Positions 1 through 64,000 of a DNA stretch of 64,000 nucleotides are shown here, in pieces. Under the pieces are notes generated by a model. That model saw nothing but the letters and a program-made list of their open reading frames with translations, was not told the DNA's origin and searched no databases. The stretch lies in the NCBI RefSeq assembly GCF_051903065.1, contig NZ_CP178438.1. One strand, given 5' to 3'. A program made the translations under genes and the position numbers. Each line of letters opens with the position of its first letter. Position 1 is the stretch's first letter. The stretch comes from Escherichia coli (GTDB taxonomy: Bacteria > Pseudomonadota > Gammaproteobacteria > Enterobacterales > Enterobacteriaceae).

Positions 1-418
<418 letters not shown>

Positions 419-471
419 TAACATCCAGGCGGCGTCCGAACGCGCCGCCGCTCATCGTCTAAGGAGTACTT

Positions 472-696
472 ATGAGCGCGCTATTTCTGGCTATTCCGTT
501 AACCATTTTTGTGCTGTTTGTTTTACCGATCTGGTTATGGCTGCATTACAGCAATCGTTCTGGTCGCAGTGAATTGTCGCAAAGTGAGCAGCAGCGATTA
601 GCGCAACTGGCTGATGAAGCAAAACGGATGCGCGAACGTATTCAGGCGCTGGAATCTATTCTTGATGCAGAACATCCGAACTGGAGGGATCGCTAA
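472..696 (+). CDS. pspB: Phage shock protein B (74 aa)
   Basis: ORF-track protein MSALFLAIPLTIFVLFVLPIWLWLHYSNRS… matches PspB; stop overlaps pspC start. Confidence 0.9.
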   Translation: MSALFLAIPLTIFVLFVLPIWLWLHYSNRSGRSELSQSEQQRLAQLADEAKRMRERIQALESILDAEHPNWRDR

Positions 697-1055
697 TGGC
701 GGGCATTAATCTCAATAAAAAATTATGGCGTATTCCACAGCAGGGCATGGTCCGTGGCGTCTGCGCCGGGATTGCCAACTATTTTGATGTACCGGTAAAA
801 CTGGTGCGTATCCTGGTGGTGCTGTCGATTTTCTTCGGTCTGGCGCTGTTTACCCTGGTTGCTTACATCATTTTGTCATTTGCGCTTGATCCAATGCCGG
901 ACAACATGGCCTTTGGTGAGCAGCTACCTTCCAGCAGCGAATTGCTGGATGAAGTCGACCGTGAACTGGCGGCAAGTGAAACGCGTTTACGCGAGATGGA
1001 ACGTTATGTCACTTCCGATACTTTCACGTTACGTAGCCGTTTCCGTCAACTGTGA
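696..1055 (+). CDS. pspC: Phage shock protein C (119 aa)
   Basis: [39 protein letters not shown]… (PspC domain); operon context. Confidence 0.9.
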
Positions 1056-1063
1056 GGAAAGTT

Positions 1064-1285
1064 ATGAATACTCGCTGGCAACAGGCCGGGCAAAAGGTGA
1101 AGCCTGGTTTCAAATTAGCAGGCAAGCTGGTACTTCTTACCGCACTGCGCTATGGCCCGGCGGGTGTGGCGGGCTGGGCGATAAAATCAGTTGCTCGCCG
1201 ACCGCTGAAAATGTTGCTGGCTGTGGCGCTGGAACCGCTGTTAAGTCGGGCTGCTAATAAACTGGCACAGCGTTATAAAAGGTGA
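1064..1285 (+). CDS. pspD: Phage shock protein D (73 aa)
   Basis: ORF at 1052 contains internal Met giving [23 protein letters not shown]…; position after pspC. Confidence 0.8.
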
Positions 1286-1359
1286 GGAGAGTTTCGCAAA
1301 AATTGTTAAATCTCAGGCCTATAATGGATGGCAATTTTCATCCATAGAAGGACACTTAC

Positions 1360-1674
1360 ATGTTTAAAAAAGGCTTACTTGCTCTGGCACTGGTGTTTTC
1401 ACTGCCCGTTTTTGCCGCTGAACACTGGATCGATGTTCGTGTTCCAGAGCAGTATCAGCAAGAGCACGTTCAGGGGGCCATCAATATTCCCCTGAAGGAA
1501 GTGAAAGAGCGCATTGCCACCGTCGTTCCGGATAAAAACGACACCGTGAAAGTGTATTGCAATGCCGGACGCCAGTCAGGGCAGGCAAAAGAGATCCTTA
1601 GCGAGATGGGATATACCCACGTTGAGAACGCCGGTGGCCTGAAAGACATCGCAATGCCGAAGGTCAAAGGTTAA
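1360..1674 (+). CDS. pspE: Thiosulfate sulfurtransferase (rhodanese), periplasmic (104 aa)
   Basis: Signal peptide MFKKGLLALALVFSLPVFA plus rhodanese motif (VKVYCNAGRQSGQA). Confidence 0.9.
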   Translation: MFKKGLLALALVFSLPVFAAEHWIDVRVPEQYQQEHVQGAINIPLKEVKERIATVVPDKNDTVKVYCNAGRQSGQAKEILSEMGYTHVENAGGLKDIAMPKVKG

Positions 1675-1688
1675 AAGAATTCACCATG

Positions 1689-1714
1689 AGCGGCGCTTAT
1701 GCGCCGTTTTTTTC
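1689..1714 (+). terminator. Rho-independent terminator after pspE
   Basis: GC hairpin gcggcgcttatgcgccg followed by T7 run, immediately after the pspE stop. Confidence 0.6.
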
Positions 1715-1884
1715 TGTCACACCTTATTTACATCCCTATAGATTATTTGCGTCAGCTCACAAATACGCTTTTTCCCTGGTAAAAAATGATTTCCTGCGTG
1801 ACTAAAACCCTTGTGCTCAATTGACAGTTTATTTTCTGCGGAGTAGTCTCTCATTTCATGGGACCGCTACCACGGAAAGGCAAC

Positions 1885-3564
1885 ATGAAACAGAAAATTA
1901 CGGATTACCTGGACGAAATCTACGGTGGAACATTTACCGCAACTCATTTACAGAAACTTGTAACGCGTCTTGAGAGTGCGAAACGATTAATTACACAGCG
2001 ACGTAAAAAACACTGGGATGAAAGTGACGTCGTGTTAATTACCTATGCCGATCAATTTCACAGTAATGGTTTAAAACCACTACCCACATTTAATCAGTTT
2101 TACCATCAATGGCTGCAATGCATTTTTTCACATGTTCATTTATTACCTTTTTACCCATGGTCATCTGATGATGGATTTTCGGTAATTGATTATCATCAGG
2201 TCGCCAGTGAAGCGGGGGAGTGGCAGGATATTCAGCAGCTCGGTGAATGCAGTCATTTAATGTTTGATTTTGTCTGCAACCATATGTCGGCAAAAAGTGA
2301 ATGGTTTAAAAACTATTTGCAACAGCTTCCGGGTTTTGAAGATTTTTTTATTGCGGTTGATCCGCAAACCGATCTCAGCGCTGTCACCCGTCCGCGTGCA
2401 TTACCGCTATTAACGCCGTTTCAAATGGATGATAATTCCACGCGCCATTTATGGACCACCTTTAGCGACGATCAAATTGACCTGAATTACCGTAGCCCTG
2501 ACGTGTTGCTGGCGATGGTGGATGTTTTGCTTTGTTACCTGGAAAAGGGCGCAGAGTATGTCCGCCTGGATGCCGTTGGCTTTATGTGGAAAGAGCCGGG
2601 AACAAGCTGCATCCATCTGGAAAAAACACATCTGATTATCAAACTGTTACGGTCGATTATTGATAACGTCGCGCCAGGCACAGTGATCATTACCGAGACC
2701 AATGTTCCGCATAAAGACAACATTGCTTACTTTGGCAACGGCGATGATGAAGCCCATATGGTGTATCAGTTCTCGTTGCCGCCGCTGGTGCTGCATGCGG
2801 TGCAAAAACAGAACGTCGAGGCGCTGTGCCAGTGGGCGCAAAGTCTGAGCTTGCCCTCCGGTAAAACGACCTGGTTTAACTTCCTCGCCTCTCACGATGG
2901 CATCGGGCTGAACCCACTGCGGGGCTTGTTACCAGAAAGCGAAATATTAGCGCTGGTCGAGGCATTACAGCAGGAAGGTGCATTAGTAAACTGGAAAAAT
3001 AATCCCGACGGTACGCGCAGTCCCTATGAAATAAATGTCACCTATATGGATGCGTTAAGCCGCCGCGAGAGTAGCGATGAAGAACGTTGCGCCAGGTTTA
3101 TCCTTGCCCATGCGATTTTGTTAAGTTTCCCCGGTGTGCCAGCGATATATATTCAAAGTATTCTGGGCTCGCGTAATGATTACGCAGGTGTCGAAAAACT
3201 CGGATATAACCGTGCGATTAACCGTAAAAAATATCACAGTGAAGAGATAACCCGAGAACTGAACGATGAAGCTACATTAAGGCATGCGGTATATCATGAG
3301 TTGTCGCGTTTAATTACACTTCGTCGCAGCCATAACGAGTTTCATCCGGATAATAATTTTACCATCGATACGGTTAATTCATCCGTAATGCGTATTCAAA
3401 GAAGTAACGCAGAGGGTAATTGTCTGACCGGATTGTTTAATGTCAGTAAAAATATTCAGCATGTAAATATTACTGGCCTGCACGGTCGGGATCTGATTAG
3501 TGAAGTTGATATATTGGGTAATAAAATAACGCTGCGCCCCTGGCAGGTTATGTGGATTAAATAA
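1885..3564 (+). CDS. ycjM: Glycoside phosphorylase (sucrose/glucosylglycerate phosphorylase family, GH13_18)
   Basis: 559-aa protein from Met at 1885 (MKQKITDYLDEIYGG…); first gene of the ycjM-V cluster. Confidence 0.85.
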   Translation: MKQKITDYLDEIYGGTFTATHLQKLVTRLESAKRLITQRRKKHWDESDVVLITYADQFHSNGLKPLPTFNQFYHQWLQCIFSHVHLLPFYPWSSDDGFSVIDYHQVASEAGEWQDIQQLGECSHLMFDFVCNHMSAKSEWFKNYLQQLPGFEDFFIAVDPQTDLSAVTRPRALPLLTPFQMDDNSTRHLWTTFSDDQIDLNYRSPDVLLAMVDVLLCYLEKGAEYVRLDAVGFMWKEPGTSCIHLEKTHLIIKLLRSIIDNVAPGTVIITETNVPHKDNIAYFGNGDDEAHMVYQFSLPPLVLHAVQKQNVEALCQWAQSLSLPSGKTTWFNFLASHDGIGLNPLRGLLPESEILALVEALQQEGALVNWKNNPDGTRSPYEINVTYMDALSRRESSDEERCARFILAHAILLSFPGVPAIYIQSILGSRNDYAGVEKLGYNRAINRKKYHSEEITRELNDEATLRHAVYHELSRLITLRRSHNEFHPDNNFTIDTVNSSVMRIQRSNAEGNCLTGLFNVSKNIQHVNITGLHGRDLISEVDILGNKITLRPWQVMWIK

Positions 3565-3577
3565 AAAGGAACATCTC

Positions 3578-4870
3578 ATGATTAAATCAAAAATCGTGCT
3601 GTTATCAGCACTGGTTTCCTGCGCCCTGATTTCAGGCTGTAAAGAAGAAAATAAAACCCATGTATCCATCGAATTTATGCATTCTTCGGTGGAGCAGGAG
3701 CGTCAGGCAGTTATCAGCAAATTGATTGCCCGTTTTGAAAAAGAAAACCCAGGTATCACCGTTAAACAAGTGCCCGTGGAAGAAGACGCTTATAACACCA
3801 AAGTCATCACCCTTTCACGTAGCGGCTCGCTGCCGGAAGTGATCGAAACCAGCCATGACTACGCCAAAGTTATGGATAAAGAGCAGCTTATCGATCGCAA
3901 AGCGGTTGCCACGGTCATCAGCAACGTTGGTGAAGACGCGTTTTACGATGGCGTACTGCGTATTGTGCGTACCGAAGATGGGAGTGCCTAGACCGGTGTT
4001 CCCGTCAGCGCCTGGATTGGCGGCATCTGGTATCGCAAAGATGTGCTGGCAAAAGCCGGGCTGGAGGAGCCGAAAAACTGGCAACAGCTGCTGGACGTTG
4101 CACAGAAACTGAATGACCCGGCGAATAAAAAATACGGTATTGCGCTGCCTACGGCAGAAAGCGTGCTGACGGAACAATCCTTCTCCCAGTTTGCGTTATC
4201 CAACCAGGCCAATGTCTTTAACTCTGCAGGCAAAATCACCCTTGATACACCAGAGATGATGCAAGCACTGACCTATTACCGCGACCTTGCCACCAACACC
4301 ATGCCGGGTTCTAACGATATCATGGAAGTGAAAGACGCCTTTATGAACGGCACCGCGCCGATGGCGATTTACTCCACCTATATCCTTCCGGCTGTGATTA
4401 AAGAAGGCGATCCGAAAAACGTCGGTTTCGTCGTGCCAACGGAGAAAAACTCTGCGGTCTACGGCATGTTGACCTCGCTGACCATTACCGCCGGGCAAAA
4501 GACCGAAGAAACGGAAGCAGCAGAAAAATTCGTCACCTTTATGGAGCAGGCGGACAACATTGCCGACTGGGTGATGATGTCGCCAGGCGCGGCACTGCCG
4601 GTGAACAAAGCGGTTGTCACTACCGCCACCTGGAAAGACAACGACGTGATCAAGGCGCTGGGTGAACTGCCGAATCAGTTAATTGGTGAACTGCCAAATA
4701 TTCAGGTTTTTGGCGCAGTAGGGGATAAAAACTTTACCCGCATGGGTGATGTGACGGGTTCTGGCGTGGTGAGTTCAATGGTGCATAACGTCACCGTGGG
4801 TAAAGCCGATCTCTCTACTACGCTGCAAGCGAGCCAGAAAAAACTGGATGAACTGATCGAACAGCACTAA
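3578..4870 (+). pseudogene. ycjN: Sugar ABC transporter periplasmic binding protein, interrupted by an in-frame TAG stop at 3989-3991
   Basis: ORFs 3578..3991 and 4043..4870 are in the same frame; translation across the stop is continuous (…RIVRTEDGSA*TGVPVSAWIGGIWYRKDVLAKAG…). N-terminus has a lipoprotein signal (LISGC). Confidence 0.8.
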
Positions 4871-4890
4871 ACCCAGGACAGGAATCCGCA

Positions 4891-5772
4891 ATGAACAGGC
4901 TTTTTTCAGGTCGTTCCGATATGCCCTTTGCGCTGCTGCTTCTCGCGCCCAGCTTATTACTGCTGGGCGGTCTGGTGGCGTGGCCGATGGTGTCGAATAT
5001 CGAAATCAGTTTTTTACGTCTGCCGCTCAATCCCAACATCGAGTCAACGTTTGTTGGGGTGAGTAACTATGTACGCATTCTCTCCGATCCCGGCTTCTGG
5101 CACTCGCTGTGGATGACGGTCTGGTATACGGCGCTGGTGGTGGCGGGCAGCACCGTGCTCGGGCTGGCGGTGGCGATGTTTTTCAACCGCGAGTTCCGCC
5201 TGCGCAAAACCGCGCGTTCGCTGGTGATCCTCTCCTACGTAACGCCGTCTATTTCGCTGGTGTTTGCCTGGAAATACATGTTCAACAACGGCTACGGCAT
5301 TGTGAACTACCTCGGCGTCGATCTTCTGCATCTCTATGAGCAGGCACCGCTGTGGTTCGATAATCCGAGCAGTAGCTTTGTGCTGGTGGTGCTGTTCGCC
5401 ATCTGGCGCTACTTCCCGTATGCCTTTATCTCGTTTCTGGCGATTTTGCAGACCATCGACAAATCGCTGTACGAAGCGGCAGAGATGGATGGCGCTAATG
5501 CCTGGCAACGGTTTCGCATCGTCACGCTGCCCGCAATTATGCCGGTCCTGGCGACGGTGGTGACCCTGCGCACCATCTGGATGTTCTACATGTTCGCTGA
5601 CGTTTATCTGCTGACGACGAAGGTCGATATTCTCGGCGTTTATCTCTACAAAACCGCCTTTGCCTTTAATGACTTAGGGAAAGCGGCGGCGATCTCGGTG
5701 GTGCTCTTCATCATTATTTTCGCTGTCATTCTGCTGACCAGAAAACGGGTGAACCTCAATGGCAACAAATAA
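4891..5772 (+). CDS. ycjO: Sugar ABC transporter permease (293 aa)
   Basis: Multi-TM protein with the MalF/G-like EAA motif region; operon context. Confidence 0.85.
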   Translation: MNRLFSGRSDMPFALLLLAPSLLLLGGLVAWPMVSNIEISFLRLPLNPNIESTFVGVSNYVRILSDPGFWHSLWMTVWYTALVVAGSTVLGLAVAMFFNREFRLRKTARSLVILSYVTPSISLVFAWKYMFNNGYGIVNYLGVDLLHLYEQAPLWFDNPSSSFVLVVLFAIWRYFPYAFISFLAILQTIDKSLYEAAEMDGANAWQRFRIVTLPAIMPVLATVVTLRTIWMFYMFADVYLLTTKVDILGVYLYKTAFAFNDLGKAAAISVVLFIIIFAVILLTRKRVNLNGNK

Positions 5773-6601
5773 ACGCACACTCAGTCGCATCGGTTTTTAC
5801 TGCGGGCTGGCGCTGTTTCTCATCATCACGCTGTTTCCGTTTTTTGTGATGCTGATGACCTCGTTCAAGAGCGCAAAAGAGGCGATCTCGCTGCATCCTA
5901 CGCTGCTGCCACAGCAGTGGACGCTGGAGCATTACGTCGACATTTTTAACCCGATGATTTTCCCGTTTGTCGACTACTTCCGTAACAGCATGGTGGTGTC
6001 GGTGGTTTCATCCGTGGTGGTGGTATTTCTCGGTATTCTCGGGGCTTACGCGCTTTCTCGCCTGCGCTTTAAAGGTCGGATGACCATCAACGCCAGCTTT
6101 TACACGGTGTACATGTTCTCCGGCATTTTGCTGGTGGTGCCGCTGTTCAAAATTATCACCGCACTTGGCATTTACGACACCGAGATGGCGCTGATCATTA
6201 CCATGGTGACGCAAACTCTGCCCACCGCCGTGTTTATGCTGAAAAGTTACTTCGACACCATCCCTGATGAGATCGAAGAAGCGGCGATGATGGATGGCCT
6301 CAACCGTCTGCAAATCATCTTCCGTATCACCGTGCCCCTGGCGATGTCCGGGCTGATATCGGTGTTCGTCTACTGCTTTATGGTGGCGTGGAACGACTAT
6401 CTGTTTGCGTCGATTTTCCTCTCCAGCGCCAGCAATTTCACCTTACCGGTGGGCCTGAACGCGCTGTTCAGTACGCCTGATTACATCTGGGGACGGATGA
6501 TGGCGGCCTCGCTGGTGACCGCATTGCCGGTGGTGATTATGTATGCGCTTTCGGAACGTTTTATTAAGAGTGGTTTGACCGCCGGTGGCGTGAAGGGCTA
6601 A
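5759..6601 (+). CDS. ycjP: Sugar ABC transporter permease (280 aa)
   Basis: Multi-TM permease with EAAMMDG motif; start overlaps ycjO stop. Confidence 0.85.
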   Translation: MATNKRTLSRIGFYCGLALFLIITLFPFFVMLMTSFKSAKEAISLHPTLLPQQWTLEHYVDIFNPMIFPFVDYFRNSMVVSVVSSVVVVFLGILGAYALSRLRFKGRMTINASFYTVYMFSGILLVVPLFKIITALGIYDTEMALIITMVTQTLPTAVFMLKSYFDTIPDEIEEAAMMDGLNRLQIIFRITVPLAMSGLISVFVYCFMVAWNDYLFASIFLSSASNFTLPVGLNALFSTPDYIWGRMMAASLVTALPVVIMYALSERFIKSGLTAGGVKG

Positions 6602-6631
6602 AGCGGCCAGTTTCTTTACAAGGAGTTTTAC

Positions 6632-7684
6632 ATGAAAAAGTTAGTAGCCACAGCACCGCGCGTTGCTGCGCTGGTTGAGTATGAAGATCGGGCGATTTTA
6701 GCCAATGAAGTGAAGATCCGCGTGCGTTTCGGCGCACCGAAACACGGAACGGAAGTGGTCGACTTCCGCGCCGCCAGCCCGTTTATCGATGAAGACTTTA
6801 ACGGCGAGTGGCAGATGTTCACCCCGCGTCCGGCAGATGCGCCGCGCGGCATTGAGTTTGGCAAATTCCAGCTTGGCAACATGGTGGTTGGCGACATTAT
6901 CGAGTGCGGCAGCGACGTTACCGACTACGCGGTGGGCGACAGCGTATGCGGCTACGGCCCGCTCTCCGAGACGGTCATCATTAACGCAGTGAATAACTAC
7001 AAGCTGCGCAAAATGCCGCAAGGCAGCTCCTGGAAAAACGCCGTCTGTTACGACCCGGCGCAGTTTGCCATGAGCGGCGTGCGCGATGCCAACGTACGCG
7101 TAGGGGATTTTGTCGTGGTGGTAGGGCTTGGCGCGATCGGTCAAATTGCCATCCAACTGGCGAAACGCGCTGGCGCATCGGTGGTAATTGGCGTCGATCC
7201 TATCGCCCATCGCTGTGATATTGCCCGTCGCCACGGTGCTGATTTCTGCCTTAACCCCATTGGCACTGACGTAGGCAAAGAGATCAAAACGCTGACCGGC
7301 AAGCAGGGTGCCGATGTGATTATCGAAACCAGCGGTTACGCCGACGCGCTGCAATCGGCGCTGCGCGGTCTGGCCTACGGCGGCACCATCTCTTATGTCG
7401 CGTTTGCCAAACCATTTGCTGAAGGTTTTAACCTCGGACGCGAAGCGCATTTCAATAACGCCAAAATTGTTTTCTCCCGCGCGTGCAGCGAACCGAACCC
7501 GGATTATCCGCGCTGGAGCCGTAAGCGTATTGAAGAAACCTGCTGGGAACTGCTGATGAACGGTTATCTCAATTGCGAAGATTTAATCGACCCGGTAGTG
7601 ACCTTTGCCAACAGCCCGGAAAGCTACATGCAGTATGTCGATCAGCATCCGGAACAGAGCATCAAAATGGGCGTTACGTTTTAA
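6632..7684 (+). CDS. ycjQ: Zn-dependent alcohol/sugar dehydrogenase (350 aa)
   Basis: MDR-family features (GLGAIGQIAIQLAKRAGA Rossmann motif). Confidence 0.85.
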   Translation: MKKLVATAPRVAALVEYEDRAILANEVKIRVRFGAPKHGTEVVDFRAASPFIDEDFNGEWQMFTPRPADAPRGIEFGKFQLGNMVVGDIIECGSDVTDYAVGDSVCGYGPLSETVIINAVNNYKLRKMPQGSSWKNAVCYDPAQFAMSGVRDANVRVGDFVVVVGLGAIGQIAIQLAKRAGASVVIGVDPIAHRCDIARRHGADFCLNPIGTDVGKEIKTLTGKQGADVIIETSGYADALQSALRGLAYGGTISYVAFAKPFAEGFNLGREAHFNNAKIVFSRACSEPNPDYPRWSRKRIEETCWELLMNGYLNCEDLIDPVVTFANSPESYMQYVDQHPEQSIKMGVTF

Positions 7685-7701
7685 TTCAAAGGAATGAAAA
7701 A

Positions 7702-8490
7702 ATGAAAATAGGCACACAGAATCAGGCATTCTTTCCGGAAAATATCCGCGAGAAATTTCGTTATATCAAAGAGATGGGCTTCGATGGTTTTGAGATTGAC
7801 GGCAAACTGCTGGTCAACAACATCGAAGAAGTCAAAGCGGCGATCAAAGAAACCGGTTTACCAGTGACCACCGCCTGCGGCGGCTATGACGGCTGGATTG
7901 GTGACTTTATCGAAGAGCGTCGTCTTAATGGCTTAAAGCAGATCGAACGCATTCTCGAAGCGCTGGCAGAAGTGGGGGGTAAAGGTATCGTCGTTCCGGC
8001 AGCGTGGGGCATGTTTACCTTCCGCTTACCGCCGATGACCTCGCCGCGTAGCCTGGACGGCGACCGCAAAATGGTGAGTGATTCCCTGCGCGTACTGGAA
8101 CAGGTCGCCGCGCGTACCGGAACCGTGGTGTATCTCGAACCGTTAAACCGCTATCAGGATCATATGATCAACACCCTCGCCGATGCTCGTCGTTACATCG
8201 TCGAAAACAATCTTAAACATGTGCAGATTATCGGCGATTTCTATCACATGAACATCGAAGAAGATAACCTCGCGCAGGCGCTGCACGACAACCGTGACTT
8301 GCTCGGTCATGTGCATATTGCCGATAACCATCGTTACCAGCCGGGCAGCGGCACCCTCGATTTCCACGCGCTGTTTGAACAGCTGCGCGCCGATAACTAT
8401 CAGGGTTATGTGGTGTATGAAGGGCGTATCCGGGCAGAAGATCCTGCCCAGGCGTACCGTGATTCGTTGGCCTGGTTGCGTACCTGCTAA
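7702..8490 (+). CDS. ycjR: Sugar phosphate isomerase/epimerase (xylose-isomerase-like TIM barrel, 262 aa)
   Basis: Met at 7702 (MKIGTQNQAFFPENIREKFRYIKEMGFDGFEIDG…) preceded by RBS aaaggaatgaaaaa; the ORF-track start at 7573 lies inside ycjQ. Confidence 0.85.
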   Translation: MKIGTQNQAFFPENIREKFRYIKEMGFDGFEIDGKLLVNNIEEVKAAIKETGLPVTTACGGYDGWIGDFIEERRLNGLKQIERILEALAEVGGKGIVVPAAWGMFTFRLPPMTSPRSLDGDRKMVSDSLRVLEQVAARTGTVVYLEPLNRYQDHMINTLADARRYIVENNLKHVQIIGDFYHMNIEEDNLAQALHDNRDLLGHVHIADNHRYQPGSGTLDFHALFEQLRADNYQGYVVYEGRIRAEDPAQAYRDSLAWLRTC

Positions 8491-8499
8491 GAGGTCTTT

Positions 8500-9555
8500 G
8501 TGAAAAGTGCAATGACAAGCTCTCCGCTGCGTGTCGCGATAATAGGCGCAGGCCAGGTGGCGGATAAGGTTCATGCTTCGTACTACTGCACCCGCAACGA
8601 TCTGGAACTGGTGGCTGTCTGTGACAGCCGCCTTTCCCAGGCGCAGGCGCTGGCAGAAAAATACGGGAATGCATCCGTGTGGGACGATCCGCAGGCCATG
8701 CTGCTGGCGGTGAAACCTGATGTGGTTAGCGTCTGCTCACCTAACCGTTTTCATTACGAACATACCCTGATGGCGCTTGAAGCGGGCTGCCATGTGATGT
8801 GCGAAAAACCGCCCGCCATGACGCCAGAACAGGCGCGGGAAATGTGCGATACCGCGCGCAAACAGGGCAAGGTGCTGGCCTACGACTTTCACCATCGTTT
8901 TGCGCTCGATACGCAACAGCTGCGTGAACAGGTGACCAACGGCGTTTTGGGAGAGATTTACGTTACCACCGCCCGCGCCCTGCGTCGCTGCGGCGTTCCC
9001 GGCTGGGGTGTCTTTACCAATAAAGAACTGCAAGGTGGTGGCCCACTGATCGACATCGGCATTCATATGCTGGATGCTGCGATGTATGTGCTGGGCTTTC
9101 CGGCGGTGAAAAGCGTGAATGCGCATAGTTTTCAAAAGATCGGCACGCAAAAGAGCTGTGGTCAATTTGGCGAGTGGGATCCGGCAACTTACAGCGTCGA
9201 AGATTCGCTGTTTGGCACCATTGAATTTCATAACGGCGGCATTCTGTGGCTGGAAACGTCATTTGCACTCAACATCCGCGAACAGTCGATTATGAACGTC
9301 AGCTTTTGTGGTGATAAAGCCGGTGCGACGCTGTTTCCAGCACATATCTACACCGATAACAACGGTGAATTAATGACGCTGATGCAACGGGAAATGGCAG
9401 ACGACAACCGCCATTTGCGCAGCATGGAAGCCTTTATCAATCACGTACAGGGCAAGCCCGTGATGATAGCCGACGCCGAGCAGGGGTACATCATCCAGCA
9501 ACTGGTGGCGGCGTTATATCAATCCGCAGAAACAGGGACGCGTGTGGAATTATGA
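8500..9555 (+). CDS. ycjS: Gfo/Idh/MocA-family NAD-dependent oxidoreductase (351 aa)
   Basis: N-terminal Rossmann motif (LRVAIIGAGQVADKVH); probable GTG start. Confidence 0.85.
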   Translation: MKSAMTSSPLRVAIIGAGQVADKVHASYYCTRNDLELVAVCDSRLSQAQALAEKYGNASVWDDPQAMLLAVKPDVVSVCSPNRFHYEHTLMALEAGCHVMCEKPPAMTPEQAREMCDTARKQGKVLAYDFHHRFALDTQQLREQVTNGVLGEIYVTTARALRRCGVPGWGVFTNKELQGGGPLIDIGIHMLDAAMYVLGFPAVKSVNAHSFQKIGTQKSCGQFGEWDPATYSVEDSLFGTIEFHNGGILWLETSFALNIREQSIMNVSFCGDKAGATLFPAHIYTDNNGELMTLMQREMADDNRHLRSMEAFINHVQGKPVMIADAEQGYIIQQLVAALYQSAETGTRVEL

Positions 9556-11819
9556 CCAGGCCAGTAACGTTATCAGAACCCCATTTCAGCCAGCATACCC
9601 TGAACAAGTATGCATCGCTGATGGCGCAGGGGAACGGCTATCTTGGGCTTCGCGCCAGCCATGAAGAAGATTACACGCGCCAGACGCGAGGGATGTATCT
9701 GGCGGGGCTGTATCATCGGGCGGGAAAAGGTGAAATCAACGAACTGGTGAACCTGCCTGATATCTTGGGGATGGAGATTGCCATAAATGGTGAGGTTTTC
9801 TCGTTATCCCACGAAGCCTGGCAGCGTGAGCTTGACTTTGCCAGTGGCGAATTACGCCGCAACGTTGTCTGGCGTACCAGCAACGGCGCAGGTTACACCA
9901 TCGCCAGCCGTCGCTTTGTTTCGGCAGACCAACTGCCGCTCATTGCGCTGGAAATCACTATTACGCCACTGGACGCCGACGCGTCAGTGCTGATTTCAAC
10001 AGGTATCGACGCCACGCAAACCAACCACGGTCGCCAACATCTCGACGAAACCCAGGTGCGGGTGTTTGGTCAGCATCTGATGCAGGGGATCTACACCACC
10101 CAGGATGGACGCAGTGATGTGGCCATCAGCTGTTGCTGTAAGGTGAGCGGTGATGTGCAGCAATGCTATACCGCCAAAGAGCGCCGTTTGCTGCAACATA
10201 CCAGTGCGCAGCTTCATGCAGGCGAGACAGTGACGTTGCAAAAACTGGTGTGGATCGACTGGCGGGATGACAGGCAAGCCGTTTTAGACGAGTGGGGCAG
10301 CGCGTCGCTTCGCCAGCTTGAAATGTGCGCGCAGCAGAGTTACGACCAACTTCTTGCAGCATCAACAGAAAACTGGCGTCAATGGTGGCAGAAACGTCGT
10401 ATCACGGTAAATGGCGGCGATGCGCACGATCAGCAAGCGTTAGATTATGCGCTTTATCATCTGCGCATCATGACGCCGGCTCACGACGAGCGCAGCAGTA
10501 TTGCGGCAAAAGGCTTAACCGGCGAAGGCTACAAAGGCCACGTTTTCTGGGATACAGAAGTATTTTTGCTACCGTTTCATCTGTTTAGCGATCCGACGGT
10601 TGCCCGAAGTTTACTGCGTTATCGCTGGCACAACTTGCCTGGCGCGCAGGAGAAAGCGCGACGCAATGGCTGGCAGGGCGCGCTATTTCCGTGGGAAAGC
10701 GCGCGCAGCGGCGAAGAAGAGACGCCAGAATTTGCCGCCATTAACATTCGTACCGGGCTGCGGCAAAAAGTGGCCTCGGCGCAGGCGGAACATCATCTGG
10801 TGGCCGATATCGCCTGGGCGGTTATTCAATACTGGCAGACCACGGGGGATGAAAGTTTCATTGCTCATGAAGGCATGGCGCTACTTCTGGAAACTGCAAA
10901 GTTCTGGATTAGCCGCGCGGTGAGGGTTAACGACCGTCTGGAAATTCATGATGTTATTGGGCCAGACGAATATACCGAACATGTCAATAATAACGCCTTC
11001 ACCAGCTATATGGCGTATTACAACGTCCAGCAGGCGCTGAACATCGCCCGCCGGTTCGGCTGTAGCGACGTTGCGTTTATCCATCGCGCCGAAATGTTCC
11101 TCAAAGAGTTGTGGCTGTCAGAAATTCAGCCCGACGGCGTTTTGCCGCAGGATGATTCGTTTATGGCTAAGCCGGCGATTAATCTGGCGAAATACAAAGC
11201 GGCGGCGGGGAAGCAAACCATTCTGCTGGATTATTCACGCGCAGAAGTGAACGAGATGCAGATCCTCAAACAAGCTGATGTGGTGATGCTCAATTACATG
11301 CTGCCGGAGCAGTTCTCAGCGGCATCGTGTCTTGCCAATCTGCAATTTTATGAACCGCGCACTATTCACGACTCGTCATTAAGTAAAGCAATCCACGGCA
11401 TTGTTGCCGCACGCTGTGGCCTGCTGACCCAAAGTTATCAGTTCTGGCGCGAAGGGACTGAAATCGATCTTGGTGCTGATCCGCATAGTTGTGATGATGG
11501 TATCCATGCTGCCGCAACTGGCGCTATCTGGCTGGGGGCGATTCAGGGTTTTGCCGGGGTGAGCGTGCGTGACGGTGAATTGCATCTAAATCCGGCGTTA
11601 CCTGAGCAGTGGCAACAGTTGTCTTTCCCTCTGTTCTGGCAGGGCTGCGAATTACAGGTCACGCTCGACGCGCAGCGTATTGCGATTCGAACTTCTGCGC
11701 CCGTTTCACTGCGTTTGAACGGGCAGCTTATATCCGTGGCTGAAGAATCTGTTTTCTGTTTGGGTGATTTTATTTTGCCCTTCAATGGGACCGCTACCAC
11801 GCATCAGGAGGATGAATGA
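9552..11819 (+). CDS. ycjT: Kojibiose phosphorylase, GH65 (755 aa)
   Basis: Large GH65-like protein; start overlaps ycjS stop. Confidence 0.85.
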
Positions 11820-12475
11820 AACTGCAAGGGGTAATTTTCGATCTGGATGGTGTAATCACCGACACCGCGCATCTGCATTTCCAGGCGTGGCAGCAGATTG
11901 CCGCTGAAATTGGCATCAGCATTGATGCGCAGTTTAACGAATCCCTAAAAGGGATTAGCCGCGATGAGTCTCTGCGGCGCATTCTGCAATACGGGGGCAA
12001 AGAGGGCGACTTTAACTCGCAGGAGCGGGCGCAACTGGCGTATCGCAAAAATCTGCTCTACGTCCACTCACTGCGCGAACTGACGGTTAATGCCGTTCTG
12101 CCGGGGATCCGGCCTTTGCTGGCAGATCTCCGCGCACAGCAGATCCCGGTAGGGCTGGCTTCCGTCTCCCTGAATGCGCCGACGATTTTAGCGGCGCTGG
12201 AGCTGCGCGAGTTTTTCACCTTCTGCGCGGATGCTTCCCAACTTAAAAACTCGAAACCGGATCCGGAAATCTTTCTCGCTGCCTGTGCTGGGCTGGGCGT
12301 GCCGCCGCAGGCATGTATCGGCATTGAAGATGCGCAGGCGGGCATTGACGCCATTAACGCCAGCGGTATGCGCTCGGTGGGGATCGGCGCGGGCTTAACC
12401 GGGGCGCAATTACTGTTGCCTTCAACGGACTCCCTGACCTGGTCGCGGTTATCGGCCTTCTGGCAAAACGTATAG
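11816..12475 (+). CDS. ycjU: Beta-phosphoglucomutase, HAD superfamily (219 aa)
   Basis: HAD motif [11 protein letters not shown] at N-terminus; overlaps ycjT stop. Confidence 0.9.
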
Positions 12476-12488
12476 CAAAGGAATCAAC

Positions 12489-13571
12489 ATGGCTCAGCTT
12501 TCGTTACAACATATTCAAAAAATCTACGATAACCAGGTGCATGTGGTGAAGGACTTCAACCTGGAAATTGCCGATAAAGAGTTCATCGTATTTGTCGGCC
12601 CGTCGGGCTGCGGTAAATCGACCACCCTGCGCATGATTGCCGGGCTTGAGGAGATCAGCGGCGGCGATCTGTTGATCGACGGCAAACGAATGAATGACGT
12701 TCCAGCCAAAGCACGCAATATCGCGATGGTGTTCCAGAACTACGCGTTGTATCCGCATATGACGGTTTACGACAACATGGCGTTTGGCCTGAAGATGCAA
12801 AAAATCGCCAAAGAGGTGATTGATGAGCGGGTGAACTGGGCGGCGCAAATTCTCGGCCTGCGTGAGTACCTGAAACGCAAGCCGGGCGCGCTTTCCGGCG
12901 GGCAACGTCAGCGAGTGGCGCTCGGGCGGGCGATTGTACGCGAAGCGGGCGTGTTTTTAATGGATGAACCGCTCTCTAACCTTGATGCCAAGCTGCGCGT
13001 GCAAATGCGCGCAGAGATCAGCAAGCTGCATCAGAAACTGAACACCACCATGATCTACGTGACCCACGATCAGACCGAAGCGATGACCATGGCGACGCGG
13101 ATTGTGATTATGAAAGACGGGATTGTTCAGCAAGTGGGTGCGCCGAAAACCGTTTATAACCAACCCGCGAATATGTTTGTTGCCGGATTTATTGGATCAC
13201 CAGCGATGAATTTTATTCGCGGCACGATCGATGGCGATAAATTCGTTACGGAAACGCTTAAATTAACCATTCCCGAAGAGAAATTAGCGGTTCTGAAAAC
13301 ACAGGAAAGTTTGCATAAGCCCATCGTGATGGGAATGCGCCCGGAAGATATTCATCCGGACGCGCAAGAGGAAAATAATATTTCCGCCAAAATTAGCGTG
13401 GCAGAATTAACCGGTGCGGAATTTATGCTCTACACCACGGTTGGGGGGCACGAGTTAGTGGTCCGTGCTGGTGCGTTAAATGATTATCATGCAGGAGAAA
13501 ATATCACTATTCATTTTGATATGACTAAATGTCATTTCTTTGATGCAGAAACGGAAATAGCAATTCGCTAA
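12489..13571 (+). CDS. ycjV: ABC transporter ATP-binding protein, MalK-like (360 aa), apparently intact
   Basis: Walker A GPSGCGKST, signature LSGGQRQRV, Walker B VFLMDEP, plus a MalK-like C-terminal domain. Confidence 0.85.
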   Translation: MAQLSLQHIQKIYDNQVHVVKDFNLEIADKEFIVFVGPSGCGKSTTLRMIAGLEEISGGDLLIDGKRMNDVPAKARNIAMVFQNYALYPHMTVYDNMAFGLKMQKIAKEVIDERVNWAAQILGLREYLKRKPGALSGGQRQRVALGRAIVREAGVFLMDEPLSNLDAKLRVQMRAEISKLHQKLNTTMIYVTHDQTEAMTMATRIVIMKDGIVQQVGAPKTVYNQPANMFVAGFIGSPAMNFIRGTIDGDKFVTETLKLTIPEEKLAVLKTQESLHKPIVMGMRPEDIHPDAQEENNISAKISVAELTGAEFMLYTTVGGHELVVRAGALNDYHAGENITIHFDMTKCHFFDAETEIAIR

Positions 13572-13615
13572 ATACAGGGGGAAGGCATTCCCCCAGGATA
13601 ATACAAGGAACAATA

Positions 13616-14521
13616 ATGAAAAAGTTATTACCCTGTACCGCACTGGTGATGTGTGCGGGAATGGCCTGCGCACAGGCCGAGGAAAAGAACGACTGGCACT
13701 TTAATATCGGCGCGATGTACGAAATAGAAAACGTCGAGGGTTATGGCGAAGATATGGATGGGCTGGCGGAGCCTTCTGTCTATTTTAATGCCGCCAACGG
13801 GCCGTGGAGAATTTCTCTGGCCTATTATCAGGAAGGGCCGGTAGATTATAGCGCGGGTAAACGTGGAACGTGGTTTGATCGCCCGGAGCTGGAGGTGCAT
13901 TATCAGTTCCTCGAAAGCGATGATTTCAGTTTCGGTCTGACCGGCGGTTTCCGTAATTATGGTTATCACTACGTTGATGAACCGGGTAAAGACACGGCGA
14001 ATATGCAGCGCTGGAAAATCGCGCCAGACTGGGATGTGAAACTGACTGACGATCTACGTTTCAACGGTTGGTTGTCGATGTATAAATTTGCCAACGATTT
14101 GAACACGACCGGTTACGCTGATACCCGTGTCGAAACGGAAACAGGTCTGCAATATACCTTCAACGAAACGGTTGCTTTGCGAGTGAACTATTATCTCGAG
14201 CGCGGCTTCAATATGGACGACAGCCGCAATAACGGTGAGTTTTCCACGCAAGAAATTCGCGCCTATTTGCCGCTGACGCTCGGCAACCACTCGGTGACGC
14301 CGTATACGCGCATTGGGCTGGATCGCTGGAGTAACTGGGACTGGCAGGATGATATTGAACGTGAAGGCCATGATTTTAACCGTGTTGGTTTATTTTACGG
14401 TTATGATTTCCAGAATGGTCTTTCCATTTCGCTGGAATACGCGTTTGAGTGGCAGGATCACGACGAAGGCGACAGCGATAAATTCCATTATGCAGGTGTC
14501 GGCGTAAATTACTCGTTCTGA
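13616..14521 (+). CDS. ompG: Outer membrane porin OmpG (301 aa)
   Basis: Signal peptide MKKLLPCTALVMCAGMACA, beta-barrel sequence, C-terminal …VNYSF. Confidence 0.9.
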   Translation: MKKLLPCTALVMCAGMACAQAEEKNDWHFNIGAMYEIENVEGYGEDMDGLAEPSVYFNAANGPWRISLAYYQEGPVDYSAGKRGTWFDRPELEVHYQFLESDDFSFGLTGGFRNYGYHYVDEPGKDTANMQRWKIAPDWDVKLTDDLRFNGWLSMYKFANDLNTTGYADTRVETETGLQYTFNETVALRVNYYLERGFNMDDSRNNGEFSTQEIRAYLPLTLGNHSVTPYTRIGLDRWSNWDWQDDIEREGHDFNRVGLFYGYDFQNGLSISLEYAFEWQDHDEGDSDKFHYAGVGVNYSF

Positions 14522-14529
14522 TAATGGGC

Positions 14530-14594
14530 TAAATTGCCGGATGCGGCGCGAGTACTTTATCCGATCTATAAATGTAGGCCGGATAAGATGCGCC
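14530..14594. repeat. REP/BIME palindromic units downstream of ompG; the second unit is split by the IS at 14595 and resumes at 16028
   Basis: gccggatgcggcg… and gtaggccggataagatgcgcc | IS | gccagcatcgcatccggc; removing the IS and one GCC copy gives a palindrome gccggataagatgcgccagcatcgcatccggc. Confidence 0.75.
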
Positions 14595-15121
14595 TGAACT
14601 GCACCCCAAATGTTGGACATAATCTGACATCTGAAGGTGCAGTTTATGAAACATTCATTTGAAGTAAAACTTGCCGCTGTAAATCATTACCTGGCCGGTC
14701 ATGCAGGCATCATTTCTACGGCAAAACTCTTTCAACTTTCTCACACCAGCCTCTCACACTGGATTAATCTTTTTCTTCTTCACGGTCCTCAGGCACTGGA
14801 TTGCAGACACAAGCGTAGCTATTCTCCTGAAGATAAACTTTGCGTGGTTCTTTATGCTCTCGGGCATTCTGAGTCTCTACCCCGGGTAGCTGCCCGGTTT
14901 AACATTCCCAGCCACAACATGGTTAAAAACTGGATAAAAGGCTACCGCAAATCTGGTAATGAGGCCTTTATCAGGCGCAGGAAGGAGAAAAGCATGACCC
15001 GTTCTGATGATACCCATGAAAACGAGGCAAACATGACGCCGGAAGAGATGAAGAATGAGCTGCGTTATCTTCGCGCAGAAAATGCATATCTGAAAGCCAT
15101 GCAGGAGCATCTCCTGGAAAA

Positions 15122-16020
<899 letters not shown>

Positions 16021-16066
16021 TGTTCAGCCAGCATCGCATCCGGCATTCAGGCAAGGTCGCTGGTAT

Positions 16067-17065
16067 TTATTTCAGCGTCATATGCGTGGCAACGGTAATA
16101 TTTTGTGGTGACGGTTTTCCGGCAATTAAGCGGAATAATAACTCACAGCTTTGTTGACCTAACTCCTGCGTCGGAACATCGATGCCGCCCGGTGCAGGCG
16201 TTAAAATAAATGACAGCGTTTCATTGCTATAACCCACCACCGCTAACTGCTGCGGAATAGCAATGTTTTTCTCTGCCGCCGCACGATAAATGCTCATTAA
16301 TTTCAGGCTGTCAGTGGCAAACACTGCCTCAGGCAACGGTGACTGACTTAATAATTGCCGTGCTGCTTGCAGTGCTGTTTCATGGGTATAACCGCCATCA
16401 ACAATCCATTCATCACGCACTGCAATATTATGATCTTCCAGACTCTGCTTATAACCATTTACCCGATCCACTGAAACATGGACATCAAGCGGTGCATGCA
16501 GACAGGCAATATTTTGATGTCCACTTTCAATTAACGCATCGGTCAACGCAATGCTGTCACCAAAATTATCGGTATCGACAGAATAAACATGGGCATATTG
16601 ACCTTCAACTTTGCCAATCACCACCACAGGAATATCGTATTTATCAAGTTGCGCAAAAAATGACTCATCCGCTGGCGAACTTAGCATAATAATGCCTTTA
16701 ATCATTTTCTGCTTAATTTTGCTTTCACATTTTTGTAAGTCTTCTGCCGGGTTGTGCGACGTCTGCAATATCACGTCGAAACCTTCTTCTTCCGCTTTGG
16801 CGGTGATGGCATGTAGAACCTCTGAGAAAAACGGATTACCCGCCGTAGTTTTGGTTGAACGGGTAGAAATCACCATAATGGCATCAAAACCCGAAGAGGT
16901 CAGCGCGCGGGCCAGCTTGTTTGGCTGATACTGTAATTCTTCAATGGCCCGTAACACTTTTTCGCGCGCTTCCGGGGAGATATTAGTTTGCTTATTCAGC
17001 ACGCGTGATACGGTGGATTTTGATACGCCTGCAACCCTGGCAATATCATAAATAGTAGGGGACAT
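16067..17065 (-). CDS. ycjW: LacI-family transcriptional regulator (332 aa)
   Basis: N-terminal [27 protein letters not shown] and periplasmic-binding-like domain. Confidence 0.85.
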
Positions 17066-17219
17066 AGGTCAGGAACTCCGTCCGAACGTGAATGCTGCAC
17101 ATCTTATGGAGTTCGCCCGTCGATGACAACACGGGCAGTTGATAATCAATGGCCTGGCCCCCACATTCATATCCTTACGAACGATTTTTTTCTGGTCTTC
17201 AGAGCAGCACAGGACAGCA

Positions 17220-18617
17220 ATGAAGCGACTTAAAAATGAACTTAATGCGCTGGTGAATCGGGGTGTCGACAGACATCTGCGCCTCGCCGTAACCGGACTT
17301 AGCCGCAGCGGCAAAACGGCGTTTATCACTGCGATGGTCAATCAGTTGCTCAATATTCACGCCGGAGCACGCTTGCCGCTGTTAAGCGCGGTGCGTGAAG
17401 AACGGCTGCTGGGCGTAAAACGCATTCCCCAGCGTGACTTTGGCATTCCGCGCTTCACCTATGATGAAGGGCTGGCGCAGTTATATGGCGATCCACCTGC
17501 CTGGCCAACGCCAACGCGCGGCGTCAGCGAAATTCGCCTGGCGCTACGTTTTAAATCGAACGATTCGCTGCTACGCCACTTTAAGGATACCTCCACGCTG
17601 TATCTGGAGATTGTGGATTATCCCGGCGAATGGTTGCTCGACCTGCCGATGCTGGCGCAGGACTATTTAAGCTGGTCGCGCCAGATGACGGGCTTACTTA
17701 ATGGTCAGCGCGGCGAATGGTCGGCGAAATGGCGAATGATGTGCGAAGGGCTGGACCCGCTAGCGCCTGCCGACGAAAACCGGCTGGCAGACATTGCCGC
17801 CGCGTGGACCGATTATCTCCACCACTGTAAACAGCAGGGGCTGCACTTTATTCAGCCAGGGCGCTTTGTCTTGCCGGGAGATATGGCAGGTGCGCCCGCG
17901 CTGCAATTCTTCCCGTGGCCGGATGTCGATGCCTGGGGCGAGTCCAAACTCGCGCAGGTCGATAAGCACACCAATGCCGGAATGCTGCGCGAGCGGTTTA
18001 ATTATTACTGCGAGAAAGTGGTGAAGGGGTTCTATAAGAATCATTTTCTGCGCTTTGACCGCCAGATTGTGCTGGTGGATTGCCTGCAACCTCTCAACAG
18101 TGGGCCACAGGCATTTAATGATATGCGTCTGGCGCTGACGCAGCTGATGCAAAGTTTCCACTACGGGCAGCGTACCCTGTTCAGGCGTTTGTTTTCGCCG
18201 GTTATCGATAAGCTATTGTTTGCTGCCACTAAAGCGGACCATGTGACCATTGATCAGCACGCCAATATGGTTTCATTGCTGCAACAACTAATTCAGGATG
18301 CCTGGCAAAATGCGGCGTTCGAAGGGATCAGCATGGATTGCCTGGGGTTGGCGTCAGTTCAGGCGACCACCAGTGGCATTATTGATGTTAACGGTGAGAA
18401 AATCCCGGCGCTGCGCGGTAATCGACTTAGCGATGGCGCACCGCTCACTGTTTATCCTGGCGAAGTTCCCGCACGTTTGCCTGGTCAGGCGTTCTGGGAT
18501 AAGCAAGGCTTCCAGTTTGAGGCATTTCGTCCGCAGGTGATGGATGTCGACAAACCCCTACCGCATATTCGTCTTGATGCTGCGCTGGAATTTTTAATAG
18601 GAGATAAATTGCGATGA
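17220..18617 (+). CDS. ycjX: P-loop NTPase of unknown function (YcjX family, 465 aa)
   Basis: Met at 17220 ([15 protein letters not shown]…), Walker A GLSRSGKT. Confidence 0.8.
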
Positions 18618-19675
18618 CCGAACCGTTAAAACCACGTATTGATTTCGACGGTCCGCTGGAGGTCGATCAGAATCCAAAATTCAGGGCGCAGCAGACCTTT
18701 GACGAAACTCAGGCGCAAAATTTTGCCCCGGCCACGCTCGACGAAGCGCAGGAAGAAGAGGGGCAAGTCGAAGCGGTAATGGACGCAGCGTTACGTCCGA
18801 AACGCAGCCTGTGGCGCAAAATGGTGATGGGCGGGCTGGCTCTGTTTGGCGCAAGCGTTGTCGGGCAGGGTATACAGTGGACAATGAATGCCTGGCAAAC
18901 TCAGGACTGGGTGGCGCTGGGTGGATGTGCCGCTGGGGCATTGATTATCGGCGCTGGCGTAGGTTCTGTGGTAACAGAGTGGCGGCGCTTATGGCGCTTG
19001 CGACAGCGCGCCCATGAACGCGACGAAGCGCGTGATTTATTGCATAGCCACGGAACCGGCAAAGGCCGCGCATTTTGCGAAAAACTGGCGCAGCAGGCGG
19101 GCATCGATCAGTCACATCCGGCGCTGCAACGCTGGTATGCCTCAATCCATGAAACGCAAAACGACCGTGAAGTGGTCAGTTTGTATGCGCATTTGGTCCA
19201 GCCAGTTTTAGATGCCCAGGCGCGGCGCGAAATCAGCCGCTCAGCAGCGGAATCAACGTTGATGATTGCGGTCAGTCCGCTGGCGCTGGTGGATATGGCA
19301 TTTATCGCCTGGCGCAATCTGCGTTTGATTAATCGCATCGCCACGCTGTATGGCATTGAACTGGGATATTACAGCCGTTTGCGCCTGTTCAAGCTGGTAT
19401 TGCTGAATATCGCTTTCGCCGGAGCCAGCGAATTGGTGCGCGAAGTGGGGATGGACTGGATGTCGCAAGATCTCGCTGCTCGTTTGTCTACCCGCGCAGC
19501 TCAGGGGATTGGTGCTGGGCTTCTGACGGCACGACTCGGGATTAAAGCTATGGAGCTTTGCCGCCCACTGCCGTGGATTGACGATGACAAACCTCGCCTC
19601 GGGGATTTCCGTCGTCAGCTTATCGGTCAGGTGAAAGAAACGCTGCAAAAAGGCAAAACGCCCAGCGAAAAATAA
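18614..19675 (+). CDS. ycjF: Inner membrane protein of unknown function (YcjF family, 353 aa)
   Basis: Start overlaps ycjX stop (ATGA); hydrophobic segments. Confidence 0.8.
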
Positions 19676-19734
19676 TGCAATATCGGGTGCTGACCGGATA
19701 TCTTTACGCCGAAGTGCCCGTTTTTCCGTCTTTG

Positions 19735-19752
19735 TGTCAATGATTGTTGACA
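19735..19752. promoter_or_regulatory. Candidate TyrR box (autoregulation) upstream of tyrR
   Basis: Palindrome TGTCAATGATTGTTGACA fits the TGT-N12-ACA TyrR box pattern, about 70 bp upstream of the tyrR start. Confidence 0.55.
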
Positions 19753-19822
19753 GAAACCTTCCTGCTATCCAAATAGTGTCATATCATCATATTAATTGTT
19801 CTTTTTTCAGGTGAAGGTTCCC

Positions 19823-21364
19823 ATGCGTCTGGAAGTCTTTTGTGAAGACCGACTCGGTCTGACCCGCGAATTACTCGATCTACTCGTGCTAAGAGGCATT
19901 GATTTACGCGGTATTGAGATTGATCCCATTGGGCGAATCTACCTCAATTTTGCTGAACTGGAGTTTGAGAGTTTCAGCAGTCTGATGGCCGAAATACGCC
20001 GTATTGCAGGTGTTACCGATGTGCGTACTGTCCCGTGGATGCCTTCCGAACGTGAGCATCTGGCGTTGAGCGCGTTACTGGAGGCGTTGCCCGAACCTGT
20101 GCTCTCTGTCGATATGAAAAGCAAAGTGGATATGGCGAACCCGGCGAGCTGTCAGCTTTTTGGGCAAAAATTGGATCGCCTGCGCAACCATACCGCCGCA
20201 CAATTGATTAACGGCTTTAATTTTTTACGTTGGCTGGAAAGCGAACCGCAAGATTCGCATAACGAGCATGTCGTTATTAATGGGCAGAATTTCCTGATGG
20301 AGATTACGCCTGTTTATCTTCAGGATGAAAATGATCAACACGTCCTGACCGGTGCGGTGGTGATGTTGCGATCAACGATTCGTATGGGCCGTCAGTTGCA
20401 AAATGTCGCCGCCCTGGACGTCAGCGCCTTCAGTCAAATTGTCGCCGTCAGCCCGAAAATGAAGCATGTTGTCGAACAGGCGCAGAAACTGGCGATGCTA
20501 AGCGCGCCGCTGCTGATTACGGGTGACACAGGTACAGGTAAAGATCTTTTTGCCTACGCCTGCCATCAGGCAAGCCCCAGAGCGGGCAAACCTTACCTGG
20601 CGCTGAATTGCGCGTCTATACCGGAAGATGCGGTCGAGAGTGAATTGTTTGGTCATGCTCCGGAAGGGAAGAAAGGATTCTTTGAGCAGGCGAACGGTGG
20701 TTCGGTGCTGTTGGATGAAATAGGGGAAATGTCACCGCGGATGCAGGCGAAATTACTGCGTTTCCTTAATGATGGTACTTTCCGTCGGGTTGGTGAAGAC
20801 CATGAGGTGCATGTCGATGTGCGGGTGATTTGCGCTACGCAGAAGAATCTGGTCGAACTGGTGCAAAAAGGCATGTTCCGTGAAGATCTCTATTATCGTC
20901 TGAACGTGTTGACGCTTAATCTGCCGCCGCTACGTGACTGTCCGCAGGACATCATGCCGTTAACCGAGCTGTTCGTTGCCCGCTTTGCCGACGAGCAGGG
21001 CGTGCCGCGTCCGAAACTGGCCGCTGACCTGAATACTGTACTTACGCGTTATGCGTGGCCGGGAAATGTGCGGCAGTTAAAGAACGCTATCTATCGCGCA
21101 CTGACACAACTGGACGGCTATGAGCTGCGTCCTCAGGATATTTTGTTGCCGGATTATGACGCCGCAACGGTAGCCGTGGGCGAAGATGCGATGGAAGGTT
21201 CGCTGGACGAAATTACCAGCCGTTTTGAACGCTCGGTATTAACCCAGCTTTATCGCAATTATCCCAGCACGCGCAAACTGGCAAAACGTCTCGGCGTTTC
21301 ACATACCGCGATTGCCAATAAGTTGCGGGAATATGGCTTAAGCCAGAAGAAGAACGAAGAGTAA
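19823..21364 (+). CDS. tyrR: Transcriptional regulator TyrR (513 aa)
   Basis: MRLEVFCEDRLGLTRELLDLL…, sigma54-interaction-type AAA domain (GDTGTGKD), C-terminal HTH. Confidence 0.9.
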   Translation: MRLEVFCEDRLGLTRELLDLLVLRGIDLRGIEIDPIGRIYLNFAELEFESFSSLMAEIRRIAGVTDVRTVPWMPSEREHLALSALLEALPEPVLSVDMKSKVDMANPASCQLFGQKLDRLRNHTAAQLINGFNFLRWLESEPQDSHNEHVVINGQNFLMEITPVYLQDENDQHVLTGAVVMLRSTIRMGRQLQNVAALDVSAFSQIVAVSPKMKHVVEQAQKLAMLSAPLLITGDTGTGKDLFAYACHQASPRAGKPYLALNCASIPEDAVESELFGHAPEGKKGFFEQANGGSVLLDEIGEMSPRMQAKLLRFLNDGTFRRVGEDHEVHVDVRVICATQKNLVELVQKGMFREDLYYRLNVLTLNLPPLRDCPQDIMPLTELFVARFADEQGVPRPKLAADLNTVLTRYAWPGNVRQLKNAIYRALTQLDGYELRPQDILLPDYDAATVAVGEDAMEGSLDEITSRFERSVLTQLYRNYPSTRKLAKRLGVSHTAIANKLREYGLSQKKNEE

Positions 21365-21371
21365 GCGCGAA

Positions 21372-21403
21372 TATGCCTGATGGTGCAACACCATCAGGCA
21401 TAT
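21372..21403. terminator. Bidirectional hairpin terminator between convergent tyrR and tpx
   Basis: Perfect inverted repeat atatgcctgatggtg-caac-accatcaggcatat. Confidence 0.6.
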
Positions 21404-21407
21404 TAAC

Positions 21408-21914
21408 TTATGCTTTCAGTACAGCCAGAGCTGCTTCGTAATCCGGCTCGGTGGTGATTTCATCCACCAGCTGGCTGAAAATCACATTGTCATTTTCGTC
21501 AATAACCACAACGGCACGCGCTGCCAGACCTTTCAGTGGGCCATCAGCAATTGCCACACCGTAGGCTTGCAGGAATTCAGCGTTACGGAAAGTGGAGAGG
21601 GTGATAACGTTGTTCAGACCTTCTGCGCCGCAGAAACGAGACTGGGCGAACGGCAGATCGGCAGAGATACACAGCACAACGGTGTTGTCGATCTCGGTTG
21701 CCAGTTGGTTAAACTTACGTACTGATGCGGCGCAAACACCGGTATCAATACTCGGGAAAATGTTCAGCACTTTGCGTTTACCCGCAAACTGACCGAGGGT
21801 GACGTCAGACAGATCTTTTGCCACGAGAGTAAAAGTCTGCGCTTTGCTACCCGCCTGCGGGATGGAATTGGCGACTGTAACCGGGTTGCCCTGGAAATGA
21901 ACGGTTTGTGACAT
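21408..21914 (-). CDS. tpx: Thiol peroxidase (168 aa)
   Basis: [30 protein letters not shown]… with redox Cys ([13 protein letters not shown]). Confidence 0.9.
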
Positions 21915-22032
21915 GATTATCTTTCCTGTTTACATATAGTTAACGTCACACCTAGTTTATGCTAACTGTCAATAACACAGCAAACGCTATTTGCGCTTAA
22001 TCCGCAGACCACCGCGACAACAAGGAGTAAAG

Positions 22033-22998
22033 ATGAGAACCGTTAAGGTATTTGAGGAAGCCTGGCCCTTACATACCCCGTTTGTGATTGCCCGGGGAAG
22101 TCGCAGTGAAGCGCGCGTGGTGGTGGTTGAACTGGAAGAAGAGGGTATTAAAGGCACCGGCGAATGCACGCCGTATCCGCGTTATGGAGAAAGTGATGCC
22201 TCGGTAATGGCGCAAATTATGAGCGTCGTACCGCAATTAGAGAAAGGGCTGACACGGGAGGAGTTGCAAAAAATTCTCCCTGCCGGCGCAGCACGTAATG
22301 CGCTGGATTGTGCATTGTGGGATCTGGCGGCGCGAAAACAGCAGCAATCGCTGGCTGATTTGATCGGCATAACGCTTCCCGAGACAGTCACCACTGCACA
22401 GACGGTAGTCATCGGTACGCCTGATCAGATGGCCAATAGCGCATCAACACTCTGGCAGGCCGGCGCGAAATTATTGAAAGTGAAGCTGGATAACCATCTT
22501 ATCAGTGAGCGGATGGTGGCAATTCGCACAGCTGTGCCCGATGCCACGCTGATCGTTGATGCAAATGAATCATGGCGTGCAGAAGGGTTGGCGGCACGTT
22601 GCCAGCTATTGGCGGATTTAGGCGTTGCTATGCTTGAACAACCGCTTCCTGCGCAGGACGATGCGGCACTGGAGAATTTTATTCATCCGTTACCGATTTG
22701 TGCTGATGAAAGTTGTCATACTCGTAGCAATCTGAAGGCGCTGAAAGGGCGCTATGAGATGGTTAACATTAAGCTCGATAAAACCGGGGGTCTGACGGAA
22801 GCGCTGGCGCTGGCGACTGAAGCACGTGCACAAGGTTTTCGTCTGATGCTGGGCTGCATGTTGTGTACCTCTCGTGCCATTAGCGCCGCTTTACCGCTGG
22901 TGCCGCAGGTCAGTTTCGCCGATCTTGACGGACCGACCTGGCTGGCGGTAGATGTGGAACCGGCGCTTCAGTTCACGACGGGCGAATTGCATCTTTAG
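22033..22998 (+). CDS. ycjG: L-Ala-D/L-Glu epimerase (enolase superfamily, 321 aa)
   Basis: Met at 22033 (MRTVKVFEEAW…); enolase-superfamily fold. Confidence 0.85.
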   Translation: MRTVKVFEEAWPLHTPFVIARGSRSEARVVVVELEEEGIKGTGECTPYPRYGESDASVMAQIMSVVPQLEKGLTREELQKILPAGAARNALDCALWDLAARKQQQSLADLIGITLPETVTTAQTVVIGTPDQMANSASTLWQAGAKLLKVKLDNHLISERMVAIRTAVPDATLIVDANESWRAEGLAARCQLLADLGVAMLEQPLPAQDDAALENFIHPLPICADESCHTRSNLKALKGRYEMVNIKLDKTGGLTEALALATEARAQGFRLMLGCMLCTSRAISAALPLVPQVSFADLDGPTWLAVDVEPALQFTTGELHL

Positions 22999-23701
22999 GA
23001 TGCCAGCGCAGCAAGTTTGCCATCGCAAAGAGATATTTTTCGCTGGCTTCGTCGGAGGAGATGGGCGGAAACTCTGCGGTGATGCAATGCAAGTTCAGAT
23101 CTGCACACCAACTGCCGAAAGAGCCAGGCGTTTCATAACCGACGCTGGTTACCAGAGGCAATTCAAACGCCTGAGCCAGCCATTCGCCTAATTCGCTGTG
23201 TCTGGGATCTTCAATACAGGCCAGTGGATCGTGGAATGAGACCACCCAGGCAGGTTGAATGCGGTGTATAAGCTGGCACAGCGCCTGGGTTTCAGGTTCG
23301 GAGCCAGGTTTGTCACCAGTCAGTAATACGACATCACGTTCTTCAGCGGCGCTGTTCCAGCGATAAACCGTTTCACCTTCCTTCCAGTTTGCCGCCGGAA
23401 AGTTTCTGTTTAAATCCACACCATTAGCATTGGCCCGTAACCCCAGCTGGCAGCCGTCAGGATTCACACACAGCACCACATGATGGCGGCGCAAAGAAGG
23501 TGTCAAAGTCCGCAGAGCACAGGAGAGCGTGACGACCGAAGAGTTTTCATCACCGTGAGTGCCAGCCAGAATCAAACCACTTTCGCGACTGGCTGCAGGG
23601 GCCGGAAACCAGATTAACGGCGCGCCCAATAATGAACGTCCGTAATGTTCTGTTCCGGGCGGAAATGCGCCGCGTTCGGCGCGTGGGCGGGTTACGGTCA
23701 T
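22973..23701 (-). CDS. mpaA: Murein peptide amidase A (gamma-D-Glu-Dap amidase, 242 aa)
   Basis: Protein from internal Met (MTVTRPRAERGAFPPGTEHYGRSLLGAPLIWFPAPAAS…); M14-type motif GTHGDE. Confidence 0.85.
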   Translation of the reverse strand: MTVTRPRAERGAFPPGTEHYGRSLLGAPLIWFPAPAASRESGLILAGTHGDENSSVVTLSCALRTLTPSLRRHHVVLCVNPDGCQLGLRANANGVDLNRNFPAANWKEGETVYRWNSAAEERDVVLLTGDKPGSEPETQALCQLIHRIQPAWVVSFHDPLACIEDPRHSELGEWLAQAFELPLVTSVGYETPGSFGSWCADLNLHCITAEFPPISSDEASEKYLFAMANLLRWHPKDAIRPS

Positions 23702-23793
23702 GATCGTCTCTGGTTCAGGAAGTATTACAGGCAGTGTTGTGCAAATTTTGCGGATTATCAAATCCTTTTCTTCAACGCTATGTCATCGATCTT

Positions 23794-23827
23794 GTATCAC
23801 TTTTTTGCCGGAAGTTGTTTGTATTTT
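23794..23827 (+). promoter_or_regulatory. Conserved 34-bp motif (copy A) upstream of mpaA
   Basis: tgtatcacttttttgccggaagttgtttgtattt; 30 of 34 identical to copy B at 27783-27816. Confidence 0.5.
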
Positions 23828-23991
23828 TATTGATGTGCAGATATTAGAATTGTCGTAATGTTATATACATGGCGTATTTTATTCTTACTGGTTCTACACA
23901 TGTTAATCGCATCTGATTGATCAGTTCACCTTAATAAGTTTAATAAATCGTACTGCACATAGTACAGTACGATGGTGGCTATATAATTGAT

Positions 23992-24642
23992 TTACATGAA
24001 GAATGGCTTATCGCCATCAGTCCCGGGTTGATTGATGCCTATATTCTCACCAATGTGTTTCTCAGGTTTATCGATGATATCTGTAATTAATGCTGCGACA
24101 CTCTTACGTGATACGATCGTACCTTTGAATGGTTCATTGCGTGAGGTAAGCTCATAATCAATAATATCTTCATCCGTCAGCCAGGCAGGGCGAAGAATTG
24201 TATAATCCAGTCCAGAAGCCTCAATTGCATCCGCAGCCCTGCGGAATGGTTTTAGGGGCTCACCAATAACTGCATTATTCCATTCGCCAAATTTTCCTGG
24301 AACTTCATCATAAATGCCGAGGGAAAGAACAAAGATCAGACGTTTAACATCACAGGCTTTCATCGCAGCGATCACTGAATTTGCCTGAATATCTAAATCT
24401 TCCCCCGTAAGGTTGGCATACACAATATCCTGTCCCTGCATGGCCTGCTTCAGTGCTGCATGATTCAGTACATCCCCCATAATAATCTGGCTATTAGTTG
24501 GATAGGGTTTGTGTATTTTTGCTGGCTGACGAGCAAATAAAGTTTGTTTAATGGTTTGTTTATCTGCCAGTTGATTAATCACATGGCGGGCTATCTGACC
24601 GCCAGCACCAAGAATGAGTACTTTTTTCATAATATTTCTCAT
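23992..24642 (-). CDS. NAD(P)-binding oxidoreductase (NmrA/atypical SDR-like, about 212-216 aa); appears intact here
   Basis: Rossmann motif VLILGAGGQIARHV near the N-terminus; open frame to stop. Confidence 0.7.
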   Translation of the reverse strand: MRNIMKKVLILGAGGQIARHVINQLADKQTIKQTLFARQPAKIHKPYPTNSQIIMGDVLNHAALKQAMQGQDIVYANLTGEDLDIQANSVIAAMKACDVKRLIFVLSLGIYDEVPGKFGEWNNAVIGEPLKPFRRAADAIEASGLDYTILRPAWLTDEDIIDYELTSRNEPFKGTIVSRKSVAALITDIIDKPEKHIGENIGINQPGTDGDKPFFM

Positions 24643-24647
24643 GAAAC

Positions 24648-25580
24648 TTATCCCAGATGGGTGTTGAAAAAAGGAATAACTTTTTCCAGCGCCTCCTGAA
24701 CTGCTTCCGGTTTGTCATACAGTTCATAATGTGAGAAATCGGGTAATGAAACTAACTGACGATCCTGCGAAACCATCGCCCGGCCATAGACTTCCAGTCC
24801 ATCACGATAAGCACCGAAGGCACCGACTTTTTCACCAACTACTACCATCACCGGCTGAGTCAGTAACACTTCAGTAAATGCGAAGGCATCCCAGGCCAGC
24901 GTTTTCTGTGCATGTGAGAACAACATTTTTGTCGCACCTCCCGGTTGTTGCCCGCGTGGTGTTTTATAGTAGTCAGTTGCTTCATAAACATCGCGTTCGG
25001 TCAGTCCATGGGCTTTTGCTGCATCCAGGCTGGCGGGAAGTAATTCGTTGATCTGTAATTCTCCACCACGAGCCTCTTTGGTTCGTTGCGACGCCATTGC
25101 ATTCAATGCGCCAATCGGATCGTAATTGCTGAAACCTTCCCGAAAAAGACGCCCGATATTAACACCCGTAATACTCACTACAGCTTTAATTCGTTTTTCT
25201 GTCAGCGCGGCATTAATGGCATAGCCCCTCCCCCCACACACACCCAGCACGCCAATGCGTTCAGCATCAACATATGGCAGAGTTACTGCATAATCGATAA
25301 CACGGCTAATATCCTCTACGCGCTGTGTCGGATCTTCTATCCAACGAGGCTCCCCACCAGATTCTCCCTGGAAATTGGCGTCATAAGCGAGAACGACATA
25401 GCCTTTTTCAGCCAATGCCTTGCCATAGATATTGCCAGACGTCTGCTCCTTACAACTGCCAAAAGGATGGACGCTGATAATCGCCGGATACTGTTTTGAC
25501 TCATCAAAATTTGGTGGAAACTGAATATTGGCAGCAATATGCCAGGCCATATCACTATTGCGGATTTGAATATGTTTCAT
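24648..25580 (-). CDS. Alpha/beta hydrolase, paralog of YcjY (310 aa)
   Basis: About half its residues are identical to the adjacent YcjY ORF by eye (shared YDAxxQGESGGEPR and IGxxGxCxGxGY blocks). Confidence 0.7.
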   Translation of the reverse strand: MKHIQIRNSDMAWHIAANIQFPPNFDESKQYPAIISVHPFGSCKEQTSGNIYGKALAEKGYVVLAYDANFQGESGGEPRWIEDPTQRVEDISRVIDYAVTLPYVDAERIGVLGVCGGRGYAINAALTEKRIKAVVSITGVNIGRLFREGFSNYDPIGALNAMASQRTKEARGGELQINELLPASLDAAKAHGLTERDVYEATDYYKTPRGQQPGGATKMLFSHAQKTLAWDAFAFTEVLLTQPVMVVVGEKVGAFGAYRDGLEVYGRAMVSQDRQLVSLPDFSHYELYDKPEAVQEALEKVIPFFNTHLG

Positions 25581-26512
25581 TACAGAGTTTCCTCAAAGAA
25601 CGGAGCTAATACTGAAATTGCTTCAGCCACATAGGCTTTGCCGTCATAAAGATCCATATGGTTTGCGCCTTCAACAATGTGATAGCGTTTATCCTGGCTT
25701 GATGCCCGATCGTACAGGTCGTCACTCATCCATTTGCTCCCTGCCTGGCTGCCCGCCACAATCTGCATCGGCTGAGTCAGGTACACTTCCGCCATATGGT
25801 AAGCATCATAGGTAATAATCTGGTTAAGGCTGCGCAAAGTAGCGTAACCCGGTGCTGTTGGATACTGCGCACGAGGGGTGTGGTAATACTCCCAGGCCTG
25901 ACGCAGTTCTTCGTTCGGCGCATCGGCCTCCTTCATTGGAGCCAGTGGCATAATGGCGTATTCTTCGCTGCTAATATCGCTGGTTCGGGCGTTTGAGCCA
26001 GCTTCAATGTGTGGCAGAGCATCAATAGATTTCACATTGTTTTCCCAACCATTGCGGAACATCGAACCAATATTGACCGCACTAACGGTACCGATGGCCT
26101 TGATGCGGCGATCCTGAATTGCAGCATTGGCTGTATATCCTGCACCGGCACAAATTCCCATCGCACCAATTCGGGTATTGTCGACATAAGAAAGCGTTGT
26201 CAGGTAATCAATCACGGCACTGATGTCTTCAGTACGAATGTATGGGTTTTCTAACTGACGCGGCTCGCCGCCACTTTCACCCTGATAAGATGCGTCATAA
26301 GCAATAGTGACAAATCCCTTTTCCGCCAGTTTTTCGGCATAGGTCCCGGCCGTTTGTTCTTTAACGCCCCCACCTGGGTGAGATACCACAATTGCCGGAT
26401 ATTGACGGGTTTCATCAAATTTTGGAGGAAAATAGATCACTGCAGACAAAGAGATGGTTGGATTATTGCTGTTAGTGAAGCTGACTTTATTATTCATCAT
26501 TCCGTTCCTCAT
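25580..26512 (-). CDS. ycjY: Alpha/beta hydrolase YcjY (about 306-310 aa)
   Basis: …MNNKVSFTNSNNPTISLSAVIYFPPKFDETRQY…; the stop of this gene overlaps the start of the downstream hydrolase (ATGA at 25580). Confidence 0.8.
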   Translation of the reverse strand: MRNGMMNNKVSFTNSNNPTISLSAVIYFPPKFDETRQYPAIVVSHPGGGVKEQTAGTYAEKLAEKGFVTIAYDASYQGESGGEPRQLENPYIRTEDISAVIDYLTTLSYVDNTRIGAMGICAGAGYTANAAIQDRRIKAIGTVSAVNIGSMFRNGWENNVKSIDALPHIEAGSNARTSDISSEEYAIMPLAPMKEADAPNEELRQAWEYYHTPRAQYPTAPGYATLRSLNQIITYDAYHMAEVYLTQPMQIVAGSQAGSKWMSDDLYDRASSQDKRYHIVEGANHMDLYDGKAYVAEAISVLAPFFEETL

Positions 26513-26599
26513 GGAGTTGTTGGTTCGTTTTAACGGTTGGTGATATCACTATAGATATTGATCATTAAGTTGATTAGACCCAAAATCATGATTAGACCT

Positions 26600-26613
26600 A
26601 TCATTTAAATGAT
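26600..26613. promoter_or_regulatory. Candidate LysR-type operator (T-N11-A palindrome) in the ycjY-pgrR divergent region
   Basis: Perfect palindrome ATCATTTAAATGAT 25 bp upstream of the pgrR start; preceded by two direct copies of tgattagacc (26571-26580, 26589-26598). Confidence 0.45.
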
Positions 26614-26637
26614 TAATAGATTGTATGGAGATACTGA

Positions 26638-27537
26638 ATGAAGCGTGAAGAGATCGCTGATCTGATGGCGTTTGTCGTCGTTGCAGAGGAGCGTAGCTTC
26701 ACTCGAGCAGCAGCCCGCCTGAGCATGGCGCAGTCAGCTTTAAGCCAGATAGTGCGCCGTATAGAAGAACGATTGGGATTGCGGCTTCTGACGCGAACTA
26801 CGCGCAGCGTTGTACCAACTGAAGCGGGCGAGCATCTTTTGTCTGTTCTTGGCCCTATGTTGCATGACATAGATTCTGCCCTGACATCCCTGAGCGATCT
26901 GCAGAACCGCCCATCCGGGACAATACGTATTACTACTGTAGAACATGCAGCAAAAACGATATTGTTACCAGCCATGCGCACATTCCTGAGATCGCATCCT
27001 GAAATTGATATTCAGCTCACCATTGATTATGGTTTGACCGATGTCGTTTCTGAACGTTTTGATGCAGGCGTCCGTCTGGGTGGGGAGATGGATAAAGATA
27101 TGATCGCCATTCGAATCGGGCCAGATATACCAATGGCTATTGTTGGCTCACCGGATTATTTTTCTCGCCGAAGTGTTCCAACGTCAGTGTCACAATTAAT
27201 AGATCATCAGGCAATTAATTTGTATCTTCCCACATCGGGTACAGCAAATCGCTGGAGATTAATACGCGGTGGACGTGAAGTTCGTGTTCGCATGGAAGGT
27301 CAGCTTTTACTGAATACGATAGACCTGATCATTGATGCTGCAATTGATGGGCATGGATTGGCGTATCTACCTTATGATCAGGTTGAGCGGGCTATTAAAG
27401 AAAAAAAACTGATACGTGTTTTGGATAAATTCACACCAGATTTACCCGGTTATCACCTGTACTATCCACACCGTCGACATGCTGGCTCGGCATTCTCATT
27501 ATTTATAGATAGGCTGAAGTATAAAGGTGCTGTTTAG
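26638..27537 (+). CDS. pgrR: LysR-family regulator PgrR/YcjZ (299 aa)
   Basis: N-terminal LysR HTH (ADLMAFVVVAEERSFTRAAARLSMAQSALSQIVRRIEERLG); divergent from ycjY. Confidence 0.85.
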   Translation: MKREEIADLMAFVVVAEERSFTRAAARLSMAQSALSQIVRRIEERLGLRLLTRTTRSVVPTEAGEHLLSVLGPMLHDIDSALTSLSDLQNRPSGTIRITTVEHAAKTILLPAMRTFLRSHPEIDIQLTIDYGLTDVVSERFDAGVRLGGEMDKDMIAIRIGPDIPMAIVGSPDYFSRRSVPTSVSQLIDHQAINLYLPTSGTANRWRLIRGGREVRVRMEGQLLLNTIDLIIDAAIDGHGLAYLPYDQVERAIKEKKLIRVLDKFTPDLPGYHLYYPHRRHAGSAFSLFIDRLKYKGAV

Positions 27538-27782
27538 CACTACTTGCTGATACATTAATTTAATTCTTCTCTTAACGTATTCTCAGTTCCTTTCAACGTT
27601 TTGGTTATTTTTTATTCTTCGTACAATGGCGACAGATGCTGATTATGATACCGAAAACTGGTTTGAACGTGTGAAGCCCGAACGTAGTGTTCGGTGTTCT
27701 ATGTGCTTTGCCGCATTTTGGCGTCTATTATTTACACTAAATATGATTTAATATATTGATACATAAAACATTTTATGCTTCC

Positions 27783-27816
27783 TGTGTCACTTTTTTGATG
27801 GAAGTTGTTTGCATTT
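27783..27816 (+). promoter_or_regulatory. Conserved 34-bp motif (copy B) upstream of mppA
   Basis: tgtgtcacttttttgatggaagttgtttgcattt, ending 58 bp before the mppA ATG. Confidence 0.5.
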
Positions 27817-27873
27817 CTTTAAGGCGAAACAAATAATTACGCATCAATTTTAATGTCGGTTAGAGGGAAACTT

Positions 27874-29487
27874 ATGAAGCACTCTGTTTCAGTCACGTGT
27901 TGTGCGCTGTTGGTCAGCAGCATTTCTCTTTCGTATGCTGCAGAAGTTCCGAGCGGCACAGTACTGGCAGAGAAGCAGGAGCTGGTGCGCCACATTAAAG
28001 ATGAGCCTGCGTCGCTGGATCCCGCTAAAGCCGTGGGCCTGCCAGAGATTCAGGTCATTCGCGATCTTTTTGAAGGACTGGTGAATCAGAACGAGAAAGG
28101 GGAGATTGTCCCCGGCGTTGCGACTCAGTGGAAAAGTAATGACAACCGTATCTGGACTTTTACCCTGCGCGATAACGCAAAATGGGCGGATGGCACACCG
28201 GTAACGGCGCAAGATTTTGTCTACAGCTGGCAGCGTCTGGTGGACCCGAAAACGCTATCGCCATTTGCATGGTTTGCCGCGCTGGCGGGAATCAACAACG
28301 CACAGGCGATTATTGATGGTAAAGCTACGCCTGACCAGCTTGGCGTCACCGCAGTTGATGCCCATACTTTGAAAATTCAGCTTGATAAACCGTTGCCGTG
28401 GTTTGTGAATTTAACCGCTAACTTTGCCTTCTTCCCGGTGCAAAAAGCCAACGTAGAAAGCGGTAAAGAGTGGACGAAACCCGGAAATCTGATCGGCAAT
28501 GGCGCTTATGTTCTTAAAGAGCGCGTAGTCAATGAAAAACTGGTCGTGGTACCGAATACCCATTATTGGGATAACGCCAAAACGGTACTGCAAAAAGTGA
28601 CCTTCCTGCCAATTAATCAGGAATCCGCAGCCACTAAGCGTTACCTCGCGGGGGATATTGATATCACCGAATCCTTCCCGAAAAATATGTATCAGAAGCT
28701 GTTGAAGGATATTCCGGGGCAGGTTTATACGCCGCCGCAGCTCGGGACCTATTATTATGCGTTTAACACGCAAAAAGGGCCGACGGCAGATCAGCGCGTT
28801 CGTCTGGCATTAAGTATGACGATAGATCGCCGCCTGATGACCGAAAAAGTATTAGGGACGGGCGAAAAGCCAGCGTGGCATTTTACACCAGATGTTACCG
28901 CCGGATTTACGCCGGAACCTTCGCCGTTTGAACAAATGAGTCAGGAAGAACTGAATGCGCAGGCAAAAACTTTGTTGAGCGCAGCTGGTTATGGTCCGCA
29001 AAAACCGCTGAAGCTGACGCTTTTGTATAACACTTCAGAAAACCATCAAAAAATTGCGATTGCTGTAGCATCGATGTGGAAAAAGAACCTTGGCGTAGAT
29101 GTTAAATTGCAAAATCAGGAATGGAAAACCTATATCGATAGCCGTAACACCGGCAATTTTGATGTTATCCGCGCCTCATGGGTGGGGGATTATAATGAAC
29201 CCTCCACTTTCCTGACATTATTAACGTCAACGCATTCAGGAAATATTTCACGCTTTAACAATCCGGCATACGACAAAGTTCTGGCCCAGGCATCGACGGA
29301 AAATACCGTTAAAGCGCGTAATGCCGATTACAACGCGGCAGAAAAAATCCTCATGGAGCAAGCACCGATTGCACCAATTTATCAATATACCAATGGACGA
29401 TTAATCAAGCCGTGGCTGAAAGGTTATCCCATTAATAACCCGGAAGATGTGGCGTACAGTCGGACTATGTATATTGTGAAGCATTGA
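27874..29487 (+). CDS. mppA: Periplasmic murein tripeptide binding protein (537 aa)
   Basis: MKHSVSVTCCALLVSSISLSYA signal peptide; OppA-like SBP family 5. Confidence 0.9.
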   Translation: MKHSVSVTCCALLVSSISLSYAAEVPSGTVLAEKQELVRHIKDEPASLDPAKAVGLPEIQVIRDLFEGLVNQNEKGEIVPGVATQWKSNDNRIWTFTLRDNAKWADGTPVTAQDFVYSWQRLVDPKTLSPFAWFAALAGINNAQAIIDGKATPDQLGVTAVDAHTLKIQLDKPLPWFVNLTANFAFFPVQKANVESGKEWTKPGNLIGNGAYVLKERVVNEKLVVVPNTHYWDNAKTVLQKVTFLPINQESAATKRYLAGDIDITESFPKNMYQKLLKDIPGQVYTPPQLGTYYYAFNTQKGPTADQRVRLALSMTIDRRLMTEKVLGTGEKPAWHFTPDVTAGFTPEPSPFEQMSQEELNAQAKTLLSAAGYGPQKPLKLTLLYNTSENHQKIAIAVASMWKKNLGVDVKLQNQEWKTYIDSRNTGNFDVIRASWVGDYNEPSTFLTLLTSTHSGNISRFNNPAYDKVLAQASTENTVKARNADYNAAEKILMEQAPIAPIYQYTNGRLIKPWLKGYPINNPEDVAYSRTMYIVKH

Positions 29488-29537
29488 TGTGATGGGAACT
29501 GGCGTTACCCTTGTGGATAACGCCAGTGATGTCTGAT

Positions 29538-30569
29538 TTAGCGGCCCTGTTCCGGCGGTGTAATGTTATCCATATACAGCGTCTGGCTGGGGAAGGCAAA
29601 GTCCGCGCCGTGTGACTGTACAATATCGATAATCTTCAAATAAACGTCTTGCTGTGCAGCAAGCCACTCAGCCCATACCGTGGTTTTGGTAAAGCAATAA
29701 ACCATAATATTCAATGACGAGTCAGCAAACTGGTTGAAATAAACCAGTAAGGTTTGTCGCTGGTCGATGGCCGGGTGATTTTTCAGCATCTCACGTACGG
29801 CTTCGACGATAACGCCCACTTTTGCCGCATCCTCATAACGTAAACCAATGGTCGTGGTAATGCGGCGGTTGGTCATTCGTCCTGGGTTTTCTACGCTGAT
29901 CGACGAAAACAGCGAGTTCGGTACGTACAATGGACGATTATCAAAGGTCGTAATTTTGGTAATTCGCCAGCCAATTTCCGCTACTGTACCTTCGATATTT
30001 CTGTCCGGTGAACGGATCCAGTCGCCAATACTGAAAGGACGGTCGAAATAGAGCATGATCCCGGAAAAGAAATTACTCAGAATATCTTTACCGGCCATAC
30101 CGACAGCCAGACCACCAATACCACCAAAGGTCAGCAAGCCAGAAAGGCTCATGCCGAAATGTTCGCCATAAAGCAGAACAAGCACCACAATAATGGTGAT
30201 TTTGATAATGCGCGACATAATCCGCGCACTGGTGATATCGCGACCTTTTTTAATCTGCTGTTTTTCAAACTGATTAATCAGCAGAAATAGCTTAATCGTC
30301 AGAATAACCGCAATCAGGGACGTACAGATAAAATCGATAACGCCTGGGGTGATAAATTTGAGTTTATAGTTTTCTATAACATAATTAATAATGCTACCAA
30401 CAGCACTGATAATTATGGTGTAGATTAAAAATTGCACCGCATGGAATAAAAAACCTTTTCTTTTACGATTTCCGCGGCGAAACCAAAAGCTCATCAGAAT
30501 CAATGCTGCGCAGCTACCGAAAATAATGACCAGATTAAGCGCATTATTTGTAAACAGTTCAGCGATCAT
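29538..30569 (-). CDS. ynaI: MscS-family mechanosensitive channel (343 aa)
   Basis: Multi-TM N-terminus plus MscS-like C-terminal region. Confidence 0.85.
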
Positions 30570-30812
30570 TGTTTTATCAGGCTCCTCCAGATAATTGTCG
30601 TCATGCCGGAAACCCCTGGCGGGGCTATTTTACCGCGACAATTCATTCAGATCATCAATAGTCAGGGAAGGAAGTAGCAACATTAGCTAACTAATCAATG
30701 CGTTGATTGTAAATCCAGCTAAGAGGTGAGGTTTTCAGAGCAGACAACGGTGAAATGTCATGGTATTGTTACGTTTAGGTAACAAGAAATTTGTCTGCAC
30801 AAGGATTACATC

Positions 30813-31070
30813 ATGATTATGGCGAAACTGAAGTCAGCGAAAGGGAAGAAATTTCTCTTTGGTTTGTTGGCGGTTTTCATTATTGCGGCGTCGGTTGTGA
30901 CTCGCGCGACTATCGGCGGCGTTATAGAACAGTACAATATTCCGCTGTCTGAGTGGACGACATCAATGTATGTGATTCAGTCATCGATGATTTTTGTTTA
31001 TAGCCTGGTCTTTACTGTGTTGCTGGCAATCCCGTTGGGAATTTATTTCCTTGGCGGCGAAGAGCAGTAA
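30813..31070 (+). CDS. ynaJ: Small membrane protein (85 aa, DUF2534)
   Basis: Two hydrophobic helices; position between ynaI and uspE. Confidence 0.75.
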   Translation: MIMAKLKSAKGKKFLFGLLAVFIIAASVVTRATIGGVIEQYNIPLSEWTTSMYVIQSSMIFVYSLVFTVLLAIPLGIYFLGGEEQ

Positions 31071-31083
31071 GTAAAAAATAGGC

Positions 31084-31103
31084 CCGATAACTCGGGCCTT
31101 GTC
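31084..31103. terminator. Hairpin between convergent ynaJ and uspE
   Basis: ggcccgataactcgggcc stem-loop immediately after the ynaJ stop. Confidence 0.5.
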
Positions 31104-31119
31104 AGTTATTGAAGAGTCG

Positions 31120-32070
31120 TTAATCGTCTTCTTCGTCATCCAGTTCAACGGGTGTCTGATACTGGTCAGGTTTAATGACCAACAGATCGCAGCGAAGATG
31201 ATCAATCACCTGTTCCGCCGTGTTGCCGAGGAATGCTGCTGAAATACCGGTGCGTCCTACCGTGCCCAGAACCACAATCCCCGCCTGTAAGTGCTCCGCC
31301 AAATCAGGAATCACCTCTTCTGGCAGACCTTTTTCTACGTGCGTCATGTTTTCATTAATGCCGAATTTCTGCCGCAGGGCTTTCATTGCCAGCAAATGTT
31401 GCCCACGAATGGCATCGTTATAAACGCTCGGATCAAATTCCGGCAGTTCAATCGCGATATTAATTGGCGTTACTGGGTAAGCGCCAACCAGATGAACTTC
31501 GGTATGGTTGACTTGTTCTGCCAGTTCGATCGTCTCTTTGACCAGTTTTTCATTGAGCGCATTATGATACGGCTCTTCACTGGCGAGATTCACCGCCACC
31601 AGCGCCTTACCTCCTTCCGGCCACGGCTGGTCTTTCACCATCCACACCGGGCTTGGGCATTTGCGTAACAGATGCCAGTCCGTTGGCGTAAAAATCACCG
31701 CTTCCAGACGGTCATGTTGGTGCGCCATTTTTAGCACCAAATCGTGCCCGCCGCTGATCACTTCCTGAATGATGGCTTCGAAAGGACGGTTATGCCAGAC
31801 CACTTTAATTTCAATGGGAACGCCAGCATTGAGATAATATTTTGCCTGCTCGTGGATCCAGGCTGTACGCTGGCTGATGACGCCCTGACGCATAGCGGTA
31901 CGTTCGTCCGGGGAGAGCAGGGTGGTCATTTCGTATGAGAAGTCATAGATCGGCAAAAAGGCTTTAATTTTGCCACCAATCCGTTGATGTAAATAAACAG
32001 CTCGCCGCAATGCTGGTTGGTCGTCCTGGTTAGGATCGATAACAACGAGCATGTTCTGATACATAGCCAT
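31120..32070 (-). CDS. uspE: Universal stress protein E (tandem Usp domains, 316 aa)
   Basis: Met giving [25 protein letters not shown]…; two UspA-like domains. Confidence 0.9.
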
Positions 32071-32221
32071 ACAGGGTCTCCTTACAACAACTGTCAACGC
32101 AGTTTGTAATTAAAAGATTAACCCATATCTGGTGAATGAAACAGTGATGAACCTTCTGCCAGATCAATAAATCAGAAAAATTTAATGATATGACAGAAGG
32201 ATAGTGAGTTATGCGGAAAAA

Positions 32222-32974
32222 TCAGGCAACGTTACGCGTATGACCAGCAAGCTGGGCCAGCGCATCGTTATTTTCGATGGTGATGTATTTACCTTTGACT
32301 GCCAGCATACCGCTTTTCTGGAAGCGACCCAGCAGACGGCTGATGGTTTCTACCGTCAGGCCCAGATAGTTACCGATATCGCCACGAGTCATCGTCAGGC
32401 GGAATTCACGAGGGGAGAAGCCGCGTTGGGCAAAACGACGGGACAGGTTGTAGATGAATGCAGCCAGACGTTCCTCGGCATTTTTCTTCGACAACAGCAG
32501 GATCATGTCCTGATCGCCTTTGATTTCACCGCTCATCAGACGCATCATCTGCTGACGCAGATTCGGCATTTTACCGGACAAATCGTCCAGCGTTTCGAAC
32601 GGGATTTCACATACCATCGAGGTTTCCAGCGCCTGCGCGAAGCTCGGGTGATGGCCGCTGCCGATGGCGTCAAATCCCACCAGGTCGCCTGCTAAATGGA
32701 AACCAGTGATTTGCTCGTCGCCTTGCTCAGTGATGGTATAACTTTTAATCGTACCGGAGCGGATGGCATAAAGCGATTTAAGTTCATCACCAGCCTTAAA
32801 CAGCGTCTGGCCTTTCTGAATAGGCTTCTTCCGCTCAATGATATTATCAAGCTGATCAAGCTCATGTTCGTTGAGTGTGAACGGGATGCAAAGCTGGCTG
32901 ATGCTGCAATCCTGGCAATGGATAGCACAACCGCCAGACTGAATGCGCCGTATAATTCGCTTTTCCGGGATCAT
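32222..32974 (-). CDS. fnr: Global anaerobic regulator FNR (250 aa)
   Basis: [32 protein letters not shown]… (N-terminal Cys cluster), CRP-family HTH ([17 protein letters not shown]). Confidence 0.95.
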
Positions 32975-32993
32975 AGGTCTGCTCAAGCCGTAA

Positions 32994-33007
32994 TTGATAT
33001 TTGTCAA
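32994..33007. promoter_or_regulatory. FNR box in the fnr promoter region (autoregulation)
   Basis: TTGATATTTGTCAA matches TTGAT-N4-ATCAA with one substitution in the right half-site; about 20-35 bp upstream of the fnr start. Confidence 0.6.
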
Positions 33008-33168
33008 TTTTAACATCTTTTTAGGGAGCAAGTAAGTCTAAGCAAACCTTAACAGCAGAGAATTCCGATATTAGATGTAAATATATGTCTATCTATTTGA
33101 AAACCCTTAAGTTGTTAAGGGTAACTTTACATAAAAGTGTGAACAAGCTGGCACAAATTGTTTAATGT

Positions 33169-33684
33169 TTACAGCAAAAGATAACCTTCGTGGCGCAATA
33201 ACCACTCTTTTCGCTGAACTCCGCCTGCATATCCGGTCATGGTGCCGTTTCGGCCAATAACCCGATGGCAAGGTACGACGATGCTGATGGGATTCGATCC
33301 GTTTGCCGCACCAACGGCACGCGCCGCGCCAGGACGGCCCAATTGCTCAGCCAGTTCGCCGTAATGCATTACCTGCCCGCAGGGGATAGTGCGTAGTGTT
33401 TTCCAGACTTCGCGCTGAAATGGCGTCCCCCCCGTAGCAGTGGGAAGCGTATCAATAATGCTAAGATTACCGGCAAAATATTCACGAAGCTTGTCGCTTA
33501 AACCGCCTGGATTGGTGGCAGAAATGCGCTCATAGCCTTCTTTGCGATAATGGATGTCCAGCAGCTGCACCATGCGTTCGCTGTACTCTTCCCATTCAAC
33601 CGCCCGCAGGCGAAATTGCTCATCGCAAATCACCCACAGTGGACCCAGTGGCGTGGCAATTTTTTCTTCAAGTAATCTCAGCAT
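33169..33684 (-). CDS. ogt: O6-methylguanine-DNA methyltransferase (171 aa)
   Basis: Active-site motif VPCHRVIG and a protein I recognise as Ogt. Confidence 0.9.
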
Positions 33685-33694
33685 CCGTTCTCTC

Positions 33695-35221
33695 TTAAGA
33701 CAAACGTGGGTAAATACCCGGACCTATCGGCAGACCGACAAGATACCACGCCAGCAACATCAGCAGCCATACCACCAAAAAGATAAGTGGATAGGGCAAG
33801 ACTAACGAATAGTAAGTACCCAGTTTCGCGTCTGGTTTGTAGCGTTGCAGGAATCCAAGAAACAGTGGAACAAAAGGAGATACTGGCGCTAAAGGCAATA
33901 CGGATGAGTCGGCAATACGAAAGAGGATTTGCGCAAATGCCGGGTGAAAGCCAAGTAGCATAAACATTGGTACGAAAATGGGGGCCAGTATCGACCAGAT
34001 TGCGGAACCGCTGGCGATAAACATGCATAAGAAAGAGGAAAGCAACGCCAGACCGACAAACGCCGGGATGCCGCTAAGCCCTGAACTTTCCAGTATATCG
34101 GTCAGCCCCACGGCGATGAATTTCCCCATGTTGCTCCAGTTAAACATGGCGACAAATTGGGCGAGGGGAAAAACCATCACGATAAATCCCGCCATCTCTT
34201 TCATCGGTTCAATCATTAAATGCGGTAAATCCGCCTGACGTCGAATTGTGCGGGTAGCGATGCCATAAGCCAGCGAGACAACAAAGAAAAAAAGAATGAT
34301 CAGTGGCACGATACCTTTAATAAAGGGTGATGGCATCACGGTGTGATTAATCGGATCGCGTAATATCCCGTTTTCCGGGATCACCATCAGCGCAATCGCA
34401 GCAATAAAAAGTAGCGATACGACACCTGCTATGCGTAAACCAAAACGCTGACTTTCGGTCAATGTCTGCAGTTTCTCATCGCTGTTTCCCTGCCATTGAC
34501 CTAACCGTGGCTCGATGATTTTGTCGGTTATCAGGCCGCCAACAATCGTCAGTACGACTACGGAGCTGGCCATAAAATACCAGTTATCAATTACACTGAC
34601 GTGCATTTGCGGATTGAACGCAGCCGCCGCTTCCGTGCTGATCCCCGACAGCAACACGTCGGTTGTGACAATCAGTAAATTAGCCGTAAAGCCGCAACCT
34701 ACGCCTGCAATGGCAGCCAGTAAACCTGCAACTGGATGCCTGCCCACCGCCAGAAAAATCAGCGCACCCATCGGTGGCATGATCACTAACGCCGCATCGG
34801 AAGAAATGTGGCTGAAAAAAGCAATAAACAGCACCATATAACTGGCGTAGCGGGCATTAACATGCGATGCCATTTTAACCATTAGCGCTGGCAGTAAGCC
34901 GACGCGCTCCGCCAGACCGGCACCTAAAACCAGCGCCAGGATCGCACCAAGTGGAGCAAAACCGCTAAAGTTTTTAATAACATTGGGTAAAAACCAGTGT
35001 AATCCTTCAACACTGAGCAGGTTTTTCACCACCACCGGCGTACCATCGGTCGGGTTTTTCGCACTGACGCCAAAGGCCGACAAAATTGCCGTCGTCACCA
35101 TGAGTACGATAATCAAATAGATAAAGAGCAAAAAAGGATGGGGAACCTTGTTACCAATTCTTTCGACCCAGCCATAGAGCTTCCCGGATTGGGAGGACGA
35201 CGGTATGGATGACATACTCAT
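33695..35221 (-). CDS. abgT: p-Aminobenzoyl-glutamate transporter (AbgT family, about 508 aa)
   Basis: Large polytopic membrane protein; position upstream in the abgA/abgB operon on the minus strand. Confidence 0.85.
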
Positions 35222-35257
35222 GGGCATTCCTCGGTTGTTGTGTTTGCGTTGTTGTTG

Positions 35258-36692
35258 TTATTTTAAAGGTGACGGTGTCACGTTTTTCGGGATAGGGCAG
35301 TGGTACGGTTGCGTGTCCGTTACTTGCTGATGCTCTTGTTGGCATTCTTGCAATAGCCCTGAATCAAGGAAGAGATTGACTGTGGTTGCTGCCATAGTTT
35401 TCGCCGCCAGCAGCATTCCTTTATGAGCAATAGATGTTCGCCCCTGGCTAACCAGTTGCCACGTATGTAGGGGTGTACCGACGGCAAAACAGGGGCTGAA
35501 ACACTGGGCAACAGGCAGTTTCCAACTGACGTCGCCGACATCAGTCGATGCCGCAAGCACGTTATCGGTGGCGGCATATGGAGCGACTTCATTCGCCAGT
35601 ACCGTTTCACGATGACGTAGTGCAAAAACCTTGCCGTTTTCGCCACCGGTTGCGGCGATATTATTCAGACTGTTTTGCCGATCGTTGGAGGTGAGCGTAG
35701 CCTGAATTTGTTTCGCAAAAGCCAGTTCTTCGGAGTTCCATTCCGGGGTACCAAAATGGGATAGGGCCTGGTACATGGCATTTTCTAAGGTGCGATTCGG
35801 GAGATAACTGGAACAGGCTTTGTCGAAGCGGCATTCAACCTTGGTTTCGGTCATCAATGCCGCACCTTCGGCGATTTTGGCGACCCGATCATAAATATGC
35901 TGCACGTCGGTCATTTCGGGGGCGCGGATAAGATAAAGCACTTCTGCCTGCGCCTGGACCACGTTGGGCGAGATCCCGCCGCTATTTGTGATGGCATAGT
36001 GTACGCGCGCTTTTTCAATAATATGTTCGTTGAGGAAGTTGGTGCCAGTGGTCATCAACGTTACGGCATCAAGGGCGCTGCGTCCCAAATGAGGGGAATT
36101 CGCGGCATGTGCTGCGATCCCTTTAAAGCGCCATGATGCCTGAATGTTTGCCAGCGTGCGGGTATTGAACATACCGGCAAAGGCTTCCGGGTGCCAGGTG
36201 AGTGCCGCATCCACATCATCAAATACCCCCTCGCGAACCATGAACGTTTTACCCGAGCCGCCTTCTTCGCCAGGACAACCATAAAAGCGCACCGTGCCGC
36301 CTTGCCCATATTGTTCCAGCCATTTCTTGACGGCTATTGCAGCGGCAAAGGCGGCGGTTCCCAGCAAATTGTGTCCGCAACCGTGACCATTTTCACCGGG
36401 CGTCACGGATGTAGGTTGCGCGCAACCTGCTTGCTGACTTAAACCTGCCAGGGCGTCATATTCTCCCAGCAGGGCGATAACCGGTTTGCCTTGACCAAAC
36501 GAAGCAATAAAGGCATTTGGGATATTGCCTACGGGTGAAGCCTGCAGATTCCAGCGCCGAAGCCAGATGCTCCGCTGACCAGAACTCTTCAAAACGTGTT
36601 TCTGGATGATCCCAGATTTGATCGGCAATATCGGTATAACGTTGGCGATCGGCTTCAATCGCATCGTCGATAAAACGATAGATTTCCTGCAT
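35258..36692 (-). pseudogene. abgB: p-Aminobenzoyl-glutamate hydrolase subunit B (M20 peptidase), frameshifted near 36533
   Basis: N-terminal 78-aa ORF (36456..36692, MQEIYRFIDDAIEADRQRYTDIADQIWDHPETRFEEFWSAEHLASALESAGFT…) switches frame into the 468-aa ORF (35258..36664, …VGNIPNAFIASFGQGKPVIALLGEYD…). Confidence 0.75.
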
Positions 36693-38002
36693 CAGATACC
36701 TCGCGTCCAGGGAAAATTGAGCGCGGTGCGCGCCAGCGTTTCGACGGCAATAGCGAGAACCTGCTCGTCAAAATCGAATTTTTCGTTGTGATGACCTGCC
36801 GCCAGCTGTGTGCCAAACACCACGTAGGAGGCTTGCCCTTGATGTTGCTGCACGCGGGCCATCATTAATGTGGCATCTTCGGAACCCGCAGGCGCTTCAA
36901 CACGTTCAATGGCCTGATTAACCCCCGCTACCTGAGCCGCCTGACTTTGCAACCATGCGACCCATTGCGGCGAAGGAGAACTGGCGGTAGCTGCACCCAT
37001 CAGACGAGTTTCAACGCCGACACCATACATGGTTGCTGCGCCCTGAATCGCTTGTTGTGCACGGTCAAAAACATATTGATTAATGACGTCGCTGGCCCCG
37101 CGTGTTTCCACTTTCAGCAACGCCGAGGCAGGAACAACATTACGACCGCTTCCTGCCTGCATAACGCCCACGTTTACTCTGGAAGCGCCTTCGCTGTGCG
37201 GGGCGATTGCATGTAGAGCAAGAGTTGCTTGTGCTGCCGCCAACAAGGCATTGTGACCGTCTTCTGGTTTTGCGCCTGCGTGAGCGGCGGTCCCGGTGAA
37301 GTGCGCGTCAAATTTGGTGGTTGCCATAAAATTATCACTGCCGCACACCACGGTGCCCGCAGGTACGCCAGTGCCAATGTGCACGGCAGTAAAATAATCA
37401 ACATCATCTACGACACCTGCATCGACCATCGCCCGCGCGCCACGCGTACCTTCTTCTGCAGGTTGAAAAATCAGTTTGATGATGCCATGTAGTCCGGACT
37501 CGAACTGTTTAAGGGTATGCGCCAGCCCAAGCCCAATGGCGGTATGCCCATCATGACCACAGGCATGCATCATTCCGGCGTTACATGACGCAAAACCGTC
37601 GCGGTAGGGGCGATGGCTGACATCCTGCTCTTCACTGAGATCCAGCGCGTCCATATCGACACGGAAAGCCATCACCGGACCGGGGCGACCGGTATCCAGG
37701 GTGGCGACGATACCCGTGAAACCACCTTCAAAAGCCGCAATCCATTGTGCTAGCGCACCCTGTTGACGAGCGCGCTCGAATTCGCGTTGTAGAGTGAGTT
37801 CATCAGGTAGTCCCATCCGACTACTTTCATTAACTACTTCGCGGCCCAGCGCCAGTGAATAGCCGAGCTGCTGCAATTCTTCCGCAACAAGGGTGGCAGT
37901 GCGGAATTCCACCCAGCCAGACTCTGCATAGTGATGAAAATCACGTCGCCAGTGCGATAATTTTGGGGCAAGCGAATTAACAAATTGATTCAAAGACTCC
38001 AT
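36692..38002 (-). CDS. abgA: p-Aminobenzoyl-glutamate hydrolase subunit A (M20 peptidase, 436 aa)
   Basis: Met giving MESLNQFVNSLAPKLSHWRRDFHHYAESGW…; M20 family. Confidence 0.85.
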   Translation of the reverse strand: MESLNQFVNSLAPKLSHWRRDFHHYAESGWVEFRTATLVAEELQQLGYSLALGREVVNESSRMGLPDELTLQREFERARQQGALAQWIAAFEGGFTGIVATLDTGRPGPVMAFRVDMDALDLSEEQDVSHRPYRDGFASCNAGMMHACGHDGHTAIGLGLAHTLKQFESGLHGIIKLIFQPAEEGTRGARAMVDAGVVDDVDYFTAVHIGTGVPAGTVVCGSDNFMATTKFDAHFTGTAAHAGAKPEDGHNALLAAAQATLALHAIAPHSEGASRVNVGVMQAGSGRNVVPASALLKVETRGASDVINQYVFDRAQQAIQGAATMYGVGVETRLMGAATASSPSPQWVAWLQSQAAQVAGVNQAIERVEAPAGSEDATLMMARVQQHQGQASYVVFGTQLAAGHHNEKFDFDEQVLAIAVETLARTALNFPWTRGI

Positions 38003-38177
38003 AACCTTTCCCGTCATCAGTAAAAAGTGTGACCCGGTTCACGTAGCGATAGTTTTTACTTATCACTAACTGATTTTTCACAGTTTTAACCGTTCATAAA
38101 TTACCCTGACACAATCATCTGCATTAAAGTAGATGCCAGTTTCTTTGGTCTGATAAATAACGGTTATCGGTGGCGTC

Positions 38178-39086
38178 ATGGCTTTTCAGGTAAAAATTCA
38201 TCAAATTCGGGCTTTTGTTGAAGTGGCTCGTCAGGGCAGCATTCGCGGAGCGAGCCGAATGTTGAATATGTCGCAACCGGCACTGAGTAAATCTATTCAG
38301 GAGCTGGAAGAAGGGTTAGCGGCGCAACTCTTTTTTCGCCGTAGTAAAGGTGTGACGTTAACTGATGCCGGTGAAAGTTTTTATCAGCACGCCAGTCTTA
38401 TTCTTGAAGAGCTGCGCGCAGCCCAAGAGGATATTCGCCAACGACAAGGGCAACTGGCAGGGCAGATTAATATCGGCATGGGGGCCAGTATTTCCCGCAG
38501 TCTGATGCCAGCTGTCATATCTCGTTTTCATCAGCAGCATCCGCAGGTAAAAGTACGCATTATGGAAGGGCAACTGGTGTCGATGATTAATGAATTGCGT
38601 CAGGGAGAATTGGATTTCACCATCAATACCTATTATCAGGGACCGTACGACCACGAATTTACTTTTGAGAAATTACTGGAAAAGCAATTCGCGATCTTTT
38701 GCCGCCCGGGACACCCCGCCATTGGTGCCCGTTCGATCAAACAGTTACTGGATTACAGCTGGACAATGCCGACGCCACACGGCAGCTACTACAAACAGTT
38801 GAGTGAATTGCTTGACGATCAGGCGCAAACGCCACAGGTCGGTGTAGTCTGCGAGACGTTCTCAGCCTGTATCAGTCTGGTGGCAAAAAGCGATTTTCTC
38901 AGCATACTGCCTGAAGAAATGGGCTGCGATCCCTTGCACGGACAGGGGCTGGTGATGTTGCCGGTTAGCGAAATTTTACCGAAAGCGGCCTATTATTTGA
39001 TTCAGCGGCGTGATAGTCGCCAGACACCACTGACCGCGTCATTAATCACGCAATTCCGGCGAGAATGCGGCTATCTGCAAAGTTAA
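38178..39086 (+). CDS. abgR: LysR-family regulator AbgR (302 aa)
   Basis: LysR HTH at N-terminus; divergent from abgA. Confidence 0.85.
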   Translation: MAFQVKIHQIRAFVEVARQGSIRGASRMLNMSQPALSKSIQELEEGLAAQLFFRRSKGVTLTDAGESFYQHASLILEELRAAQEDIRQRQGQLAGQINIGMGASISRSLMPAVISRFHQQHPQVKVRIMEGQLVSMINELRQGELDFTINTYYQGPYDHEFTFEKLLEKQFAIFCRPGHPAIGARSIKQLLDYSWTMPTPHGSYYKQLSELLDDQAQTPQVGVVCETFSACISLVAKSDFLSILPEEMGCDPLHGQGLVMLPVSEILPKAAYYLIQRRDSRQTPLTASLITQFRRECGYLQS

Positions 39087-39094
39087 AACTGCAT

Positions 39095-39188
39095 AAAAAA
39101 ATAGAGTCTGTCGACATCCGCCAGACTCTACAGTACACACAGCAGTGCATCCGCGTCTTAAATCCGGCATTGTCTCCTCTGCGCCGGT
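39095..39188 (-). ncRNA. mcaS: sRNA McaS (IsrA)
   Basis: Minus-strand sequence ACCGGCGCAGAGGAGACAATGCCGGATTTAAGACGCGGATGCACTGCTGTGTGTACTGTAGAGTCTGGCGGATGTCGACAGACTCTATTTTTTT matches my memory of McaS; terminal hairpin plus T-run on the minus strand. Confidence 0.75.
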
Positions 39189-39415
39189 GACTGTGTTATA
39201 ACGGTTTTAACCTTTAGTTGCCAATTTTCTTCAGTGACAGATTTCACGAAAATATAAGTTACATTATTAATATCGTGAATGAATAATCATGCATAAGCAT
39301 TTTGCTTAAAATATCGGCAATATTTGGAACTTATTACTGGAATTTTGGGTAATACGTTGTTGGACCGACCCGGTCTGGTTATCATATCGCGCTCTTAATT
39401 GCGGGAGGATGTAAC

Positions 39416-39979
39416 ATGAACCTTGACGACAAATCGCTGTTTCTTGACGCCATGGAAGATGTCCAGCCGCTGAAACGTGCTACCGATGTCCACTGGCATC
39501 CAACGCGTAACCAACGTGCGCCGCAGCGTATCGACACGCTGCAGCTTGATAATTTCCTCACTACCGGATTTCTCGACATTATCCCGCTAAGTCAGCCGCT
39601 GGAGTTTCGGCGGGAAGGGTTGCAACATGGGGTGCTGGATAAGCTGCGTAGTGGTAAATATCCGCAACAGGCGAGCCTGAATCTTTTGCGCCAGCCGGTG
39701 GAAGAGTGCCGCAAAATGGTGTTCAGTTTCATTCAACAAGCCCTGGCGGATGGTTTGCGTAACGTGCTGATTATTCATGGTAAAGGGCGGGATGATAAAT
39801 CGCATGCCAATATTGTCCGCAGCTATGTGGCGCGCTGGCTGACCGAATTTGATGATGTTCAGGCATATTGCACCGCACTACCGCATCATGGCGGCAGCGG
39901 GGCGTGTTACGTCGCACTACGTAAAACGGCGCAGGCGAAGCAAGAAAACTGGGAGCGCCACGCTAAGCGCAGTCGTTGA
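39416..39979 (+). CDS. smrA: Smr-domain DNA endonuclease (187 aa)
   Basis: Smr-domain sequence (LIIHGKGR region); position after abgR. Confidence 0.8.
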   Translation: MNLDDKSLFLDAMEDVQPLKRATDVHWHPTRNQRAPQRIDTLQLDNFLTTGFLDIIPLSQPLEFRREGLQHGVLDKLRSGKYPQQASLNLLRQPVEECRKMVFSFIQQALADGLRNVLIIHGKGRDDKSHANIVRSYVARWLTEFDDVQAYCTALPHHGGSGACYVALRKTAQAKQENWERHAKRSR

Positions 39980-39999
39980 TCTCGAGACGCATCCGCGGC

Positions 40000-41232
40000 T
40001 TATGCCGCCAGCACGCGGTTGCGTCCATCATTTTTCGCCCGATACAAAGCATCATCAACGCGTTTAAACAGTTCATCGATGCTTTCATTTCCTTCGTGAT
40101 GCGCCACACCAATGCTGACGGTAAAGCGTGGTAAGCCCGAAATACTCACTTTTGCCACGCTTACGCGGATAGTTTCAGCCAGCGAAAGTGCAGTATCCAG
40201 TGGGGTTCTTGGTAGCAATAAGACAAACTCTTCGCCTCCCCAACGAAACACCAAATCGCCTTTGCGAGCGCAACTTTCGAGGGTGCGGGCGAGGGCGCAT
40301 AACACCTCATCACCTTTAGAATGCCCATAGAGATCGTTAATGTGTTTAAAACGATCGGTGTCGATGAGCAACAAGCTGTAATCCTGAGCGATGGCGAGAT
40401 GCTGCATTTGGCCTGGTTCCGTAATGTGATAAAACTGTCGCCGATTCAGTAATCCGGTCATCGCGTCATGGTGAGCAGCATGTTCCAGCTGCTCCTCCAG
40501 CCGTTTTTGCTCAGTAATATCATGCACAATACATAACATGAGCTTGTCGCCATAAATTTCAATCGGTCCGGCATAGGTCTGCACATGACGAGTAGAACCA
40601 TCCGCCAGCCTATGAATAAAATTCAAAGGCTTATGACCACCGGGTAAATGCGAGATTTCATGCATGATAGGCATGACGCGACGCCCGAGCATATTAATTT
40701 CCCATGTATGTTTCTGGCACATCGTTTCATGGTTATAACCATAGAAATTGAGCGCGGCGAGGTTAGCATCGACGATTTGGCCATCTCGTGAGGGGTCAAT
40801 CAACAACATTGGTGCAGAGTTAGTCAGAAAAAAGCGCGCATAAAAACCTTGTTTTTTGCGCTGATAATTTGCCGAGCGACTGGCTTTTAAACCCAGCGTT
40901 GTCGGCGCTTCGATTCCTTCGAAAATAATCACCGGTTCTGCTTCTGTCAGCTTTCGCAAAACAAGCCGACAGCTCAATGCTGTTTCCTCTTCATTGCGCT
41001 GAACGGTGAGGATTTCGATAATATCGTGTTGGTTTTGCAGATCGGAGAGGTATTTCGGCAGTTCTTTTTGTGAGGAGACGGAATAGGGACCGGTTCGTAG
41101 CTGACTAAACGTGAGGTCTTGCATCAACAGTCGCGCCGCGCTATTGGCATAAATTAACTGTTCCTCAAAGGGCGAAACGATCCAGACAGGACTGGTGAGT
41201 AAGTCCAGGGTATTGAAGTTGTGCGTAATCAT
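40000..41232 (-). CDS. dgcM: Diguanylate cyclase with PAS domains (410 aa)
   Basis: GGDEF motif (RWGGEEF) in the C-terminal domain; N-terminal PAS-like region. Confidence 0.85.
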   Translation of the reverse strand: MITHNFNTLDLLTSPVWIVSPFEEQLIYANSAARLLMQDLTFSQLRTGPYSVSSQKELPKYLSDLQNQHDIIEILTVQRNEEETALSCRLVLRKLTEAEPVIIFEGIEAPTTLGLKASRSANYQRKKQGFYARFFLTNSAPMLLIDPSRDGQIVDANLAALNFYGYNHETMCQKHTWEINMLGRRVMPIMHEISHLPGGHKPLNFIHRLADGSTRHVQTYAGPIEIYGDKLMLCIVHDITEQKRLEEQLEHAAHHDAMTGLLNRRQFYHITEPGQMQHLAIAQDYSLLLIDTDRFKHINDLYGHSKGDEVLCALARTLESCARKGDLVFRWGGEEFVLLLPRTPLDTALSLAETIRVSVAKVSISGLPRFTVSIGVAHHEGNESIDELFKRVDDALYRAKNDGRNRVLAA

Positions 41233-41465
41233 TGAGATCCCATTATTTTTATCAATTTTTGTTGCTATCCGATCGCAATAAAGTCACGTCATATGATCAG
41301 ATAATTCTGATAATGATAGACGCTATTTAACACTTCACACGGTTTGTATACGGAAAAGCATTTTGCTTTTTGTATTCAATTTAGACAGAATTTTATTAAT
41401 CATTTCAGGGTAATGGGGTGATGAGATGTTGCGTAACAGGGCCAGAAGGCTAGACTACAAAATAA

Positions 41466-42470
<1,005 letters not shown>

Positions 42471-42516
42471 CAAAAGCAATTTTTCCGGCTGTCTGTATAC
42501 AAAAACGCCGCAAAGT

Positions 42517-42530
42517 TTGAGCGAAGTCAA
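42517..42530. promoter_or_regulatory. FNR activation site for fnrS
   Basis: TTGAGCGAAGTCAA (TTGAT-N4-ATCAA-like) centred about 42 bp upstream of the predicted fnrS 5' end. Confidence 0.6.
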
Positions 42531-42565
42531 TAAACTCTCTACCCATTCAGGGCAATATCTCTCTT

Positions 42566-42687
42566 GCAGGTGAATGCAACGTCAAGCGATGGGCGTTGCG
42601 CTCCATATTGTCTTACTTCCTTTTTTGAATTACTGCATAGCACAATTGATTCGTACGACGCCGACTTTGATGAGTCGGCTTTTTTTT
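42566..42687 (+). ncRNA. fnrS: sRNA FnrS
   Basis: GCAGGTGAATGCAACGTCAAGCGATGGGCGTTGCGCTCCATATTGTCTTACTTCC… ending in hairpin gccgactttgatgagtcggc plus T7; matches my memory of FnrS and its location between zntB and dbpA. Confidence 0.8.
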
Positions 42688-42947
42688 GCCTGTTATTTAT
42701 CAGCGTCTACCCTTTAAGAGTCCACCCAATGACCAGAGGGAAATATGACGACACTTATTTATTTGCAAATTCCTGTCCCTGAACCGATTCCTGGCGATCC
42801 TGTTCCAGTGCCCGATCCGATCCCTCGCCCGCAACCCATGCCTGACCCACCACCCGATGAAGAACCGATTAAATTGTCGCATCGTGAACGTAGATCTGCG
42901 AGGATACGCGCCTGCTAACTTTGCGTCGATGACCACGAGAATAGATT

Positions 42948-44321
42948 GTGACCGCTTTTTCTACCCTGAATGTTTTGCCTCCCGCCCAACTCACGAACCT
43001 TAATGAGTTGGGTTATTTAACCATGACGCCGGTGCAGGCCGCCGCGCTTCCGGCGATCCTTGCCGGAAAAGATGTTCGCGTGCAGGCGAAAACCGGCAGC
43101 GGCAAAACGGCGGCTTTTGGCCTCGGCTTGTTACAGCAAATTGATGCGTCGCTATTTCAAACCCAGGCTTTAGTGCTGTGTCCTACGCGTGAACTGGCGG
43201 ATCAGGTGGCAGGTGAATTGCGTCGGCTGGCGCGTTTTCTGCCAAATACCAAAATTTTGACGTTGTGCGGTGGTCAACCGTTCGGTATGCAGCGTGATTC
43301 GTTGCAACATGCGCCGCATATTATCGTGGCAACGCCGGGTCGTTTGCTGGATCACTTGCAAAAAGGCACGGTATCACTGGATGCGCTGAATACTTTGGTG
43401 ATGGATGAGGCCGACCGCATGCTGGATATGGGATTTAGCGATGCCATTGATGATGTCATCCGTTTTGCGCCTGCATCTCGACAGACGCTTCTGTTTTCGG
43501 CAACCTGGCCGGAAGCCATCGCTGCAATCAGCGGACGAGTGCAACGCGATCCTTTGGCGATTGAAATTGACTCAACAGATGCTTTGCCACCCATTGATCA
43601 ACAATTTTATGAGACATCCAGTAAAGGCAAAATTCCTCTGTTGCAACGGTTATTAAGCTTGCATCAGCCATCCTCTTGCGTGGTGTTTTGCAATACCAAA
43701 AAAGATTGCCAGGCTGTCTGCGACGCGCTGAATGAAGTAGGGCAAAGTGCATTGTCATTACACGGCGATTTGGAGCAACGCGATCGTGATCAGACCTTGG
43801 TACGTTTTGCTAACGGTAGCGCCCGTGCACTGGTCGCGACTGATGTTGCTGCGCGTGGTCTGGATATTAAATCGCTTGAGCTGGTGGTGAACTTTGAGCT
43901 GGCGTGGGACCCTGAAGTTCATGTACATCGCATCGGTCGTACAGCTCGTGCAGGAAATAGCGGTCTGGCGATCAGTTTCTGTGCTCCGGAAGAAGCACAG
44001 CGGGCCAATATCATTTCTGACATGTTGCAGATAAAACTTAACTGGCAAACGCCGCCAGCTAATAGTTCCATTGTGACGCTGGAAGCAGAAATGGCAACGT
44101 TGTGTATCGATGGCGGGAAAAAAGCCAAAATGCGCCCGGGTGATGTATTAGGTGCACTGACAGGAGATATCGGGCTTGATGGCGCAGATATTGGCAAAAT
44201 CGCCGTGCATCCGGCGCATGTCTATGTCGCGGTCCGTCAGGCTGTTGCTCATAAAGCATGGAAACAGTTACAGGGCGGGAAGATTAAAGGAAAAACGTGC
44301 CGGGTGCGGTTATTAAAATAA
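42948..44321 (+). CDS. dbpA: ATP-dependent RNA helicase DbpA (DEAD box, 457 aa)
   Basis: GTG start; Walker A AKTGSGKT, DEAD motif (VMDEAD), SAT, HRIGRTAR. Confidence 0.9.
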   Translation: MTAFSTLNVLPPAQLTNLNELGYLTMTPVQAAALPAILAGKDVRVQAKTGSGKTAAFGLGLLQQIDASLFQTQALVLCPTRELADQVAGELRRLARFLPNTKILTLCGGQPFGMQRDSLQHAPHIIVATPGRLLDHLQKGTVSLDALNTLVMDEADRMLDMGFSDAIDDVIRFAPASRQTLLFSATWPEAIAAISGRVQRDPLAIEIDSTDALPPIDQQFYETSSKGKIPLLQRLLSLHQPSSCVVFCNTKKDCQAVCDALNEVGQSALSLHGDLEQRDRDQTLVRFANGSARALVATDVAARGLDIKSLELVVNFELAWDPEVHVHRIGRTARAGNSGLAISFCAPEEAQRANIISDMLQIKLNWQTPPANSSIVTLEAEMATLCIDGGKKAKMRPGDVLGALTGDIGLDGADIGKIAVHPAHVYVAVRQAVAHKAWKQLQGGKIKGKTCRVRLLK

Positions 44322-44332
44322 TGAAATGTTGA

Positions 44333-44440
44333 ATTGCCGGGTGCAAGAGTAAACATCTTATTCGGGATTGCCGGATGCGACGCTGGCCGCGTCTTATCCG
44401 GCCTCCATAAGAGTAGCCCGATACGCTTGCGCATCGGGCG
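44333..44440. repeat. REP/BIME cluster between dbpA and ttcA
   Basis: Several gccggatgcgacgctggccgcgtcttatccggcc-type palindromic units. Confidence 0.7.
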
Positions 44441-44449
44441 CTATCCTGG

Positions 44450-45385
44450 TTATTTCACTTCAACCACATTCAGCCGTAACTCATCCAACTGATTTTCATC
44501 TTCTTCTGGCTGCCAGCCCGCCGGTTGTAGTGGGATCTCTTCGCGATCAAACGCCAGATCACCCCCGTTAACCACTTCAGAACCGTGGGTGATGCCTTTG
44601 AAATCGAACAGGTTGGTATCGCACAGATGCGACGGCACCACATTCTGCATCGCGCTGAACATCGTCTCGATACGCCCTGGATAACGTTTATCCCAGTCAC
44701 GCAACATGTCAGCAATCACCTGACGTTGCAGGTTAGGCTGTGAACCGCACAGGTTGCACGGAATAATCGGGAACGCTTTTGCATCGGCAAATCGCTGAAT
44801 ATCTTTCTCGCGGCAGTAGGCCAGCGGACGAATAACGATATGTTTGCCATCATCGCTCATCAGTTTCGGAGGCATACCTTTCATCTTGCCGCCGTAGAAC
44901 ATATTTAAGAACAACGTTTGCAGGATATCGTCACGATGGTGGCCCAACGCGATCTTCGTCGCCCCCAGTTCCGTTGCGGTGCGATAAAGGATACCGCGAC
45001 GTAGCCGAGAACACAGTGAGCAAGTGGTTTTGCCCTCTGGAATCTTCTCTTTCACGATACCGTAAGTGTTCTCTTCAACAATCTTGTACTCAACGCCCAG
45101 CTTTTCAAGATACTCGGGCAGAACGTGTTCCGGGAAGCCCGGTTGCTTTTGATCGAGGTTAACAGCCACCAGCGAAAAATTGATTGGCGCGCTTTGCTGC
45201 AAATTGCGCAGAATCTCCAGCATGGTATAGCTGTCTTTACCCCCGGAGAGGCAAACCATGATGCGATCGCCTTCTTCAATCATATTGAAGTCAGCAATGG
45301 CTTCGCCCACGTTACGACGCAGGCGTTTTTGTAATTTGTTCAGATTGTATTGTTCTTTCTTGCTAATTTCTTGATTTTGCGACAT
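44450..45385 (-). CDS. ttcA: tRNA 2-thiocytidine(32) synthetase TtcA (311 aa)
   Basis: PP-loop motif (SGGKDS) and CxxC pairs. Confidence 0.9.
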
Positions 45386-45526
45386 TTAAAAGCGACTCAA
45401 TTCGTTATATGGCATCAGAAGAGTATGCGTCATGCCGGAACGCCCAGCATAAGAAATCTGATATAAAAACTGTGGCGTGTATGGTACGGATTAGAGGGGA
45501 AAATGTCAGCACATTTGCGAAATGAA

Positions 45527-45555
45527 TCAAAAAGCCCGCAGCAATGTGCGGGCGT
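45527..45555 (-). terminator. Rho-independent terminator of uspF
   Basis: Minus-strand gcccgcacattgctgcgggc followed by TTTTT just downstream of the uspF stop. Confidence 0.6.
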
Positions 45556-45560
45556 TAGTG

Positions 45561-46076
<516 letters not shown>

Positions 46077-46099
46077 TTAGATCAAAGGAGGAAGAATAA

Positions 46100-46128
46100 G
46101 CAGAAAAAGCCCGCCATAACAGCGGGCA
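46100..46128 (-). terminator. Rho-independent terminator of ompN
   Basis: Minus-strand gcccgctgttatggcgggc followed by TTTTT. Confidence 0.6.
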
Positions 46129-46135
46129 GGAGGAT

Positions 46136-47269
46136 TTAGAACTGATAAACCAGACCTAAAGCGACAATATCATCGGTAGAGATGCCGTTGGCAGCGTAGA
46201 AACTGTCATCTTCATCCAACAGGTTGATTTTATAGTCAACATAAGTGGACATGTTTTTATTGAAATAGTAAGTCGCGCCAACATCGGCGTATTTAACCAG
46301 ATCTTTATCATCAACACCTGCCGGGTTGTCTGCACCACCGGCAGCGTGCAGGTCACGGCCTTTAGACATCAGGAAAGAGACTGCCGGACGCAGACCAAAA
46401 TCAAACTGGTACTGTGCAGTGACTTCAAAGTTCTGGGTTTTGTTTGCAACAGCATAATCGCTGTCGCCAAACGGGGTCATATTACGCGTTTCTGAATACA
46501 TGGTTGCCAGGTAAATATTGTTAGCATCGTATTTTAGCCCAGCAGTCCACGCGTCTGCTTTATCACCACCCGCCGCAGTATGGTTAACCTGGTCATTGGT
46601 GCGGTCAGAAGAGGTGTATGCCGCACCAGCGCTAAAGCCCATGCCTAAATCATATGTTGTGGAAAGACCCCAGCCGTCACCGTTTTCATGGCGAACATCA
46701 CGTCCGTTGTTGGTGCCTTCCTGACCATTACTGGCTCCTTCGTTGTTACCTTGATACTGCACCGCGAAGTTCAGACCATTTACCAGACCGAAGAAATCAG
46801 TATTACGATAAGTCGCGACGCCATTGGCTCGACCAGTCATAAAGTTGTCTGCATTGGTATAAGAGTCACCGCCAAATTCAGGCTGCATATCGGTCCAGCC
46901 TTCGATGTCGTACATTACGCCATAATTACGTCCGTAATCGAAAGAACCGTAATCTGCAAATTTCAGTCCGGCAAATGCCAGACGGGTCCATGACTGGTTT
47001 TTTGAAGATTCAGTGTTGTTTGCCTGAATATTGTATTCCCATTGACCGTAGCCAGTAAGTTGATCGTTAATTTGGGTTTCGCCTTTAAAACCCAGACGCG
47101 CATAGCTCTGGTCGCCATCTTTCGCTGAATTATCAGAAAAATAATGCAGGCCATCAACTTTGCCATACAGATCTAATTTGTTGCCGTCTTTATTATAAAC
47201 TTCGGCTGCATGTGCAGCACCTGCGGCGAGCAGGGCAGGAATTAAAAGTGCCAGTACTTTGCTTTTCAT
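46136..47269 (-). CDS. ompN: Outer membrane porin OmpN (OmpC/F family, 377 aa)
   Basis: Signal peptide [21 protein letters not shown], general porin sequence, C-terminal …LVYQF. Confidence 0.9.
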
Positions 47270-47496
47270 TGAATAAATCCTTTAGTTATTTTATTTGCCT
47301 TTTATCCCCATTTCGGGGAGTGAAAACATCCTAAAGGAGAAGTTCAGTTAGCCGATAAATATCATTTGTTACGCCTTAAGTAAAACCTTAATCAAATAAT
47401 TCCTCTGAAATGATAATAAGTCTGGTGAATGTATCGAAGATAATACATACAAAATAAAAATTATACTTTTAATTTTCTATACGTTATTCTGCGCGG

Positions 47497-47608
47497 GTTA
47501 TATGCCTTTATTGTCACAGATTTTATTTTTTGTTGGGCCATTGCATTGCCACTGATTTTCCAACATATAAAAAGACAAGCCCGAACAGTCGTCCGGGCTT
47601 TTTTTTAG
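47497..47608 (+). ncRNA. micC: sRNA MicC
   Basis: GTTATATGCCTTTATTGTCACAGATTTTATTTT… ending in hairpin gcccgaacagtcgtccgggc plus T8; matches my memory of MicC, which lies between ompN and ydbK. Confidence 0.8.
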
Positions 47609-47634
47609 AATTGGATAATCCTTATCCAGAGCAT

Positions 47635-50600
47635 TTAATCGGTGTTGCTTTTTTCCGCTTTTCCGGCCATTTGTGCCAGGAAGTCATAGCGTTTTTGCAA
47701 ATCAGCTGCAGCATCTTTCCATAACTGTTCTGCCACTTCTGGCTGCTGCGAATTCAGACGACGGAAACGTTGCTCGTGAAGTAACGTTTCTTCCAGTGCT
47801 TCTGACGGCGGGCGTGAATCCAGCGCCAGCGGCAGTTTGCCTTCATCGGCACGACGCGGATCGAAGCGATATAGCGGCCAGAAGCCGGTAGCTGTGAGTT
47901 GGCGCATCTGGTCATGGCTGAGTGCCAGATCGTAACCATGCTCTTCACACGGGCTATAAGCAATGATCAGCGATGGTCCCGGATACGCTTCCGCTTCCTG
48001 AATCGCTTTCACCGTCTGGTTCAGTTGCGCGCCGAGAGAAATCTGCGCCACATAAACATGACCGTACATCATCATACTGACGCCAAGATCTTTACGCGCT
48101 TTACGTTTGCCGTGCTCGCCAAATTTAGTTACTGCACCCAGCGGTGTCGCTTTCGACGCCTGACCACCGGTGTTGGAATAGCATTGCGTATCCAGCACCA
48201 GAATGTTGACGTTTTCCGTCAAACTCAATACATGATCCAGACCGCCAAAGCCGATATCGTAAGCCCAGCCGTCGCCACCAATCAGCCAGATTGATTTTTC
48301 TACCAGTGCATCTGCGTCACGCAGCAGTTCATGTGCTTCGGCAACATCGTTGAGTTGCTGGCGTAAAGCTGCAACCTGATCACGACGAACCTCTGGCGTA
48401 GCGTCTGATTTCAACGCCGTCAGTAATTCCGCCGGGATTTTATCGGCAAATTGATCCAGCAGACGCAGCACGCGGACACGGTGTTGATCGACCGTCAGGC
48501 GGAAACCCAGGCCAAATTCGGCGTTATCTTCAAACAGCGAGTTCGCCCATGCCGGCCCGCGACCGTTGGCATCGGTAGTATACGGTGTAGAGGGCAGGTT
48601 ACCGCCATAAATTGAAGAACAGCCAGTGGCGTTAGCGATCAACATCCGGTCGCCATAGAGCTGAGTCAGCAATTTAATATACGGTGTCTCGCCACAACCG
48701 GAGCAAGCACCGGAATATTCAAACAGCGGTGTAATCAGCTGCGATGTACGAATATCAATACGTTCCAGTTTGCTACGGTCGATTTCTGGCAGGTTGAGGA
48801 AGAAATCGTAATTGATTTTCTCTTCTTCGACATGTTCCAGGCGCGACATCATATTGATGGCTTTAATCTCTGGATTCTGACGGTCTTTCGCCGGGCAAAC
48901 TTCGACGCACAGGTTACAACCGGTGCAATCTTCCGGAGCCACCTGCAAGACATATTTCTGCCCGCGCATATCACGCGATTTCACATCCAGCGAATGCAGG
49001 CTGGCAGGGGCGTTTTCCATCGCTTCAGGCGGCACCACTTTTGCGCGAATAGCTGAGTGTGGGCAAGCGGCAACGCAGTGGTTACATTGGGTACAGAGTT
49101 CCTCTTTCCAGATGGGGATCTCTTCGGCGATATTGCGTTTTTCCCAGCGTGTAGTGCCCATCGGCCAGGTGCCGTCTGGCGGCAGCGCCGAAACGGGGAG
49201 GGCATCACCAAGCCCGGCGAGCATCGCAGCGGTTACGGTTTTCACGAAATCAGGGGCGGCATCGGAAACCACAGGCGGTCGATTGGCGCTGTGCGGATTA
49301 ACCGGCTGCAACGGAACTTCTTCCACGGATTCACGCGCCAGCGCCAGAGCCTGCCAGTTGCGCTCCACCAGATCCTGACCTTTGCTACTGTAACTTTTGG
49401 CAATCGCACCCTGCAATTCTGCGAGGGCGCTATCGCCAGGCAGAATTTGCGTCAGATGGAAAAAAGCCATCTGCATGACGGTATTAATACGGGCCGCCAG
49501 GCCACATTCGCGGGCGATTTTCGCTGCGTTAATCACATAGAAGCGCGCTTTTTTCTGGTTTAGCACGGCCTGAACTTCCTGCGGCAAGCGCGACCACACT
49601 TCATCTGCGCTGTACGGCGTGTTGAGCAGGAAAATGCCGCCAGGTTTTAAACGCTCAGCCATCTGATATTTATCGATAAACTGCAACTGGTGGCAGCCAA
49701 CAAAATCAGCCTGGGAAATGAGATAAGCGGAACGAATCGGCTGTTCGCTCACGCGAAGGTGAGAAACCGTCAGGCCGCCCGCCTTTTTGGAGTCGTAAAC
49801 AAAATAGCCCTGTGCGTACCACGGCGTGGAATTACCGATAATCTTGATATTGTTTTTGGTCGCGGAAACGCTGCCATCACTACCAAGGCCATAAAACAAG
49901 GCTTCCAGTTTCGCCGAGTTTGGCAGGGTGTTTTCCGGCAACGGCAGTGACAGATTGGTCACATCATCGTAAATACCAACCGTAAAGCGCGCTTTCGGTT
50001 TAGCCGCGTTGAGCTCGGCAAATACCGCCAGTACACAGTCCGGGCCAAATTCTTTGGATGAAAGACCATAGCGCCCACCAATGACACGGGGCAGAGTTTC
50101 GCGCTCGCCATTATTAAAGGCTTCTGCCAGTGCGGTCATTACATCCAGATAGAGCGGTTCTGCCTGGGCACCGGGTTCTTTGGTTCTGTCCAGTACCGCC
50201 ACGCTGCGTACGGATCCCGGCAGAGCTTGCAGCAAGTGTTTGGCGGAGAAGGGACGGTACAGGCGAACTTTCAGCACGCCAACTTTTTCGCCACGGGTTA
50301 GCAATTCATCAACCACTTCTTCACAGGTGCCAATGGCAGAGCCCATCAGGATAATCACCCGTTCCGCTTGCGGATGCCCGTAATATTCAAACGGCTGATA
50401 CTGACGACCTGTCGCGGCAGAGAAATCATTCATCGCCTGTTCAACATGGTCATAGACCGCGTTGTACCATGGGTTGGTGGCTTCGCGAGACTGGAAATAA
50501 GTGTCAGGATTGGCTGACGTACCGCGGATCACCGGATGTTCCGGGTTGAGCGCCCGGGCGCGATGAGCATCAATTTCGGCCTGCGGCATGAGATCAAGAA

Positions 50601-51159
50601 TAGTGTCATCGGCCAGCGGGACAATTTTATTGATTTCGTGGGACGTACGGAAACCATCAAAGAAATGAATAAATGGCACGCGGCTTTTCAGCGTCGCGAT
50701 GTGCGAAATGAGAGCAAAGTCTTGCGCTTCCTGGACGTTTGCCGCACACAACATCGCGCAACCCGTCTGGCGCACCGCCATGACGTCGGAATGATCGCCA
50801 AAAATAGAGAGTGCATGTGTGGCAACGGTACGTGCCGCTACATGCAGGACAAACGGTGTGAGTTCGCCTGCCAGTTTGTACAGCGTCGGGATCATCAGCA
50901 GCAAACCCTGCGATGACGTAAACGATGTTGAAAGGGCACCCGTCTGCAAAGCGCCATGCACGGTAGCGATAGCACCCGCTTCCGACTGCATTTCAACCAC
51001 GCGTGGTGTGTCTCCCCAAACGTTCTTCAAGCCGTTTCCGGCCCAGGCATCAGCCTGTTCTGCCATCGTGGAACTGGGGGTAATAGGGTAGATGGCGATA
51101 ACTTCACTGGTGCGAAACGCCACCGAAGCAACCGCGCCATTACCGTCAATAGTAATCAT
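47635..51159 (-). CDS. ydbK: Pyruvate:flavodoxin/ferredoxin oxidoreductase (1174 aa)
   Basis: Very large PFOR-type protein with two 4Fe-4S ferredoxin motifs (CTQCNHCVAACP, CTGCNLCVEVCP) and a TPP-binding region. Confidence 0.9.
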   Translation of the reverse strand: MITIDGNGAVASVAFRTSEVIAIYPITPSSTMAEQADAWAGNGLKNVWGDTPRVVEMQSEAGAIATVHGALQTGALSTSFTSSQGLLLMIPTLYKLAGELTPFVLHVAARTVATHALSIFGDHSDVMAVRQTGCAMLCAANVQEAQDFALISHIATLKSRVPFIHFFDGFRTSHEINKIVPLADDTILDLMPQAEIDAHRARALNPEHPVIRGTSANPDTYFQSREATNPWYNAVYDHVEQAMNDFSAATGRQYQPFEYYGHPQAERVIILMGSAIGTCEEVVDELLTRGEKVGVLKVRLYRPFSAKHLLQALPGSVRSVAVLDRTKEPGAQAEPLYLDVMTALAEAFNNGERETLPRVIGGRYGLSSKEFGPDCVLAVFAELNAAKPKARFTVGIYDDVTNLSLPLPENTLPNSAKLEALFYGLGSDGSVSATKNNIKIIGNSTPWYAQGYFVYDSKKAGGLTVSHLRVSEQPIRSAYLISQADFVGCHQLQFIDKYQMAERLKPGGIFLLNTPYSADEVWSRLPQEVQAVLNQKKARFYVINAAKIARECGLAARINTVMQMAFFHLTQILPGDSALAELQGAIAKSYSSKGQDLVERNWQALALARESVEEVPLQPVNPHSANRPPVVSDAAPDFVKTVTAAMLAGLGDALPVSALPPDGTWPMGTTRWEKRNIAEEIPIWKEELCTQCNHCVAACPHSAIRAKVVPPEAMENAPASLHSLDVKSRDMRGQKYVLQVAPEDCTGCNLCVEVCPAKDRQNPEIKAINMMSRLEHVEEEKINYDFFLNLPEIDRSKLERIDIRTSQLITPLFEYSGACSGCGETPYIKLLTQLYGDRMLIANATGCSSIYGGNLPSTPYTTDANGRGPAWANSLFEDNAEFGLGFRLTVDQHRVRVLRLLDQFADKIPAELLTALKSDATPEVRRDQVAALRQQLNDVAEAHELLRDADALVEKSIWLIGGDGWAYDIGFGGLDHVLSLTENVNILVLDTQCYSNTGGQASKATPLGAVTKFGEHGKRKARKDLGVSMMMYGHVYVAQISLGAQLNQTVKAIQEAEAYPGPSLIIAYSPCEEHGYDLALSHDQMRQLTATGFWPLYRFDPRRADEGKLPLALDSRPPSEALEETLLHEQRFRRLNSQQPEVAEQLWKDAAADLQKRYDFLAQMAGKAEKSNTD

Positions 51160-51432
51160 ATGACACCCTTACATTGCGCAAATGAGGGGCGCACGAAATT
51201 GCTGCGCGCCCAGTAGTAATCCTTCAATTTTAGCAAATGGCTTTCTTCTGCATTTTCGCTTTTGTGTCCCCCACATCAGCGTAATGAATGTTTTGATCAA
51301 ACAGAGGGCAAAAAAATAGCCATAAAAAAGTAAAAATGCGGGGCAACGCGCAGGACAGCTCTCGACGCCGCCCTCTGCGCTGCCTATTATTTATGGCGGT
51401 GTCGTTTGGCTTGAAGATCAGAGGAAGAAGAG

Positions 51433-51699
51433 ATGCGAGCAGCGTTTTGGGTAGGGTGTGCCGCTTTATTGTTGTCGGCGTGTAGTAGTGAGCCTGTTCA
51501 GCAGGCGACTGCGGCGCACGTAGCGCCAGGTTTAAAAGCGTCGATGTCCAGTAGTGGAGAAGCAAATTGTGCAATGATCGGCGGTTCGCTTTCTGTTGCC
51601 CGTCAACTGGATGGTACGGCGATTGGGATGTGTGCATTACCCAACGGCAAACGCTGTAGCGAACAGTCACTTGCCGCCGGGAGCTGTGGCAGCTATTAA
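51433..51699 (+). CDS. ydbJ: Small secreted/lipoprotein (DUF333, 88 aa)
   Basis: Signal peptide with lipobox (LLSAC) and a short Cys-containing domain. Confidence 0.75.
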   Translation: MRAAFWVGCAALLLSACSSEPVQQATAAHVAPGLKASMSSSGEANCAMIGGSLSVARQLDGTAIGMCALPNGKRCSEQSLAAGSCGSY

Positions 51700-52118
51700 T
51701 TCATTAAATCCGCCAGCTTATAAGTTAATGTCTGTTTCGCGGTCGCCAGCGTTAACTGGTTCGCGGTCAGATCCACTTGTGCACCTTCTTTCAGCATTTC
51801 GCTAATGGTGTTATCGAGTTCATTAAGCTGCGGGTTAGCGCACATCATACGGGTCATTGCTAGCCCTTTGGCTGTCAGTTCACCATTAGACAGTTTGCCT
51901 TCACCGCTAAAGCGGTTACACATGCTGCCGGAAATCATCATTTTTTCACCAAAGCTGATTTCTGGCGGATTTTTATCGCTGGTCACGGGCTTACCGTTTA
52001 CGCTTTCCAGCACAAAGCGATGATGCTGTAGCTGTTCTGGCGTAACAGCAATTTTGTCGTTACTTACACATCCCGCCATCAGCAGGCTTAGCGCAACAAA
52101 CGCGGCTACTTTCTTCAT
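51696..52118 (-). CDS. hslJ: Heat-inducible lipoprotein HslJ (140 aa)
   Basis: MKKVAAFVALSLLMAGC lipoprotein signal; META domain. Confidence 0.85.
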   Translation of the reverse strand: MKKVAAFVALSLLMAGCVSNDKIAVTPEQLQHHRFVLESVNGKPVTSDKNPPEISFGEKMMISGSMCNRFSGEGKLSNGELTAKGLAMTRMMCANPQLNELDNTISEMLKEGAQVDLTANQLTLATAKQTLTYKLADLMN

Positions 52119-52228
52119 TGTGGTTCTCAATTACAGTTTCTGACTCAGGACTATTTTAAGAATAGAGAATGAAAGGTCATTGGGGATTATCTGAATCAGC
52201 TCCCCTGGAATGCAGGGGAGCGGCAAGA

Positions 52229-53218
52229 TTAAACCAGTTCGTTCGGGCAGGTTTCACCTTTTTCCAGATTGCTTAAGTTTTGCAGCGTAGTCTGAGAAAT
52301 ACTGGTCAGAGCTTCTGCTGTCAGGAATGCCTGGTGCCCGGTAAACAGCACGTTGTGGCAGGCAGACAGGCGACGGAATACGTCATCCTGGATCACGTCG
52401 TTGGATTTATCTTCAAAGAACAGATCGCGTTCGTTCTCATACACGTCCATACCCAACGAACCAATTTTCTGATTTTTCAGCGCTTCAATTGCTGCCTGAG
52501 AATCAATCAATGCACCGCGACTGGTATTGACGATCATCACGCCATTTTTCATCTGATCGAAGGCGGCTTCGTTCAACAGATGGTAGTTTTCCGGTGTCAG
52601 CGGGCAGTGCAGAGAGATAACGTCTGATTCAGAGAACAGGGTTGGCAGATCGACATACTCCACACCGAGTTCCAGCGCCGCTGCACTTGGATACGGATCG
52701 AACGCCAGCAGACGCATACCAAAACCTTTCAGAATGCGCAGCATCGCCACACCGATTTTACCGGTACCGATAACGCCTGCCGTTTTGCCATACATAGTAA
52801 AGCCGGTCAGACCTTCCAGAGAGAAGTTAGCGTCACGGGTACGCTGATACGCGCGGTGAATACGGCGGTTCAGCGTCATCATCATACCGATGGCGTGTTC
52901 AGCAACGGCCTCTGGATCATAGGCTGGAACACGGACTACTTTCAGCCCCAGTTCTTTTGCCGCATCAAGGTCGACGTTATTGAAACCGGCACAGCGCAGG
53001 GCGATATATTTAACGCCGTGCTTTTTCAGCTCTTCCAGCACCGGGCGGCTGCCGTCATCGTTTACGAAAATACATACCGCTTCGCAGCCATTGGCAGTTT
53101 TAGCGGTTTTTTCCGTCAGCAGAAAGTCAAAAAATTCCAGCTCAAAGCCAAAGGACTCGTTCACCTGTTGCAGGTACTTCTTGTCGTACTGTTTTGTGCT
53201 ATAAACGGCGAGTTTCAT
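52229..53218 (-). CDS. ldhA: Fermentative D-lactate dehydrogenase (329 aa)
   Basis: MKLAVYSTKQYDKKYLQQVNE…; D-2-hydroxyacid dehydrogenase motif GVIGTGKIG. Confidence 0.95.
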   Translation of the reverse strand: MKLAVYSTKQYDKKYLQQVNESFGFELEFFDFLLTEKTAKTANGCEAVCIFVNDDGSRPVLEELKKHGVKYIALRCAGFNNVDLDAAKELGLKVVRVPAYDPEAVAEHAIGMMMTLNRRIHRAYQRTRDANFSLEGLTGFTMYGKTAGVIGTGKIGVAMLRILKGFGMRLLAFDPYPSAAALELGVEYVDLPTLFSESDVISLHCPLTPENYHLLNEAAFDQMKNGVMIVNTSRGALIDSQAAIEALKNQKIGSLGMDVYENERDLFFEDKSNDVIQDDVFRRLSACHNVLFTGHQAFLTAEALTSISQTTLQNLSNLEKGETCPNELV

Positions 53219-53425
53219 AAGACTTTCTCCAGTGATGTTGAATCACATTTAAGCTACTAAAAATATTTTACAAAATTTCAAATTTAATTGAAAGCTATGG
53301 CGATATTGAAAAATTCATCAACAACTATGCTTAGTGTAGGCGCAACCTTCAACTGAACGGTTAAACATGCCACAATACCCGTATTGAATGCTTAATTTTT
53401 CGCTAAATCAGGATATTAACTACCC

Positions 53426-56065
53426 ATGCTGGGTAAATATAAAGCCGTTCTCGCGCTGTTATTACTGATTATTCTTGTGCCGTTGACGCTGCTGATGACG
53501 CTCGGGCTGTGGGTTCCCACGCTGGCGGGCATCTGGCTACCGCTCGGGACACGTATTGCATTAGATGAAAGTCCACGCATTACGCGTAAAGGTTTAATCA
53601 TTCCCGATCTCCGTTATCTGGTGGGAGATTGTCAGCTTGCGCATATCACCAACGCCAGCCTTTCACATCCCAGCCGCTGGTTATTGAACGTCGGCACGGT
53701 AGAACTTGATTCTGCTTGTCTGGCGAAATTGCCGCAGACGGAGCAATCGCCAGCTGCTCCAAAAACCCTTGCGCAGTGGCAGTCCATGCTGCCTAACACC
53801 TGGATCAATATCGATAAACTGATTTTTTCTCCCTGGCAGGAATGGCAGGGAAAACTCTCTCTCGCATTAACCTCTGATATCCAGCAACTGCGTTATCAGG
53901 GCGAAAAAGTTAAATTTCAAGGCCAGCTGAAAGGGCAACAACTTACAGTCAGCGAACTGGATGTCGTCGCGTTTGAAAATCAGCCGCCGGTTAAACTGGT
54001 GGGGGAATTTACTATGCCGCTCGTGCCGGATGGACTTCCTGTAAGTGGGCATGCTACTGCGACGTTAAACTTGCCGCAGGAACCGTCACTGGTGGATGCC
54101 GAGCTGGACTGGCAGGAAAATAGCGGGCAATTGATCGTGCTGGCACGGGATAACGGCGATCCGTTGCTCGATTTGCCGTGGCGAATTACTCGTCAACAAT
54201 TGACCGTAAGCGATGGTCGCTGGAGCTGGCCGTATGTAGGTTTTCCTTTGAGTGGCCGACTGGGTGTCAAAGTCGACAACTGGCAGGCAGGGCTTGAGAA
54301 CGCTCTGGTCAGCGGACGATTGAGTGTGCTGACCCAGGGGCAAGCGGGTAAGGGCAACGCGGTGCTTAATTTTGGCCCAGGAAAATTAAGCATGGATAAC
54401 AGCCAGCTGCCTCTGCAGCTGACCGGTGAAGCGAAACAGGCGGACCTCATTTTATATGCCCGTTTACCTGCGCAGGTAAGTGGAAGTCTGTCTGACCCAA
54501 CGCTGACCTTTGAGCCAGGCGCGTTACTTCGTTCAAAGGGAAGAGTCATCGATTCGCTGGACATCGATGAAATCCGCTGGCCTTTAGCGGGTGTAAAAGT
54601 CACCCAACGTGGTGTTGACGGACGTTTGCAGGCCATTTTGCAGGCGCATGAAAATGAACTGGGCGATTTCGTGCTGCATATGGATGGGCTGGCGAATGAT
54701 TTTCTCCCTGACGCTGGCCGCTGGCAGTGGCGCTACTGGGGAAAAGGGAGTTTTACACCGATGAATGCCACCTGGGATGTCGCAGGAAAAGGTGAGTGGC
54801 ATGACAGCACGATTACGCTGACCGATCTCTCCACCGGTTTCGACCAGTTACAATACGGTACGATGACGGTAGAAAAGCCGCGATTAATTCTCGACAAGCC
54901 CGTCGTCTGGGTACGTGACGCACAGCATCCCTCCTTCAGCGGCGCGCTGTCACTGGACGCCGGGCAAACGCTGTTCACTGGCGGCAGTGTGTTACCGCCA
55001 TCAACCTTAAAATTTAGCGTCGATGGGCGCGATCCGACGTATTTCCTCTTTAAAGGCGATTTACATGCTGGTGAGATTGGCCCGGTTCGGGTAAATGGTC
55101 GCTGGGACGGTATTCGTCTGCGCGGTAATGCCTGGTGGCCTAAACAATCACTGACTGTATTCCAGCCGCTGGTGCCACCCGACTGGAAGATGAACTTACG
55201 CGATGGTGAACTGTATGCTCAGGTTGCATTTTCTGCTGCGCCTGAACAAGGATTCCGCGCGGGAGGGCACGGCGTGTTGAAAGGCGGTAGTACCTGGATG
55301 CCAGATAATCAGGTGAACGGTGTCGATTTTGTCCTGCCTTTCCGTTTTGCCGATGGAGCCTGGCATCTGGGGACTCGCGGCCCCGTTACGTTGCGAATTG
55401 CCGAAGTGATTAATCTGGTGACAGCGAAAAATATTACGGCTGATTTGCAAGGGCGTTATCCGTGGACTGAAGAAGAACCCTTGCTGTTGACTGATGTTAG
55501 CGTCGATGTGTTAGGCGGTAACGTGCTGATGAAACAATTACGTATGCCGCAACATGACCCGGCGCTGTTGCGGCTGAATAATCTCTCATCCAGCGAACTG
55601 GTTAGCGCCGTCAATCCGAAACAATTCGCCATGTCCGGGGCATTTAGTGGTGCATTGCCGTTATGGCTAAACAACGAAAAATGGATAGTGAAAGATGGTT
55701 GGCTGGCAAATAGCGGGCCAATGACCTTGCGGCTGGATAAAGACACCGCAGATGCGGTGGTGAAAGACAATATGACTGCGGGTTCAGCAATTAACTGGTT
55801 GCGCTATATGGAAATTAGCCGTTCATCGACAAATATTAATTTAGATAATCTCGGTTTATTAACCATGCAGGCCAACATTTCGGGCACCAGTCGCGTCGAT
55901 GGTAAAAGCGGTACGGTAAACCTTAATTATCACCATGAAGAGAATATTTTTACGTTATGGCGCAGTTTACGCTTTGGAGATAATCTCCAGGTATGGCTGG
56001 AGCAGAATGCCCAGCTACCGGAAACTGGCTGCCCATCAGGAAAAGAGTGTGAGGAAAAACAATGA
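53426..56065 (+). CDS. ydbH: AsmA-like protein YdbH (879 aa)
   Basis: N-terminal membrane anchor and long beta-rich periplasmic protein; followed by ynbE-ydbL. Confidence 0.85.
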   Translation: MLGKYKAVLALLLLIILVPLTLLMTLGLWVPTLAGIWLPLGTRIALDESPRITRKGLIIPDLRYLVGDCQLAHITNASLSHPSRWLLNVGTVELDSACLAKLPQTEQSPAAPKTLAQWQSMLPNTWINIDKLIFSPWQEWQGKLSLALTSDIQQLRYQGEKVKFQGQLKGQQLTVSELDVVAFENQPPVKLVGEFTMPLVPDGLPVSGHATATLNLPQEPSLVDAELDWQENSGQLIVLARDNGDPLLDLPWRITRQQLTVSDGRWSWPYVGFPLSGRLGVKVDNWQAGLENALVSGRLSVLTQGQAGKGNAVLNFGPGKLSMDNSQLPLQLTGEAKQADLILYARLPAQVSGSLSDPTLTFEPGALLRSKGRVIDSLDIDEIRWPLAGVKVTQRGVDGRLQAILQAHENELGDFVLHMDGLANDFLPDAGRWQWRYWGKGSFTPMNATWDVAGKGEWHDSTITLTDLSTGFDQLQYGTMTVEKPRLILDKPVVWVRDAQHPSFSGALSLDAGQTLFTGGSVLPPSTLKFSVDGRDPTYFLFKGDLHAGEIGPVRVNGRWDGIRLRGNAWWPKQSLTVFQPLVPPDWKMNLRDGELYAQVAFSAAPEQGFRAGGHGVLKGGSTWMPDNQVNGVDFVLPFRFADGAWHLGTRGPVTLRIAEVINLVTAKNITADLQGRYPWTEEEPLLLTDVSVDVLGGNVLMKQLRMPQHDPALLRLNNLSSSELVSAVNPKQFAMSGAFSGALPLWLNNEKWIVKDGWLANSGPMTLRLDKDTADAVVKDNMTAGSAINWLRYMEISRSSTNINLDNLGLLTMQANISGTSRVDGKSGTVNLNYHHEENIFTLWRSLRFGDNLQVWLEQNAQLPETGCPSGKECEEKQ

Positions 56066-56247
56066 AAATAGTGATAGCCGCGTTTGCGTCCTCTTTTATG
56101 TTGGTTGGTTGCACGCCTCGCATTGAAGTGGCTGCGCCGAAAGAGCCAATCACCATTAATATGAACGTTAAAATTGAGCATGAAATCATCATTAAAGCGG
56201 ATAAGGACGTTGAAGACCTGCTCAAAACCCGTAGCGATCTATTTTGA
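56062..56247 (+). CDS. ynbE: Small lipoprotein YnbE (61 aa)
   Basis: MKIVIAAFASSFMLVGC lipobox; overlaps ydbH stop. Confidence 0.8.
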   Translation: MKIVIAAFASSFMLVGCTPRIEVAAPKEPITINMNVKIEHEIIIKADKDVEDLLKTRSDLF

Positions 56248-56251
56248 GGTG

Positions 56252-56578
56252 ATGATGAAAAGAACATTACTCATAGCTGTATGGGCCATTGGCCTGATGA
56301 GCGACGGTGCAATGGCTTTAACCCTGAACGAAGCCAGAAGTCAGGGGCGGGTAGGTGAAACGCTTAACGGTTACCTGGTGGCGCTACAAACGGATGCCGA
56401 AACACAGGCATTAGTAAAAGATATTAATGAAGCTCGTAACCATAGTTACCAACAACTGGCAAAGCAAAATAATGTATCCACTAAAGAGATAGCCAAACTG
56501 GCTGGACAAAAGCTTGTTGCTCGCGCGAAGTCGGGGCAATATGTTCAGGGAGTTAATGGTAAATGGTTGCGCAAATAA
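56252..56578 (+). CDS. ydbL: Periplasmic protein YdbL (DUF1318, about 108 aa)
   Basis: Internal Met giving MMKRTLLIAVWAIGLMSDGAMA signal peptide. Confidence 0.8.
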   Translation: MMKRTLLIAVWAIGLMSDGAMALTLNEARSQGRVGETLNGYLVALQTDAETQALVKDINEARNHSYQQLAKQNNVSTKEIAKLAGQKLVARAKSGQYVQGVNGKWLRK

Positions 56579-56985
56579 ATTATAGTTGGCTACAAAATGT
56601 ATCTATTAATGATCTTTTACAGTATTTAAACTGACGTTAGCATGCTTAATTACCGTGGGTATTTCTACAAAAACCTTATATATCCTTCCCTTAAATAACA
56701 AATCATTACTAATATATATGTAATCACAAAATATATATGCAGCGTCAATGAATTATTAGTGTGTTTTTGTTTTTTGTCGTTAATTTTTAGATTGAAGTGA
56801 GTTTTTTGTGGAATATAATTCCATCAACTGTTTTTTTGTATGCTTTTACTTGCCTGATTTTAATATTGATTTTGTGAATTATATAAGCATTTCTTTATTG
56901 CTTACTTCACTATGAATATTTACTACGATTTATCTTCAAATTCTGCATGGCTTGTTACGCACGGTCTAGATCTAAGGAATTTTAT

Positions 56986-64000: not shown

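Follow-up and report, generated by a model that had tools for sequence, protein, structure and literature searches.

The AT-rich spacer upstream of ydbA in an O157:H7-type haplotype of Escherichia coli: a candidate promoter and leader region and probable H-NS target

The ydbL-ydbA spacer and its genomic surroundings

The 64 kb of Escherichia coli DNA analyzed here (hereafter the window) represent an O157:H7-type haplotype, in which ydbL directly abuts ydbA. The gene order is ldhA (minus strand), ydbH, ynbE, ydbL, spacer, ydbA and pdxI, according to the PGAP annotation of strain 23CRST027, which is 99.97% identical to the window over 50 kb. The window lacks the feaR-feaB-tynA-paaZ-paaA..K-paaX-paaY island, by which ydbL and ydbA are set apart in K-12. 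The features at the locus are as follows:

56255-56578, plus strand: ydbL, last gene of ydbH-ynbE-ydbL, a diverged allele with 72-81% DNA identity to K-12 (sliding identity)
56579-56985, no strand assigned: AT-rich ydbL-ydbA spacer, predicted H-NS binding/nucleation tract and ydbA regulatory region
56792-56819, plus strand: sigma-70-like core promoter, -35 TTGAAG at 56792-56797, 16-nt spacer, -10 TATAAT at 56814-56819
56826-56985, plus strand: predicted untranslated leader of about 160 nt with a T7 run and a Shine-Dalgarno sequence
56986-60738, plus strand: 5' part of ydbA, with signal peptide, proline-rich 30-bp repeats, BigA_N domain and beta-helix passenger
60739-61506, minus strand: IS1 of 768 bp inside ydbA, with the 9-bp target duplication GCCGGGACG
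61507-63627, plus strand: 3' part of ydbA, with BigA_beta domain and autotransporter barrel

The gene ydbA encodes an autotransporter of the BigA/YdbA family and is present as a deeply diverged allele, which is intact except for the recent insertion of IS1. The target duplication GCCGGGACG is perfect, with copies at 60730-60738 and 61507-61515, and the in silico excision of IS1 together with one of these copies restores a single ORF of 1954 aa, hence, the inactivation must be recent. The rejoined protein contains the Pfam domains BigA_N and BigA_beta. Between its signal peptide and BigA_N, eleven PVPPDDGGDT repeats are encoded by tandem 30-bp units (57292-57642, 11.8 copies, about 65% GC). The number of these repeats probably varies among strains, since the protein of strain 3CM, which harbors an intact ydbA of 1964 aa behind the same spacer, is 10 aa longer. 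In O157:H7 Sakai the gene corresponds to ECs2006/ECs2007 ('BigA-like' / 'BigB-like'), in an O157-like strain a stop at codon 1012 divides it, and in K-12 it is broken by IS2 and IS30. In strain CUWW06 (locus L025, about 6317-7085) an IS1 resides within the AT-rich spacer after position 316, and the rest is deleted up to mid-ydbD. With IS2 and IS30 in K-12, IS1 in the window and IS1 in CUWW06, the ydbA locus is a recurrent target of insertion sequences. Elsewhere in the window, an element of the IS3 family (IS1397) is located at approximately 14.6-16.0 kb, and the gene ycjN contains an internal stop.

A previous reading of this DNA from the sequence alone had proposed that about 400 bp of very AT-rich sequence precede ydbA and stand out from surroundings of roughly 50% GC, and both statements were confirmed. 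The positions 56579-56985 comprise the entire intergenic spacer of 407 bp, from the ydbL TAA ending at 56578 to the ydbA ATG at 56986, and this spacer has a GC content of 27.0% (73% AT; T 177, A 120, G 55, C 55) compared to 49.9% for the window. In the GC profile this value corresponds to z = -4.5 relative to all 407-bp windows. The lowest-GC 407-bp window of the 64 kb is found at 56538-56944 (26.3%), and 56538-56963 is the only block of less than 30% GC in the window that extends above about 200 bp. The neighboring genes are ordinary in their GC content (ydbA 50.8%, ydbH 52%, ydbL 45.7%). A comparison with other spacers is fairer than one with the entire window. Intergenic regions of at least 50 bp number 31 within the window, their pooled GC content is 39.8%, and among them the ydbL-ydbA spacer is the longest true spacer as well as the most AT-rich one. 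The runners-up reach 30.5-32.6% GC and are all shorter. The sRNA MicC is located in the ompN-nifJ spacer, which with 32.6% GC ranks second in AT-richness among the long spacers. The runs of A and T that had also been pointed out do exist (6 of at least 5 and 13 of at least 4), although 18% of the shuffles of the same composition reach these numbers. They are hence a by-product of the AT-richness and not a separate feature.

Candidate core promoter, leader and H-NS-related properties

A consensus scan identified TTGAAG-16-TATAAT, which matches 10 of the 12 consensus positions, as the best sigma-70-like site in the spacer. The mere number of promoter-like sites found by a simple consensus scan is not in excess (4 compared to 3.4 +/- 1.9 in shuffles). 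A plus-strand site whose -10 hexamer ends 166-169 nt before the ATG occurs in all four alleles compared (window, E. whittamii, K-12 and B2-like, with the K-12 and B2-like alleles being mutually non-independent), and shuffles put a sigma-70-like site into this interval in about 2% of the trials per allele. Hence, hexamers at the spacing of 16-18 nt that defines a sigma-70 promoter are present and conserved among the alleles. Collectively, there is reasonable evidence from sequence comparison that TTGAAG-16-TATAAT represents the genuine core promoter of ydbA. Transcription is predicted to start near 56826, which would result in a leader of approximately 160 nt.

The predicted leader includes a T7 run at 56831-56837, which is T8 in O157 according to the alignment to an O157-like strain, and the Shine-Dalgarno sequence AAGGA at 56974-56978, 7 nt ahead of the ydbA ATG, which is followed by a typical signal peptide. 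The terminator scan on the plus strand after ydbL revealed no intrinsic terminator, and it may be that the ydbH-ynbE-ydbL transcript reads into ydbA in the window haplotype. K-12 possesses a strong hairpin after ydbL that is common to the convergent feaR; a counterpart is not visible in the window haplotype (56579-56700). Another terminator-like hairpin, followed by a T-rich run, is situated about 30 nt before the ydbA ATG in the K-12-type (L004 7343-7364) and B2-like (L026 7278-7299) alleles, where the base changes between the two leader hairpins keep the pairing, and it is absent from the window allele. This leader hairpin could be an attenuator. Furthermore, the sequence GTGAATTATA (inside TTTTGTGAATTATATAAGC) at 56873-56884, about 50 nt downstream of the predicted start, is common to the window and K-12 alleles despite the background identity of only about 62%. 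This match could be coincidental, or it could represent one half of a regulator site.

Regarding the properties that are relevant for H-NS, this protein favors AT-rich and TpA-rich DNA. With its 407 bp the spacer exceeds the at least 100-200 bp of AT content far above the genome average that are expected for an H-NS-bound promoter region. TpA steps account for 13% of the spacer positions compared to 4.7% in the window. The H-NS motif TCGATAAATT was found with up to 2 mismatches at 4 sites in the spacer compared to 0.7 per 407 bp window-wide, while composition-matched shuffles contain 1.5 +/- 1.2 such near-matches and 7.7% of them reach 4. The high-affinity nucleation consensus of H-NS was reportedly described as tCGATAAATT by Lang and co-workers in 2007. 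An exact high-affinity H-NS motif was searched for in the spacer and not found.

The region had furthermore been described as curved, a claim for which our modelling gave a divided picture. The curvature was calculated with wedge models, whose implementation gave 0.56-0.61 for the phased and 0.20 for the unphased A6 control. The mean local curvature of the spacer is at the 99.4th percentile of the window, yet it equals that of composition-matched shuffles, and an initial interpretation as high curvature was therefore dropped. The maximum local curvature of 0.42 is likewise no higher than in shuffles and well under the phased A6 control. On the other side, the AA/TT periodicity of the spacer is strongest at 10.5 bp, a strength that 2.6% of the shuffles reach, and the ratio of end-to-end distance to contour length is 0.66 or 0.55 compared to 0.81 +/- 0.12 or 0.84 +/- 0.09 in shuffles, so that, depending on the model, the predicted overall bend is 1.3-3.1 SD above that of the shuffles. 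In the same wedge modelling, the spacer alleles of K-12 and E. whittamii displayed no curvature excess over shuffles. Hence, the periodicity and the overall bend speak for a curved spacer, whereas the local curvature and the other two alleles do not, and any predicted curvature is no more than modest and confined to the window allele.

Divergence, distribution and relatives of the spacer

Among 5426 complete E. coli genomes, 374 carry the spacer of the window with an identity of 95-100%; these are mainly O157:H7 and O55:H7 strains plus scattered others. This distribution agrees with the finding that ECs2006/2007 occur in all eight O157 strains tested and not in non-O157 EHEC or K-12 (Ogura et al. 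2007, PMC2323221). The K-12-type upstream region was found in 2444 genomes, with identities that fall into two bands, one of at least 99% and one of about 83%.

The identity between the window and K-12 amounts to 98-99% in ydbH up to about 55600 and to about 94% up to 56000; from there it is 72-85% through the 3' end of ydbH, ynbE and ydbL. In the spacer, about 220 bp nearest to ydbA (from roughly 56770) can be aligned with K-12 at approximately 62% identity, and the about 190 bp nearest to ydbL (56579-56770) have no alignable counterpart in either K-12 flank. Between the YdbA proteins of the window and K-12, the N-terminal passenger is 35% identical and the C-terminal part 71%. The divergence from K-12 thus extends across ynbE, ydbL, the spacer and YdbA, and the spacer is therefore part of a deeply diverged haplotype block. 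The cliff of divergence at 55600-56578 suggests that the spacer and ydbA are included in a haplotype block that is either old or introgressed. In this regard, YdbL is 98% identical to the protein of Escherichia sp. E1V33, and this strain carries the window spacer at 99% identity.

The corresponding loci of relatives were recovered by a YdbL scan of the genome collection. E. whittamii (L006 6325-7011) has a spacer of 405 bp with 30.4% GC that is 64% identical to the window spacer, with homology beginning at 56691; it is followed by a ydbA stub of 65 aa and then by pdxI. In E. albertii (L008 5297-5523) ydbA is absent and ydbL is directly followed by pdxI. The gene feaR follows ydbL in Pseudocitrobacter, Pluralibacter and Cedecea; in Raoultella it also lies downstream of ydbL, at a distance of about 3.8 kb. 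In the B2-like strain M21816 (L026 6422-7000) ydbL is followed by fused feaR' and 'paaY remnants, a K-12-like spacer (327 bp, 28.7% GC) and an intact ydbA of about 2867 aa. This arrangement is a genuine internal deletion of the fea-tynA-paa island.

The four spacer alleles (window/O157, K-12, B2-like and E. whittamii) are approximately 62-83% alike, have a length of 327-407 bp and all fall into the range of 25-30% GC. With the curvature being modest and allele-specific, it is this comparison of alleles from which AT-richness is therefore drawn as the conserved property. The alleles, which make up at least four classes, span E. coli lineages, Escherichia sp. E1V33 and E. whittamii and have diverged by up to about 40% with a fixed promoter distance. 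It is conceivable, though we regard it as tentative and rather doubtful, that the ydbA control region is conserved in its composition and not in its sequence, and that the spacer forms one edge of an old recombining, hypervariable ynbE-ydbL-spacer-ydbA block. If true, the reading of a conserved composition would provide a case in nature for testing whether base composition, rather than specific sites, is selected by H-NS silencing.

Probable function of the spacer and comparison with known systems

The published data on the orthologous locus support an association with H-NS. By the definition of the Ozoline group, 'promoter islands' are stretches of at least 300 bp in which start sites predicted by PlatProm are dense and overlap. 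Among the 78 islands compiled in Table 1 of PMC3661553 is the K-12 paaY(+)/ydbA(+) spacer (1463061, 385 bp), and the same table marks it as H-NS-bound with reference to Kahramanoglou et al. and Oshima et al. Further islands in this table adjoin the autotransporter genes ycgV and yfaL and many fimbrial operons. Hence, the suggestion that published H-NS data should be compared for the orthologous locus led to a positive answer. The related proposal of the sequence-only reading that the region is an H-NS-silenced promoter of the adhesin type stands insofar as the spacer precedes ydbA and its K-12 counterpart is listed as bound, but it is weakened by a K-12 match of about 62% that covers only the ydbA-proximal part. 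Since the K-12 spacer has been published as H-NS-bound, H-NS silencing of the window allele is likely by analogy. In K-12, the ydbA transcript is 7.7-fold increased in an rpoZ mutant (PMC5811629), which is consistent with a normally low expression. A literature search for H-NS ChIP or hns-mutant evidence on ydbA/ECs2006/ECs2007 in O157 gave no hit.

Taking these findings together, the spacer is probably the promoter and leader region of ydbA and, through its maintained AT-richness, also a nucleation tract for H-NS by which this promoter would be silenced. The promoter and leader part of this reading is based on the anatomy of the spacer and the comparison of alleles, whereas the H-NS part is derived from the composition and the K-12 counterpart. 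According to the proposed mechanism, transcription of ydbA would start near 56826 from TTGAAG-16-TATAAT, and the extreme, evolutionarily maintained AT-richness would provide a preferred site for binding and nucleation of H-NS. H-NS filaments over the promoter would then keep ydbA silent under laboratory conditions, like other cryptic adhesin and autotransporter genes of E. coli. Binding of H-NS is expected to be confined to roughly 56.5-57.0 kb without spreading into the gene, because the body of ydbA has 50.8% GC. In the window genome, the promoter would now drive a ydbA gene broken by IS1.

The spacer might alternatively be neutral, AT-rich filler beside a decaying gene, which drifts towards an AT-biased mutational equilibrium and binds H-NS possibly only incidentally. 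The gene ydbA has indeed been lost repeatedly, by IS1 in the window, IS2/IS30 in K-12 and a stop in O157, with a 65-aa stub left in E. whittamii and no gene in E. albertii; because it is so often broken, reduced or absent, the spacer may be under little selection. Moreover, with about 62% identity the spacer sequence has diverged at least as rapidly as its flanks, and composition is sufficient to explain the A/T runs, the H-NS motif matches and the promoter-like sites. However, drift does not easily account for a GC content of 25-30% in four of four alleles, far under the 39.8% of the other window spacers, nor for the sigma-70-like site at a constant distance to the ATG in all of them, and intact ydbA genes exist behind the window spacer and behind the B2-like allele. 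We consider neutral filler unlikely. A still much smaller probability is given to the view that the spacer is the junction scar of a deletion of the feaRB-tynA-paa island or its empty non-insertion site. The island is absent, ydbL abuts ydbA, and the segment of about 190 bp at 56579-56770 lacks a counterpart in either K-12 flank; furthermore, the position of the island is old, because the adjacency of ydbL and feaR is widespread in other Enterobacteriaceae. Yet blastn and tblastn detected no feaR or paaY remnants in the spacer, and its comparison with plasmids and phages gave no match. The genuine scar in the B2-like strain also has another appearance, in that feaR' and 'paaY remnants precede a K-12-like spacer there. 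In E. whittamii the homology to the window spacer extends from 56691, and the spacer is of equal length. An island scar would at most account for the origin of the spacer and not for its composition.

It is least to be expected, and in our opinion hardly credible, that the spacer gives rise to an RNA regulator, either in cis or as an sRNA, or to a small protein similar to ynbG, or that it acts as a Dam/OxyR phase switch as known from agn43. The K-12 spacer does carry an annotated minus-strand ORF, the 21-aa ynbG, but no minus-strand ORF exists at the equivalent position in the window spacer. Small hydrophobic ORFs are present on the plus strand at 56797-56877 and 56808-56915, their hydrophobicity being due to the T-rich DNA; as conserved genes they were ruled out, because the T7/T8 difference shifts their frame in O157. 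Rfam returned no match at E <= 1 for 56000-57500, and at gathering score the only matches in the whole window were MicC, FnrS and McaS outside the spacer (47494-47614, 42566-42683 and 39093-39188, respectively). Neither the predicted leader (z = +0.37) nor the region downstream of ydbL (z = +1.61) folds with extra stability compared to shuffles. The repeat search in the spacer revealed only short AT-rich matches, which were taken as chance, and no meaningful terminal repeats. The two GATC sites at 56611 and 56969 that might suggest a phase switch are 358 bp apart and thus unclustered.

The spacer is hence best regarded as the promoter and leader region of ydbA with a probable role of H-NS, and in more general terms it is an ordinary AT-rich control region, the diverged counterpart of an already catalogued K-12 region. 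If this is true, little changes, because it adds one more AT-rich, probably H-NS-coated promoter before a cryptic and often inactivated adhesin gene. A modest value for typing and evolutionary studies results from the fact that the spacer marks the ydbA haplotype of the O157:H7/O55:H7 type, and it illustrates how AT-richness is retained across deep sequence divergence.

Among the known systems, the agn43 (flu) region resembles the spacer as an upstream control region of an E. coli autotransporter. The Dam/OxyR switch of agn43 requires three clustered GATC sites inside an OxyR site, in contrast to the two distant sites of the spacer, which speaks against a switch of this type. The H-NS-silenced regions of cryptic adhesins (ycgV, yfaL, sfm, yad, elf, yeh, yfc and fim), which are listed as H-NS-bound promoter islands (PMC3661553 Table 1), are likewise long, very AT-rich and situated upstream of adhesin genes, but they share no sequence homology with the spacer. 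Moreover, at the window locus the AT-richness is limited to the spacer and does not include the body of ydbA, unlike in these regions.

The closest counterpart is the K-12 paaY/ydbA promoter island (MG1655 1463061, 385 bp; Panyukov & Ozoline 2013, PMC3661553), which like the window spacer lies immediately upstream of ydbA. Both are similar in GC content (25% in K-12, 27% in the window) and in the distance of the sigma-70-like site to the ATG (166 nt and 167 nt, respectively), and in both cases the downstream ydbA has been inactivated by insertion sequences. Differences exist in the sequence, which is approximately 62% identical only in the part nearest to ydbA, and in the upstream neighbor, which is paaY with a terminator hairpin in K-12 and ydbL in the window. 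The small ORF ynbG and the terminator-like leader hairpin of K-12 are both missing in the window spacer, and the measured H-NS binding refers to the K-12 allele. The window spacer is positionally orthologous to the K-12 paaY/ydbA promoter island and, by analogy, would function like it, with a largely different sequence.
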